Positions 1 through 64,000 of a stretch of 64,000 bases of DNA are shown piece after piece. A program made the position numbers and the translations under genes. Below the pieces are notes generated by a model. The model was not told where the DNA came from. It did not search any database and saw only the letters and a list, made by a program, of their open reading frames with translations. How positions within the stretch are numbered: the first letter of the stretch is position 1; the number at the start of each line of letters is the position of its first letter. Origin of the DNA: Octopus sinensis (Eukaryota); contig NC_043006.1 of NCBI RefSeq assembly GCF_006345805.1, forward strand, positions 47,430,001 to 47,494,000, given 5' to 3'.

Positions 1-679
1 TGAGCCATGATCGGAGCATTGAATGTTTACAATTGCGTGCAAATCATAATATATATTCAAATATTATATAACACCGTGACTCGGCTGCTTCTACGCACTA
101 CAAACCATAGCAGCTGAAGCAGATGCTATATCAAGTTGCACTTAGTTACTTATTAAAAAAATCTATATACAAAGAAATATATATAGTTGTGTGTATGTGT
201 TCGTTTCTGGATGTATATAGATATATGCTTGCATGATTATTGAGTAATACACATATGTACATACATACACATGTATAAAAATGCATGCATATACACACAC
301 AGAAACAAAGAAACATAGAAATATAGTATATATACCACATAGGTATATACGGACGTATGTATGTGTGTTTATGTGTGTGAAGGTCTCTGTGTATGTGATT
401 TTGTATGATAGATTTAACGTGCTGTTATATACTAGATTTCGGTTAAACATAAGTATATACGAGATTATTTATTTCTCATATAAACTTGTATAATCTCATA
501 CTCTAATTTGCAAATATATACGTCTTGCAGAGAGGAATATATAAATACGTTTCTATGATGCTGAAGTGTAAAAATAGATAAAAGTTTTATGACTGGACAC
601 ATACCATATGGATGTATATATAATTGTATATGTGTAAAAGTACTTACGCTTGTAGTTATAATGCATACATGCCAGTATA

Positions 680-718
<39 letters not shown>

Positions 719-739
719 GCACAGATATATTACATAAAT

Positions 740-773
<34 letters not shown>

Positions 774-842
774 GTAGGTCCCGGGTTGATTCGGGGTTAA
801 CCACAGTAAATAAGGTACTCAATACATAGCAGAGTAAAATTA

Positions 843-968
843 ATTTATTATATAGAAGGAGCTTCTACAGGACTAGAACTGTTTCATTCAAGAGAAATCT
901 TCAGGAAGCTTCCTGAAGATTTCTCTTGAATGAAACAGTTCTAGTCCTGTAGAAGCTCCTTCTATATA

Positions 969-974
<6 letters not shown>
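843..974. repeat. Perfect 132-bp loopless palindrome containing hammerhead-like core motifs (probable PLE-derived fold-back)
   Basis: Centre TCAGGAAG|CTTCCTGA at 908/909; the arms pair out to 843/974. The right arm reads CTGAAGA-tttctcttgaat-GAAAC. (TA)n lies directly on the right and about 70 bp to the left. Confidence 0.9.
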
Positions 975-1029
<55 letters not shown>

Positions 1030-2699
1030 CACACACAGACGCATATATATATGGGAAACATATATATATAAATGCATGCAAATGTACATATTTATAGATA
1101 TAGATATTGATTTTAATATAGTAATATACATATTTATATCTATAGGCATATGTAAGAATATGTGTGTGTGTGTGTTTGTGTGTGAACATCATATATGTGT
1201 ATATTTGCATCTCTGTGTGTTTGTCTGTGCGAGTGTGTATATGTACATGCATATGCATGCGTATATATGTATGCCTGTAAGTACATGTATTGAGTACACA
1301 TGTGCTGAAATGTTCAACACGGACGTATCTATGAGTAATGCAAACAGAAAATTATGCGTTAGGTATATTAAGACGCCAAAAACATCTGAAGTGTCGGTAG
1401 GATGAGCAAACACATATTGGAGATATAAATATAGAACAAATCCCAACGTATTTAAATCCAAATAAAATCTAAAAATTGTTTATTCTAGATTTTAATACCA
1501 GGTATTTTGTTTTCTTTACACTAACTCAATTATTTTTGGTTTTTAATTTTAGACACTTTTTAATCGGAGAACTCCAATTTTTGCTTTATTGACTTTATTT
1601 TATATTATTTGTTTTTTCTAGGAAAAAAAATATTTATTGAAACGCATATATTTTCTTGGTATAAATGTGTGTCTTTTTCATTTTCTCAAGTTTAGTTATG
1701 AGCATATGTTCATATTTATTTATTTAATCTCTTCCAATATTCCGAGCAACATTCGTAACGTTTCTCTTCTTATTTTTTTCACGTTTTGTTAAGATTATAG
1801 TTTGCTTTATGCAAGCAAATAATTTGATTAGCTATAATAGTATCAAGAAGACTAACAGAGTATTAGTGAGTTGGAAGTGGGAAACATATGATGGTATTTT
1901 AAAGAATAAAATAGGAAAAAAACATTAATAATGAGGATGATTATATTATTAAGATGACGATTTATCTCACTGGCAAAAGGCCAACTATTTGTTGAGGTAA
2001 AGAAGTAGAAATGAATGGAAATAATATGAGCACAGACACACACAAACACACAAACATACATACAAAAACACACATAGATATATATTATCTTGGAGTGAGT
2101 TGAACGAAAAATTTAAGTTAGGTACATTCGAACTGAGAATCGCAAATACACTATCATCTAAACAATAGTAATTGTTTCCGATGTGGGAACAAAAGCTGGA
2201 ATTTAGGGAAAACTTTTACTTGATTTAATAGTTTCCAATACTTGATTAGTTCTTTGTTTTATTGATCGTAAATGGACGAACGGAAATGTTGATTTGGGCT
2301 GGACTTAAGCCCAGAATCGTTAAGGGTCGTAGCTAAAATCCTCTAGATACTTTTGGCAGCCTATTAAAAGCTCTTATCAACAATGCTTCTAATTCAGGCA
2401 AAACCAATTGTGTATTGTCTTTGAAAGGGTTTTTCGATTCTATCAAACTGGGTTCTTTATTACTATTTTATATTATCGAATCAAGAGTGAAAGACAAAAT
2501 TGTGCCTAGTGTACAGGGTTTTGAATTTTGCTTGGAATGGACTTTGACTTGGATGGCTGAAGGCCGAAATCAATGGAACCACCAGAGCTTAAGGCTTATG
2601 ATAAGAAACGTGCAATTTGGATTGTTGTAGAAATTTTGCCTTTATTATGCAGTTCGAAAGCCCTTCAGCACAAGAGGTGATGGTTATAAATCCAATGGA

Positions 2700-3070
2700 C
2701 TCTAGAGTGAAGAGAGAGTTTAGGTTAGAAAGAGAGATAGAAGGTATGATGATTATATTGGTAAGAGAGGAGGGTTGAATAAATGTAGGGTCGTTGGAGT
2801 GGACAGCGTCTGTGAATACAAAATAATTAAATGAATGGAACTGTTGTGTTGATGTTGGTGTTGGTGGAAGAATGGAAGAGAGAATAATGTCGGTGTATAT
2901 AGGACAGGAACTCTAATACAATCGGTAGATGAAATAGATTACAGCTACGTTGAGACAGGAGAATTTGGTAGATGTAAGGAAGAAGTGAGTGTGGTTGATA
3001 TAAGGTTAAATGCGATTTAGGTAAAGGCTGACAGGCTCGAGACGACAGAAGGGCCGGGGGCAAGATAAGG
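2700..3070 (-). mobile_element. Possible degenerate 3' end of a CR1/L2-type LINE
   Basis: Minus-strand translation PPALLSSRAC...SH...YQ...NLFHLP loosely resembles the CR1/L2 ORF2 C-terminus; heavily decayed. Confidence 0.3.
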
Positions 3071-3307
3071 GCTAGATTATAATGATCGTGACGAAAAAGA
3101 GAATATCACAGCTGTATTAAAATTTCGACTCCCCAGAAGTTAGCATCATGCTATATAATTAAAGACGCTCTCGCAACCTAACACCTAATTTTATATTGTA
3201 AAATAATTACAGTAGCAACATCAATCGGTGAAATAATAATAATAATGATAAGTTCAGTGAAATCACGTTATAAAAATAAGACTACTGAATAATAATAATA
3301 GTAATAA

Positions 3308-5283
3308 AATCCAAACGCAGACACGTTAGCACCGCTTGGATAGATTACAAGAAGGCTTTTGACAGTGTCCCCCATGCATGGATCATCAAGACGCTGGGAA
3401 TTTACAAGGTAGCTCAAACAATTGTGAACTTTTAAAAAGTAATCATGAATTCGTGGAGATTTACCCTCTTCGTAAACCAAACTGAAGGATACACCACCTC
3501 ATCAGACATCAATATTGCCGGTGGCATCCTTCAAGGTGACTCATTATCACCGTTACCATTCTGCCTCGCTCTGTTCCCATTAACCACACTGAATAATGAC
3601 AAAGAATTAGAAAATCTCCTGAATATTGTCAAAGAATATGCCTCTGATATAAGTATGGAATTCGGACTTGATAAATGTGCAAAGGCTACTTTCAAGGCAG
3701 GTAAGTTCATAAAAGCAGAAAACATACAATTTGATACTTCCACAGCTATTCGAAACCTAAACCAGTCAGAAGTATACAAATATGGTGGGAACCAATGAAA
3801 GTGACGGCATCCAGCACTCTAAAATTAAAGAAATTCCGCAAGGAATGGTACCGAAGGGTAAGAATGGCCCTAAACTCAGAATTAAATGCTGCTAACAGAA
3901 TTAATGCGATCAATTCATTGGTCATACCAGTAACCACATATAGCTTCGGTATCATTAAGAATATGGATGGAAAGATCCGTAAGATCCTTACAAGGTACCG
4001 AATGCACCATCTAAAATCAGATGTACACAGGATTTATCTCCCAAGAAAAATAAGTGGAAGAGGCCTGTTGCAGCTCGAACAATCCTTCAAATCATCAATA
4101 ATAGGCCTTCAAATTTACCTTAATAATCAAGTGATGTGCTCGTACGAAATATACTGAAGCATGAAGATTCCAAGCAAGCTTTAATCATGAACCTTAGTAA
4201 GACATTTTAAAAGTCTTTTGGCCTACAATTTAACAATAAGAATGACTAAAGGCACCCAATTCCTGACAGATTTACCATTGCTTCTCCTAATCTAGAAATT
4301 AGCAATCAGAAAGACCAACGAGTTCCAAATAGTGAAACCTACCACTGATGCAAAGAATATCAAACAAAAAGCAAAAGAGGCTTACATGAATAATATCGAA
4401 GACAACTGGAAGGGCACACTCCTGCCTGGAAAATGCCCTAACCGCCTGTCAAAGCCGGATATTGATCAAAGTCTCATACACCAATGTCTACAAGGGACAG
4501 GTCTGAAAGGGGAAACAAAAGGTGTTGTTGTTGCAGCGCAAGATCAGAGCTTACCAGAAACTACCATGCAAACGTCCTTAAATATGAATCTGACCCCTCG
4601 CGCAGAATTTGAAGAAAATTCACAGAGACAATTTATCATGTTTCTGGTTGCCCAGTCCTCGCTGAGAAGGAGTAATTTATAAGACATGACAGACTAGGGC
4701 AGTACATCCACTGGAATGCTTGTAAATACAACAACATTATGATAAATAGTACAGGCACCATCCAGAGAGTGTAGTAAATGGCGAAGGCGTAACCATACTT
4801 TCGAACTTCCCAATACAAAAAGACAGAAAAATTGACTGCAATCGACCAGACATTCTGATCAAGGACTACAACAGAGAAACTTGTCTGTTAATAGATGTCT
4901 GTCTCACAAGATCAAAATGTCTCAAGAAAGGAATCTGAAAAGTTTTCTCACTATAAATATCTGCAAGTTGAAATCTCAAAAATGTGGAAGCTTACTACTA
5001 CGATAATACCAGTAGTAATTGGTGCATTGGGATGGTAAAGAAGGCAGCTGAGAAGTATATTAAGCAACTCCCTGGTAACTCCAATCTCCGTGAACTACAA
5101 AAGATGACCTTGATTGGTACAGCCCATATACTACGGAAAGCACTCTCCATCTAAAATGGAATAAACGTGGTGATAATTTTAGCATGCATAGCAAAAAAAA
5201 CCCATGCCCTTGCTAATCTTGTCTTCCGGAGGATGCCCTCTACCAAGGCAGCTGAAATAATATTATAAGGTAAAGAAACCATA
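3308..5283 (+). mobile_element. Degenerate 5'-truncated RLE-type non-LTR retrotransposon (R4/Dong-like), RT plus endonuclease pseudogene
   Basis: Motifs AWIDYKKAFDSVPHAWI, GILQGDSLSPLPFCLAL, FGLDKCAK, SGRGL, AAQDQSL, RHD, RPDI, IPVVIGALG and ILRKALSI*. Has frameshifts, stops and a deletion of the YxDD region. Ends in an (AAT)n array. Confidence 0.9.
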
Positions 5284-5355
<72 letters not shown>

Positions 5356-5394
5356 TAATAATAATAATAATAATAATAATATAATAATAATAAT

Positions 5395-5437
<43 letters not shown>

Positions 5438-5481
5438 CAACAACAACAACAACAATAATAATAATAATAATAATAATAATG

Positions 5482-5512
<31 letters not shown>

Positions 5513-5523
5513 TAATAATAATG

Positions 5524-5563
<40 letters not shown>

Positions 5564-5636
5564 TAATAATAATGATAATAATAATAATAATATAATAATA
5601 ATAATAATAATAATAATTATAATAATAATAATAATA

Positions 5637-5669
<33 letters not shown>

Positions 5670-5677
5670 TGATAATA
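5281..5677. repeat. (AAT)n/(AAC)n microsatellite array between the two LINE copies
   Basis: Directly visible trinucleotide repeats. Confidence 0.95.
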
Positions 5678-5685
5678 AAAGCAGA

Positions 5686-6532
5686 GGGCTAAAAGCAGAG
5701 AGCGAAGGTTTCATCCTGGCTGCTCAAGATCAAAGCCTATTAACCCGGAACTACCAGGCCAATGTGATGAAAAATGGAGCAGACCCAAAATGCCGATTCT
5801 GCAACGACATGATTGAAACAGTGGACCACCTAATCTCTGGATGTAAAGTCTTAGCACCAGTGGAGTATAAATTAAGACATGACAGAGTTGGCCAATATCT
5901 CTACTGGCTAATAAGTCGGCATTACAATATCAAAACTGCCGACAAGTGGTATAATCACCACCCTGAGGCTGTAACTGAAGGAGAAAATGTAACCATTCTG
6001 TGGGACTTTCCAGTACATACAGACCGAACCATCAAGGCCAATAAACCAGATATTGTTGTGAAAGACCAAAACAATAAAGTTTGCTTATTGATCGACATGG
6101 GCATCCCCTGTGATCATAATATTTCAGCGAAAGAGTTTGACAAGCTCAGAAAATATAAAGACCTACTCATTGAAATTGAGAAAATGTGGCATCTCAAGGC
6201 GGTTACAATACCAGTGATCGTAGGAGCACTAGGAATGATCAAGAAGGGAACCGAAAATTATATGAGAATGATCCCTGGCTTACCATCCCTGCAAGAAGTG
6301 CAAAAGATTGTCTTAACTGGTACATCACACGTATTGAGAAGAGCATTGTCGATGTGAGAACTGTTGCTGCTCATGTATTTTAATTTAACTTTAAAAAAAA
6401 AAAGAAAAAAAAATGAACGAACTACTGAGTTTGGTTTAATGGCCTACCAATGTATACTATGAATTTCTTTGCCCTAGGAGTCGGGAAGACACTCGGCAAG
6501 AAATGGAAGCAAATTTGAAAGAAGAAGAAAAA
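5686..6532 (+). mobile_element. Second, better preserved 5'-truncated R4/Dong-like LINE: zinc knuckle, restriction-like endonuclease and 3' UTR
   Basis: Uninterrupted frame 5686-6357: GLKAESEGFILAAQDQSL, CRFCNDMIETVDHLISGC (CCHC), RHD, KPDIVV..IDMGIP (PD..D), KLRKY, VIVGALG. Followed by (AAT)n. Confidence 0.92.
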
Positions 6533-6564
6533 TAATAATAATAATGATAATAATAATAATAATA

Positions 6565-6950
<386 letters not shown>

Positions 6951-8625
6951 GGAAAACAATAAAACTGTGGTATTCTTAAACATTTTGTCCACAATGCAAA
7001 CAAATGATATCCCAGATTACGATCTTGTTGCTTCTGTCCTTGCTTGCTAGCAATCTATGAACACATATAGAAATCCCTGTAAGTAGCGGACTCCCTGATG
7101 TCCTGAGTCTGTTTTAGGTGGTTATGTTTTTTTCTTTACTTAAAATCTTTCATGTTTAAACATATTATACTAAATAAATTTCGTACAAAGGAACAAAAAA
7201 ATATATAAAAAAAGGAAATCATTAACCGGAAGTAAGAAATTGATGTTTAAAATGGTTGAAGCATCATGAAAGGATTAACGTGCTTCTGAACAAAATATTG
7301 TCCTGAGGATGTTACTTAATCGCATTATTAGCTTTGCAAACACAAACACGATATTTTCTAGACTCAATTTTTGCAACATTTTGGTTAAGTTAGTGTCAAT
7401 TTAAAATCCTAGACAAACCGGAGCCAGTTTACTTGGAAAATTTATGTTAAATCAAAAGTAACAAAACAAAACAAAAAAGTTGAAACAAAATTTAAATAAA
7501 TACTACAGAGTCGAAATACTTGCAAATATAGGCAGCTTCTGATACTAGAGCTGAAGGAACACTAACAGCAACCGCATCAACCGCAGCAAAGAAAAATAAC
7601 AGAAATAGAAGAAAAATTATCAACAAGAAATAACTTATCTCAACAAACAGGATTACACAGGCAGAAAAAATACAGCAATAATACGAATAATAACTACGCC
7701 TACATTTTCATAGATAAAATACAACAAAATAGACAAGAAAGACTAACAACAAATATAAAAACAACATATTTATTGCCACCAGGCTTCATTCACACATACA
7801 AAAATCGTGTGAAACGAATACATATTAAAACATATATCATTAGAATAAATTAATTAAATAAAATAAAATTACCAAATAAAAGCATACCGCCCACTCAGAG
7901 GAAATGGGGCTGCAGTACCGCTTTACTTTGCTCAAAATTTGCTCCTTGTAATCGAACTTGCTGTAATGAAAGACAGTAAGCATTTTTATTTCTGACAGGT
8001 TCTATTTTCGTCTCTCTTGTTATCATGCTATCCACATTACCTAATAACAGATTTTTCATCTAGCATACGAGTATATAACAACCCAACAAAAAGTCTTCCA
8101 TCTGGTATATGACTATATAATGACCTTGAAATCGAAGCAGTTTTTGAGCTAAGCAGTTGCTCACAAGTTCTCAACTGTCCCTGAAGGTAAAATCTTCCGA
8201 GGAGAAAAGATATGTTAGTATTTATGAAGAATATATTACGTTCGTCTATCTTCTGCTGCTACTCATTTTTCATTTGTTCCACATCATCGGCAAACTATTG
8301 AGTATCTGCGTGTTATGATCACAACTGGAATCACACTTAATTGCTGTTCCTGGGATTAAGGGCTCTGAAGACATGACTAGTATCTAGTAAGACTGTTGTC
8401 GGTGATGAGAAATACGGGATTGCAGTTCAGTTACTAAGATATGTGAGGAAAGGGACCTGATAGCTTCCATACTTGACCACAATTCAGGAATGTCTAAATT
8501 TTCTGCCACCACAGCGAACGTTTGCGATCATTACCTATGGCGTAATGATGCATCTGCCAATAAGACACCCAGCTTATGGAAAGCGTCACTCACAAAGGAA
8601 ATAAACTACCAGACGCTTCAATCTA

Positions 8626-9178
8626 TTGGGTTGTCCGGTAAGTTGGTGCCGATTTTTAAAGGAAAGAAAAAGGTCAATAAATACTTGCCATTACATTTTT
8701 TATCAACCAAGTATGAACAACTTTGTTGCCCAATGCGTCTCCATCTTCCCTTTAACTTGAAAATACCCTCTTCCTAGAATTGAGGTGGTTTCATGGCAAA
8801 GAATTCATCAAGGTATCTTTTTACGTCATCCAAGAAATTGAAATCTTTACCATTAAGACTATTCTGCATAGACCTGAATAAGTGGAAATCCGAAAGAGCA
8901 GTATCTGGTGAATATGGAGGGTGAGGTTCACATCCCAGCCGAGCTGCAGTAATTTTTTCTGGTTCCCAAATCATCAAGTGCCGAAAATTAACTTTCTTAT
9001 CTTCCATTTTAAAGAGTTATAGAATTAACACTGGTTATAGGAACATAATCCTTCTTCCACAAAAACTGTGCTCTAAATGGAGGTGTAGTCAAATCCTATT
9101 TTATGGACTCAGCCATGTTCTAAAATATGTCGAAAGTTAAGCTACTATAAATCGGCACGAACTTTCCGGACAACGCAA
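8626..9178 (-). mobile_element. Internally deleted mariner element with both TIRs and TA target duplication
   Basis: TA-TTGGGTTGTCCGGTAAGTTGGTGCCGATTT at the left end and AAATCGGCACGAACTTTCCGGACAACGCAA-TA at the right end. ORF 8774-9007 contains PHPPYSPDTALSDFHLFRSMQNSL (mariner YSPD...D motif). Confidence 0.92.
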
Positions 9179-10134
9179 TACTTTGACGAAAATTGAGAGA
9201 TATGGCAATAATATAGAATGTACAGGCATGACCAAGTGTTTTAAGATGTTTGAGTTGAATTAGTAGGTCACGATTTCGCGCACAGATCATAGCAATTTGT
9301 GTTATTGTCTTCTAACTATATCTTCACACAACACACTAATCATGATACTCTACACTATCTCTAACTCATGTTCCGGAAATCTAAATATTTTATTGAAGAC
9401 TAAATATGGTTATTTTATGTTCACACTGGGATGTTCCAGTAATTTATTCGGTACTTCTCAAAACAAAGTTTTCAAGAATATTTGTGAGATCTTAAGATCT
9501 CTAACTTAACGTCTAATTCTATACAATGCCATTGTGTGTCTAGAATAGCCTTCCAGTCACTTGTCCGCATTTAACGTAAGACCCTTTCCATGATCGCTTC
9601 AAGAATTTTTTTTTTTTAATCCATAACTCCGACATTAGTCGGTGCACAGGCAACCATTTAAAGGCACAGGTAAACTGAAAAGGAGCGAGGAAGATTCGTC
9701 CCAGAATTCGCATACTCTAATGTTTACCAACACCTTTTCCGTAAAGGAATTTTTCTCAAGTTTTATTTTTTTGTAGTGCTTGATCGTAAACTGTTATATT
9801 TTCAGACTTCCATTTTGGACCGAGCTCAGCATTTTGTCTCTATACATTATCCTTGGCATCCCAAAACTGATCGTTTCTCAATTTCGTTTTAGACTCTTAC
9901 TGCTTTTCGAGATTTGATCACATTTTCCCTTATGTACAACTTTAATAAGTAATCTGTGCTCTTCTGCAAACAATCCAGTAAGCTGTTTCGTTGAATCTGC
10001 ACATACTCTTCCATCACAATTTAATATTATCCAAATTTCTCTACCAGTGGAACACTGGGTCGATCTAATCGACATTTCCCTTCCCCTAAAATTGCTAGTT
10101 TTATATCAAAATTTGAAATTATTATTTCGAGATT

Positions 10135-10340
10135 ACAGAATCGCTATCCTGTTGCACGAAATACTTAGCGGTAATTCACCCGTCGCTACATTCTGGCTTG
10201 AAATTCTGCCGAAATGAACTTTGTCCTTCAGTCTTTCGGGGTCAAAAAATAAAGTACCAGTAAAACACTGGGCTCGAGGTAGTCGACTATTTTTCTCCCC
10301 ACAAATTCCAGACTTTGCACCTTTTGCAGAAAGGATTGTT
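10135..10340 (+). mobile_element. Diverged copy of SINE family B
   Basis: Similar to the 19046 and 41339 copies (cgaaatacttagcggt...aaattctgccga...ctttcggggtc...gtaccagt). Confidence 0.65.
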
Positions 10341-10484
10341 GTTACTATTATCATTATCGTCATTATTGCTATTGTTGTTGTTGTTGTTGTTACTATAGCT
10401 ATTATCCTCATCATCATCATCGTAATTATCAGCATAACAACAATAAAAAATAAGAACAAAACAAATAACAAGAACAAAACAAAT

Positions 10485-10568
<84 letters not shown>

Positions 10569-10709
10569 TAGTTAATATAGTCCGAAATATACGAACCATT
10601 AGTAGCAGCTGATCACAATTAAAATGACAGCTGTTTTATATTTATTACATACTATAAATCGAAAGTTAACCGACACGATCTCTCTCTCACTCTCTTTCTT
10701 TCTCTATGC

Positions 10710-10741
<32 letters not shown>

Positions 10742-11812
10742 GAGTGTGTGTGTGTGTGCGTGTGTGTTTCCAGTTCCATTTTTCTCTTTGCATCAACAAA
10801 CATTGATAGATAGATAAACAGACACACGTGGAGATAGATATACAGATAGCTATAGCGATATATAGATATCCATGCAGACACAAATACATTCATTCATATT
10901 TCCATATATGAATAAATAAATATATACATGTATACGCATGTCTACGGCTGTGGAAGTATGCGGGAACGCTTGTTTCCATGTGTTTGTAAGAATTAGATTT
11001 TCTATATTGTTATTTCTAATATTGTTCTCTTTATGTCAGAATATTTTCAAATATCTTGCGTAATCATTTGAGAAACTAATAAAGTGCGCATGCGTAAAAG
11101 AGAGAGAGAGGTAGAACCACAGTGAAAGACAGGGAGACGGAGAGACAGGCTGACAGACACAAAGTGAGGGAATAGGGGAGAGTAAAATAAGCTCAGTACA
11201 AACAAGTAAAATACAGATTAGTGCTTAAACTCACACTTCTTTATGCAAGCCTAGTACCTCGGTGTTGGAACTTTGCTATTAGATCAGTGCCTATCAAGCT
11301 GTTATAATGGTAAGTCGTAAGGTAGCTAAACACAGTAAGGCCTCGTACATGTTTACATTGAGCAGCATATATAGATTGCAAGACAAAGAAAAATATGAAA
11401 TGAGAAATATTATCGTGACAGCTGTTTCAAGATGGCCGTAACTGATGAATATATATATTGCATAAATTATGGCTATCATGAAACAACGATTAAGATCAGA
11501 TTTTAAGTAAGTTTTTCTTTATTTTTCAACCATTACATTGAGATTCTTATAATTATATGTCCCAACTGTGCTCATCAAAATCTACCTTTCCATCTTCTTC
11601 TTTCCTCCACTTTGTGTTTCCCTCACTCACCATTCTTCTCACACACTTCTCTCTCTTTCTCTCTCTCTCTCTCTTTATATATATATATATATATATATAT
11701 ACAAGTACATACATATATATATATGTGTGTGTGTGTGTACATATTTATATCTATGTATGCATATATATGTACATATATACATATGTATGTTTATATATAT
11801 ATATAAATATAT

Positions 11813-11870
<58 letters not shown>

Positions 11871-12589
11871 ATGTATATATATAAGTATATATAGAGAGGC
11901 CAGTGCGTTATTTGCTGTTTATTTCATATAAGTTATAAGGTTTCTCGTCTTTGTGATACAAATATTTCTCTGAAATATTTAAATATTTATATATCGAAAT
12001 GATATACAACTAGTTAGACGATAATACCACATGCACAAATGTGTACAAAAACACATTCATTCCCACACACACTCGCTGAAACATATTTAATATAGGTAGA
12101 CCATTTACGTTTCCCCATTTCACATATATTTTACTCTATTTTATGAGTTATATTTCCGGCAATACTTACCTTCTGCCAATAAAGTGCAAACGGATATAAA
12201 TTTGAACAGCTTAGCACTCAATCATAATTAGAAGACGAGAAGATATCAAAAATTGGAAAAATTATATTACATGCTTATACCATTACCGGTTTAGAATACA
12301 TAAAGTTAATCTGATTCTAATCTATATCCTAATCGATAGAATGGAAACATGGGACTACACAGACTTTCTGCTTAAAAATGCTTGATAGATATTTCTATCT
12401 TTTTCAAGGGAAGAAAGAGTCCTTCTTCACAATGAAGTATGTCATTTGAATTTAGATTGTTTCAGGATGACTTTCTATATTATCCTATGATAAGTGTTCC
12501 ATCTTGAAAAGACGGCAAACATGCTCTCTTTATTTCGGTTTTCGTTTCTTCACCTATGGACCAGAAGGCACCGTATCCAAGTGAATCTG

Positions 12590-13915
12590 TGTGTATATAA
12601 TTTTGCACAATGCAACAAAACAACACGAAGCTGTTCCTGCAGGGATAAAGACTTGTGTCCGCTAAATGGAGCCTGTAAGACTGAGGCCGTTATTTATGAA
12701 GCCACCGTAAATTCTACGTACTCTAATAACGCAGATTCAATCAAGAGATATGTGGGTCTCACAGAGGGAAATTTCAAAGTAAGGTTCGACATTCACACCT
12801 TAAGACTCAGACACTGTAAACAAAGGAAAAAGCTAACAATTATCAAGGAGTCAACTACAGAATTTACTGGCAGTTCTTAGCCAAGGGTAACCCTTACACC
12901 AGCGGTAGTGGTATAAGGCTTTCACTTTGGTCTTTGTAATATGTTTTTTGTAATATGAAAAGATGGCTCATCAGAAAAAGTTCCATGGACCCCGCTACAT
13001 GATTAAATGTCAGATCTGAAGTGTTTTGGATCATGTCCACATGTGAAAAAATAACTGTTACGGTTTTGGGCCCACCAAGATCACGGCTACAATCTACATT
13101 TTTTTCTATGTTTCTGCACAAGCTTCCCATAAGTCTTAACCTCTTTTAATTTATTATTTTTTAAATAAATTTTTCGTTTCTTCCTTTTCCCTTTTAACTA
13201 TGTGAATGTCTACGTGTGTGATTATATGTATACGCATGTATATATTTTATATGTATATGTGTTTACATTTGTAGATATATATATATATATATATATATAC
13301 GAATGTAAGACAGTGTCTAGTGCAGAGTGCCATATTCATGAACACATCTACTTCATTTATACGGATATGCATATGTTTGTATATGCGTAGGTGTAGGCGT
13401 GTGATAGGAGGGTGTATATGCGTATATATGTGTATATGCGTGTATGCGGGAGTGTGAATGTATGTCTGTATATATATGCGTATATTTATTTATATAAATG
13501 TCTAAATATATATGTATTATGTTACGTGTATGCATGTAAATACCTATGTGTATATAAGGATGAGGTTGCGTACACATATACATATGTATATACATGTGTG
13601 GTGTGTGTGTGGATATGTGTGTATATATGAGCACGTACATACACATATATGTTTGTGTGTATATGTGATTGTACGTATGCATGTTTGTGCGAGTGTATAC
13701 GTATGTAGAGGTTGTGGACGCAGGAGGTTCATGTCTATGAATTGTGAGAATATTGTTGCGGGTATTTTAATCTCTTTCCTTTTTTTCTTTTTCTATATAT
13801 TAGAGTAACTTCCCTTTTAATCAACGGTTTTTCATAGCGTCTATTACCATAATAACTGACGAGAATGCATCGTAGCTCTTCTATCCCACATACGAAACTC
13901 CGAGTACTATAATTA
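12590..13915 (+). mobile_element. Penelope-like element 3' remnant (Neptune-type GIY-YIG endonuclease, microsatellite-rich 3' region, terminal HHR)
   Basis: CSCRDKDLCPLNGAC (Cys-rich linker), VIY...YVGLTEGNFKVRF..H, and a downstream LNVRSEVF...CPH-like end; HHR motif at 13856. Confidence 0.8.
13852..13910 (+). ncRNA. Degenerate minimal type I hammerhead ribozyme
   Basis: CTGACGA (13856-13862)...GAAA-CTCCGAG-TA; stem I is weak (3 bp plus an A-C mismatch). Confidence 0.55.
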
Positions 13916-13952
13916 CAACTTACTGTTTATTCTAAATTATAACACATATGTG

Positions 13953-13983
<31 letters not shown>

Positions 13984-16759
13984 TTGTTTGTATGATGGTT
14001 GTACAATCTTGGTCATAGAGGACTTATAGTTCAATATTGCGTAGCGTTACCGCCGGACAAAATTCTTCAGCTGAATTCAAATGCTGCCGTGGTCGAATTT
14101 TTCTCTGCATCCTTTCGGCGTCGATAGGATAAGTATCAATCATTTACAAATGCCGATGTAATCGCCATAGCTCCTCCCACATATTTCACAAAACACACAT
14201 TAAAATAACCAACAGAATATGTACAAGAATCGCCACCACTAATACATTACAATTTTCGCCCTCCTCCTCATCATTATTGTCTTCCTACTTGCACTTTTGC
14301 GATCATAATAACGGCTAATTGAAATTTTATCAATCATTCAGCTGTGACTGCAAATGGACATCAATTTCATTGACGAGTTTCATTTCTATTGGTTCTCCCC
14401 CAGTAATATTTTAAACACGTTCAGCTAAATTCAAAAAAGCCTCAATGTATATCATTCAAACTATCTTTCCGGTGTTGTAACACGAAGCTGAAATTAATGG
14501 GGTTTATGCAAAGATGCTAGTTATTAGAAATGGTTTTACATCTAAGTGCCTCAAACTCCATTTTGAACTTATTCAATCTTCACTTCATTCAAAAAGCATC
14601 ACTATTGTAAGTAATATGCAGGGATCTTTAGAATCGATTATATTCCATCCATATAGAACTTGGTATTAAGATTAATCAAAAGAATGGGTTGATATGTTTG
14701 CGTTAACTCCAAGAATTTTTCACATTAATATGATTTGGAAATCCTGATTCGAAATTATTAATCTTCTGAAAGCATGAATAATCTCAGTGAAGTTTAAGAG
14801 TATTACGTTAAGTTCAATGCGTGTAAATTTATCGATTGTTGATAATTCCATGATAATCAAAGATATTTATAGCAAAGAAACATACGGTGAAGATATATCT
14901 GAAGACGGCGCTTAATGGAACAGCAACGGAGTTAGGTTTGTATAAGTATATTGAGGTTTTAGTCAAATATGTTTATTCTAAATTTGTGGTAATGAAATAA
15001 GTATTAAAATAACATAAGATTCGCGTTAAAAAAGGATGAATTTTTACTTAACTTTCTCCTGAAATATCCTTGACTGAAAAAGTAAAAAAAAGTTTATTAA
15101 TTAGTAGAGACACTTAAGTAGAGTCTTACTATGATATCCTTTGTAGCTGGCAATTACGTCGCTTGTGTATTTAATTGAAGTAAAAGCTTAATTGAGTTAA
15201 TTAACACGATACAAATGGGTGTGGTACAAATAGAGTGCAAATATATTTCATTTGATTGCTTTGCTTTGAAGATATCATGTTTTCCAAGTATTCCAGTATG
15301 TAAACAAATTCTATTTCTTCTATATCGGATGTGCCTCTTCATACTTATGGCCTCATATCTACATATGTTATTCAGCGCCTTCAAACAATGCATGATCACT
15401 CACAACTAATAACTGTTAAATGATATATGTATGTTTCTATGTAGAATGGTACGATTATTCGCTTCCAGCAACTCTTACAATGCGTCACTTCTTACAACTA
15501 CACTAATACATTATCAATTTCTGGGAAAAACGTTAGGCAAATTTGAAATTAAAATGACCTCTAGCCCTAGTAATTCAACATTTACTTAAAAGTTCTCTAT
15601 AAGCAGGAGCATAGTTTCTCTCAAGGAGATGAGCATGGTTATTACTATTTTCGAGTGTTAATATATCAGCGTTAGATGTTAATTTTTCTATTTAAAGTTA
15701 TTTTTTGATTAAATTACTCGTAATTAATTAAAATGGTGAATTACTTCAAGTAGATATAATTAATTAATGCTAATACTTTATTTTGAAGATTTAATGCTTT
15801 GACTAGTGTTTCGATAGCGGATAAACTTACAATCAATCTATTTCATTGATTTTCTAAGAGTGCAACTCAACAAACACTGTATATGTCAGTTATAGTTCCA
15901 TAATGTAAAAAAAAAGTGCTCAATTACTACGCACACAGATGTTCATAAATACCGATGTGTGTATATATATATTTGGGGATGATTGTATGTGCTCGTGTGT
16001 GTGTTTGTGCAGATAAATGTACGTGTTAGTATTGTTTACAAAAGTGCAGGCATGCAGGTGAATATATGCATACCTCTAGACGCTTATACATACATATTCA
16101 GTCACCTATAAGTGAGGTGCAAGAAATACCTTTAATTTTATATATACATATCAAGTTCCTTATATATATATATATATATATATTTGCATATTTCTTGTAG
16201 ATTCGTCTTGACAGTTGCAAAGTTCATCATCAAGTTTAATTTGCTACTCATTCCTCTTCTTACAGACAAAAATACTGTCACGTATTTCTCTCCGATAATT
16301 ATATCAAAAATATAATCGGAGAAATCAGAGGAATAGTTAGTTATGATTTATATCAGAAGGAAAAGTTGACAAATTTATCACTTCCAAGTCTCCTTGCAAC
16401 GTATATTTTGTGAACGTATTTTTACTTTCCTTAATATCTTCGTTTATCAGAAGCTAATTCACGTTAATGTACTTCATAAAAAACGTTCCTATTAAAGTAT
16501 CTTAGTCTTCAGATCGCCTATAACTTTACTTTATCGTTATGTTTAAAAATAACTGAGAATTAGATTTAAATATCCAGAATGAAATTAACCTTTGGCTTAT
16601 AAAGAAATCTGTGAATGTTATTTTTATAAAACGACATTAATTTATCAATTTCTCGTTCTTTCTATAAATACAGAAAATTAAATACATGAGGCAAGAATAC
16701 GCCCACATTCATAAAGAATTTCAAACTCAATGAAAACTCATATATATTTCACATGTGAA

Positions 16760-17075
16760 AGCGCGTTGCTTAGTGGTTAGGGTATTCGGTTCACGGTCAT
16801 AGGGTTGTGAGTTCAATTCACGGCGACGAGTTGTGTCTATGATCAAGTCGCTTTATTTCATGTTGCTCCAGTCCACTCAGCTGGCAAAAATGAGTGGCAC
16901 CTGTATTTCGAATGGCTGGCCTTGTAACACTTTCTGTCACGCTGAATCTCCCTGAGAACTGCGTTAAGGGTCCACGTTTGTGTGAGACGCTCAGCCACTT
17001 GCACGTTAATTTCACAAGCCAGCTGTTCCGTTGATCGTATTTTCAGAGACCCTCGTCCTCGTAACCGACAGCGTA
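16760..17075 (+). mobile_element. tRNA-derived SINE, family C
   Basis: A box (ttgcttagtgg) and B box (gagttcaattc). Body shared with 39945-40075 and 55046-55290 (ccactcagctgg...ctgaatctccctg...ttaatttcac). Confidence 0.8.
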
Positions 17076-17857
17076 CTCCTTTTTCTTTAATATTTCACAG
17101 CCATAGACGTATAAACACACGCACACACACACGTACATATATAAAAACCCTATCTTTTCATATTGCAGGCATGATAAAGCACCACTTTACAGAGTGTAGT
17201 CGAACACTTTGATTCTAGCAATTTTTAAGACTTGTGCATATTCTAACAGTGTATTTTTGTTCCAACGCTAAGTTACAATGGCAGAAAGGCATTCTTTGCA
17301 GGTTCATTTGAACATGCACCAATGTACGATTTAAATAATGAACGCCTACGTAAATCCCCGAAAAATATAATCTAATACTTGTGCCGAAAACCAGAAGAAC
17401 GTCAGTATAGGAGTAGTTACGAACAATTATAAAGTAGTCCGAATGTAAACGGCGGGTAAAAAGAATTCAGCGTAATCAACTTCTGAAATTTTCGTAAGCT
17501 GAAATGGAAATCTAAAGTAGTTTTCATCAGCTCTGTCGACATCTGGAACAGAACAGAGGTATTTAAAGATTGGACGTAGAAATATGTTTATATTCTATAG
17601 TGTTTAGGAAAGTTCTTGATTGTTTTACGCATGCCGTACTTTTCTTGGAAATCAGTTGAATGGATATATTTTCGAAAATTCTATCGGTACGTTCGGGTAC
17701 ACAAAAGTTATGATGATACATTCACCCATACAACATTTTTGTGGAAGGCAAAAGAGGTAACAGCTGTTTGTATTTGTCAATTCTTGTCGGAGTCATTATC
17801 AGATGTATAAACTTTCTATATTCTCGAACATAATATTTGTAAAACCACAAATAATAT

Positions 17858-18050
17858 ACGAGGGGTGCTGAAAAGTTCCTGGCTTGAAAGGTATCGCGAA
17901 AGTCATGGTTCGAGGCCCAACCTCCCGAGTTCTTTTACAGATCTAAGAAAAACCGGTGTACCGCTGCAATAAGTGTGTGATATATGCGAGAATATGCTGA
18001 ATAAAAGCATAATTATCTCATCTTCTTCTGCTCCTTTTTACCCTAAGCAT
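17858..18050. mobile_element. Mariner-like MITE remnant
   Basis: TA-CGAGGGGTGCTGAAAAGTTCCTGGCTT terminus; colinear with the copy at 45797-46008. Confidence 0.6.
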
Positions 18051-18977
18051 GCCCTGATAGGTTATAGCAAGCTTAATAGACCGACTTGAATATTTAGCAC
18101 TTTTCTTTGCAGCTAAAACTAACCGACACTTCGCTGTTTTGATAAATATCTTTCATCGCTAGAATATAATGAAAACAATATTTATATATTTACTTTCCAG
18201 CAGTGTATTACAACGATTTTAAACAACGTGTCTAAACAATACGTTCGTGGAAAGCAAAACAGGGAACAGTGATACGTACGTTGGACTCATCTTTCACAGT
18301 TGTGAATACCGTCCTCAAAAGCAATGTTAACAAACCCTATTTTACAACTCCTACTACTGCAGATACTGGGATGTTACGGCGGTATTTTCTTTTTTAAAAA
18401 ACGAACAGCGTCGTCGGTCGGAACCGCGACCTCTTCCTAGCTGCACACAAGTAATGATCCAGTATTTGATACGCTTTTACTTTTTTTACTCGTTTCAGTT
18501 ATTTGACTGCGGTCATGTTGGGCGGAATTTGATAAAATACCAAACGATATTTGGCTGTGTCATTTTAATTCTGGCCTGTTCTGTTTTTAACATAGCGGGG
18601 GATCGATGAGATAAGTACAATCAACAGAAACTGTACGATGTAAATGAATATAAACTATAATGTAGCGTGTGCACAGGTCAGCTGGAACCAGCGAAATATA
18701 CGCACTCGGTAAGAGGATGTGGAGAATCAACTCCATGTTCTGTTAGCCTGGTCTACAGTTATACATTTATATACCATTTATATACTATTTGCACTTAAAT
18801 GCATCTGGTGAATACTCTACTAAGACGGAATTTGGTTTTCTGCAATTAACTTCACCGAAAACTGTCTTTTAAATCAACGTGCTCGCTTACACGTCCCCGT
18901 AATACCTTGATCTGGTAGAATTAGCAACTAAACGATCTACTTTCTAATGTCAATGAGCAGTTAGGCGCAGTTATATT

Positions 18978-19604
18978 CTTTTCTACTCTAGGCCTGAAAT
19001 TTAGTGGGAGGAACCCAGTCGATTAGATCGACCCCCAGTAAGCAAGCTGGCAGAAACGTTAGCACGCCGGGCGAAATGCTTAGTGGTATTTCGTCTGCCG
19101 CTACGTTCTGAGTTCAAATTCCGCCGAGGTCAACTTTGGATTTCATCCTTTCGGGGGCGATTAAATGAGTACCAGTTACGCACAGGGGTCGATATAATCG
19201 ACTTAATCCATTTGTCTGTCCTTGCTTGTCCCTTCTATGTTTAGCTCCTTGTGGGCAGTAATGAAATAAGTAAGCAACTGGTACTTAATTTATCGACACC
19301 CGAAAGGACGAAAGGCAAAGACAACCTCAGCGGAATTTTAACTCAGAACGTAAAGACAGACGAAATACCTATTTCTTTACAACCCACAAGGGACTAAATA
19401 CAGGGAGGACAAACAAGGACAGACAAACGGACTAAGTCGATTATATCGTCCCCCAGTGCGTAACTGGTACTTATTTAATCGACCCCGAAAGGATGAAAGG
19501 CAAAGTCGACCTCGGTGGAATTTGAACTCAGAACGTAGCGGAAGGCGAAATACCGCTAGGCATTTCACTCGGCGTGCTAACGGTTCTATCAGCTCGCTGC
19601 CTTA
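18978..19604 (-). mobile_element. Dimeric SINE family B copy with a nested insertion
   Basis: Head (gcagcgagctgatagaaccgttagcacgccg) at 19600 on the minus strand. Flanking duplication ttaggcgcagttatatt (18961-18977) and ttaggcgtagctatatt (19605-19621). Confidence 0.85.
19046..19268 (+). mobile_element. SINE family B monomer nested in opposite orientation
   Basis: gctggcagaaacgttagcacgccgggcgaaatg...gagttcaaattcc; 9-bp TSD agtaagcaa at 19037-19045 and 19269-19277. Confidence 0.88.
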
Positions 19605-21439
19605 TTAGGCGTAGCTATATTGCTAGAAAAATAGAAGCTATGATTACAGCTTTGGCATTTTTAATTGTAGAAATTCTGCTTCACTGGAGATTATATATAG
19701 CTAAAAATCAATAGCGTTTCAACAATGAGGGAATTTCTGATTACCCCACCTTCACCTGTTATAATTACTTGAACATTTTCTAGAAATCGCAACCTGCAAC
19801 TTTAGATATGGAACGCCTTCCTGCAACAGCTAAGTAATATAAACATCTCAAACAAAGGAATGAAAGAAATGCTATGCCCTAGGAAAGAAAACACATGAAT
19901 CGTTTCGGGTAAAACACTTCATTGCGAAGGCAGAGGGAATGTCAACTAGTTGACATTTCATCTGATTCCTTACCACATAAAACTAATTCCACTCTTTGGC
20001 TATCCATAATTGTACAATGGTTCGTGTTTACAGTTGAAAACTATTTGGTTATAATGGAGCTCATGTTGATCAGGTTTAACCGGGGGTTAAACAACAAACA
20101 TTACAGATCTATTACCATCAAAATCTTATATTATACATAATTATAGCGTTATAGAAATATTTCTTTACTTTTCTACACCTCCATGCTTTTATTTATCTAC
20201 AAAGAGGTTCAATATTAATTTCTATTGTCGCTGGAAAGCAGATCAATAGCACGCGATGACAATTTAATTAAACGTATTTTCTTCATAGTTAATTTCTATT
20301 CTATAACATGGTAGAGATTTTGAAAATTCCTTAGGAGTAACCACCTCAGAGAAATTAAATTTTAATTTAATTCTATAGCAATTCTGACATTAAGCACTTT
20401 TATAAGTGTTTTGTTTCGGTCAAAATCTCAGTCAGTCAGTCAAAGTGGATTTATTTGTTCAGACATTGTTTACAAAATTGCAAATGTATTTAGAGTAGAT
20501 GTTTCTTTCTTTCCATTAGGTATTTTATTTTTTGCTATGGCTGTTCTTGTTATTTTTGTTTTCTTTTCAGCGGTTTCTTTTTCTGTCTTGAAGTTTCTTT
20601 TGTAATTCAGAAATGAAACGTCTGAAATAAAACTGAAAGCAAATTTAATAATTTTCTTGGCGTCGTTCTACGAAATGCAATAAAGAAATTTTGTTTCTCA
20701 CAAACTTTCGCTGCTTTATAATATACACATCCACAAATTAAGATACACATATGTTTATGGATGGGAGTGTGAATTCCATTACATAAGTGTCTTTATGTAT
20801 GCGTGTGTATAAATTTCTTTTCATGTATGGGTATATCTATGTTTCACTACATATTTTTATGAACAAATGTATATTCTGTATTAATGTGTATGGTGCATGT
20901 ATACAAATATATTTGTATGCAAGCTCATATATATATTTATATTTTTTAATATGTATGTGTGTGTGCATACGAGTGTGCGTGTGTCTATCTATTCGCTTAT
21001 GTATATATACGAGCATATGTTACGTAGCTGTGTAGGATAAGAAAAATTTTAATCCGGCAGATTTATTAATTGAATTTCTTTTTAAAATCTCCAAGTAACT
21101 TTTTAGTCATTAAGATGTCTGCACTTGTACGTATATAAGTAGGCAGGCGTACTCACTCACACACTACAGACACATACAGACCGCGCGCACACAAAACTGA
21201 CGCACGCACACCATGGACATACATACATACTATATTCGTATATAGTTATATGAGGGTGCATATATGCAATGTAAGCACATAAATTCCTATAACACTCAAA
21301 ATATGTATTCTACCCACGTCTTTACAGTGTTTCTTATATGTACATTACCTTTTGAAGATGTATATATATATATATATGTATGTGTATATGTATGTATTTA
21401 TGTATGTGTCTATCTATTTCTCTGATTGTATGTGTGTGT

Positions 21440-21482
<43 letters not shown>

Positions 21483-21804
21483 CATACATACATAGATACA
21501 TAGATACATACATTCATACATACATACGCATAGAAACATACGTGCACACACAAGTACATATATATACATATGTGTTTGTGTGTGTATGTATATAAATGAA
21601 TGGTTATCTTTGTACATATAGACTTCTGTAAAGCCTATTAGATAAATGGTTATAGAGAGAAAGCGGAGATGCATAAATTTGATTTTTATGAGATATTTAT
21701 ATTTTGATTGATGTATTTAATGGTATATGCGACAAACTGTATTGAGTATTGAATTCAGAGTGATGAAATTGCTGAAGAATATATTTTATTCTTAGTGTTA
21801 ACGT

Positions 21805-22340
21805 TTCTCCTCTTCTTCTTGTTCTTGTTCTTCTCCTCCTCCTCCCCCTTTTTATTTTTCTCCTTCTTCTTCTTCTTCTTCTTCTTCTTCTTCTTCTTCT
21901 TCTTCTTCTTCTTCTTCTTCTTCTTCTACATCTTCGCCTTCTTCTTCTTCTTCTTCTTCTTCTTCTACTCCTTCACTTCTTCTTCTTCTCCTTCTTCTTC
22001 TTCTCCTTCTTTTTTCTCCTTCTTCTTCTCCTTCTTCTTCTTCTCCTTCTTCTTCTTCCTCTTCTCCACGTCTTCTTCTTTTTCTCCTTCTTCTCCATTT
22101 CTTCTTCTTCTTCTTCTTCTTCTTCTTCTTCTTCTCCACGTCTTCTTCTTTTTCTCCTTCTTCTCCATCTTCTTCTTCTTCTTCTTCTCCACTTCTTCTT
22201 CTTCTTCTTCTTCTTCTTCTCCACTTCTTCTTCTTCTTCTTCTTCTCCACGTCTTCTTCTTTTTCTCCTTCTTCTCCATTTCTTCTTCTTCTTTTTCTCC
22301 TTCTTCTCCATCTTCTTCTTCTTCTTTCTTCTTCTTCTCC

Positions 22341-22371
<31 letters not shown>

Positions 22372-22431
22372 CTCCACTTCTTCTTGTTCTTGTTCTTGTT
22401 CTTCTTCTTCTTCTTCTTCTTCTTCTTCTCC

Positions 22432-22462
<31 letters not shown>

Positions 22463-22605
22463 CTCCACTTCTTCTTGTTCTTCTTGTTCTTATTCTTCTT
22501 CTTCTTCATCTAATCAAATTGCGTTGAAGAGTTATATCCTGCAGCCAACAGTTACATTTTTAATCCTTTCCTTCAAACGTTCATACATCGAAATCGAAGG
22601 GAGTG

Positions 22606-22652
<47 letters not shown>

Positions 22653-22660
22653 TATTGTTA

Positions 22661-22727
<67 letters not shown>

Positions 22728-22780
22728 CATTATTATTATCATTATTATTATCATTATTATCATTATTACTATTACTATTA

Positions 22781-22818
<38 letters not shown>

Positions 22819-22860
22819 TTATTATTATTATTATTATTATTATTTTTATTTTTATTATTG
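21805..22860. repeat. Compound microsatellite: (CTT)n, then (CAT)n and (TAT)n
   Basis: Directly visible; accounts for the poly-E/K/R/F/S ORFs. Confidence 0.95.
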
Positions 22861-23579
22861 CCATTTCTGTTTGATATAGTTACGAATATGACCTGCCGCT
22901 CAGCTAGATTAAACGAATTAGAAGCCATAACAGAAGAAAAGAAATAGCTGTAAATATATTTTCTCCGGAGACATCTCGTAGAATATCAAGGACTTGTCGC
23001 AGATACTGGTTGAGGAACAGAGTTTGTCATATTTCGACTGTTCTACGTTGTTTTATTTATGTTTATATTCAACCCAATTTGCTACGGGCTATTGTGGCAG
23101 TATTCCAAAGCATATCATTTGAATAAAACGAAAATCTATATAGATATATATATAATACGGCGCATATATTTCACAAGCAGAGAAAAATTATCACTTCTTG
23201 ACAGAAAGCTGTCATATAAACTCAGACTTTGTTAGAGATAAAATAAACAATATAAGAAGTGACAACGATCACACGAAAATAATTTTAAAACGCGGGAACA
23301 AGAACGGAAATGGTTTGTGGTAATTTACAAATGATACTTACGAGAAAATATCTTTAGTAATAAGTCATATACTTCAATGAAATAATGCACAGTTATATAG
23401 TGTAGCATAGGTACGAAATGTCGGCTCACAGGAAAACTGATAATGCTCCTGTAAAAAGTGCATTTAGGCTATATAGAAACCAATGAATGTTTTTCATTTT
23501 TTTACTCCCCACCGTCGATACAGATAGTAGATGTGAAACTCGCCAAAGAGGAGTCGAGATGTAACTCATCCGCCCTCAT

Positions 23580-23812
23580 TCTTATTTCTTTATTGTCCAC
23601 AACGAGTTAAACATGGAGGGAACAAACAAGGACAGACAAAGGGATTAAGTTGATTACATCAACCCTAGTGCGTAACAGGTACTTAATTTATCGGCCTCGA
23701 AAGGATGATAGACAAAGTCGACATCGGCGGAATTTGAACTCAGAATGAAACGGCAGACGAAATACCACTAGGAATTTCGCCCGGCGCGCTAACGTTTCGG
23801 CCAGCACACCAC
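23580..23812 (-). mobile_element. SINE family B monomer
   Basis: Reverse complement of the family B head and body (ggcggaatttgaactcagaa...ttcgcccggcgcgctaacgtttc). Confidence 0.85.
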
Positions 23813-24927
23813 CTCATCCTGCTTAGTGATAACATCCACTTTGCACCACATATGTAATGGTGACTGATAAAATTAACGGTGTTAGATGGAGCACAACCAG
23901 AATTAAATATATGGTGAATGGTTGCGGTCCTGTGTTGAGTGCGCTATAACAGGAAATCCTGGAAATGTGTAGGCTTGCTTGGAAATCTCCTCCGATAAGT
24001 ATAGAGTTCCTGATGCACCACAGACACAGAAGAGAAAACCCCTTCGACATTGATCAAGCGATAGAATTTCCATGGATCAAGCGCCAGGTGTAATGTAAAC
24101 ACCCTCTGCACATTTTGTTCGAGAAGGCGAAATTGGGAAGAAATTGAATTATGCCTTAAAGGACATTTTTTAATTATCGTTTTATTGTAATTTTAAATTT
24201 ATTTCCATGCAAATATGTAATCTTACAGGAATGTGTTTGCGCGTGTATATATGTATGTGTGTATATGTATTCATATGCTTTTGAAATGTGTATGTCTGTG
24301 AACGTTTAAAATTCTTAACGAATCCTTCTGTATATTGTATAGTGCCTCTTAACTCCTCCCTTCGTAAACTGGAAATGTGCTTGTTTTTTACACAAGCGAT
24401 ATTATCTTTTCTTTCTTTGTACTACCGACTAAAACTTAAGTTTTTTTTCTATATCTCCAGCACTTGTGGCTAGAATGAAAAAAAAATATTCTCACTATTG
24501 TTTTAATGTGGTTTTATTTGGTTCCTATTGTTATTATTATCGTTAATACTACTTCCGCCGTTCTTGCAGTTTTGCTATGTGAGACATATTGATGTGGCTT
24601 TGACTGTGAGGTTGTTGGCATTATCTTAGCCGTCGTTGACGTTGACGTCGTTACAATTTTTGTTTAATTAGAATTATTGGTGAGTATACATTATACAGAT
24701 ACTATATCTAATTTACCCAAGCATTCTAGAAGTTGTTACAATCTTTATATGTAACATTATATCTTAAAATCGAGTCGAATATTGTATCAACTTCTTTTAA
24801 TTCTTAATTAAGTGTATTTATGACGTTCAATCAGTATATACAAATGGACAAATTACATAAAGAGCAGTGAGGGAAATTAATGGAAATATTTTGTAGGAAA
24901 CGAAGTGTTTGCTGAACTATATAATTA

Positions 24928-25307
24928 CGAGCAAAACTCTCCCTGTCCCATGGACGGTGCTGAGTTGTCAAACATTTAAACCAAATTTTCTCAAAGAAAC
25001 TTGTCCGACTGTCCCATAGTCCTCCCCTTTGTGAAACACTGATTTAATCTAAATTTGAGGTACCAGCAAAGGAAGAAATAAAGATAGACTTTTTTCTATT
25101 CCAAAGAAAAATGATTTTATTCACACAAATATGCAGCCGAAGAGTTTAAGGTACCAGTAGTGATAAGGTTGTTGACTGGGAGAACACAAACATAGTTTAA
25201 ACAGTAAGTTTGGCAGGAAAGAAAGGTGCCTTTAAGCAGTACAAAAACGACAAAAAATGGAAGGTGCAGTTACGTACAGACAGACAGAACGGATTTTATA
25301 TAAGAGA
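24928..25307 (-). mobile_element. Non-autonomous Helitron-like element; its 5' junction is tandemly duplicated
   Basis: Minus strand starts A|TCTCTTATATAAAA and ends with hairpin ccgtcc-atg-ggacag and a degenerate CTCGT (for CTAGT). Segment 25227-25345 is repeated at about 25350-25470. Confidence 0.55.
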
Positions 25308-26499
25308 TATTTTTCTTAATACCTTAAAATCTGGTGACAAATCAAAAACGTGCCTTTAAGCAGTACAAAAACAACGACAAATGGAAGGTGCAGTTATGTA
25401 CAGACTGGCAGACAGAACGATTCTATATAAGAGATATTTTTCTTAATACCTTAAAATCTGGTGACAAATGAAAAACAACTGCACTGTAGTTATCTGATTG
25501 CATATTACTTTTTATGAACGTATTTGGAGAACATTTTACTCGCGACAACAGATTTGACTCCTGTTATTGATAAATATATATTATACTATGCAATCGTGGT
25601 TATTAACATCTTGATAAACAGTATTGAAATTCTTACCCTCTTCGTAAACGGTTGTAATAATTTTCAGTTGTCTTGGACTTGGGAAAAATTAATTGCTTGA
25701 TTTAGGACACGAAACGTTCATCCATCATGAGATCGTCAGACCGCCTCTGAACCTCTTGGCCAACGGCCAGTTGCTTCTTCGTATAAATGAAAATGTTACA
25801 ATTTTACATTTTAATTGAAAGTTACACTTTTCTGCCTCATTCATTATCATGCGATCTGCATGATTTACAACTCCAAGAATACAAGATTAAAATTTTACGG
25901 ATAATTAACTTTTACTTTCCAGTGTAGTAGATACACTATTTTCATCAATACCACGTCTCGATTTAATAGTTCGATTGGCGTTCAGGTGTCTTATTCCTGG
26001 ATGTGTACATTGTAAACATATTAATAATATTCGGAGATAAAGCTAATGAAACGTAGTGAAGACCTATGCATTGCAAATATACACTCTTAATGTGAGGTTA
26101 ATCGTCTGGAAACTGATAGTATTGGTAGTAACATCAACTAATCTTAGACATATAATAATTATAAGTCTTTCTTTTCATTACATTGGGAGAAAAAAACAAA
26201 TATACACCCCGCAATGAGACATAAATGTTTAAAATGTCTCATCACATATTTCGAATCTTTACTGTTTACAAACGCTGGTTTTCTTTGTTTAATTCTCTTC
26301 AACACATAGAAATGAATCTTGATACAACGCTATGTGAATTAGAAGTAGCATATAAGACAACTTTGGCAGATAAGAAAACTTTGCGAATCTGCTGGGAAAG
26401 AATGTAAAGAAATATGTTTTAGTTATATCGAGAACTTGTTTAAAAAATACAGGGATAGAAAGGATTGATAGAAGATGCGTTACCAATTTTTGTAATATT

Positions 26500-26617
26500 C
26501 TTTTATTCTTTTACTTGTTTCAGTCATGTGACTGTGGCCATGCTGCAGCACCGCCTTTAGTCGAACAAATCGTCCCCAGGACTTATTCTTTAGAAGCCTA
26601 GTACTTATTCTATCGGT
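26500..26617 (-). mobile_element. 3' fragment of SINE family A
   Basis: ttttacttgtttcagtcatgtgactgtggccatgctg...cctagtacttattctatcggtc. Confidence 0.85.
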
Positions 26618-28159
26618 CGAAACATGCACCCAGTATCGACGATCCATTGGAGTAGTTAAGGAACTTCTTCAGATGTGTAAAATGATAAAACATTAGTTGG
26701 TAAATGTTTGTCTCTGTTATAGAAATGCAGGGAAAGACAGAATTTTACGTGCTGAAGTTTTCCTCATTAAGGGCTATATATAATGAGTCTTATTTCAAGC
26801 CATTAGTTTTCGTGATTTCGAGGATTAGTACCCGAAAAAACCCCAAGCTCAAACCAGGAAATAAATTTGCCTCAAAGATCAACCTTAGATTCTGGAAAAC
26901 CAACATTTTTCATAGGAAATATGTCACAAATACTAGAACTGTGTGATATCTCAAACGAGGGAAAATAGCTTGTCATTTTGAGAAGATTCCTCCCTACGGT
27001 CAAATACTGAAAACCCTATCCGAAAAATAAAGATGTTGAAGCTTTCTATGGCAGTGGATCTAGAGTTTAACGTACCTGCTTAATTTGTGGTTCCACAACA
27101 CATCCAACAGTTAAATTTTTCATCCACGAATGGTCACATGATGGGAGAACAAAACAGTAAGTTTCTATGTAAGCAGTGCAAGTTCGCCACTGGGACTCTA
27201 CTGTTTTTCGGGTCCAGTTGCTGCTGAGCGAAAATCCATCTCTGACGGGTGCCCAGCGATAGAGCTAATTTGATGAGATTCTTAAACAAATTATGTGCAA
27301 CGTTTATCAGAAAAGAATTTAAAACAGGATCAACTTTTTGTGGAAGGAGACAGGCGATGAGGCATTTTAAAGTAATATGTGTACAAAGAGAAAGTTATAT
27401 TTCAAATCGAGTGAATGATAACCACATCTGCTTATTACTGCGCGAGTGTTAGAAAGTTGTGTGTGTTTATTTATGTGCCTGTGAGTGTGTGTGTGTGTAT
27501 GCTTGTGTGCGTGCGTTACTGTGTGTAGCCAGTACCTCTACCTATAACAATTCCAGTCATTTTTGAAAGTGATTTTCATTGTTTACGCAGAAAATGTAGA
27601 ATTCCATGGCATTTTTAGCAAATTTAATAACTTTTCTCATCATTATTTCACATTTTACAAAACAAAAAAAAAATGCCTATGACATTATCCTGATTGATAT
27701 TATTCTTTATAAACATGTCATTGGGTGTCACTTACAAAAAAATTTGCCAGATAACATAAAACCCACAACAATGCATACTAAATCTATTATTATTGAAAAC
27801 TTACATATTTTTTTATAATTTGTTCGTTATTTCTAGAAGGCTACGTGTGAAGGAGGAGTTTTTTTCATCATCCTTTCTAATTTTATATTTGTAATAAATA
27901 ATATCAATCACTATAATGCTATAAATGTGGTTTTTTCCATCCAGTCCAATGTTTACGAGGATGATATCGCATGGTTAAAAAATGCTTTTAAACCATGCGA
28001 TATCATTTTTTTTTGGGGGGGGGGAGTAAAAAACACCATTATACTACTGATGTGTATACTTGAAAACGTATTACAGCATGATTATGTATTCAACTGTATG
28101 ATAGATATATATATATATATATATGAATGTATATGTATATATATATAGATATATGTATG

Positions 28160-28245
<86 letters not shown>

Positions 28246-28254
28246 TATAATCAA

Positions 28255-29010
28255 AATAAAAACATGATTCAAAGGATTTAGCGATACATATGTTTCGGGC
28301 CTTTATTAGACGGTTTTATAACAATGCATAATTGATGTAAATGCGTGTCTATGGCCTTCTTCAGCCGCGTACAATTACTACTTCAAGGACATATATTACA
28401 TTATAAGTTTTATATTGGGGATGCAAATCTTCATAGTCGCGTACGACAGAGTGGGGCACCAACACGAAATCGAAGCGTCCATCCCGCTTTTGACTTGATG
28501 TAGAATGAGGAAGTTTGGGTGTTGAGCAAGAGAGGGAAGGGGTGCGGGGGTGAATCTTTAGTGGGTTAGGGATCACAAAGGGGGAGTAAAAGAATAAAAG
28601 ATTACAGAAGAGTAAAATTTAAAAACAATATATAAAAAAGATATAAGAATATAAAAAAAGATATAAGAATACAGAAAAATATATAAGAAGATAAAAATAT
28701 ATATAAGAATATAAAAAAAAGTATCTAAGTATATAAATATATAAATAAATATATAAGTATATATATATAAATACACACGGACGTGAAAAAAGCCTGGTAA
28801 AATAAATAAATAGAGATATAGATAAAGAGGCGAAAATTAAGGACGAAAAAAAATAATAAGGGTAGGAAACTAAAAGACTGTATAAGGGGATGAAGGAAGA
28901 AATGTAAGAGGGTGAAGAACTAACAGGGTGGTCAGAAGATACCGTATTCCGGTTGTTGAGGCCTACCGGTGTAATGGCGGGTGTCATAAATTAACTGTCT
29001 GGAGACCAAA
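28255..29010 (-). mobile_element. Probable Penelope-like element 3' end
   Basis: Minus strand reads TPVGLNNR (PxGLN end typical of PLE GIY-YIG ORFs), then a pyrimidine-rich UTR, the HHR and (TA)n. Confidence 0.5.
28281..28368 (-). ncRNA. Type I hammerhead ribozyme with a ~51-nt loop II
   Basis: gcgg-CTGAAGA-aggcc-[51 nt]-ggccc-GAA-ACATATGT-A-tcgc; stem I is gcgg/tcgc and stem III is palindromic. Confidence 0.65.
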
Positions 29011-29228
29011 TGGATTGGTCAATCTGGGTTGTCTTGTTTGTGGCTAAACAGTTTATCTACTTCCTCGTAAATTGTCTTTGTTATTAATAGTCAACGTACT
29101 TACAACTATCAAGTATTCACCCTGAATGTATATATATATATATATAACAAAGTGGAGTTGTAGGGTACCGCACGAGTGGGATTATATACGAAAGAAGGTT
29201 TGAAAATGTAATTTTAAAAGATGTTTAT

Positions 29229-29274
29229 TTACTTTACCGGTTTCCACTCTTTAGAAAATGATTGTCAAAAGTAA
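29229..29274 (-). ncRNA. Minimal type I hammerhead ribozyme, U3-A8 core variant
   Basis: ttactt-TTGACAA-t-catttt-ctaa-agagtg-GAA-ACCGGT-A-aagtaa; perfect 6-bp stem I and palindromic stem III. Confidence 0.72.
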
Positions 29275-29318
29275 CATGTAGAAGTTGGTTACGTTAATTA
29301 TTGGTTGTTACAAATTGC

Positions 29319-29354
<36 letters not shown>

Positions 29355-29467
29355 TATTTATATATATATATATGTATATATATATATGTATATATATATA
29401 TATTACGGAGATGTACTCGCATAGCAAGTAATTTGATCTGAGATCGTGTGCTGAAACGAAAACAAAT

Positions 29468-29735
29468 GCAGCGTGGAAGGTGTTTATAAGCCATTTAAGA
29501 AACACACAAAAGCCGTTCGATTCACTTCAACATTTAAGTTTAATTTGTCAAAATATTTTCGTCGCTAAAATCCGCGACCTGTTCACTGACAAGAATGCAG
29601 ATTGCAGCACGGAATTTTGTCAGTGAACAGGTCGCGGATTTAGCGACGAAAATATTTTGACAAATTAGACTTAATGTTGAAGTGAATCGAACGGCTTTTG
29701 ATTCTTAAATGGCTTATAAACACCTTCCACGCTGC
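29468..29735. repeat. Inverted repeat (arms about 120 bp, spacer about 24 bp) with a hammerhead variant in each arm
   Basis: Arms 29468-29592 and 29617-29735 are near-exact reverse complements; (TA)n on both sides. Confidence 0.9.
29616..29664 (+). ncRNA. Minimal type I hammerhead ribozyme, G3-C8 core variant (mirror copy at 29544-29592, minus strand)
   Basis: tttgtca-GTGAACA-g-gtcgc-ggattta-gcgac-GAA-AATATT-T-tgacaaa; 7-bp stem I, 5-bp stem II, palindromic stem III. Confidence 0.72.
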
Positions 29736-30073
29736 CAATTGTATATATATATATACAAGAACTCAAAAGAAGTTGTCCCCCCCTTACTAAAAACACAGGA
29801 ACTGAAGAAACCACAATTACTACTACTTCCTGTCCTGCCAACATGCTGTTAATTAAACCACACACAACACATGCTCTTAATCCCTTTGGATCTAATACCT
29901 CAAGGTAATTTTTTCGTGAACAATCATAAACTCAAGATACACAACGAACTCACAATGTATCGGAGTACTTATTTTTTATTTTTGTACATTTTTATCATTA
30001 TTCTTTTGCAAAAAACAATGCAATTTTCTTTTTTTCCCCTTTCTAATTTAAAAAAACTTTTTAAAAACATAAA

Positions 30074-30113
30074 TATTCTTGACAATTCATACAATGACGA
30101 AACCGGTTGAATA
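30074..30113 (+). ncRNA. Minimal type I hammerhead ribozyme, U3-A8 core variant
   Basis: tattc-TTGACAA-t-tcat-aca-atga-c-GAA-ACCGGT-T-gaata. Confidence 0.72.
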
Positions 30114-30344
30114 AATATATATTTATATATTTTATCAATTTCTCATTTTATTAAAATTTTCTTTCATTGAGCATTCTGCATTTTAAAAAAAATTTTCCTT
30201 ACTTTTCATTTCTCCACGTGCGGTCAACACAACCCCACCAATTATTGATCTATCTATATAATATATATATATATATATTATATATATATATATAGCTATA
30301 TATATATATATATATAATATATATATACATTCATATATATATGA

Positions 30345-30566
30345 CCACAGGACTTATACTTTGTAAGTATAGTACTTACTCTGTCGATTATTTTGCCGAC
30401 CGCTAGGTTACGGGAGACGTAAACACACCACCATCAGTTGCAAGCGATGTTGGAGAACAAACACACACACACATAGATATATACATATATACGACGGGCT
30501 TCTTTCAGTTCCCGTCTACCAAATCCACTCACTAGTCATTGGTCGGCCCGAGGCTATAGTAGACAC
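30345..30566 (-). mobile_element. Partial SINE family A
   Basis: acgacgggcttctttcagtt..cgtctaccaaatccactcac...ggtcggcccgaggctatagtag. Confidence 0.85.
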
Positions 30567-30873
30567 TATATATATGCGCTTCTGTATGTGTGTGTGTCTG
30601 TGTGTGCGTGTGTGTTTGTATGTACGTGTAAGTAAAGTGTATATATGCATGCAAGTGTGTGTTCATGCTATTGAGCTTGCGTGTATGATTGAATATTTGA
30701 GTTATTAACCATTGTCTTAATGCTGTGTGTTACTACAATTACATAAAGATACACATGTACTAGACCGCATGCTTTTCTGCATGCATATGAGGGTGCATAC
30801 GCATGTGTGCGTGTATATATATATACAAACACACACGGACACACACACATACACATATGCATACAGGCACACA

Positions 30874-30916
<43 letters not shown>

Positions 30917-31385
30917 TAGCATGTATGTATAGTGTTTTTAATAGTGCGTGCAGATGATTCTGTTTCATAATATATTAAGTAACGGTTTAAGAGATTAAAA
31001 TAAGTCAAGAAAGCCAAAGAAATTTATCACGTTAATTAATAGAATCATTATTATTAAATCAATTATCTTTAATAGTTACACGTATACACGCTCATAAATA
31101 TGTAATTAGAAACTCTGACCGCGCAAACATACGCACACACACAAACACACACATATATATATGTATGTGTGTGTGTCTGTATTTGTGTGTGTTGTGCGAT
31201 TCTGTATATGTACGTAGGTTTGTACGTGTGCGAGCGTCAACTTGGGCAAACTCAATCTTTTAATAATAGTGCATTAATATACATTCATAAATACATCACT
31301 ACATCCATACGTAGGTACGTGTGTGTGTGTGTGTGTGAAGCTTTATGTTGAGCTTGTGTATATGCATATCTGTGTCCGGAGTTTG

Positions 31386-31485
31386 NNNNNNNNNNNNNNN
31401 NNNNNNNNNNNNNNNNNNNNNNNNNNNNNNNNNNNNNNNNNNNNNNNNNNNNNNNNNNNNNNNNNNNNNNNNNNNNNNNNNNNNN
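31386..31485. other. Assembly gap (100 N)
   Basis: Run of N. Confidence 1.
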
Positions 31486-33029
31486 TGTATCTAATGATCA
31501 CAGCAACGTTTTGAATTCGCACTACGATCTCTTCTAAACTTATGGTAAATAATATTCTTAAATGGAACGCTAGCAAACTTGGACAAGTTCCAGCTTTATA
31601 TCATTGGCAACATTGTTGTTCTACAAATATGGAATAAATATACATATACAAATATATGCACATGTGCAAGGAAACATATATCTCTCTTTATTTTCGTAAC
31701 TGGTATATTTGTATCTTTAAAACTATCTGTCTCTCAGCCAGTGAATGTCTCCGTCTATATGCTTGCCTCTCTCACTCTCTCTCCTACATATATATATATG
31801 CATATAATTACACGTACACACAGAAACTCATATACATGCAGGAGTGTGTGTGTGCGTGTGTGTTTGGGGGTGGGTGTGTTGAAACGTCATTCTTACTCTG
31901 TATTTTCTTTATAAATACCTTCTTTTCACCATAGCATAATTTTATGAAATTTTGTAGCCTTCGTTCAATTCATTGTACCTCTATATTGTGAAACAGACAG
32001 TAGCACCGCAGGTACATCCAACTGGATATTTTTTGGCACTACACTTCGCAAAACATATCAATAGATAATACATTATCGAAATATAATTGATTTTCATACC
32101 TTGGTATGATCCCAAAACAAATTTGTTTGTAAAAGTAACTATATATTTAGATAAATGCTCTTGGCCACGTGCCATTCTGTAGTATCGAATTTTTAGAACA
32201 TATCTGAACATTAAACAATTTAGTGTGCAGCGTATTATACCGATGTAGTTTTTTATTTGTCCGAGGTGCGAAGTTAATCTTTTTTCAGTTTCAATTTTTT
32301 TTCTGTTTTCGTTATCGAAGTTGCAGGCAATCATATTAAATCATCCATTTATTCTCTTTATGTTATTTACGAAGTATTTTGCAAGATTTTAACAATATGA
32401 CATTAACAGTTGTGTGCATAAATAATACGCTATATACTAGAAAATAATAACATGACAGTATAAGAATATTACTGATTTATAGCGAAGTATGAGAGATGTA
32501 GTTGAGTAATATTAGTGACTGTATATTACGTTACCTAATATAATTTCATGCTTTGGCATCTGGGATGAAAAGAATACATACACATTTTCTAGTTACTTCC
32601 TCATAGATCTAGTAATTCTTATTAGTAATATACATAAATGAATTTTCTTTAACTCCATCAAAAAGCTAACAGTTGTAGTACGAGGCACATGTATTTAATG
32701 TAAATTTAAGTATAAAACCAAATTGGATTGTTTTAGGATATATAACGTTCAAGAATGAAATTTATATCTCTCAAAAGATTCAAACTACTAATGACATATA
32801 TGAATATGTTTCGAAATATATTTCATGTAAACGATATACGAAACATTCATTTGTAAAACCCATTCCGTTGTCATAGAAGAAAGTGCGGATGACATTTCTC
32901 AAGATCTTCGTGACATGTACAGAGAAAAGTCGTTCAACTGGGCTCGGCGTGCTGACCTATTTAAGTCGAACACTCAAGTTTCATGGCTTCATAGGTAAAG
33001 TAAATTGTCAACAGAAAGCTCTTTAAATA

Positions 33030-33180
33030 CTGGTGACTGTCTCGATTCGCTTCGTTCCCAGCCACATAGTTTCAAGTTCATTCCCACTGCGTGGCATTTT
33101 GTGCCTTCTACAGTAGCCTCGGACCGTCGATAGCCTTGTGAGTGGATTTGTTAGAGAGAAACCCAAAAGAACCGGCGAAT
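33030..33180 (+). mobile_element. Diverged 5' half of SINE family A followed by long (TA)n and (TAGA)n
   Basis: cccactgcgtggca...tagcctcgg...gccttgtgagtggatttg. Confidence 0.7.
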
Positions 33181-33190
33181 ATATATATAT

Positions 33191-33238
<48 letters not shown>

Positions 33239-33241
33239 TAA

Positions 33242-33274
<33 letters not shown>

Positions 33275-33288
33275 TATATACATATATA

Positions 33289-33338
<50 letters not shown>

Positions 33339-33362
33339 TAGATATATATATATATATATACA

Positions 33363-33518
<156 letters not shown>

Positions 33519-33589
33519 TGTAATTCAATAGCGAACGGTCACTGAAGTTATACATCTATGGATATATACATTCAAACACACAGACACAG

Positions 33590-33625
<36 letters not shown>

Positions 33626-33704
33626 GCAGGCTCATACAAATATATCGAAAGAAAGTGCATGTTGGTGCATTAGCGTATGTATATTTATAAGAAAATGATA
33701 CGTA

Positions 33705-33867
33705 GGCGCACGTGTGGCTGTGTTTTAAGTAGCTTGCTTACCAGCCACCTGGTTCTGCGTTCTGTCCAACTGCGTGACCCCTTGGGCAAGTGTCTCCTAC
33801 TATAGCTTCGGGGCACCTAAAGCCTTGTGAGTGGATTTGGTAGACGTAAACTGAAAGAAGCCCGTCG

Positions 33868-33898
<31 letters not shown>

Positions 33899-34094
33899 GT
33901 GTGTGCGCTTGTCCACCCAACATCGCTTGGCAACGAAGCTGGTGTGTTTACGTTCCCCTAACTTAGCATTTCGGCAAAGCAGACCGATAGAATAAGTACT
34001 AGGCTCACAAAGAATAAGTCCTGAGGTCGATTTGCTCGACTAAATGCGGTGCTCCAGCATGGCCACAGTCAAATGACTGAAACAAGTAAAAGAG
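33705..34094 (+). mobile_element. Full-length tRNA-derived SINE family A (CORE-like; resembles octopus OR-type SINEs)
   Basis: ggcgca..gtggctgtg head, tgcgtgacccttgggcaagtgtct CORE-like block, internal (TA)n(TG)n, tail aatgactgaaacaagtaaaagag. Confidence 0.88.
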
Positions 34095-34447
34095 CATACG
34101 TATATCTTTACAGACACAAACATACAGAAGTTCCAATTTTCATGGGAAAATATATATTAGCATGAGAGTGTGTAGATGCAAAAGAATTTGTGTTTGATTA
34201 AGATATTGCATGTATGCACATCCATATGTAGTCGTGTGGATATTTACGTAATCGTTGCTCCCTTAATGAAGGAGAATTTAAACACATAGATTATATAACT
34301 TTGCAACATTTATCACTTATCAAATGTGCGAAGAGGAAAATGATGTTTCTCCAACGACGTTTAATATTCTTTAGCATTGATGAAGTCTTTTGACATTGAA
34401 TTTCAAGTGGAAAGCAAATCTGCACTCTAGTTTAAAATTTTGCATAA

Positions 34448-34546
34448 TTTCTTCTTCTTCTTCTTCTTTTCTTCTTCTTCTTCTTCTTCTTCTTCTTCTT
34501 CTTCTTCTTCTTCTTCTTCTACTTTTCTTGCTTCTTCTTCTTCTTC

Positions 34547-34578
<32 letters not shown>

Positions 34579-34733
34579 CTTTTCTTCTTCTTCCTTTCTT
34601 CTTTCTTCGTCTTCTTCTTCTTCTTTCTTCTTCTTTTCTCTTCTTCTTTTCTTCTTCTTTCTTCTTCTTTCTTCTTTCTTCATCTTCATTTCTTCTATTA
34701 TTATATTATTTTATTATTATTATATTATTATTA

Positions 34734-34767
<34 letters not shown>

Positions 34768-34851
34768 ATTATTATTTTTGCTTAATTTCTTCTGCTTCTT
34801 CTTCTTCCTCTCATTATCATCATCATCATCAAATCCATTATTATTATTATG

Positions 34852-34887
<36 letters not shown>

Positions 34888-34945
34888 TATTATTGTTATT
34901 GTTATTATTATTATTGTTATTATTATTATTATTATTATATTATTA

Positions 34946-34976
<31 letters not shown>

Positions 34977-35040
34977 TAATCTTCATTAATCATCATTATC
35001 ATCATTAATAATAATAATGACAATAACAATAATAATTATA
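34448..35040. repeat. Compound (CTT)n/(ATT)n microsatellite
   Basis: Directly visible. Confidence 0.95.
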
Positions 35041-37156
35041 CTGATGATGGTGATGATATATCTAAAATTAAAAAGAAAGAAAAAAAACTGAGGCCACTTC
35101 TTAAGCACTTCAAAACTAAATTAGAAAGAAGCGAACATGTATCGTGCTGAGAATTTAATAACGAAATACTCTGTCTCCTTTGGTCGCTAAATACAGTGGA
35201 GCAAAATATGCCTACACATCAACACACATATGAGCATTTATGCATGCATACAAATATAGATGTACGTATATATATGCGCATACATACACACATACTTATA
35301 TGTTGTACTTATATAATTATTTATACATATGAATAATTATATAAATACAATATATATATATATATATATACATATTTATTTTTATATTTTTATACGTATA
35401 AGAATATGCACAAACATATATGTATATATGCATACATATACATGCACACATACATATATACATACATAAATACATACATGCATACATACATATATACATA
35501 CATATATTCATACGTGCATTCGTGTGCGTATTTGCATAATAAAAATTTTGGTTACACATATTACATCGCAGAATTATGACATTGATTCCTTAATTCAAAA
35601 GACAAAAAAAATGTCCTTATATGTAACACTTTTAAGATATTAACACGCAAATCTAATCATATACAAAGACAATTTCACACACACAAATGCGTATGTAGAT
35701 GCAAATATCTGTACGTGCGCGTATGGGGTATTTGAGTGTATATGTGTGCGCTGATTCGTAAAGAGACATCGAGAGAGTTATATATTATCAAATATATACA
35801 TTTTTAGAAAGACACACATATATATAAATGTCTAGAAGTACACGTATTCCTAGTAAATCTTATTAGAGACTTTAAGTATGAATTTGTTATAACAATAGAA
35901 TTATAATTTAATCATTGAACAGAATTAAATCATTTAATTTTTTATGTGACGTCTTGTTAAAATCACTTTCTATTTAGGAAAGAAAACACATGGGGAGCTG
36001 AATTTAAAGCAGTTTGAAAGTTACGTTAATACATGTTTTCTTCGTATTTTTTTCTGACAATCGCAAGCCCAGCAGCATATTCAATCGTCTACAGGAAAGT
36101 AATGTAAAGATATTAAGACTAAGTGACCTTGTATTCACAAAATTTATATAAATGCACCGAATCTTCTTGAATGTATGTTTTTGGAAGTTTCAATTAAATA
36201 TTTATGTGTCATTTTTGTCGATAATTTTTATAATACGATTTTCAAATATTTCTACTTAAAAGCAAAGAAATGTTTAGCAAAAACATACCAGACGAACTAA
36301 ATACAAATCAATTCACATTTACTATTCATGTATTAAATTTCGTTTTATATTTCCAGGTTGAAATAGAAATATAATGTAGATGCAATTATTTAGTAAAACA
36401 TTTACCAGGACGTTTTGACAATCTTAATTGATTTCAGTAAATAAGTTAATGAAATGGTAGCGGCCAACGACTTGAGAAGTTTCTTTTATCTTGATGAGAT
36501 TTACAGGCAATGTCTATACTAAACATCGGTATATTGATATTTGCTGAAACATTTGGCCTGAAAATAGGATAAATTGCAACAGCGAAAACTACCAAGAATG
36601 TATTCAATAACTACGTGTAGGTGACTTGTTAAGCCTGAAAATACAACAAAACAGTACCGATGGCAAGTTTGTTAAACGTCCAAACATACTCATGTACTTC
36701 TCTAACTTCGTAAAAAAGTATGATTTGTTATCCACTGAAAACATTCTGTTAAAATAGAAATTCTGCAACATTTTCGAGCTATACCTATTTTACAATATAT
36801 CTACCTTAATCACAGTATCGTTTAATTACTTGTGGCTACATTTCTTCAAACGTATGAAATTCAAACTGATTTTCAAACCCGGTTTTGTGAAGGTCAATAC
36901 TAGGTTATCTATTGCCGAAGCGGTTTTCAATAACACATGTCAGTGCCGAATTTCTCTTTGTCAAGGACCCTTGTCGTCGATACTGATGGCTCAACAAAGA
37001 TGGTGAATGATGAGAGATAATAAGAAAACAAAAAATGAACAAAATTGAATAGAAATAATTAATTAAATGAAATGTAAAGTAAAGCAAGATACTTTCAATG
37101 AAAAAATCAAATAATATATATATATATACACATATATACATAGATACGTATGTATG

Positions 37157-37220
<64 letters not shown>

Positions 37221-37361
37221 TCTAATGCATATATACATATATACATATATATACTATAATATATATACACGTACATACGTATCTATTTATATATGTGTGT
37301 ATATATATATTTGATTTTTTCATTGAAAGTATCTTGCTTTATAGACATAGACATAGTTTAG

Positions 37362-37400
37362 AAGAAATGACGGTTTCGCGTTCAGCTTTTCAAATTTCTT
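37362..37400 (-). ncRNA. Minimal type I hammerhead ribozyme, U3-A8 core variant with GUC cleavage triplet
   Basis: aagaaat-TTGAAAA-gc-tgaac-gc-GAAA-ccg-TC-atttctt; perfect 7-bp stem I; about 160 bp downstream of a GIY-YIG ORF on the same strand. Confidence 0.72.
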
Positions 37401-37560
37401 AAATTGTTATGTTTACGTTGAGCGGAAATCTAGATAAGGGGAGGTATAAGTGATTTTCTTCCGGTGTAGGGAGATAATCGCTTAAAATTATTTGCCTTTC
37501 TTTTGGATTGAGTTTCTCTGTATAAGTATGTTGGAATGGTTAAGTTTGGGCTTGTATTTC

Positions 37561-37806
37561 TCATGAAGAATGTTCCTTGTTTAGTCTAATTTGTGCTGGT
37601 GTCCCGATAGCACATTGGTAGAATGGAAAGATTAAAAATTGTGGTAGAAGTTGCTTTGCGCATTTCTCAATGTGCTCACTAAAGGGTATCATTCTGTATT
37701 CTGGGAATGCAATCTGTTTTCGATGCAGTGTGCATCTACGTCTGAGTGATAGTCCCGTGGATCCCACGTAGTCTTGGTGGCAGCCCGAGCATTTTATGAC
37801 ATAAAT
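37561..37806 (-). pseudogene. GIY-YIG endonuclease fragment of a Penelope-like element
   Basis: IYVIKCSGCHQDYVGSTGLSLRRRCTLHRKQI...SEHI...RLNKE, matching the PLE pattern IY-x3-CxxC-x3-YVG-x-T...R...H. Confidence 0.85.
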
Positions 37807-37905
37807 ATATATTTTTAACCTTTTAAAACAAGCCTTCTGTAGTTTTTTCCCTTTTTACTATTCTCTATATATTCAACCACGTGCTTTCACATACCAACTT
37901 TCTTA

Positions 37906-37946
<41 letters not shown>

Positions 37947-38048
37947 CCGGAGTAAACACATAAATGTGAAACAAGGTGGAAAAAAGAGTACTCAAATACC
38001 AATGGTAGCAATATGCTTTATTTTAAGCAGCAGAAAATTCAACAAAAT

Positions 38049-38086
38049 CTGTTACTCTGAGTTTCTCGTTGCCGTTCATCAGACAG
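38049..38086 (-). ncRNA. Minimal type I hammerhead ribozyme, canonical core
   Basis: ctgt-CTGATGA-a-cg-gcaa-cg-a-GAAA-CTCAGAG-TA-acag. Confidence 0.8.
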
Positions 38087-39510
38087 TTTTTGCTAGAATG
38101 GAACCGATATATCAATTCAATCTAGACTCTTACAAACGCTACACCTTTAAAAAGAAATGGACTTGTTTGATTGGCCCTTTACAAAAAAAAAACGGTCCAA
38201 TCTTCGAGCGATAAACAAAAAGGTCAAAAATAATATTTATATATATAAAAAAAGCTTATAAACAATTATAAATCCGAGGAAAAAACTTACATTGAATAAA
38301 ATACAATCATCTTATTCAAGACAATAATTCTTTGAATCAAAGAAGTGAGCTAATGAACTTATGTAGGCACGCGGCTAAATTTAAAATGTCGAATATAAAT
38401 TATACCATATGGATAGAGCATATATTTGTATTTTTGATTTTTGAAATTTTGATTTTGACTCTGAACGATGAGCGCTACAATGGATTTTGTCTTCCAAGCT
38501 ATGCGGATCTTAATCGTATAGCAAAGTCTTATGTTTCTACATATACATCAGGAAAAACCTTCGACCCTGTTTTTCAGGTTACTGTATTGTATAGGATTAC
38601 CTGATTATTTATATTACCTTGATTATTTATAAATGATCCAAAATAGGGTGTTATATTTTATTTATATGTCTTTCGTATATATTTTTATTAATGCAAACTG
38701 CACCCATTCTTTTTAAAAAAATGCAATGTTTTTTTAAAAAAAAGCAACATTGTCAAAATTAAAATGTTGTGTAAGTATGTGTATAGCCGAGGATATGTAT
38801 TTGTAAGCATGCGTATCTGTGTATGTGTAAGTGAGAGTATGTTTGTGCTTAAGGACACATATACACGACTGTATGTATGTATCCATACGAACTTGTTTGT
38901 ATACTTGTCTCCATATATGCCAATAACGCCGTTACACAGATTATATACATAATTTTTTTCTATATTTCGTTTTTTCCCCACCCCTCCTTCGTTCCTTTTT
39001 CTCTCTATTCCTTTCTTTCGTACCCCCCCCCTTACTCAGTATATGAGAATCGCTACATACATGATTTTTAACTTGCGTGCGAGATGGTTTGCGTGAATAT
39101 ATGTACACATGCATTTATGTTTATATTTAGATTTATATTCATACGTCTGTATATGTATGGCGTTGGCGCGCATCTTGTTTGTGTATGTTGATATATATAC
39201 ACATTTTAATAAAAATATGTATTGCAGTGTAATATTTATAACAGGTTTAATTCCTATGATTAATTTAAACTTTCTTCATTAATTTCAATAGTTTTTATTC
39301 AATGTAAGGTTTTTTCCTCGGATTTTATAATTTTTTATGAGCTTTTTTATATATATATATACATATATTTTTGACCTTTTTGTTTATCGCTCGAAGATTG
39401 ACCGTTTTTTTTCTAAAGGGCCAATCAAACAAGTCCATTTCTTTTTAAAGGTGTAGCGTTTGTAAGAGTCTAGATTGAATTGATATATCGGTTCCATTCT
39501 AGCAAAAAAA

Positions 39511-39547
39511 CTGTCTGATGAACGGCAACGAGAACTCAGAGTAACAG
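39511..39547 (+). ncRNA. Second copy of the same hammerhead, lacking one A of GAAA
   Basis: ctgt-CTGATGA-acggcaacga-GAA-CTCAGAG-TA-acag. Confidence 0.65.
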
Positions 39548-39580
39548 ATTTTGTTGAATTTTCTGCTGCTTAAAATAAAG

Positions 39581-39624
<44 letters not shown>

Positions 39625-39944
39625 ATATTTATATATATATATATATATATACATATCTATATATATATGTTAACTTACATTCATGATGGATACCAGTGAA
39701 CTTAAACGTTCATAGGCCAACTGCGGGTAGAGGAAAAGAGGCGGATAAAGAATACGTCCAGACAGCTCGTCATAATGTTTTGTCTGCAAAGAGTATTCTG
39801 TTAAAGGCAGCCACATAACCTCTCTCTCGTTCCCTCCCTCCATCCTCTTACTCAACGACGTGCCACATTTCTTTTCGGTCGAATTTACCCTACATCAGTG
39901 TGAAATACTGACATACATTCTTAGAACTGACATATATTGATATT

Positions 39945-40075
39945 TTTGCCAGCTGAGTGGACTGGAGCAGCGTGAAATAAAGTGTCTTGCTCAAGGACGC
40001 ACAGTACCGCCGGGAATCGAACACGCAATTTACGACTATGAGCCATATACCCTAACCACTAAGAAACGCACCTTC
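39945..40075 (-). mobile_element. 5' part of SINE family C
   Basis: Reverse complement of the 16760 head (ccctaaccactaag; gccagctgagtggactggagca). Confidence 0.8.
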
Positions 40076-40411
40076 GCCTCATATTTACATAAAACAATCA
40101 CACACACTCACGAACTGACACGCACATGTACACACACACACAGTCACACTCACACAACTAGTCTGCAGATGCCTGACCAGCAAAGGGAAGCGGCTGACCT
40201 CCCCTGTTCGATGGTTATAATGGACATAGGTTCGAGTGTCACACAGCTAGCTAGAGGCGATTGACTCCTGAAGCTAATCAACGGCAGCATTCATCCTATA
40301 TTTCTGGACTGCCATATTAGCTTGTCGATTACTATTAATATATTCTATAAATGAACATATATAGAGAGGAAGACAAACATAGATTAAGAAGTACGCACAT
40401 TTATATACCTA

Positions 40412-41013
40412 CTAGTAGCTAAGCCCGGTTTCACTGGGTCGATTTCCATGATGTGGTTGTAAAACCTGTTCCGTGTAAGCATTCGACTTGTTTGGGCACG
40501 TTTACGTTAAAAAACAATTTTAGAAAGACTTTTTCTGTCAAAACGCTAAAAATAACTGACCAACAAACAAAAAATAAACCCAAAAAATAAACCCAAATAC
40601 TAAGCGAACAAAGATGAACCATCCCACTTCCATTGCGCGCGCACACACACACGCATACACATTTACATACTCCCCCCCTTTTCCATACACACAGATATAT
40701 TCACACAGAGTTGAAACGCTCCTTGATTTATTTTTCAGCGTACAATTTTCATCATCCCATTACGAAGTATGACATCACCCCGTCCTTCCTTATTCATTTA
40801 TCACACCTTCCTTTCTCATTCATAAACACAAGAGTATTATTATAGTATATTATCTCGGTAACCATGGGAGCTACTAAAAAAACATACAAAGCCCAGCATT
40901 TCCACCGGATCATTCTACACATCTGTGCAATTTTTCGCGCATTTCGACCCAGACGTTTCAACTTGAATCCCAAGTCAAGAAAAAATCGCCCATGTCAAGT
41001 TTATATGTAAAGA
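40412..41013 (-). mobile_element. Non-autonomous Helitron-like element
   Basis: Minus strand begins A|TCTTTACATATAA at 41013 and ends with subterminal hairpin acccag-tgaaa-ccgggc then CTAG|T at 40412; A^T insertion with no TSD. Confidence 0.7.
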
Positions 41014-41338
41014 TATTCTATAAATTGATATATTCTACAAATGGATACGTAGAAAAAGACAAACGGAGATTGAGACGTCCGTACATCTATATACATTTAC
41101 ATGTGAGAATCTAATTACTCAATACATGATGGAGAGAGGATTACTTCATTAGAATATGAAAATCAAAAATGCGTAGTCTGAATTTCTCGAAGGCTGCTCA
41201 TTAGAAATTTAGAGTAACGCTTGCTGTAGATTTAAATAGTATAAATGATATTACACTCACACACAAACGCGTGCGTACACAACACACATACGCATAAACG
41301 CGCATACACTCACACACGAAGAGAAATACAGACACACA

Positions 41339-41934
41339 GCGGCGAGCTGGCAGAAACGTTAGCACGCCGGGCGAAATTCTTAGCCGTATTTCGTCTGCCG
41401 TTACGTTCTGAGTTCAAATTCCGCCGAGGTCGACTTTGCCTTTCATCCTATCAGGTTCGATTAAATAAGTACCAGTTACGCACTGGGGTCGATATAATGC
41501 ACTTAATCCACTTGTCTGTCCTTGCTTGTTCCCTCTGCGAGTAGCCCCGTGAGGGTAGTAAGGAAATAGGTATTTCGTCTGTCTTATGTTCTGAGTTCAA
41601 ATTCCGCCGAGGTCGACTTTGCCTTCCATCTCTTTGGGTCGATTAAATAAGTACCAGTTATGCACAGGGGTCGATATAATGGACTTAATCCGCTTGTATG
41701 TCCTTGTTTGTCCTCTCTGGGTTTAAACTCCTGTGGGTAGTAAAGAAATAGATATTTCGTCTGTCGCTAGGTTCTGAGTTCAAATTCCGCCGAGGTCGAC
41801 TTTGCCTTTCATCCTTTCGGAGTCGTTTAAATAAGTACCAGTAGCTCACTGGGGTCGATATAATGGACTTAACCCGTTTTTCTGTCCTTGCTTGTTCCCT
41901 ATGCATGTAAATCATTGTGGGCAGCAAAGGAATA
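41339..41934 (+). mobile_element. SINE family B trimer (one head plus three ~183-bp units) with 17-bp TSD
   Basis: Units start at tatttcgtctg near 41387, 41571 and 41753; TSD agaaatacagacacaca at 41322-41338 and 41935-41951. Confidence 0.9.
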
Positions 41935-42721
41935 AGAAATACAGACACACAATCAGATACACTGCATGCATATATATGTGGGGGGGGGGGTGCCTTTGAA
42001 CAGAGAGAGAGAGAGAAGGAGAAGGTGAAAGAGAGTGAAAAGTTATGGATAGATAATTTCAGTATGATTCATTAATTTCACGGATATAATATTCGTTATC
42101 CTGTCGATGATTTCAGCAATACTGGAAAATAGAGATACTTACACAGCTATAAAGACGTTCAAACTGACTAAACTAAACAACTATATACACACATACGTAC
42201 AAACGTACACATACATACGTACACATACACATACGTAGGTACATATGTTGTTTTTCTTCCATTTGCATACACGCTTATATATACGCGTTGGATTGACAGC
42301 AATAAATAAATCACACCTTTTTCCCTTCGACCGATAGGCTTAATTGTACAATTATCCAGGACGTATTAACGATTGGGTTTTGATTGCTTGGTTGTGTAGA
42401 TGACGTCATCACAATTTTGACCAATCAATAGGTGTATGAGAGGTGAGAACACTATGACAAAGACTAAGAATATGTTGTATACGTGTTATATTTTTTACGA
42501 CTTATCTTTAGATCAAATTTTATCTCATTTGACAAGTGAGAACATATGTTGAAAGCACTAAAGGTGGTAAAGCTTTCCGAATTATGAATTCAGTTTAAGT
42601 TTACTTTGAAATTCTAACTTTTATAATATTCCGGTAGGATACTGCAGTTATTATTAGCATCGAAGATATCACCTACACACAGACACGCGCAGTATTTATG
42701 TGCGAATATATATATATATCA

Positions 42722-42880
42722 GTAGGAGTGGCTGTGTGGTAAGTAGCTTGCTTACGAACCACATGGTTCCGAGCTCAGTCCCACGGCGTGGCACATTGAG
42801 CAAGTGTCTTCTACCATAGCCGCGGGCCGACCAAAGCCTTGTGAGTGGATTTGGTAGACGGAACCTGAAAGAAGCCCGTC

Positions 42881-42920
<40 letters not shown>

Positions 42921-42961
42921 TATATATATATAGATATGTGTGTGTGTGTGTGTGTGTGGTG

Positions 42962-42992
<31 letters not shown>

Positions 42993-43230
42993 TGTGTGTG
43001 TGTGTGTGTTTGTGTGTATGTTTGTTCGTCTGTGTTTGTCCCCACAACATCGCTTGACAATGATGCTGGTGTGTTTGCGTCCCCGTAACCTAGCGGTTCG
43101 GCAAAAGCGACCGATAGTATAAGTACTAGGTTTACAAAGAATAAGTCCTGGGGTCGATTTGCTCGACTAAAGGCGGTACTCCAGCATGGCCACAGTCAAA
43201 TGACTGAAACAAATAAAAGAGTAAAAGAGT
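42722..43230 (+). mobile_element. Full-length SINE family A with expanded internal microsatellite
   Basis: Head gtaggagtggctgtgtggtaag and tail (gtaaaaga)n; colinear with 33705 and 49001. Confidence 0.9.
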
Positions 43231-43911
43231 AAAAGGGTATATATACAATATGAGAGAAAGAGAGAGAGAGAGATAGGGAGATGGATAGATAAATATATAG
43301 ATAGACAGAACATCGGCACATATATAAAGATAAAGGTAACAACAGAGAGAGGGGTAAAGAGAGAGAAAGAGAGACCTGTATCCGTATCAGAGATATAGAT
43401 GGTGTAAAAACATAAAATAAACTGCTAAAAGAAATGTAAAATACATCGATATCCTTACATCGATTCATACATATAATTATATATATGCACGACCAGTCAC
43501 ATATGACTCCCCGTCTCCGTATATAAAAATACGCACGGGTATGAACGTAGGTGAATGTGTTTATGGATGTGATTGTGAATACTTTCTACTTCAAAGATTT
43601 CCGCTCAGTCCTTTGTGGAGGTAAGTGGGTAAGAATAAACAAATAAGCAAAAAGATAAATATATAAATAAGCAGTAGTAGCTGCACTAGCAAGCAGCTAG
43701 ACACGATTGCCGGACGTTGGTTCCATCTATAATCTTTTGGATAGGTTGAATTTATTAATGAATAATTTCTGTTTTAACCTGAGTCACCAGAGACGCTGTA
43801 ATCATATCGGCATCCTGACCGCGGCCATTGTCACAGGCATGTTCACACGTCTGTGACCGCAGTACAGGTGCGTATGTAGGTGTATGTATTTGCCTACAAT
43901 TGCTCATGTAC

Positions 43912-43945
<34 letters not shown>

Positions 43946-44095
43946 GCGAGAAAGAAGCAACAAGAATGGATAGGTTTTAGTACGATCGTTTCATACAAGG
44001 ACAGGTTTTATTAAAAGTTGCAACTTTTAATAAACCTGTCCTTGTATGAAACGATCGTACTAAAAACCTATCCATTCTTGTTGCTTCTTTCTCGC
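43946..44095. repeat. Near-perfect 150-bp loopless palindrome with the 3' half of a hammerhead motif
   Basis: Centre AAAGTTG|CAACTTT at 44020/44021; only homopolymer-length differences between arms; contains GAA-ACGATCGT-A; abuts (TA)n on the left. Confidence 0.9.
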
Positions 44096-44235
44096 TTATA
44101 ATCATCCCACATTACTGTATTGTTAAATCAGTATAGTTTTTTTTTGGTGCATCTAAGTTAGGTACCATATTCAAGTAAATTTTTTAAATTAACTTGAATC
44201 TTTATTGCTCTTTGTATATATATATATATATACAC

Positions 44236-44270
<35 letters not shown>

Positions 44271-45290
44271 CAAACTTTGTCACATACGCACACATATTTA
44301 CTTATACATCTTTGCACTCTCTCTCTCTCTACTATTACTACTACTACTGCTGCTGGTGCTGCTACTACTACTGCTACTCCTGACTGTTTATGTAGTTATT
44401 TGTGTATATGTGTGTGCATCTACCTTGCTATATCGCTTCGTCTTTGTCTCTTTTTCTCTTTCCCTTTCTCCCTTCCTCCCTCTTTTCGTCACACTTGTTC
44501 ATAATTTTTCGTTCAATGCGATAGTTGCCATCTATTTCACAGCCAATGATGACTTTACCTCTCAATCCTTGCTGCACAGGTTCAGTTCCGATCAACGGGC
44601 CTGGGGTATCTCCATGTACATCCCAGTTTTCTCTTCCGGTACCGGTGATTTCTACTCTGTATCTTGTATCCTTCCGAATGTTATATCAACAAACGAAATG
44701 AATGGTTTCGATGGTTTTCACATTTGAAGGTTTCACTTAGCCTCTAGTCAATTTTTAGTTAACTGCCCTTTGAACAACTGCTTTCATCCCACAGTCAAAC
44801 GCTTTCTATAAGGCCGTATAATATCCTACTAGTGGAACGCATCATTTGTCTGAGCTTACCCTCAGTTAATACCAGTGTTGTGTGAAATCAATGCTGCTTG
44901 TTTGCTGTCAAAACGTTTCTGTGTACCTGTTCTTGTTTCACCACTTGGACGCAACCTTTACAAGACATTAAATGTTAAAAGATGTCAGAGATCTAATCTG
45001 TTGGTATTACGGTTTCGAAATCACTCACACGTTACAGAAAAGTTGAACAAAAGACTTTCCTGTAAACGTAGATGTTCGTACGTTTTAAAAGACTCTCTTT
45101 TTGAGTTTATCAAAGAATAAACAAGTATATTTGGGGCTAATTAATTCCTCTTCGCCCCGTTTACATTGATTAGTCTGAAGTGGGAAACACACACACACTC
45201 ACATACACACACACACGCACACACACGCACACATACATACACATACAAATAATTAGGCAACGTTTCATGATGTAATTTATGGAAGACTCT

Positions 45291-45776
45291 TTTGCAAATA
45301 CTGATAGGGCACAGAAAGTTTGTCTATGGCCAGCTGGAGGAGGTGTCCTCCTGGGGCTACAAACTACAGTAGCATCCACCCTTAAGGGTTAGCCATATTT
45401 AAATGGCAAATATACGTCACAATGTGTTGCAGCTACTGTTTATAACTCTCTCTAAGATTTATTATTGCTTGTTTACACATTTTCGATATCAGAGTCTGTA
45501 GGATACTGGAAAAAGGATATGTATTTGTGAAGAGAACCTACTTTTCATCGACAACTGTGATTGTCACACGCTGATGACGGGTCAATACCCAGAAACTCGA
45601 GTCTGTGTGTATCATAAGTTGAAGACAGGAAGGATGGCTTCCCTTTGCAAATACTGATAGGGCCCAGAAAGTGTGTCTATAGCCAGCTGGAGGAGGTGTC
45701 CTCCTGGCGCTACAAGCTACAGTAGCATCCACCCTTAGGGCTTAGCCATATTTAAATGGCAAATATACGTCACAAT
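45291..45776 (+). repeat. 133-bp direct repeats with 353-bp period enclosing a hammerhead (retrozyme or pLTR-like)
   Basis: 45291-45423 and 45644-45776 are near-identical (tttgcaaatactgataggg...tatacgtcacaat). Confidence 0.88.
45565..45609 (+). ncRNA. Minimal type I hammerhead ribozyme, canonical core, GUC cleavage site after 45603
   Basis: cacacg-CTGATGA-c-gggt-caat-accc-a-GAA-ACTCGAGT-C-tgtgtg. Confidence 0.85.
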
Positions 45777-45796
45777 ATATTATAGATATAAAAGAA

Positions 45797-46008
45797 AGGA
45801 TGCTGAAAAGTTCCTGGCTTTAAGGGTAACGCGAAAGACCTGCTTGGACGCCCAACTATTCAATTTCTTTTACAGGGCTTAAAGAAGCTAACAGACGACT
45901 GCAATAAAATGTGTTAGACTGAAAGGAGAATATGTTGAATAAAAGCATAATTTACTGATCCTCCTATACTTTCTTTTACTCAAAACTAGGAATCTTTCAG
46001 CACACCCA
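45797..46008. mobile_element. Mariner-like MITE
   Basis: Imperfect TIRs ggatgctgaaaagttcctgg and ctaggaatctttcagcacacc; related to the 17858 copy. Confidence 0.65.
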
Positions 46009-46878
46009 ACTATGAAAGAATTGTGTGTATCCTTCCATTCGTATAGGCCCTCTCCAATACGTCGCCCTCTAGTCCCCTCTAGTCCCTCTGGACATGTCAG
46101 TTGGCTGCCGCTGACATATTTGTAAGCCTAAGTTTAGAAACATAGAATGAGTCACGAAAAGAGTGGAGATTCTGTCAGCGAGGCTTGAGTGGAAATTCTG
46201 GCAGAGAGACTTGAGTGAAGATAATATGCAGAAAGATATATCTGAGGAGCGAGCAGAAGCCGTTGTAATATAAATAGAATTTCCGTCGACTAGAGTCTGG
46301 AACGTGTTCGTTAGTAATTATTTTCGCAGTCAACAGAATAACATCGAGGATATGTTCGTGGAATTTGTTGAGTTTAGTGCAACATTGTTACTGATGAGCA
46401 GTTTTCTGGCTTTCAAGATATGTCTTTGTAATGCAGTTGTCAAATTAAACACAGCTTTCCTCCTTACTTTTGAATGGTTCATTAATTTTATAATGCAGGT
46501 TCTTCTTAAAGATTAGTTATAACCCAGACCTATATACACTTAGAGTTTATAACATGGTCTATTTAGTCTAAAGTATAATGAATATAGTCACGAAGAACTT
46601 TCCGATGATATAATTGTTTATGATCAAATGCAGTTTTCTGTGTGAAGTAACTTATTTAAAGCAGGTTATAACCTCGAAGATATCAATAGCTCCAAATAAC
46701 TAATCGATACATTTACTAAGCACAGCCAATGTAGGCACCCTTACATGGTCATACACTTGCTAGAAATAGCAGCCGAATTCTTTTAATTCACACCTTACAG
46801 TTCAAGATAGACACATAACAAAAGGAGCTTATTTCTAGGCAACCCTAAAATTAGGGAATGGCTACAACAGAAACGAAT

Positions 46879-46979
46879 GCATATAGCGTAGAGGTTAAGA
46901 GCGCGGGCAACTAACTCCAAGATTCCGAGTTCGATTCCAAGCAGTGACCTGAACAATAGTAATAATAATAATAATAATA

Positions 46980-47023
<44 letters not shown>

Positions 47024-47198
47024 TCAAAAAATACCTTAGGAATTAGAACCCAGGTGTGAATATCCCCAAGACACCTGATGAAGGCTGGAGGGTATATCAG
47101 CCGAAACGTTTTAACACAAACAAGATGAGGACAGATATCCGTCGAATGTAAATAATGTAAATCATGTACATAATTCCCCATCTCTTAAATATAGAACT
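46879..47198 (+). mobile_element. tRNA-headed short element (SINE-like) with internal (AAT)n and a hammerhead-containing tail
   Basis: A box TAGCGTAGAGG (46884-46894), B box GAGTTCGATTCC (46927-46938), (AAT)n at about 46955-47020, HHR at 47071-47110. Confidence 0.75.
47071..47110 (+). ncRNA. Minimal hammerhead ribozyme with damaged stem I
   Basis: acac-CTGATGA-a-ggctg-gagggtatat-cagcc-GAAACGTT; the expected gtgt partner strand is missing in this copy. Confidence 0.65.
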
Positions 47199-47704
47199 GT
47201 AAATATAGATCCAGAAACAAATGCTTTTTGAGACAGGGTTTCTAGTTAAAGACTAATCCGGAGCTCAGCAACACCAAAAATTATCTTAAAAGGATATGTG
47301 CAATCCTTAGTCATGGTAAGACACACGACAAGTAGTCAAACATTACTGCACCTCTTAGTACTTGTCTGATCCTATAAGATATAACTGAGCTCGGTAGGAA
47401 TTGAACAATCGATGAAGGGTAATCTCAATAGACGAAAAATGTCGATATGTGTCTGGGTGTGTTTTGAAATCCGAATGAATGCTGCTGTGTCGACGAAACC
47501 GGAAGAATAGGGTAAATGGCAGATTTACTTGGCAGACTTTTAGTGGATAGATGTAGACAGGTGGGCATTGAAGATGTCGAGAAAACTTGTGTAGTTGTGG
47601 AATAAGATGATCGTAAATTCCAAGTTGGGGTCAGCACCAAGGCAATCGTGAATATAACGACTATCATGCTCCTGTGAATTGAACGAGGGCTTACTCCTTG
47701 GTGT

Positions 47705-48027
47705 GGAGGCGCAATGGTCCAGTGGTTAGGGCAGCGAACTCGCGGTCGGAGGATCGCAGTTTCGATTCCCAGACCGGGCGTTATGCGCTTTTATTGAGCG
47801 AAAACACCTAAAAGCTCCACGAGGCTCCGACAGAGGGTGGTGGCGACCCCTGTTGTACTCTTTCGCCACAACTTTCTCTCACTCTCTCTTCCTGTTTCTT
47901 GAGTATCGCTACGATGGACTGGCGTCCCGTCCAGCTGGAGGGTGGGAGGAAACACATACACCACAGAAACCTGGAAACGGGGCCCATGAGCCAGGCTAGG
48001 CTAGGCTTGAAAAGTGTGACTTTTTTT
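47705..48027 (+). mobile_element. tRNA-derived SINE with Meta/V-like central block and 14-bp TSD
   Basis: A box tggtccagtgg, B box agtttcgattcc, block cgatggactggcgtcccgtccag...cacagaaacc; TSD ttactccttggtgt at 47691-47704 and 48028-48041. Confidence 0.88.
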
Positions 48028-48913
48028 TTACTCCTTGGTGTAGCCTAGAAAGATGTTTCCATAACTCTCTCCTACTTTGGTCCCAAAAGCGACCCTGCTG
48101 CTTTGCACGTATCAATCTCTACGTAGGAAAACCATTTAACGTTAGGGATGAGTTTAGCCAAGCGGAGAAATGTAGTAAATCTATGCACGAATAGGAAACG
48201 ACGGTCTATGATCGGTTAAATTTGTGACTGAATAGAATAATTGAATGTCCAAACTGAAAAAGATCTTAAGGCACCTATGCGGAAAAGGAAAAGCGTTGAA
48301 GAAGTAAGAGCATATTATACACATATGGGTATGGCGGAGACGAATTGCGATACAATTTTGTCTACGCAGAGAGAAGTTTGTTTGGGAAGGGACGATTGTT
48401 TGTTTTATAAATTTGGGTGACAAAGAAGATAGTGGAAATTCCAGGTGTTGCTACCACGAGGTTAGTGGCAGATAGATTAAACCAGGCGAGAAAAACTTCC
48501 AACAAAAGGAATGTATGTCATAAACCGGACGAAGAATTCTGAAAATTGGTCTTATGAAGTTGATATTTATAACTAGCTACAGACCGAACATATCGGTCAT
48601 AAAATCAAGAACCCTAGGTATTCCAATACTTCAAATGATTCAATTCCAAATATCATGGTTTTCTTCTTCCATTGTTATTGTGCTCAGTGTTCCTGACACA
48701 TGACATCGAGTAATGAGCATGTATCTTTCTTTCCTTTTCATTTTTTTTCAAATCTTTATACAAACTTATGAATCTCGTATAAACTTTCTCTCAATATATT
48801 CACAGAACATTCTCCCACAAAGGTAAACTCCGCCGTGCATTTAAGAAACCAAATAATATCTTATTAATAACAGTGGATATGTATAAAATTTACACAACAC
48901 GCACCCACCCATG

Positions 48914-48955
<42 letters not shown>

Positions 48956-49000
48956 TATACATAGACTCTATGAATTATATAAAATACATATATAATTATA

Positions 49001-49371
49001 GGCGCAGGAGTGGCTGTGTGGTACGTAGCTTGCTTACCAACCACATGGTTCCGGGTTCAATCCTACTGCGTGGCACCTTAGGCAAGTGTCTTCTACTATA
49101 GCCTCGGGCCGACTAAAGCCTTGTGAGTGGATTTGGTAGACGGAAACTGAAAGAAGCCCGTCGTATATATGTATATATATATGTGTGTATGTGTGTGTCT
49201 GTGTTTGTCCCCACAACATCACTTGACAACCGATGCTGGTGCGTTTACGTCCCCGATAGAATAAGTACTAGGCTTACAAAGAATAAGTCCTGGGGTCGAT
49301 TTGCTCGACTAAAGGCGGTGCCCCAGCAAGGCCGCAGTAAAATGACTGAAACAAGTAAATAGGTAAAAGAG
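49001..49371 (+). mobile_element. SINE family A with a small internal deletion
   Basis: ggcgcaggagtggctgtgtgg...gggttcaatcc...aatgactgaaacaagtaaa. Confidence 0.9.
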
Positions 49372-49406
<35 letters not shown>

Positions 49407-50230
49407 ATTTGTGTGCGTGTGCGCTGGTATACATATACACGTATTTGCATGCATATAAGTTGTACACGCTTGAATCGATGCGTTAACAAAATAGACTCGC
49501 GTTTTCGGGGTCAAAATAATGTTGGAGATTGGTGGAGTTTCTAAATAGTGTAACTGATGGGGTGTTTACATCTTCTGCTTTTCCCCTAAGCTAATGTTTC
49601 AGACGATTGGAGAATACAGAACCTGACAGTAACTCCCACGGCGCCTCTCCACAGTTTAAACTGTTCATCAGACTACACCATACAGGATATACACGGAGCA
49701 CACGCAGATAAGACATCTTCTAAACATAACCTAACAAAAACCAAAGACTAAATATATTTCATGTAAGAGAAAACACAACATACTTTTCTTGTGTTTTCCA
49801 AACACAGTTCCTGAAGCGAAGTACCAAACATACAGTGCTATAATCTATGACTGCACTGGTTTTGATTACAAACAATAACAAGTTCACCACCAGGTATACA
49901 TGGAAACCAAATTAGATTTTATTCTGACATATGGGAAGCTACAAATTTCTGTAGCGTTGTTTTTATGTTATATATTTCTCTTTTTTTTTTGTTTTTTGTT
50001 TTTGATATGGTTGATTTTAAATTTGGATGTGTTCTGCTTTCACTCATACCTGTATAATTATACACGGAAAAGTAGTATCTGTATCTGTAACATCGACATC
50101 TAATGGTGTCAGCAGAGATATAGCTCACATTCTGTTGAGAAATTGGGCATGAAATGAGAATACACATTCATAATTTTGTTGTTTGACCTATATATATACA
50201 AATATATATGTCAGTATGTATATATATGTA

Positions 50231-50300
<70 letters not shown>

Positions 50301-50351
50301 GTTTATATATATACATATATATGTAGGTATATATGTATATATATATCTATC

Positions 50352-50423
<72 letters not shown>

Positions 50424-50460
50424 TATATATAATATATATATATATATTATATTTATGCAC

Positions 50461-50622
50461 CGGCTGTGTGCTAAGAAGCTTCTTTCATAAACACAAGGTT
50501 CTGGGTTCAGTTTCACTGCATGACACCTAGGAAAAGTGTATTCCACTATACCTTTGGGCCGACCAAAGCCGAAGAGCTTGTTTAGTGGATATGGTAGACG
50601 TAAACTGAAAGAAGCCCGTCGT
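50461..50622 (+). mobile_element. Diverged 5' half of SINE family A
   Basis: ggctgtgtgctaagaagctt...ggccgaccaaagcc...aactgaaagaagcccgtcg. Confidence 0.8.
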
Positions 50623-50654
50623 GTATATATATATATATATATATATGTATACTC

Positions 50655-51064
50655 TTACTCTTTACTATTTCACTTGTTTCAGTCATTTGACTGCGGCATT
50701 GCTGCAGCACCACCTTTAGTCAAGCAAATCGACTCCGGGACTTATTCTTTGTAAGCCCAGTACTTGTTCTATCGGTCTCTTTTGCCGAACCAGCATCGGT
50801 TGTCAAGCAATGCTAGAGGGACAAACACAGACCCACACACACACACACACACACATACACACACACACACATATATATATTTATATATATATACATATAT
50901 ACGACAGGCTTCTTTCAGTTTCCGTCTACCAAATCCACTCACAAGGGATTGGTCGGCCTGGGGCTATAGCAGAAGACACTTCCTCAAGGTGCCACGCAGT
51001 GGGACTGAACCCGGAGCTATGTGGTTGGTAAGCAAGCTACTTACCACACAGCCACTCCTGCGCC
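50655..51064 (-). mobile_element. SINE family A
   Basis: Reverse complement, ending ccacacagccactcctgcgcc. Confidence 0.9.
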
Positions 51065-51436
51065 TAATGTATATGTATGTATGTATGTGTTTGTAAGTAT
51101 GGGTTTCGACGACCATTATTCTTACTGCTCGTTCTACTCACCTACCGATATATTACAAAATCAGGGAAATTGATGACTAACACAAACTCATGCATATAAC
51201 TATACATAATCTTCATACACCTTACGTGGACCTCCAACTGTCAAAAAGACTTCTGTTGGGAACCACTGGTTTGGGCCCTTGTAAATCCAATATTAAAATT
51301 GACTTCGATATGAATCGAATCTTCGTTATATCTCAATGTCTGAAAATAAAAAAAAGTTTTAAATAAAAAAAAAAAGAACGGAGAAATGGCTGCAAAAAAA
51401 AAGAATTGTTTCGTTTGGGCAGACGTCGGAGGTAAA

Positions 51437-51957
51437 CACCGCCACCACCACCAAAACCATGACCAGCACCACAACCACAACCATTACCAGCACCATCACC
51501 ACTACTATCTCAAACACCACCACCACCAGCACTACTACAACCACTACCATGACCACCACCACAACCACAAGCATTACCACCACCACCAGCACTACTACCA
51601 CCACCACCACAACCACAACCATTACCGCCACCATCACCACTACTATCTCAAACGCCACCACCACCAGAACTACTACCTCCACTACCATGACCACCACCAC
51701 AACTACAACAATTGCCACCACCATCACCACTCCTATATCAAACGCCACCACCAGCAGCACTACTACCACCACAACTACAACCATTACCACCACCATCACC
51801 ACTACTATCTCAAACACCACCACCAGCAGCACTACTACCTCCACTACCATGACCACCACCACAACTGCAACCATTACCACCACCACCATCACCACTACTA
51901 TCTCAAACATCACCACCACCACCACCACCACCACCACCACCAACATCAACAACAACA
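51437..51957. repeat. (ACC/ACT)-based minisatellite with higher-order units of about 80-130 bp
   Basis: Recurrent caccatcaccactactatctcaaac and ccactaccatgaccaccacc blocks. Confidence 0.9.
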
Positions 51958-52329
51958 GCCTTCATTGTTTTGCAGCAGGTAAATGAGAAGAGATGCAGCA
52001 ATATCGAAGAGACCCACCCCACCCCACCTCACCCCACCCAGACCCCAGCACCAGAGATTGAAGTTTACGAAAGATCCTGTATTAAAATCTTCCCGAAATG
52101 TTGCTGCTATTTCACAATGCCTGTGCCATACTCACGCAAACAACGACTGGTTCCTAATTCTAGAGTAAATCAGTCGTATTCAATATATTTTGATGTTGTT
52201 GTTGTAGTTGTTGTTGTTGTTGTCCAGCCATCACGAAAGCCTATTCGAACAGGTCTATGATCGAATACATCCAGTCGTGACCAACCCATCAGTGATCTTT
52301 ATATAAAAATAACAGCCAACATATGTGCT

Positions 52330-53700
52330 TGTTGGTTGGTTGGTGGCACTGTTGGCTGTTTGGCTGATTATTCGGTTGGTTGGCTGGCTGGTTGGTTGGT
52401 TTGTCGGTTGGTTGGCTGGTTAGTTGGTTTGTCGGTTGGTCGGCTGGTTGATTGGTTGGTCTGTTGGTTGGCTGGTTGTCTGGTTGGTCGGTGGGTCGGC
52501 TGGTTGGTTGGTCGGTTAGTCGTCGGTCAGCTGGTTGGTTGGTTTGTCGGTTGGTTGGCTGGTTGGTTGGTTGGTCGGTTGGTTAGCTGGTTGGCTGGTT
52601 GGTTGGTGGGTCGGCTGGTTGGTTGGTTGGTCGGTTGGTCGTGCGCCAGCTGGCTGGTTGGTTTGTCGGTTGGTTGCTGGTTGGCTGGTTGGTCGATGGG
52701 TCGGCTGGTTGTGGTTTGTCGGTTGGTTAGCGGTTGGTTGGTTGGTCGTTGGGTCGGCTGGTTGGTTGTTGTCAGTTGGTCGTGGGTTAGCTGGTTGTGG
52801 TTTGTTGGTTGTTGGTTGGTCGGTGGGTCGGTTGTGGTTGGTTTGTTCGGTCGGTGGTTGGCTGCTGTCGTTGGGTCGGCTGTCGTTTGGTTGGTTGGTC
52901 AGTGGTCAGCTGGTTGGTTGGTTTGTCGGTTGTGGATGGATGGTTTGTTTGTCGTTTGATGAGCTGGTTGAGTGGTTGGTCGGTGGGTCGGCTGGTTGGT
53001 TGGTCGGTTAGTCGTCGGTCAGCTGGTTGGTTGGTTTGTCGGTTGGTTGGCTGGTTTGCTGGTTGGTTGGTTGGTCGGTTGGTTAGCTGGTTGGCTGGTT
53101 GGTTGGTGGGTCGGCTGGTTGGTTGGTTGGTCGGTTGGTCGTGCGCCAGCTGGCTGGTTGGTTTGTCGGTTGGTTGGCTGGTTGGCTGGTTGGTCGATGG
53201 GTCGGCTGGTTGGTTGGTTTGTCGGTTGGTTAGCTGGTTGGTTGGTTGGTCGTTGGGTCGGCTGGTTGGTTTGTTGATCAGTTGGTCGTGGGTTAGCTGG
53301 TTGGTTGGTTTGTTGGTTGGTTGGTTGGTCGGTGGGTCGGTTTGTTGGTTGGTTTGTCGGTCGGTTGGTTGGCTGGCTGGTCGGTGGGTCGGCTGTCTGT
53401 TTGGTTGGTTGGTCAGTGGTCAGCTGGTTGGTTGGTTTGTCGGTTTGTTGGATGGATGGTTTGTTTGTCGTTTGATGAGCTGGTTGAGTGGTTGGTCGGT
53501 GAGTCGGCTGGCTGGTTGGTTTGTCGGTTGATTGGTTGTTGGTTGGTTGGTCGGTGGCTCGGCTGGCTGATTGGTTTGTCGGTTAGTTGGCTGGTTATTT
53601 GGTTGGTCGTTGGGTCGGCTGTTTGGTTGATTTTTCGGTTGTTTGGCTGGTTGGCTGGCTGGTCGGTGGTTCGGCTGGTTTGTTGGTGGGTCGGTTTGTC
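52330..53700. repeat. (GGTT)n-derived degenerate satellite with an internal ~500-bp duplication
   Basis: Marker gtcgtgcgccagctgg at about 52638 and 53138; marker tttgatgagctggttgagtgg at about 52955 and 53471. Confidence 0.9.
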
Positions 53701-54877
53701 GTCTTTGATGATCTTTTGCCATCTTTTTGGCAACTTCATGCTTCCGTGCTCGTAGGACTTCTTGTCCTTATCAGCTAAAAACTGAAGCATGTGCAATATC
53801 AGGTCATCAGCATTATTGAAAATTTTTACCATTCAAACAATTTTTCAATCTTTGAATTAAATGATAATCTGATGGTGCAAGATCAGGGCTATATGGTGGA
53901 CATCACTTCCCAACCAAACACCAATAGTTTTTCACAAGTTAGCAAAGATATGTGTAGCCTAGCACTGTCATAGTGGAACACGGTTCCTTCACGATTTGCC
54001 AATTCTAGCCGTTTTTCTTTGATTGCTTCCTCTAGTTTCATTAGTTGTTGACAGTAAACAACTGAATTGATCATTTGGTTCCTTGAAAGCAGCTGAAAAT
54101 ACACAACACCTTTGTAATCTCTCCAAATTGAAAGCATGAACTTTTTTTTTTATATACAATTCAGCTTTCGACGTGGTTTGTGCTGGTTCTTTACACTTGG
54201 ACCATGGTCGTTTTCGATTGATGTTATTGTAGACAATTCAGTTTTTATCACCATTGATGATTCGTTTCAAAAAGTCGATTTCATTGCGTTTGAGATGCAT
54301 ATCGCAAATATCAGTTCGTTGTGTTAAGTGAATCTCTTTCAATTTATGTGGAATATCGAGCTTCTTAACGAGTCCAAGACATCTTAAGGGATTTTCAGTT
54401 GTTGTGTGCGATACAGTTAAACTCTCTGCAATCTCTCGCACATTTATTTGACAATCGGATTCAATTATGACTTTGATTTGGTCATCATCAACTTCATTAG
54501 GTCGACCAGAACGTTGGTAATTTTTGAGTGAAAAATATCCATGACGGAATTTTAAAAACCCTTTCTGACATGTGCGTTTTCTTAAGCAGTCAACACCATA
54601 AACTTCACATAGCTCTTTGTGAGCCTCAGCAGCTTTCTTGCCTTTACGGAAACGAAAAGTAAACTATGGTAAAAATGTTCGTTGTTGCACTCCATATTAA
54701 AATTGACACTGAACTAACAGCTGTAAACAAAATTACGCGCAATCTATTTCTGAAGTAAGCTAAAAGTAACAGCTATCAAAGGTCAAAAGGAAGAAAAATC
54801 ACAATATTGAGAAATGTCATTCAAAAAATCGTAGCTCTATTTGCGAAAAACGAAATTACTTTCTTGCAAACTCAATG
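53700..54877 (-). mobile_element. Degenerate near-full-length mariner transposon (transposase pseudogene)
   Basis: FLKRIINGD, MLSIWRDYKGVVYFQLL...INSVVYCQQL...FHYDSARLH...GWEV, GSMKLPKRWQKII; TIR-like acgaaattactttcttgcaaactcaa at about 54851-54876. Confidence 0.9.
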
Positions 54878-55045
54878 TGTGTGTATGTGTATACACACAC
54901 ACACACACATGATGAGGCTTCCACACAGTTTCCGTCTACCGAATTCGCTTGCAATCCATGGATAGTTGCCTGCTTAAGGTGGCTCGCAGTGGAACCGAAC
55001 CCAAATCCACGTGGTTGCACAATGAGCTTCTTAACCACAGTCAAA

Positions 55046-55290
55046 GGCGCGTGGCTTAGTGGTTAGGTGTACCCGGTCCACTCAGCTGACAAAGATGTGT
55101 TGTGCCTGTATTTCAAAGGGGCCAGCCTTGTCGCATTCTGTATCACACTGAATCTCCCTGGAAACCATGTTAAGGATACACGCGTGTCTGTGAAGTACTC
55201 GGCAACTTGTACGCTAATTTCACGTGCAGGATGTTCCGTTGAGCGGATGAACTGGAACGAGAGCGTGCCAGTAATCGAAAGGGTGCCAGT
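55046..55290 (+). mobile_element. SINE family C with internal deletion
   Basis: ggcgcgtggcttagtggttagg...gtccactcagctg...ctgaatctccctg. Confidence 0.8.
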
Positions 55291-55581
55291 TCTTAACCAC
55301 GCAGCCCTATCAGCGGTTAGGATGCAGAATATAATCCATAAAACATCACAGACAGTGCCAGAATGGAGAATTTCTTGCCGATGCCTAATTGGATCCAACC
55401 ATTTTTCTCTGTCATTTTTTTTTTTTTGCTTTTTGTTTTTTGTATCGTTTTACTTTTTTGGTATAGGATTATGAGTGAGAGTTAATATACAGGAATACTG
55501 ACTCCATAGAAATATATAGGACCTGCTGTTACTGGAATTAGATTAATTAGTGTCTGGCATAGCATGCTCTTCATACATATG

Positions 55582-55624
<43 letters not shown>

Positions 55625-55882
55625 TATATATATATATATACATATATACATACATGCATACCTGCGTACATACATGTGTTTGTGAGTATATGTATGTCTA
55701 CACACACACACACACATGCATGCAAGTATGTATGTATGCATGTATGCATGATGGAGAGAATGCGTGCGTGTTTAGGCATCCGTAACTTCGAATTTCACGG
55801 GATAAAATATTCTATTCACGGACAGGGTATTTCACGATGATATTTACCTCTATCATAATATTGCAATATATGAAAATGCAAC

Positions 55883-56265
55883 GGCGGCCGGCTGGCGAAA
55901 TGCTTAGCGGTATTTCGTCTGCCGTTACGTTCTCAGTTCAAATTCCGCCGAGGTCGACTTTGTCTGTCATCCTTTCGGAGTCGATAAATTAAGTGCCAGT
56001 TACGCACTGGGGTCGATATAATCGACTTAACCCGTTTGTCTGTCCTTGTTTGTTCTCTCTGTGTTTAGCCCCTTCTGGGTAGTAAGGAAATAGGAATTTC
56101 GTCTGTTTTTACCTTCTGAGTTCAAATCCCACCGAGGTCGACCTTGTCTTTCATTCATTCGGTGTCGATTAATTAAACGCCATCTGCGTACTGGGGGCGA
56201 TCTAATCGACTGCCCCCCCCCTCCGCAAAAGTTTAGGGCCCTGTGCTTAGAACAGAAAAGAATAT
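55883..56265 (+). mobile_element. SINE family B dimer
   Basis: Shortened head followed by two atttcgtctg...gttcaaat units. Confidence 0.85.
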
Positions 56266-56949
56266 AACCACTCCTGAAAAACCAGCATAATTGAAATTGT
56301 ATAGAAAATATCAAAAACAAAGATAACCATAAACCTGTTCACACTTTTGTCTTATACATATATCAGTTGTCCATTGTTAAATTCTTTTCATCAAAAGAAA
56401 ACTGAGGACAGTGATGAGCTGGTATGAAAATCATAACGGCTCATCACCATTGTGCTTTTTTTTTTCAGGCGGAAAGTGTCTTAATACCGATTTATGGCGA
56501 AATAACTAGAAATAAGAATCGAGAGGTATATAACTATTTGCATACCAAATTCGTATACAGACCTGCCTATGGATATAAAAAGTACAATGGAGAATGTAAT
56601 AGAAATGGTAATAAATGTGTGTAACGTCTCTCAGATGGAAAGAAGTCGGAAAGAAATGAATTATTAATAGTCATCAATGTGAATATTCAAAAGAAAAAAT
56701 ATATAGACCTACATACATATCGAGATACATACAGGTATAAAACTATATACATGCGTGCCGGTAATTTTTGTACAAAAAGAGAAAAGAATTTGTTAGCAAC
56801 TACAAAAATGGATTTAATCACGCGATTCCCACCTGTAAACAAAGTTCTCTTACCTTACCATGATGATTTTTGCAATTTTTAAACGTACTAAAATTAGAAC
56901 ACCAGAACACAATTGAAAAAAAAAATTTCAATATAAGGATATATATATA

Positions 56950-57120
56950 CTTTTATTCTTTTACTTGTTTCAGTCATTTGATTGCAGCCATGCTGGAGCA
57001 CCGCCTTTAGTAGAACAAATTGACCCCAGGACTTATTCTTTGTAAGCCTAGTACTAATACTATCGGTCTCTTTTGCCGAACCACTAAGTTACGGGGAAGA
57101 AAACACACCAGCATCGGATG
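56950..57120 (-). mobile_element. 3' half of SINE family A
   Basis: ttttacttgtttcagtcatttga...ttttgccgaacc.ctaagttacgggga. Confidence 0.85.
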
Positions 57121-57895
57121 TCTATCGATGGTGGGAGGGGGTTTACAACACACTATGTCAACACACACTACGAAATAAAATTAAATTCACAGTTAAATTA
57201 TAAACTCAGCTTTCTATCGAAAACAGGAAAGTTCTTCATAACGAATTGTCAATTTAATTAAACTGTGTAAATGAGATAAAAGCATCATTATTAAATGGTT
57301 ATGAGTAAGCGAATCTCATTTACTTGAAGGAATTAGCAAACTTAGCATTATGCCATAATACACAAATTGACATAATTTCGGTTGCCGTTTAACCGTAACA
57401 AAATTTTGCATTATATCTCAATGCTTTGACTGTAGAGATCATTAGCTTTTGTCACTAAGTCTTTGATGCTACTTGCCATTGACCAATATTTCCGTGAAAA
57501 GCAATATTTAATTGCGGAAATTCTAAAAGAATTTCAAAAATAAGAAACGTTCTTATCGATGTTACTATGCTGGTTTATTATTCTACTAAATGCTGTGCCC
57601 CCATCTATTTATTTAAACAACTTAAACAACATAAAATTTTCCTCAGAGCGAGAATTCCTTAACAGAGGTAATGATCAATTAGTCGTTAAAAATACTAACA
57701 ACCATTCTCTTGCTGAACTTAGAAATTATTTGATCTCTACTTCAAAGATTAGGTTTTCATAATTGCAATAGATAAGAGACTTAATAGATATTATTATAAA
57801 TCTCTTCATATATTTTCATTGCTCCTATCTACATTTACCAATTTATTTTGCTGCTTCCAAAAAAGTTCTGCATTAAATCCATACTCATCCTCTAT

Positions 57896-58280
57896 TACTC
57901 TTTTACATGTTTCAGTCATTCGACTGCGGCCGTGCTGGAGCACCGCCTTTTTGTCTAACAAATCAACCCCAGGATGTATTCTGTGTAAGCCTAGTACTTA
58001 TTCCATCGGGCTCTTTTGCCGAACCTCTAAGTTTCGGGGATGTAAACACACCAGTATTGGTTGTCAAACGATGTTGGGGAGACAAACACAGACACACAAA
58101 CACATATATATATACATATATACGACGGGCTTCTTTCAGTTTCCATTTACCAAATCCACTCACAAGTCTTTGGTCGGCCCGAGCCTATGGTAGAAGACAC
58201 TTGCCGAAGGTGCCAAGGAGTGGGACTGAACCCAGAAACAGGTGGCTGGTAAGCAAGCTATATACCACACAGCTACTCCC
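57896..58280 (-). mobile_element. Full-length SINE family A
   Basis: Reverse complement, colinear with 33705-34094. Confidence 0.9.
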
Positions 58281-59039
58281 ATAATGTTTTGCAAACAACT
58301 TGCACAGGGAAGTGCTAGCAGTCGAGAGCTCCGCATACCGGAAGCCAGCACCCATATGGGGTCATCAGGAGAGAATGCGCGCCGTTTCGGAGCCTACTTC
58401 TCGACGGCATCGATGCGCATCGGCCCTCCTCATTGATATGAGTCTCCGGTTGATAAATCAACTGGTTATCAAAGAAAACTCAATATTCGTCTCTTTTTAA
58501 ACGAATCCAGGGACTAGCCTTTTCCACATTAGTTTGGATATTGGTCATCGTGGTATTTCCTTTACAATGAGTTAGGTCTACCGATAACAGTAATCGCCTC
58601 ACACTGTGTCCAACAAACACTCTACATCCGACTTCGATTCGAAAATGCTCCGCTTTCTAGCCTGCTCCTTCATATTCCTCGACGAGGTTTACATCACGGT
58701 CAATTTTTCGACACCGAGAGGCTTCCATGTTATAAATCATTTTCTTTCGTATACTGGGTCTTCCAAATACTGGAAAGCAATTCCGTCTAGATTTGGGTTT
58801 AATATCCAAAAATTCCAATAATGTACAAAATAAAAGGATTGTACACATTTAAATAAAATCAAAAAATTCTTTCATTTCACATCTATAATAATGCATAATT
58901 AAGTGTACAATTTTTTTGGTATGTACAACACGGCAAATATTTCGAAAACTAATGTTTAAATTAGAGATTGCCAATATTATCATACACGTTTGTGTCTTTT
59001 ATAGAATATTGTAGATTCGTCATATACCATACACTGTAG

Positions 59040-59071
<32 letters not shown>

Positions 59072-59123
59072 TGTGTGTATGTGTATATGTGTGTGTGTAT
59101 GAGTGTGTGTGTTTGTGTATATG

Positions 59124-59189
<66 letters not shown>

Positions 59190-59314
59190 TATATACGTAC
59201 GGATGTATGGTTGTATGGACGGATGAGTATATGTGTACATGTATATTTATATATGCTTATATGTATGTATATTCACACAAATGCGTGCTGATTGTGGAAG
59301 GAAGTGTTATAGAA

Positions 59315-59381
<67 letters not shown>

Positions 59382-60153
59382 GATTGATAGATAGATAGAT
59401 GTACGCACAAATGTCCGCGAGCGCGTCTGTGTGTGTATCTGCGTGTGTGTGTGTGTAAATGCGTGTGTGTGTACATGCATGAATACACATATGTAGGTGT
59501 ATTTACTCTTTCCTATCCGTTTGTATTTTATTATTTATGTTATCATGTGGCGTTAATAATATTGCTGTATATATAACATAGCGCTTCAGAAAATTGTTTG
59601 AGAAGCGAGAAAATTGTACAGGTGTGCTGCAGATAATTCAATCTAACCAAGCACATGACTGACACTTATTATGTAAACCAAAGAGGGAGGAAATGCAAAT
59701 TTAATCCTAGTGTGATTTGAATTCACAATTCAGAAGAACACGAATAAACTTTTTAAATCAGTTAGCTCGGCATTGATTTGTTCGTGGAAAAATCAACCGA
59801 TCCTTATGAAATAATTGTCTACATTATTGGTGCAGTAACATTGTGAATACCTGTTAATGCCATTCAGTATATGTCAATTGAAGAATAAAAAGAAGTGGAT
59901 GGTATAGGAAGAAAAAAAAAACGTAAAAAGATAAGCAACGTAATTATTCCTAAGCTCAAGCGTGTCTAAGAACATTGTGAATGCTAACACACACCAAACA
60001 CAAACATGTCAGTTATAGGCATACACACACGGAGACAGACGCGCACATACATATAGCAGATGCATATGCGTATCTGCGGAGACACACACATATTTATATA
60101 TGCACATCTTTCTTTGTGCATATATATATATATATACATATGTGGTGTGTGTG

Positions 60154-60203
<50 letters not shown>

Positions 60204-60238
60204 TATATATATATAAAAAATATATATATTATATATAT

Positions 60239-60269
<31 letters not shown>

Positions 60270-60279
60270 TTAGTTATGC

Positions 60280-60310
<31 letters not shown>

Positions 60311-60408
60311 TGTTTATATGTTTATGTGTATCTGTAAGGGTATATATTTATACCAGATTGTCTATGTATGTACCTCCTACCTACCTATCTATCTATCTAT
60401 CTATCTAC

Positions 60409-60460
<52 letters not shown>

Positions 60461-60507
60461 TTATCTATCTATATCTATCTCTCTTCCTCCCTCTCTCTCT
60501 ATGTGTG

Positions 60508-60567
<60 letters not shown>

Positions 60568-60572
60568 TAGAG

Positions 60573-60649
<77 letters not shown>

Positions 60650-61329
60650 TAGGTATATACATATATACATATATACATACACACACTTTATAGATGACAC
60701 GTTATCTGTGTCCTATTTATAAGGACTGAATCTGCGGGGTAGCGTCCTGGCAAATATCCCTTCACATACACGCACATGTTAAAGGAATAATGTATAAACA
60801 AAAGATGGTGTGTATATCTCATCGATTAATGCTTACTTTATTAATACTGCCTTTAATTCAAAATTAAATTTCCCCCCCTATTCTGCGCCACAGCTTATCA
60901 CCAAATACACTTTTTAATATTTGCATATATGTCCCCACAGGCAACATGGTCCACTTCGTAGTGTGTCGAATATGTATGGCGTTGAAGCGATAGAAGGATA
61001 GCACAATATAGCTATCCACCATTTTCTTTCGCCCGCCAGGCGAGTTGTCTCTCTTGGTCCGAGACACTCTCTGCCTTTTAACATTGTTATCTGTAATGGA
61101 CGTTTACCAAGATGTTATTTTCTGAGACTAGTACAAAATCACATAGGCTATATATATATGTCATCAATAGTAGTTACCTTATTCAAGCAAGTTACTTCAG
61201 TATATATAATATATATATTGCAGTTTCAGCTCAGATCTGTCGCCATGCTGGAGCACCGCCGCTTTGCTATACTGTTATTACTAAGGGCCTCCTGTTTGTG
61301 TGTGTTTGTGTTAGTCCCTACACCAAGGC

Positions 61330-61475
61330 TCAACCGATGTTGGTGTCTTAGCATTTCGGCAAGAGAGGACCGATAGAATAAGTACTAGGCTTATGAAGAA
61401 TAAGTCCTGAGATAGATTTCTTAGATTAAAGGTTGTACTCCAGATTGGCCGCAGTCAAATGACTGAAACAAGTAC
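61330..61475 (+). mobile_element. 3' fragment of SINE family A
   Basis: gaccgatagaataagtactaggctt...gcagtcaaatgactgaaacaagta. Confidence 0.8.
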
Positions 61476-61589
61476 AGGAAGAAAAGAAAAGAATATATGT
61501 GTTTATATATATATATATATATATAAATAAATATATATGTATATGTATATATGTATATATATATATATACATACATATATTGTTCTATT

Positions 61590-61675
61590 TCTATTCCTGA
61601 GCGCCATACTAATACATTTGTTTGTTTGTACTCCACTTGCCTTCGTCTTTTGTTTATTTTCGTAAACCTTCCCGT

Positions 61676-61676
<1 letters not shown>
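61590..61676 (+). mobile_element. Terminal fragment of the same PLE-like family as 63167-63360
   Basis: atactaatacatttgtttgtt...cttcgtcttttgttt matches the reverse complement of 63170-63250; embedded in (TA)n. Confidence 0.65.
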
Positions 61677-61710
<34 letters not shown>

Positions 61711-61716
61711 ATGTGC

Positions 61717-61780
<64 letters not shown>

Positions 61781-62529
61781 TTGTATATAGGTATATGCAT
61801 ATATGTATATATGTATGTGTGTATGTATGCATGCATGTAGCTAGATTGATAGGTAGGTATGTGTATGTATACTTTTCATAGACATGCACGTCTCCCCGAG
61901 GATGTTTGAAAAGAAGTGTGTAATGACTGGCATAAACAAAGAGATGGTCTAATATAATTATTAGCTGCACGTACTACATTCACAACAGTTTGTTAACGAA
62001 GAGCTGGAGATATCTTTTGAAAATAGTCAATACAACAATGTACTATAGAGGCTTCAGTCATTTCACAGCCTAATCATGAAGCGACGATAGTAGACACAAA
62101 ACAATGCTAAACATTTCCCAAAGTATATCATACTTCGTGCATGTCTGTCTGCATTGACTGTTATGCTGTATAATAGAGTTTGTTGAAGCAGTTACTTCTA
62201 AACAATTAGAGGGAATATTATAAACATATAGTATATCTAACGCCTTTGTTTCTTTTTTTTCGTTATTATATACATTTACTGCTGTAGTTTTCAAATCGTG
62301 TAGTTTGAACATTCGAACGTTTTCTGGGAAAGTTTATCGAATAATTAACACCTATTTTTAGACAATTATTTCGTGGATATGCATGTAAGTAAGCCATGAT
62401 AGTGTCATGTTTTCTTTTACATAAACACTCTAAACGATTAGGAAGACATAAATAAGAAGACAATCACATAAAACACACACAGACGCATACACCACACACA
62501 CACATACATGTATATATGTGTGTATGTGT

Positions 62530-62564
<35 letters not shown>

Positions 62565-62963
62565 GGCTACACATATTTACGAATATACACTATGATAATT
62601 ATAATAAACACACACATATGTACACAGATGCACATCTACGTATGTATATATATGTATGTACGTTTGTATCAATGGATGGATGGATGGAGGGATGGAGGGA
62701 TGGATGGAGAATGGATGGATAGATGGATACGTGTATCAACGGTTGTATATAATTACTTGCACGTGCGTGGGGATGAACTTTTCATTTCAATTTCAATTGC
62801 ATAGCCATTATTTTCAATTTAATGGCTAACTAGACTTTATGGGACGGTGATGCATCCACTATTTTATATATATATTCCACGACCCATTCCTTCTTCACTG
62901 CTATCAAAATTTCCTTTTTTCCTCCTCTCCCATTCATATTACACTAATTCAATGAATCTGTAT

Positions 62964-63035
<72 letters not shown>

Positions 63036-63166
63036 GTATGTATATATATACACATACATATATATGTATATGTATGTTTGTGTATATATGCATATATATA
63101 AACACAGATACATATACATGAATGTGTGTATATATATATATATATTATATATATATATATATATAT

Positions 63167-63360
63167 AGGGAGAATTCACAAAAAAAAAACAAAGGATGAA
63201 GATAGGTCGTGTAGACAACAAACAAATGTATTAGTATAACGTTCGGGTAGTGAAAAAGTCTTTAACGTTTCGTGCCTACGCTCTTCCACAGAAACGAACA
63301 CAGAAAGAAACAAGGCGAGAATATAAAGAACGTGTAGTGGCTAGCGATCTATCATGGCAA
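63167..63360 (-). mobile_element. PLE-like terminal fragment with a hammerhead variant at 63261-63294
   Basis: Minus strand ttt-CTGTGGA-a-gagc-gtag-gcac-GAAACGTT-aaa; its 3' end abuts (TA)n. Confidence 0.6.
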
Positions 63361-64000
63361 TTAAATTAAGTTTGTCCTTAAAGGATAATAATAATAAGGA
63401 ATATGCAATTACCTGGGAAATAATTAGTAGAGCTAAACCATATCGCAGAGGTAGCAAACCATGCGTATTATGTGTACAAGAAATTTACCAAATTCTTACA
63501 TAAAATACAAATGAGTAAACGATGTCTACATCAGTCCAAGCATGTGATTAATCAATATAATTAATTATGATACATAATACTAAAATTAGAAGAGTATTAA
63601 AGTAAACGATAGCAAATTAATAGGATAATTAAATATAAACCCCTTATTTTAATTGAGTAATAAGAATAATAAGCGAATAAAATTAACGATATCCCTGAAT
63701 AAAACTGATTTAATTTAAAATTAGCAAATTAAATAATAGACCAATATCTCATTATTTACAACTAGACTAGTAGTAGTAATAAGACTAGTAGTAGTGGAGT
63801 TGGAAATGATAAGAAAGTAACCATGACAACATCACCAAACTTCAAGTAACCTGATACAAAATATGGATACTATCCCTAATTAGTGTAATGGTAAAATATA
63901 TTAGCATTCCACTGATCTACTTCTGGACAGTAAGTCACTTGTTTTTTCTAACCAGCAGAGTTGAAATGGTCAGAATTTAGACTATTTATAGAATACTAAA

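What the first reader, a model, noticed from the sequence alone, without database searches (positions are those of the whole stretch)
29150..29274. U3-A8 hammerhead with a downstream motif shared with the 30074 element
This HHR and the one at 30074 share the TTGACAA core and ACCGGT stem III but have different, each correctly paired stems I (ttactt/aagtaa versus tattc/gaata). Both are followed by a related terminal motif (ccactcgtgcggt...acaactccac versus ccacgtgcggt...acaaccccac). This is within-window covariation between two diverged subfamilies.
Basis: partly seen in the sequence, partly recalled or inferred. Interest (0 to 1): 0.72.

Follow-up and report, generated by a model that had tools for sequence, protein, structure and literature searches.

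The report
Penelope retrotransposon tails with variant hammerheads
These are two dead end-pieces of Penelope-type jumping genes, each carrying an already described variant (U3-A8) of the small hammerhead self-cutting RNA motif that is predicted, but not shown, to cut; it is an ordinary new example of a kind first reported in 2014.

Summary

They are the 3' ends of two different Penelope-like retrotransposon (PLE) families. Both copies are 5'-truncated and lie head-to-head in one (TA)n microsatellite. Longer copies of both families elsewhere in the genome encode a reverse transcriptase followed by a GIY-YIG endonuclease.

The motif is the minimal, dimer-type hammerhead of PLE pseudo-LTRs, with the U3-A8 core pair replacing C3-G8. 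Cervera and de la Pena described this variant in 2014. Hammerhead identity rests on three results:
- The core-plus-ACCGGU pattern has 2022 matches in the genome against 31 for the reversed control.
- At least four families with unrelated helix I and helix II sequences keep both helices paired.
- A homologous pair of ~355-nt repeat families differs by a C3-G8 to U3-A8 swap.

The shared downstream motif is the optional PLE "tail". Both families have long (tailed) and short (tail-less) 3' ends.

Caveats:
- Both window copies carry private mutations inside the motif.
- Family B's own form has GAAAA, one A more than any hammerhead core.
- Cleavage is untested.
- Insertion 5' ends do not pile up at the predicted cut site.

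This scan has noted the same kind before on other DNA (73 notes in at least 12 genomes). Novelty is low.

The parts
29147..29325 (-). Family-A PLE 3' end, 5'-truncated (about 180 nt), flanked by (TA)n on both sides. The 5' limit is approximate (29325-29335) because the family sequence itself is TA/TG-rich there.
   Evidence: 47 scored genome matches at 88-100% identity out of 2183 first-look candidates. The 3' end ...CCACTTTGT is sharp and followed by (TA)n. The 5' ends are variable.
29229..29274 (-). Minimal hammerhead motif, U3-A8 type, private variant. Parts: helix I 29274-29269 with 29234-29229; core UUGACAA 29268-29262; helix II region 29261-29245; GAA 29244-29242; palindrome ACCGGU 29241-29236; A17 at 29235. 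The predicted cut lies between 29235 and 29234.
   Evidence: Unique in the genome. Compared with the family form it has U>A, a loop C>U and one extra G.
29147..29187 (-). PLE 'tail' of family A, the optional terminal extension that holds CCACUCGUGCGGU...ACAACUCCAC.
   Evidence: of 49 family-A copies in held loci, 34 have the tail and 15 lack it. In 6 of the 15, (TA)n starts directly after ...CTTTCGT.
29757..30250 (+). Family-B PLE 3' end, 5'-truncated (about 495 nt), flanked by (TA)n.
   Evidence: 43 scored matches out of 1334 first-look candidates. The full element L061 has RVT_1 and GIY-YIG. The 3' end ...TTATTGATC is followed by (TA)n.
30074..30113 (+). Minimal hammerhead motif, U3-A8 type, private variant. 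Parts: helix I 30074-30078 with 30109-30113; core 30079-30085; helix II 30086-30098; GAA 30099-30101; ACCGGU 30102-30107; U17 at 30108. The predicted cut lies between 30108 and 30109.
   Evidence: Unique in the genome. The family form has G10.1 and GAAAA.
30204..30250 (+). PLE 'tail' of family B.
   Evidence: of 38 family-B copies, 28 have the tail and 10 lack it. In 7 of the 10, (TA)n starts directly after ...CCTTACT.
29326..29420 (.). (TA)n/(TG)n microsatellite, the target of the insertions. Further (TA)n runs lie at about 29128-29146, 29742-29756 and 30251-30340.
   Evidence: Every family copy examined ends in (TA)n.

Best explanation
Window 29147-~29325 (- strand) and ~29757-30250 (+ strand) are 5'-truncated 3' ends of two different Penelope-like retrotransposon (PLE) families inserted head-to-head into one (TA)n microsatellite, and each carries a minimal hammerhead motif without a closed helix III and with a U3-A8 core pair that would likely cleave only as a dimer.

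Shown:
- Repeat membership and element boundaries.
- The RT then GIY-YIG coding capacity of longer copies.
- The pseudo-LTR / partial-tandem layout.
- The (TA)n target.
- Two alternative 3' ends, with and without the tail.
- Conservation of the core boxes and pairing of helices I and II across families whose other sequence does not align.

Inferred from the published PLE model:
- In a transcript holding two copies, or between two transcripts, the palindrome ACCGGU forms an intermolecular helix III. Each core would then cut after N17 (GUA, GUU or GUC).
- The element's own protein possibly helps, as reported for the Anolis PLE.
- The tail downstream is likely where reverse transcription starts and what the endonuclease recognises.

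The two window copies are dead insertion remnants with private mutations. Any function belongs to the family masters, not to this locus.
For: 1. Element identity.
- L061 has this layout: (TA)n, truncated pseudo-LTR with the motif, ORF (frameshifted; RVT_1 34.6 bits against a cutoff of 29.6; GIY-YIG 23.5 against 22.6), 3' UTR, motif, tail, (TA)n.
- Family A copy L072 has GIY-YIG at 23.9 bits and RVT_1 at 20.5 bits (below cutoff), followed by a ~1.9-kb 3' UTR, the motif and the tail.
- The A and B endonuclease regions share 114 of 200 residues.
- Both have a C-x4-C-x2-C linker.

2. Not chance.
- TTGACAA-N7-30-GAAACCGGT has 2022 genome matches against 31 for the reversed control.
- The GAAAA form has 515 against 13.

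3. Covariation.
- Helix I strands are UUACUU/AAGUAA (A), UAUUC/GAAUA (B), CAUACG/CGUAUG (D) and AUAAG/CUUAU (E).
- Helix II also differs in each family.
- In register, the first five helix I positions are paired in 176/185 (A1), 27/30 (A2), 28/30 (A3), 197/200 (B), 49/50 (D) and 5/5 (E) cells. Slid by 1-3 positions, pairing falls to 0-60%, except family D slid by 2 (88%), whose helix alternates purine and pyrimidine.
- On a covariance-model alignment of 62 matches (24 distinct rows), 90.3% of cells pair against 66.0 +/- 2.2 in shuffles (0 of 500 reach it). All 10 pairs change on both sides. Slid controls give 21-56%. That alignment was fitted to the model structure.

4. The 3-8 pair.
- Of the 21 distinct rows that cover both positions, 16 are U-A, 4 are C-G and 1 is U-G.
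- The U3-A8 family D and the C3-G8 family at window 45571 are homologous outside the ribozyme: 97 nt at 74% identity, E 6.7e-12, at the same distance upstream.

5. N17 is A, U or C in the A1, A2 and A3 subfamilies. It is G in only 5 of 101 copies.

6. Cofold predicts the double-hammerhead fold for the B and D dimers.

7. Outside the core boxes and the tail motif, the A and B tails share only short AT-rich words.

8. Literature.
- U3-A8 minimal hammerheads in PLE pseudo-LTRs, and pairs 100-700 bp apart on opposite strands (PMC4209133; passages and section 5 read).
- Hammerheads universal in C-terminal EN+ PLEs, the (TA)n bias and the 30-40-bp tail (PMC8557442; passages).
- Tail equals the stretch between two RT start sites, and a protein-assisted hammerhead (PMC11167929; main text read).
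Against: - No cleavage data exist for these sequences.
- Family B's own form has one A too many between A14 and A15.1. That extends the palindrome to AACCGGUU and would pair U17.
- Family A's own form has an unpaired U before G12.
- For A1 and A3, the predicted minimum-energy dimer prefers a different pairing (5' strand of helix I with 3' strand of helix II).
- Rfam gives no hammerhead hit even at E <= 10. The same is true of the canonical-core minimal hammerhead at 45571 and of family D, so this says little.
- Insertion 5' ends do not pile up at the predicted cut site. For B, 0 of 47 rows (41 distinct places) start there; for A, 1 of 44 rows (42 distinct) does.
- Within families the variants look like random decay. 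Among 75 exact family-D matches, only N7 varies (3 of 75), and positions 3 and 8 never do.
- Published minimal PLE hammerheads cleave poorly in vitro (PMC4209133). Hammerhead mutants did not affect insertion in vitro in the Anolis PLE, and no RNA-seq ends were found at its cut site (PMC11167929).
Confidence: 0.8

Rival explanations
1. The motif descends from a hammerhead, but in these families it no longer cuts. It would be kept as a folded landmark for the element's protein (binding or positioning near the reverse-transcription start), or simply carried along.
For: - Family B spread to at least 515 copies with an extra core nucleotide.
- Family A has an odd U before G12.
- No excess of insertion 5' ends lies at the cut site.
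- In the Anolis PLE, hammerhead mutants did not change insertion in vitro, and the ribozyme needed the protein (PMC11167929).
- Minimal PLE hammerheads have low in vitro activity (PMC4209133).
Against: - The exact catalytic boxes are kept across families whose flanks do not align.
- The 3-8 positions always form a Watson-Crick pair, and they swap C-G to U-A between homologous families.
- N17 avoids G.
- Family D is a textbook core with GUC and occurs in ~358-nt tandems, like the self-cleaving retrozymes.
Confidence: 0.14
2. The two window elements are non-autonomous retrozyme-type repeats (small circular-RNA elements) and not ends of protein-coding PLEs.
For: - A related U3-A8 family (D) does occur as ~358-360-nt tandems with no ORF seen.
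- Most A and B copies are short.
Against: - The A and B sequences continue upstream, in longer copies, into RT/GIY-YIG ORFs.
- Their 5' ends are spread from 30 to more than 1500 nt upstream of the core, as for 5'-truncated retrotransposition.
- No tandem unit-length spacing was seen for A or B.
Confidence: 0.04
3. The resemblance is chance: AT-rich repeat sequence that happens to fit a loose hammerhead descriptor.
For: - There is no Rfam hit.
- The tail word alone is at chance level.
Against: - The genome has 2022 matches against 31 control matches.
- The descriptor gives 3 window hits against 0.02 in shuffles.
- Helices covary in at least 4 families.
Confidence: 0.02

Closest known systems
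U3-A8 minimal hammerheads in the pseudo-LTRs of Cercyon Penelope-like elements of Schistosoma mansoni (Cervera and de la Pena 2014, PMC4209133; abstract, section 5 and passages read)
   Same: - The core covariation is U3-A8 in place of C3-G8.
- There is no closed helix III; the 15.2-16.2 positions are palindromic, for dimers.
- An unpaired nucleotide follows A9 (family A).
- The motif sits in the PLE flanking repeat.
- There are thousands of mostly solitary copies.
- Pairs lie on opposite strands a few hundred bases apart.
   Different: - The host genome and PLE families are different.
- Helix III here is a 6-nt palindrome, ACCGGU.
- Family A has an extra U before G12, and family B an extra A after A14. 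I did not see either feature in what I read of that paper. Its figures and supplements were not seen.
C-terminal EN+ PLEs with a CX2-5CxxC linker and (TA)n insertion bias (Neptune, Nematis and Hydra clades; Craig et al. 2021, PMC8557442; passages read)
   Same: - The ORF is RT then GIY-YIG.
- A C-x4-C-x2-C linker lies before the endonuclease.
- Copies form pseudo-LTR partial tandems and inverted 5'-truncated partners.
- A 30-40-bp tail is present at only some ends.
- Insertions are in (TA)n.
- A hammerhead is present.
   Different: The clade was not assigned here, because no RT phylogeny was made. Family A has an unusually long (~1.9 kb) 3' UTR before the motif.
Poseidon PLE of Anolis carolinensis, PAc (Frangieh et al. 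2024, PMC11167929; main text read)
   Same: - A hammerhead lies roughly 100 nt upstream of the insertion 3' end.
- The tail is bounded by two alternative 3' ends.
- The terminal region is AC-rich.
- The target is AT-rich.
   Different: - PAc has a C3-G8 core, and its hammerhead overlaps the ORF start.
- Here the ORF starts about 30 nt after the tail end.
- The biochemistry was done for PAc only.
Animal non-LTR retrozymes (Cervera and de la Pena 2020, PMC7229834, passages read; Li et al. 2026 bioRxiv 10.64898/2026.07.22.740005, abstract and outline only)
   Same: Family D (not in the window) and the canonical family at window 45571 are ~355-nt tandem units, each with one type-I hammerhead.
   Different: The two elements of this finding are tails of coding PLEs, not tandem unit-length repeats.

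Membership tests
Hammerhead ribozyme (minimal, PLE type) | Core boxes N3-U4-G5-A6-N7-N8-A9 and G12-A13-A14, with positions 3 and 8 able to pair | tested here: met
   UUGACAA and GAA are present in both window copies and in families A, B, D and E. Positions 3-8 are U-A in place of C-G, a published natural variant. Family B's own form has one extra A after A14, and family A's own form has an extra U before G12.
Hammerhead ribozyme (minimal, PLE type) | A15.1-U16.1 pair followed by N17 = A, C or U | tested here: met
   N17 is A (A1), U (A2, B) or C (A3, D). It is G in 5 of 101 copies.
Hammerhead ribozyme (minimal, PLE type) | Helices I and II flank the core and stay paired through sequence change | tested here: met
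   90.3% of cells pair against 66% in shuffles (0 of 500), and all 10 pairs change on both sides. The alignment was fitted to the model, and most family-A copies fell below its threshold.
Hammerhead ribozyme (minimal, PLE type) | Helix III replaced by a palindrome that can pair between two copies | tested here: met
   ACCGGU in A and D, AACCGGUU in B. Cofold gives the intermolecular helix for all five families folded. The full double-hammerhead fold appears for B and D only.
Hammerhead ribozyme (minimal, PLE type) | Site-specific self-cleavage | not testable with these tools
   Only assembled contigs of public runs were available. Indirect test: insertion 5' ends at the cut site in 0 of 47 (B) and 1 of 44 (A) rows.
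Hammerhead ribozyme (Rfam models) | Score against Rfam hammerhead covariance models | tested here: not met
   No hit at gathering score or at E <= 10. The control shows the models are blind to this architecture: the canonical-core minimal hammerhead at 45571 and family D also give no hit.
Penelope-like element, EN+ | [quoted passage not shown] | tested here: met
   B (L061): RVT_1 34.6 bits and GIY-YIG 23.5 bits, both above cutoff. A (L072): GIY-YIG 23.9 bits above cutoff, RVT_1 20.5 bits below cutoff, ORF 5'-truncated. No telomerase-like RT phylogeny was done.
Penelope-like element, EN+ | Pseudo-LTR partial tandems, inverted 5'-truncated partners, optional 30-40-bp tail | tested here: met
   L061 layout. 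Many inverted pairs. Tailed and tail-less ends.
Non-LTR retrozyme | ORF-less unit-length tandem repeats, each with a hammerhead | tested here: not met
   The A and B copies are 5'-truncated tails of coding elements. The feature is met only by family D elsewhere in the genome (spacing 358-360 nt).

The most novel reading that the evidence does not exclude
Family B's master hammerhead, with an extra A that lengthens the dimer palindrome to AACCGGUU and pairs the cleavage-site U17, is a working natural core variant or a built-in off-switch that dimer geometry releases. Alternatively, its spread to more than 500 copies shows in vivo that a PLE can proliferate without an active ribozyme.
Probability: 0.25. 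Interest if true: 0.45.

Novelty: new member of a known kind. Interest (0 to 1): 0.25.

Why it matters
It adds one more animal genome in which the U3-A8 hammerhead is the dominant PLE ribozyme, with thousands of copies and at least four families.

It also supplies a clean natural comparison. Homologous ~355-nt repeat families differ by a C3-G8 to U3-A8 swap, and two PLE masters carry one extra junction nucleotide each. These are convenient substrates for asking whether PLE hammerheads must cut for the element to spread. The 2024 in vitro work left that question open.

The locus itself has no function.

Tried and rejected
- Rfam: no hammerhead hit. Controls show the models also miss a canonical-core minimal hammerhead, so the blank is uninformative.
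- Public runs: no RNA holder listed. All 24 runs are Logan contigs, and their RNA status is a guess.
- Laying contigs of 4 runs on L061: cover across most of the element, but no usable starts or ends. It only confirmed the 3' end ...TTATTGATC followed by (TA)n.
- Fixed 5' boundary of short copies: rejected. The ends are spread over 30-1541 nt. An earlier impression from medians was an artefact.
- Within-family 3-8 covariation: none. All 75 exact family-D matches are U3/A8.
- Subfamily status of the window variants: rejected. Each is unique in the genome.
- Stem-loop in the tail (GUGCGGU with ACYCCAC), judged by eye on the sequences. A1, A3 and B give 6 of 7 pairs with one C.C mismatch, and the only change is one-sided (C to U). 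A2 gives 4 of 7. Not supported.
- MAFFT alignments across families mis-register helix II and the 3' strand. A covariance model was used for the pair counts. Most family-A copies fell below E = 1 with that model.
- The Lunse, Weinberg and Breaker 2017 paper on dimeric PLE hammerheads is not held. Only its title was seen, in reference lists. Its content is recalled, not read.
- Supplements and figures of PMC4209133 were not seen. They may show core variants like the extra nucleotides described here.

Full report
**What is at the coordinates**

On the - strand, the sequence reads uuacuu-UUGACAA-(17 nt)-GAAA-CCGGU-A-aaguaa from 29274 to 29229. On the + strand, uauuc-UUGACAA-(13 nt)-GAAA-CCGGU-U-gaaua runs from 30074 to 30113. 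A related motif lies at 30211-30239, and the element ends at 30250, again against (TA)n.

- The joint pattern occurs twice in the window and in none of 100 shuffles.
- A fuller descriptor also asks for helix I, helix II, a palindromic helix III and a non-G N17. It finds three places in the window: these two and a canonical one at 45571. Shuffles gave a mean of 0.02.

**What the two elements are**

Each is one copy of a high-copy dispersed repeat of the 2.72-Gb genome.
- Family A has 2183 first-look candidates.
- Family B has 1334.
- The scored copies are 88-100% identical.

All copies share a sharp 3' end followed by (TA)n. Their 5' ends are spread from 30 to more than 1500 nt upstream of the motif. 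This is the signature of 5'-truncated retrotransposition.

Longer family-B copies run upstream into an ORF. In L061 the order is: (TA)n, truncated repeat with the motif, ORF of about 3.8 kb (frameshifted), 3' UTR, motif, terminal motif, (TA)n. The ORF has RVT_1 at 34.6 bits and GIY-YIG at 23.5 bits, both above Pfam cutoffs.

A longer family-A copy (L072) has GIY-YIG at 23.9 bits and a weak RVT_1 at 20.5 bits, below cutoff. A 1.9-kb 3' UTR, the motif and the tail follow.

The two endonuclease regions share 114 of 200 residues. Both show a C-x4-C-x2-C linker. RT followed by a C-terminal GIY-YIG, pseudo-LTR partial tandems, inverted truncated partners and (TA)n targeting are the published marks of EN+ Penelope-like elements (PMC8557442, passages).

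So the window holds two unrelated insertions, from two PLE families, lying head-to-head in one microsatellite. A 268-nt palindrome sits between them.

**Is the motif a hammerhead?**

The core boxes match the hammerhead consensus except for positions 3 and 8. These are U and A in place of C and G, so the known 3-8 Watson-Crick pair is kept.

Genome-wide counts:
- UUGACAA-N7-30-GAAACCGGU has 2022 matches against 31 for the reversed control.
- The GAAAA form has 515 against 13.

The matches fall into families with unrelated helices:

| Family | Sequence as read |
|---|---|
| A1, A2, A3 | UUACUU ... AAGUAA; helix II CUUUU/AAGAG or CUUUUU/AAAAAG |
| B | UAUUC ... GAAUA; helix II GUCAU/AUGAC |
| D | CAUACG-UUGACAA-GAGG-CAAUAA-CCUC-GAAA-CCGGU-C-CGUAUG |
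| E (singleton) | AUAAG ... CUUAU |

Pairing tests:
- In register, helix I is 90-100% paired in every family. Slid by 1-3 positions, pairing falls to 0-60%. The exception is D slid by 2 (88%), whose helix alternates purine and pyrimidine.
- A covariance model seeded on family D pulled in B, E, some A copies and four canonical C3-G8 motifs from the held DNA.
- On that alignment (62 matches, 24 distinct rows), 90.3% of cells pair against 66.0% in shuffles (0 of 500). All 10 pairs change on both sides. Slid controls give 21-56%.
- That alignment was fitted to the structure, and most family-A copies fell below the threshold.

Other supporting points:
- N17 is A, U or C in the three A subfamilies, U in B and C in D. 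It is G in 5 of 101 copies.
- Of the 21 distinct aligned rows that cover both positions 3 and 8, 16 are U-A, 4 are C-G and 1 is U-G.
- The U3-A8 family D and the C3-G8 family at window 45571 are homologous outside the ribozyme: 97 nt at 74% identity, at the same distance upstream. The swap is therefore a true compensatory change between relatives.
- Cofold predicts the double-hammerhead fold for the B and D dimers. For A1 and A3 it prefers another pairing.

**The shared downstream motif**

Both families have two alternative 3' ends.
- In the long form, the element ends with a 36-47-nt stretch. It holds CCAC(UC)GUGCGGU...ACAAC(U/C)CCAC.
- In the short form, (TA)n starts directly where that stretch would begin.
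- Among copies in held loci, family A has 34 with and 15 without the stretch, and family B has 28 with and 10 without. The primary loci were selected with the tail in the query, so the tailed share is inflated. The tail-less copies are mostly the unselected inverted partners.

This is the "tail" described for PLEs: a 30-40-bp extension present at only some ends (PMC8557442, figure 2 legend). In the Anolis element it corresponds to the stretch between two reverse-transcription start sites in an AC-rich region. In Drosophila virilis Penelope it is needed for endonuclease recognition (PMC11167929, main text).

Outside the core boxes and this tail, the A and B tails share only short AT-rich words. 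Both features therefore appear to be held by selection on the masters.

**What does not fit neatly**

- Both window copies are private variants, each unique in the genome.
- Family B's own form has GAAAA. With helix I fixing the register, this is one A too many between A14 and A15.1. It makes the palindrome AACCGGUU, which would pair U17.
- Family A's own form has a U on each side of helix II. The one after A9 is usual in PLE minimal hammerheads (PMC4209133). I did not see the one before G12 described.
- By coincidence, the private changes in both window copies restore a three-nucleotide GAA junction.
- Insertion 5' ends do not pile up at the predicted cut: 0 of 47 rows for B (41 distinct places) and 1 of 44 rows for A (42 distinct).
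- No raw RNA reads were available.

**Comparison with what is known**

- Cervera and de la Pena (2014) defined minimal, helix-III-less hammerheads in PLE flanking repeats.
  - They reported the U3-A8 covariation in Schistosoma mansoni, with about 1300 hits.
  - They noted pairs on opposite strands 100-700 bp apart.
  - They found only low in vitro activity, and only as dimers.
- Frangieh et al. (2024) showed for one PLE that the hammerhead needs the protein and is dispensable for insertion in vitro.
- A full-text search for "U3-A8" with "hammerhead" returned only the 2014 paper. A search for hammerhead ribozyme, octopus and retrozyme (at least two of the three terms) listed no title about hammerheads in such genomes.
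- This scan has already noted the same kind on other DNA: 73 notes in at least 12 genomes.

**Verdict**

- The finding is a new member of a known kind.
- Interest is low to moderate. It rests mainly on the extra-nucleotide masters and on the natural C3-G8/U3-A8 pair of homologous families, which could serve as test material.

Noticed in passing
window 29468-29735: A near-perfect 268-nt palindrome lies in the (TA)n between the two PLE tails. Its arms are 29468-29504/29699-29735 and 29534-29569/29639-29674, 97% complementary. Rfam gives only sub-threshold miRNA-hairpin scores (mir-1295, 41 bits against a gathering score of 100).
   Followed up: partly
window 45563-45611 (+), unit about 45291-45776: A canonical C3-G8 minimal hammerhead reads CACACG-CUGAUGA-C-GGGU-CAAU-ACCC-A-GAA-ACUCGAGU-C-UGUGUG. 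It sits in a partial tandem of a ~353-nt unit (two 133-nt stretches, 94.7% identical). Rfam gives no hit even at E <= 10. The unit is homologous to the U3-A8 family D over 97 nt (74% identity, E 6.7e-12).
   Followed up: partly
L064, L065, L066 (G000:C1:72631200-72632600, 95730900-95732300, 112082200-112083600): Family D is a textbook-core U3-A8 hammerhead with a GUC site, in direct tandems spaced 358-360 nt, like a retrozyme. It has 75 exact core matches in the genome, and only N7 varies (3 of 75).
   Followed up: partly
L033:799-847(-), L033:1156-1206(-), L010:1913-1961(-): Further canonical C3-G8 minimal hammerheads, with palindromic helix III (ACUCGGGU, ACUGCAGU), lie within 1 kb of family A and B copies. 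The covariance model found them.
   Followed up: no
L126:1461-1588 (G000:C22:20284110-20287197): This is the one family-A copy whose 5' end lies exactly at the base after the predicted cleavage site. It is joined head-to-head to an inverted partner. It is a single case among 44 rows.
   Followed up: no
L061:5090-5130 (- strand): In the partial tandem, the tail end ...TTATTGATC is followed directly by the element's 5' UTR, and the ATG comes about 30 nt later. The words cucuaccucac occur both there and just after the ORF stop.
   Followed up: no
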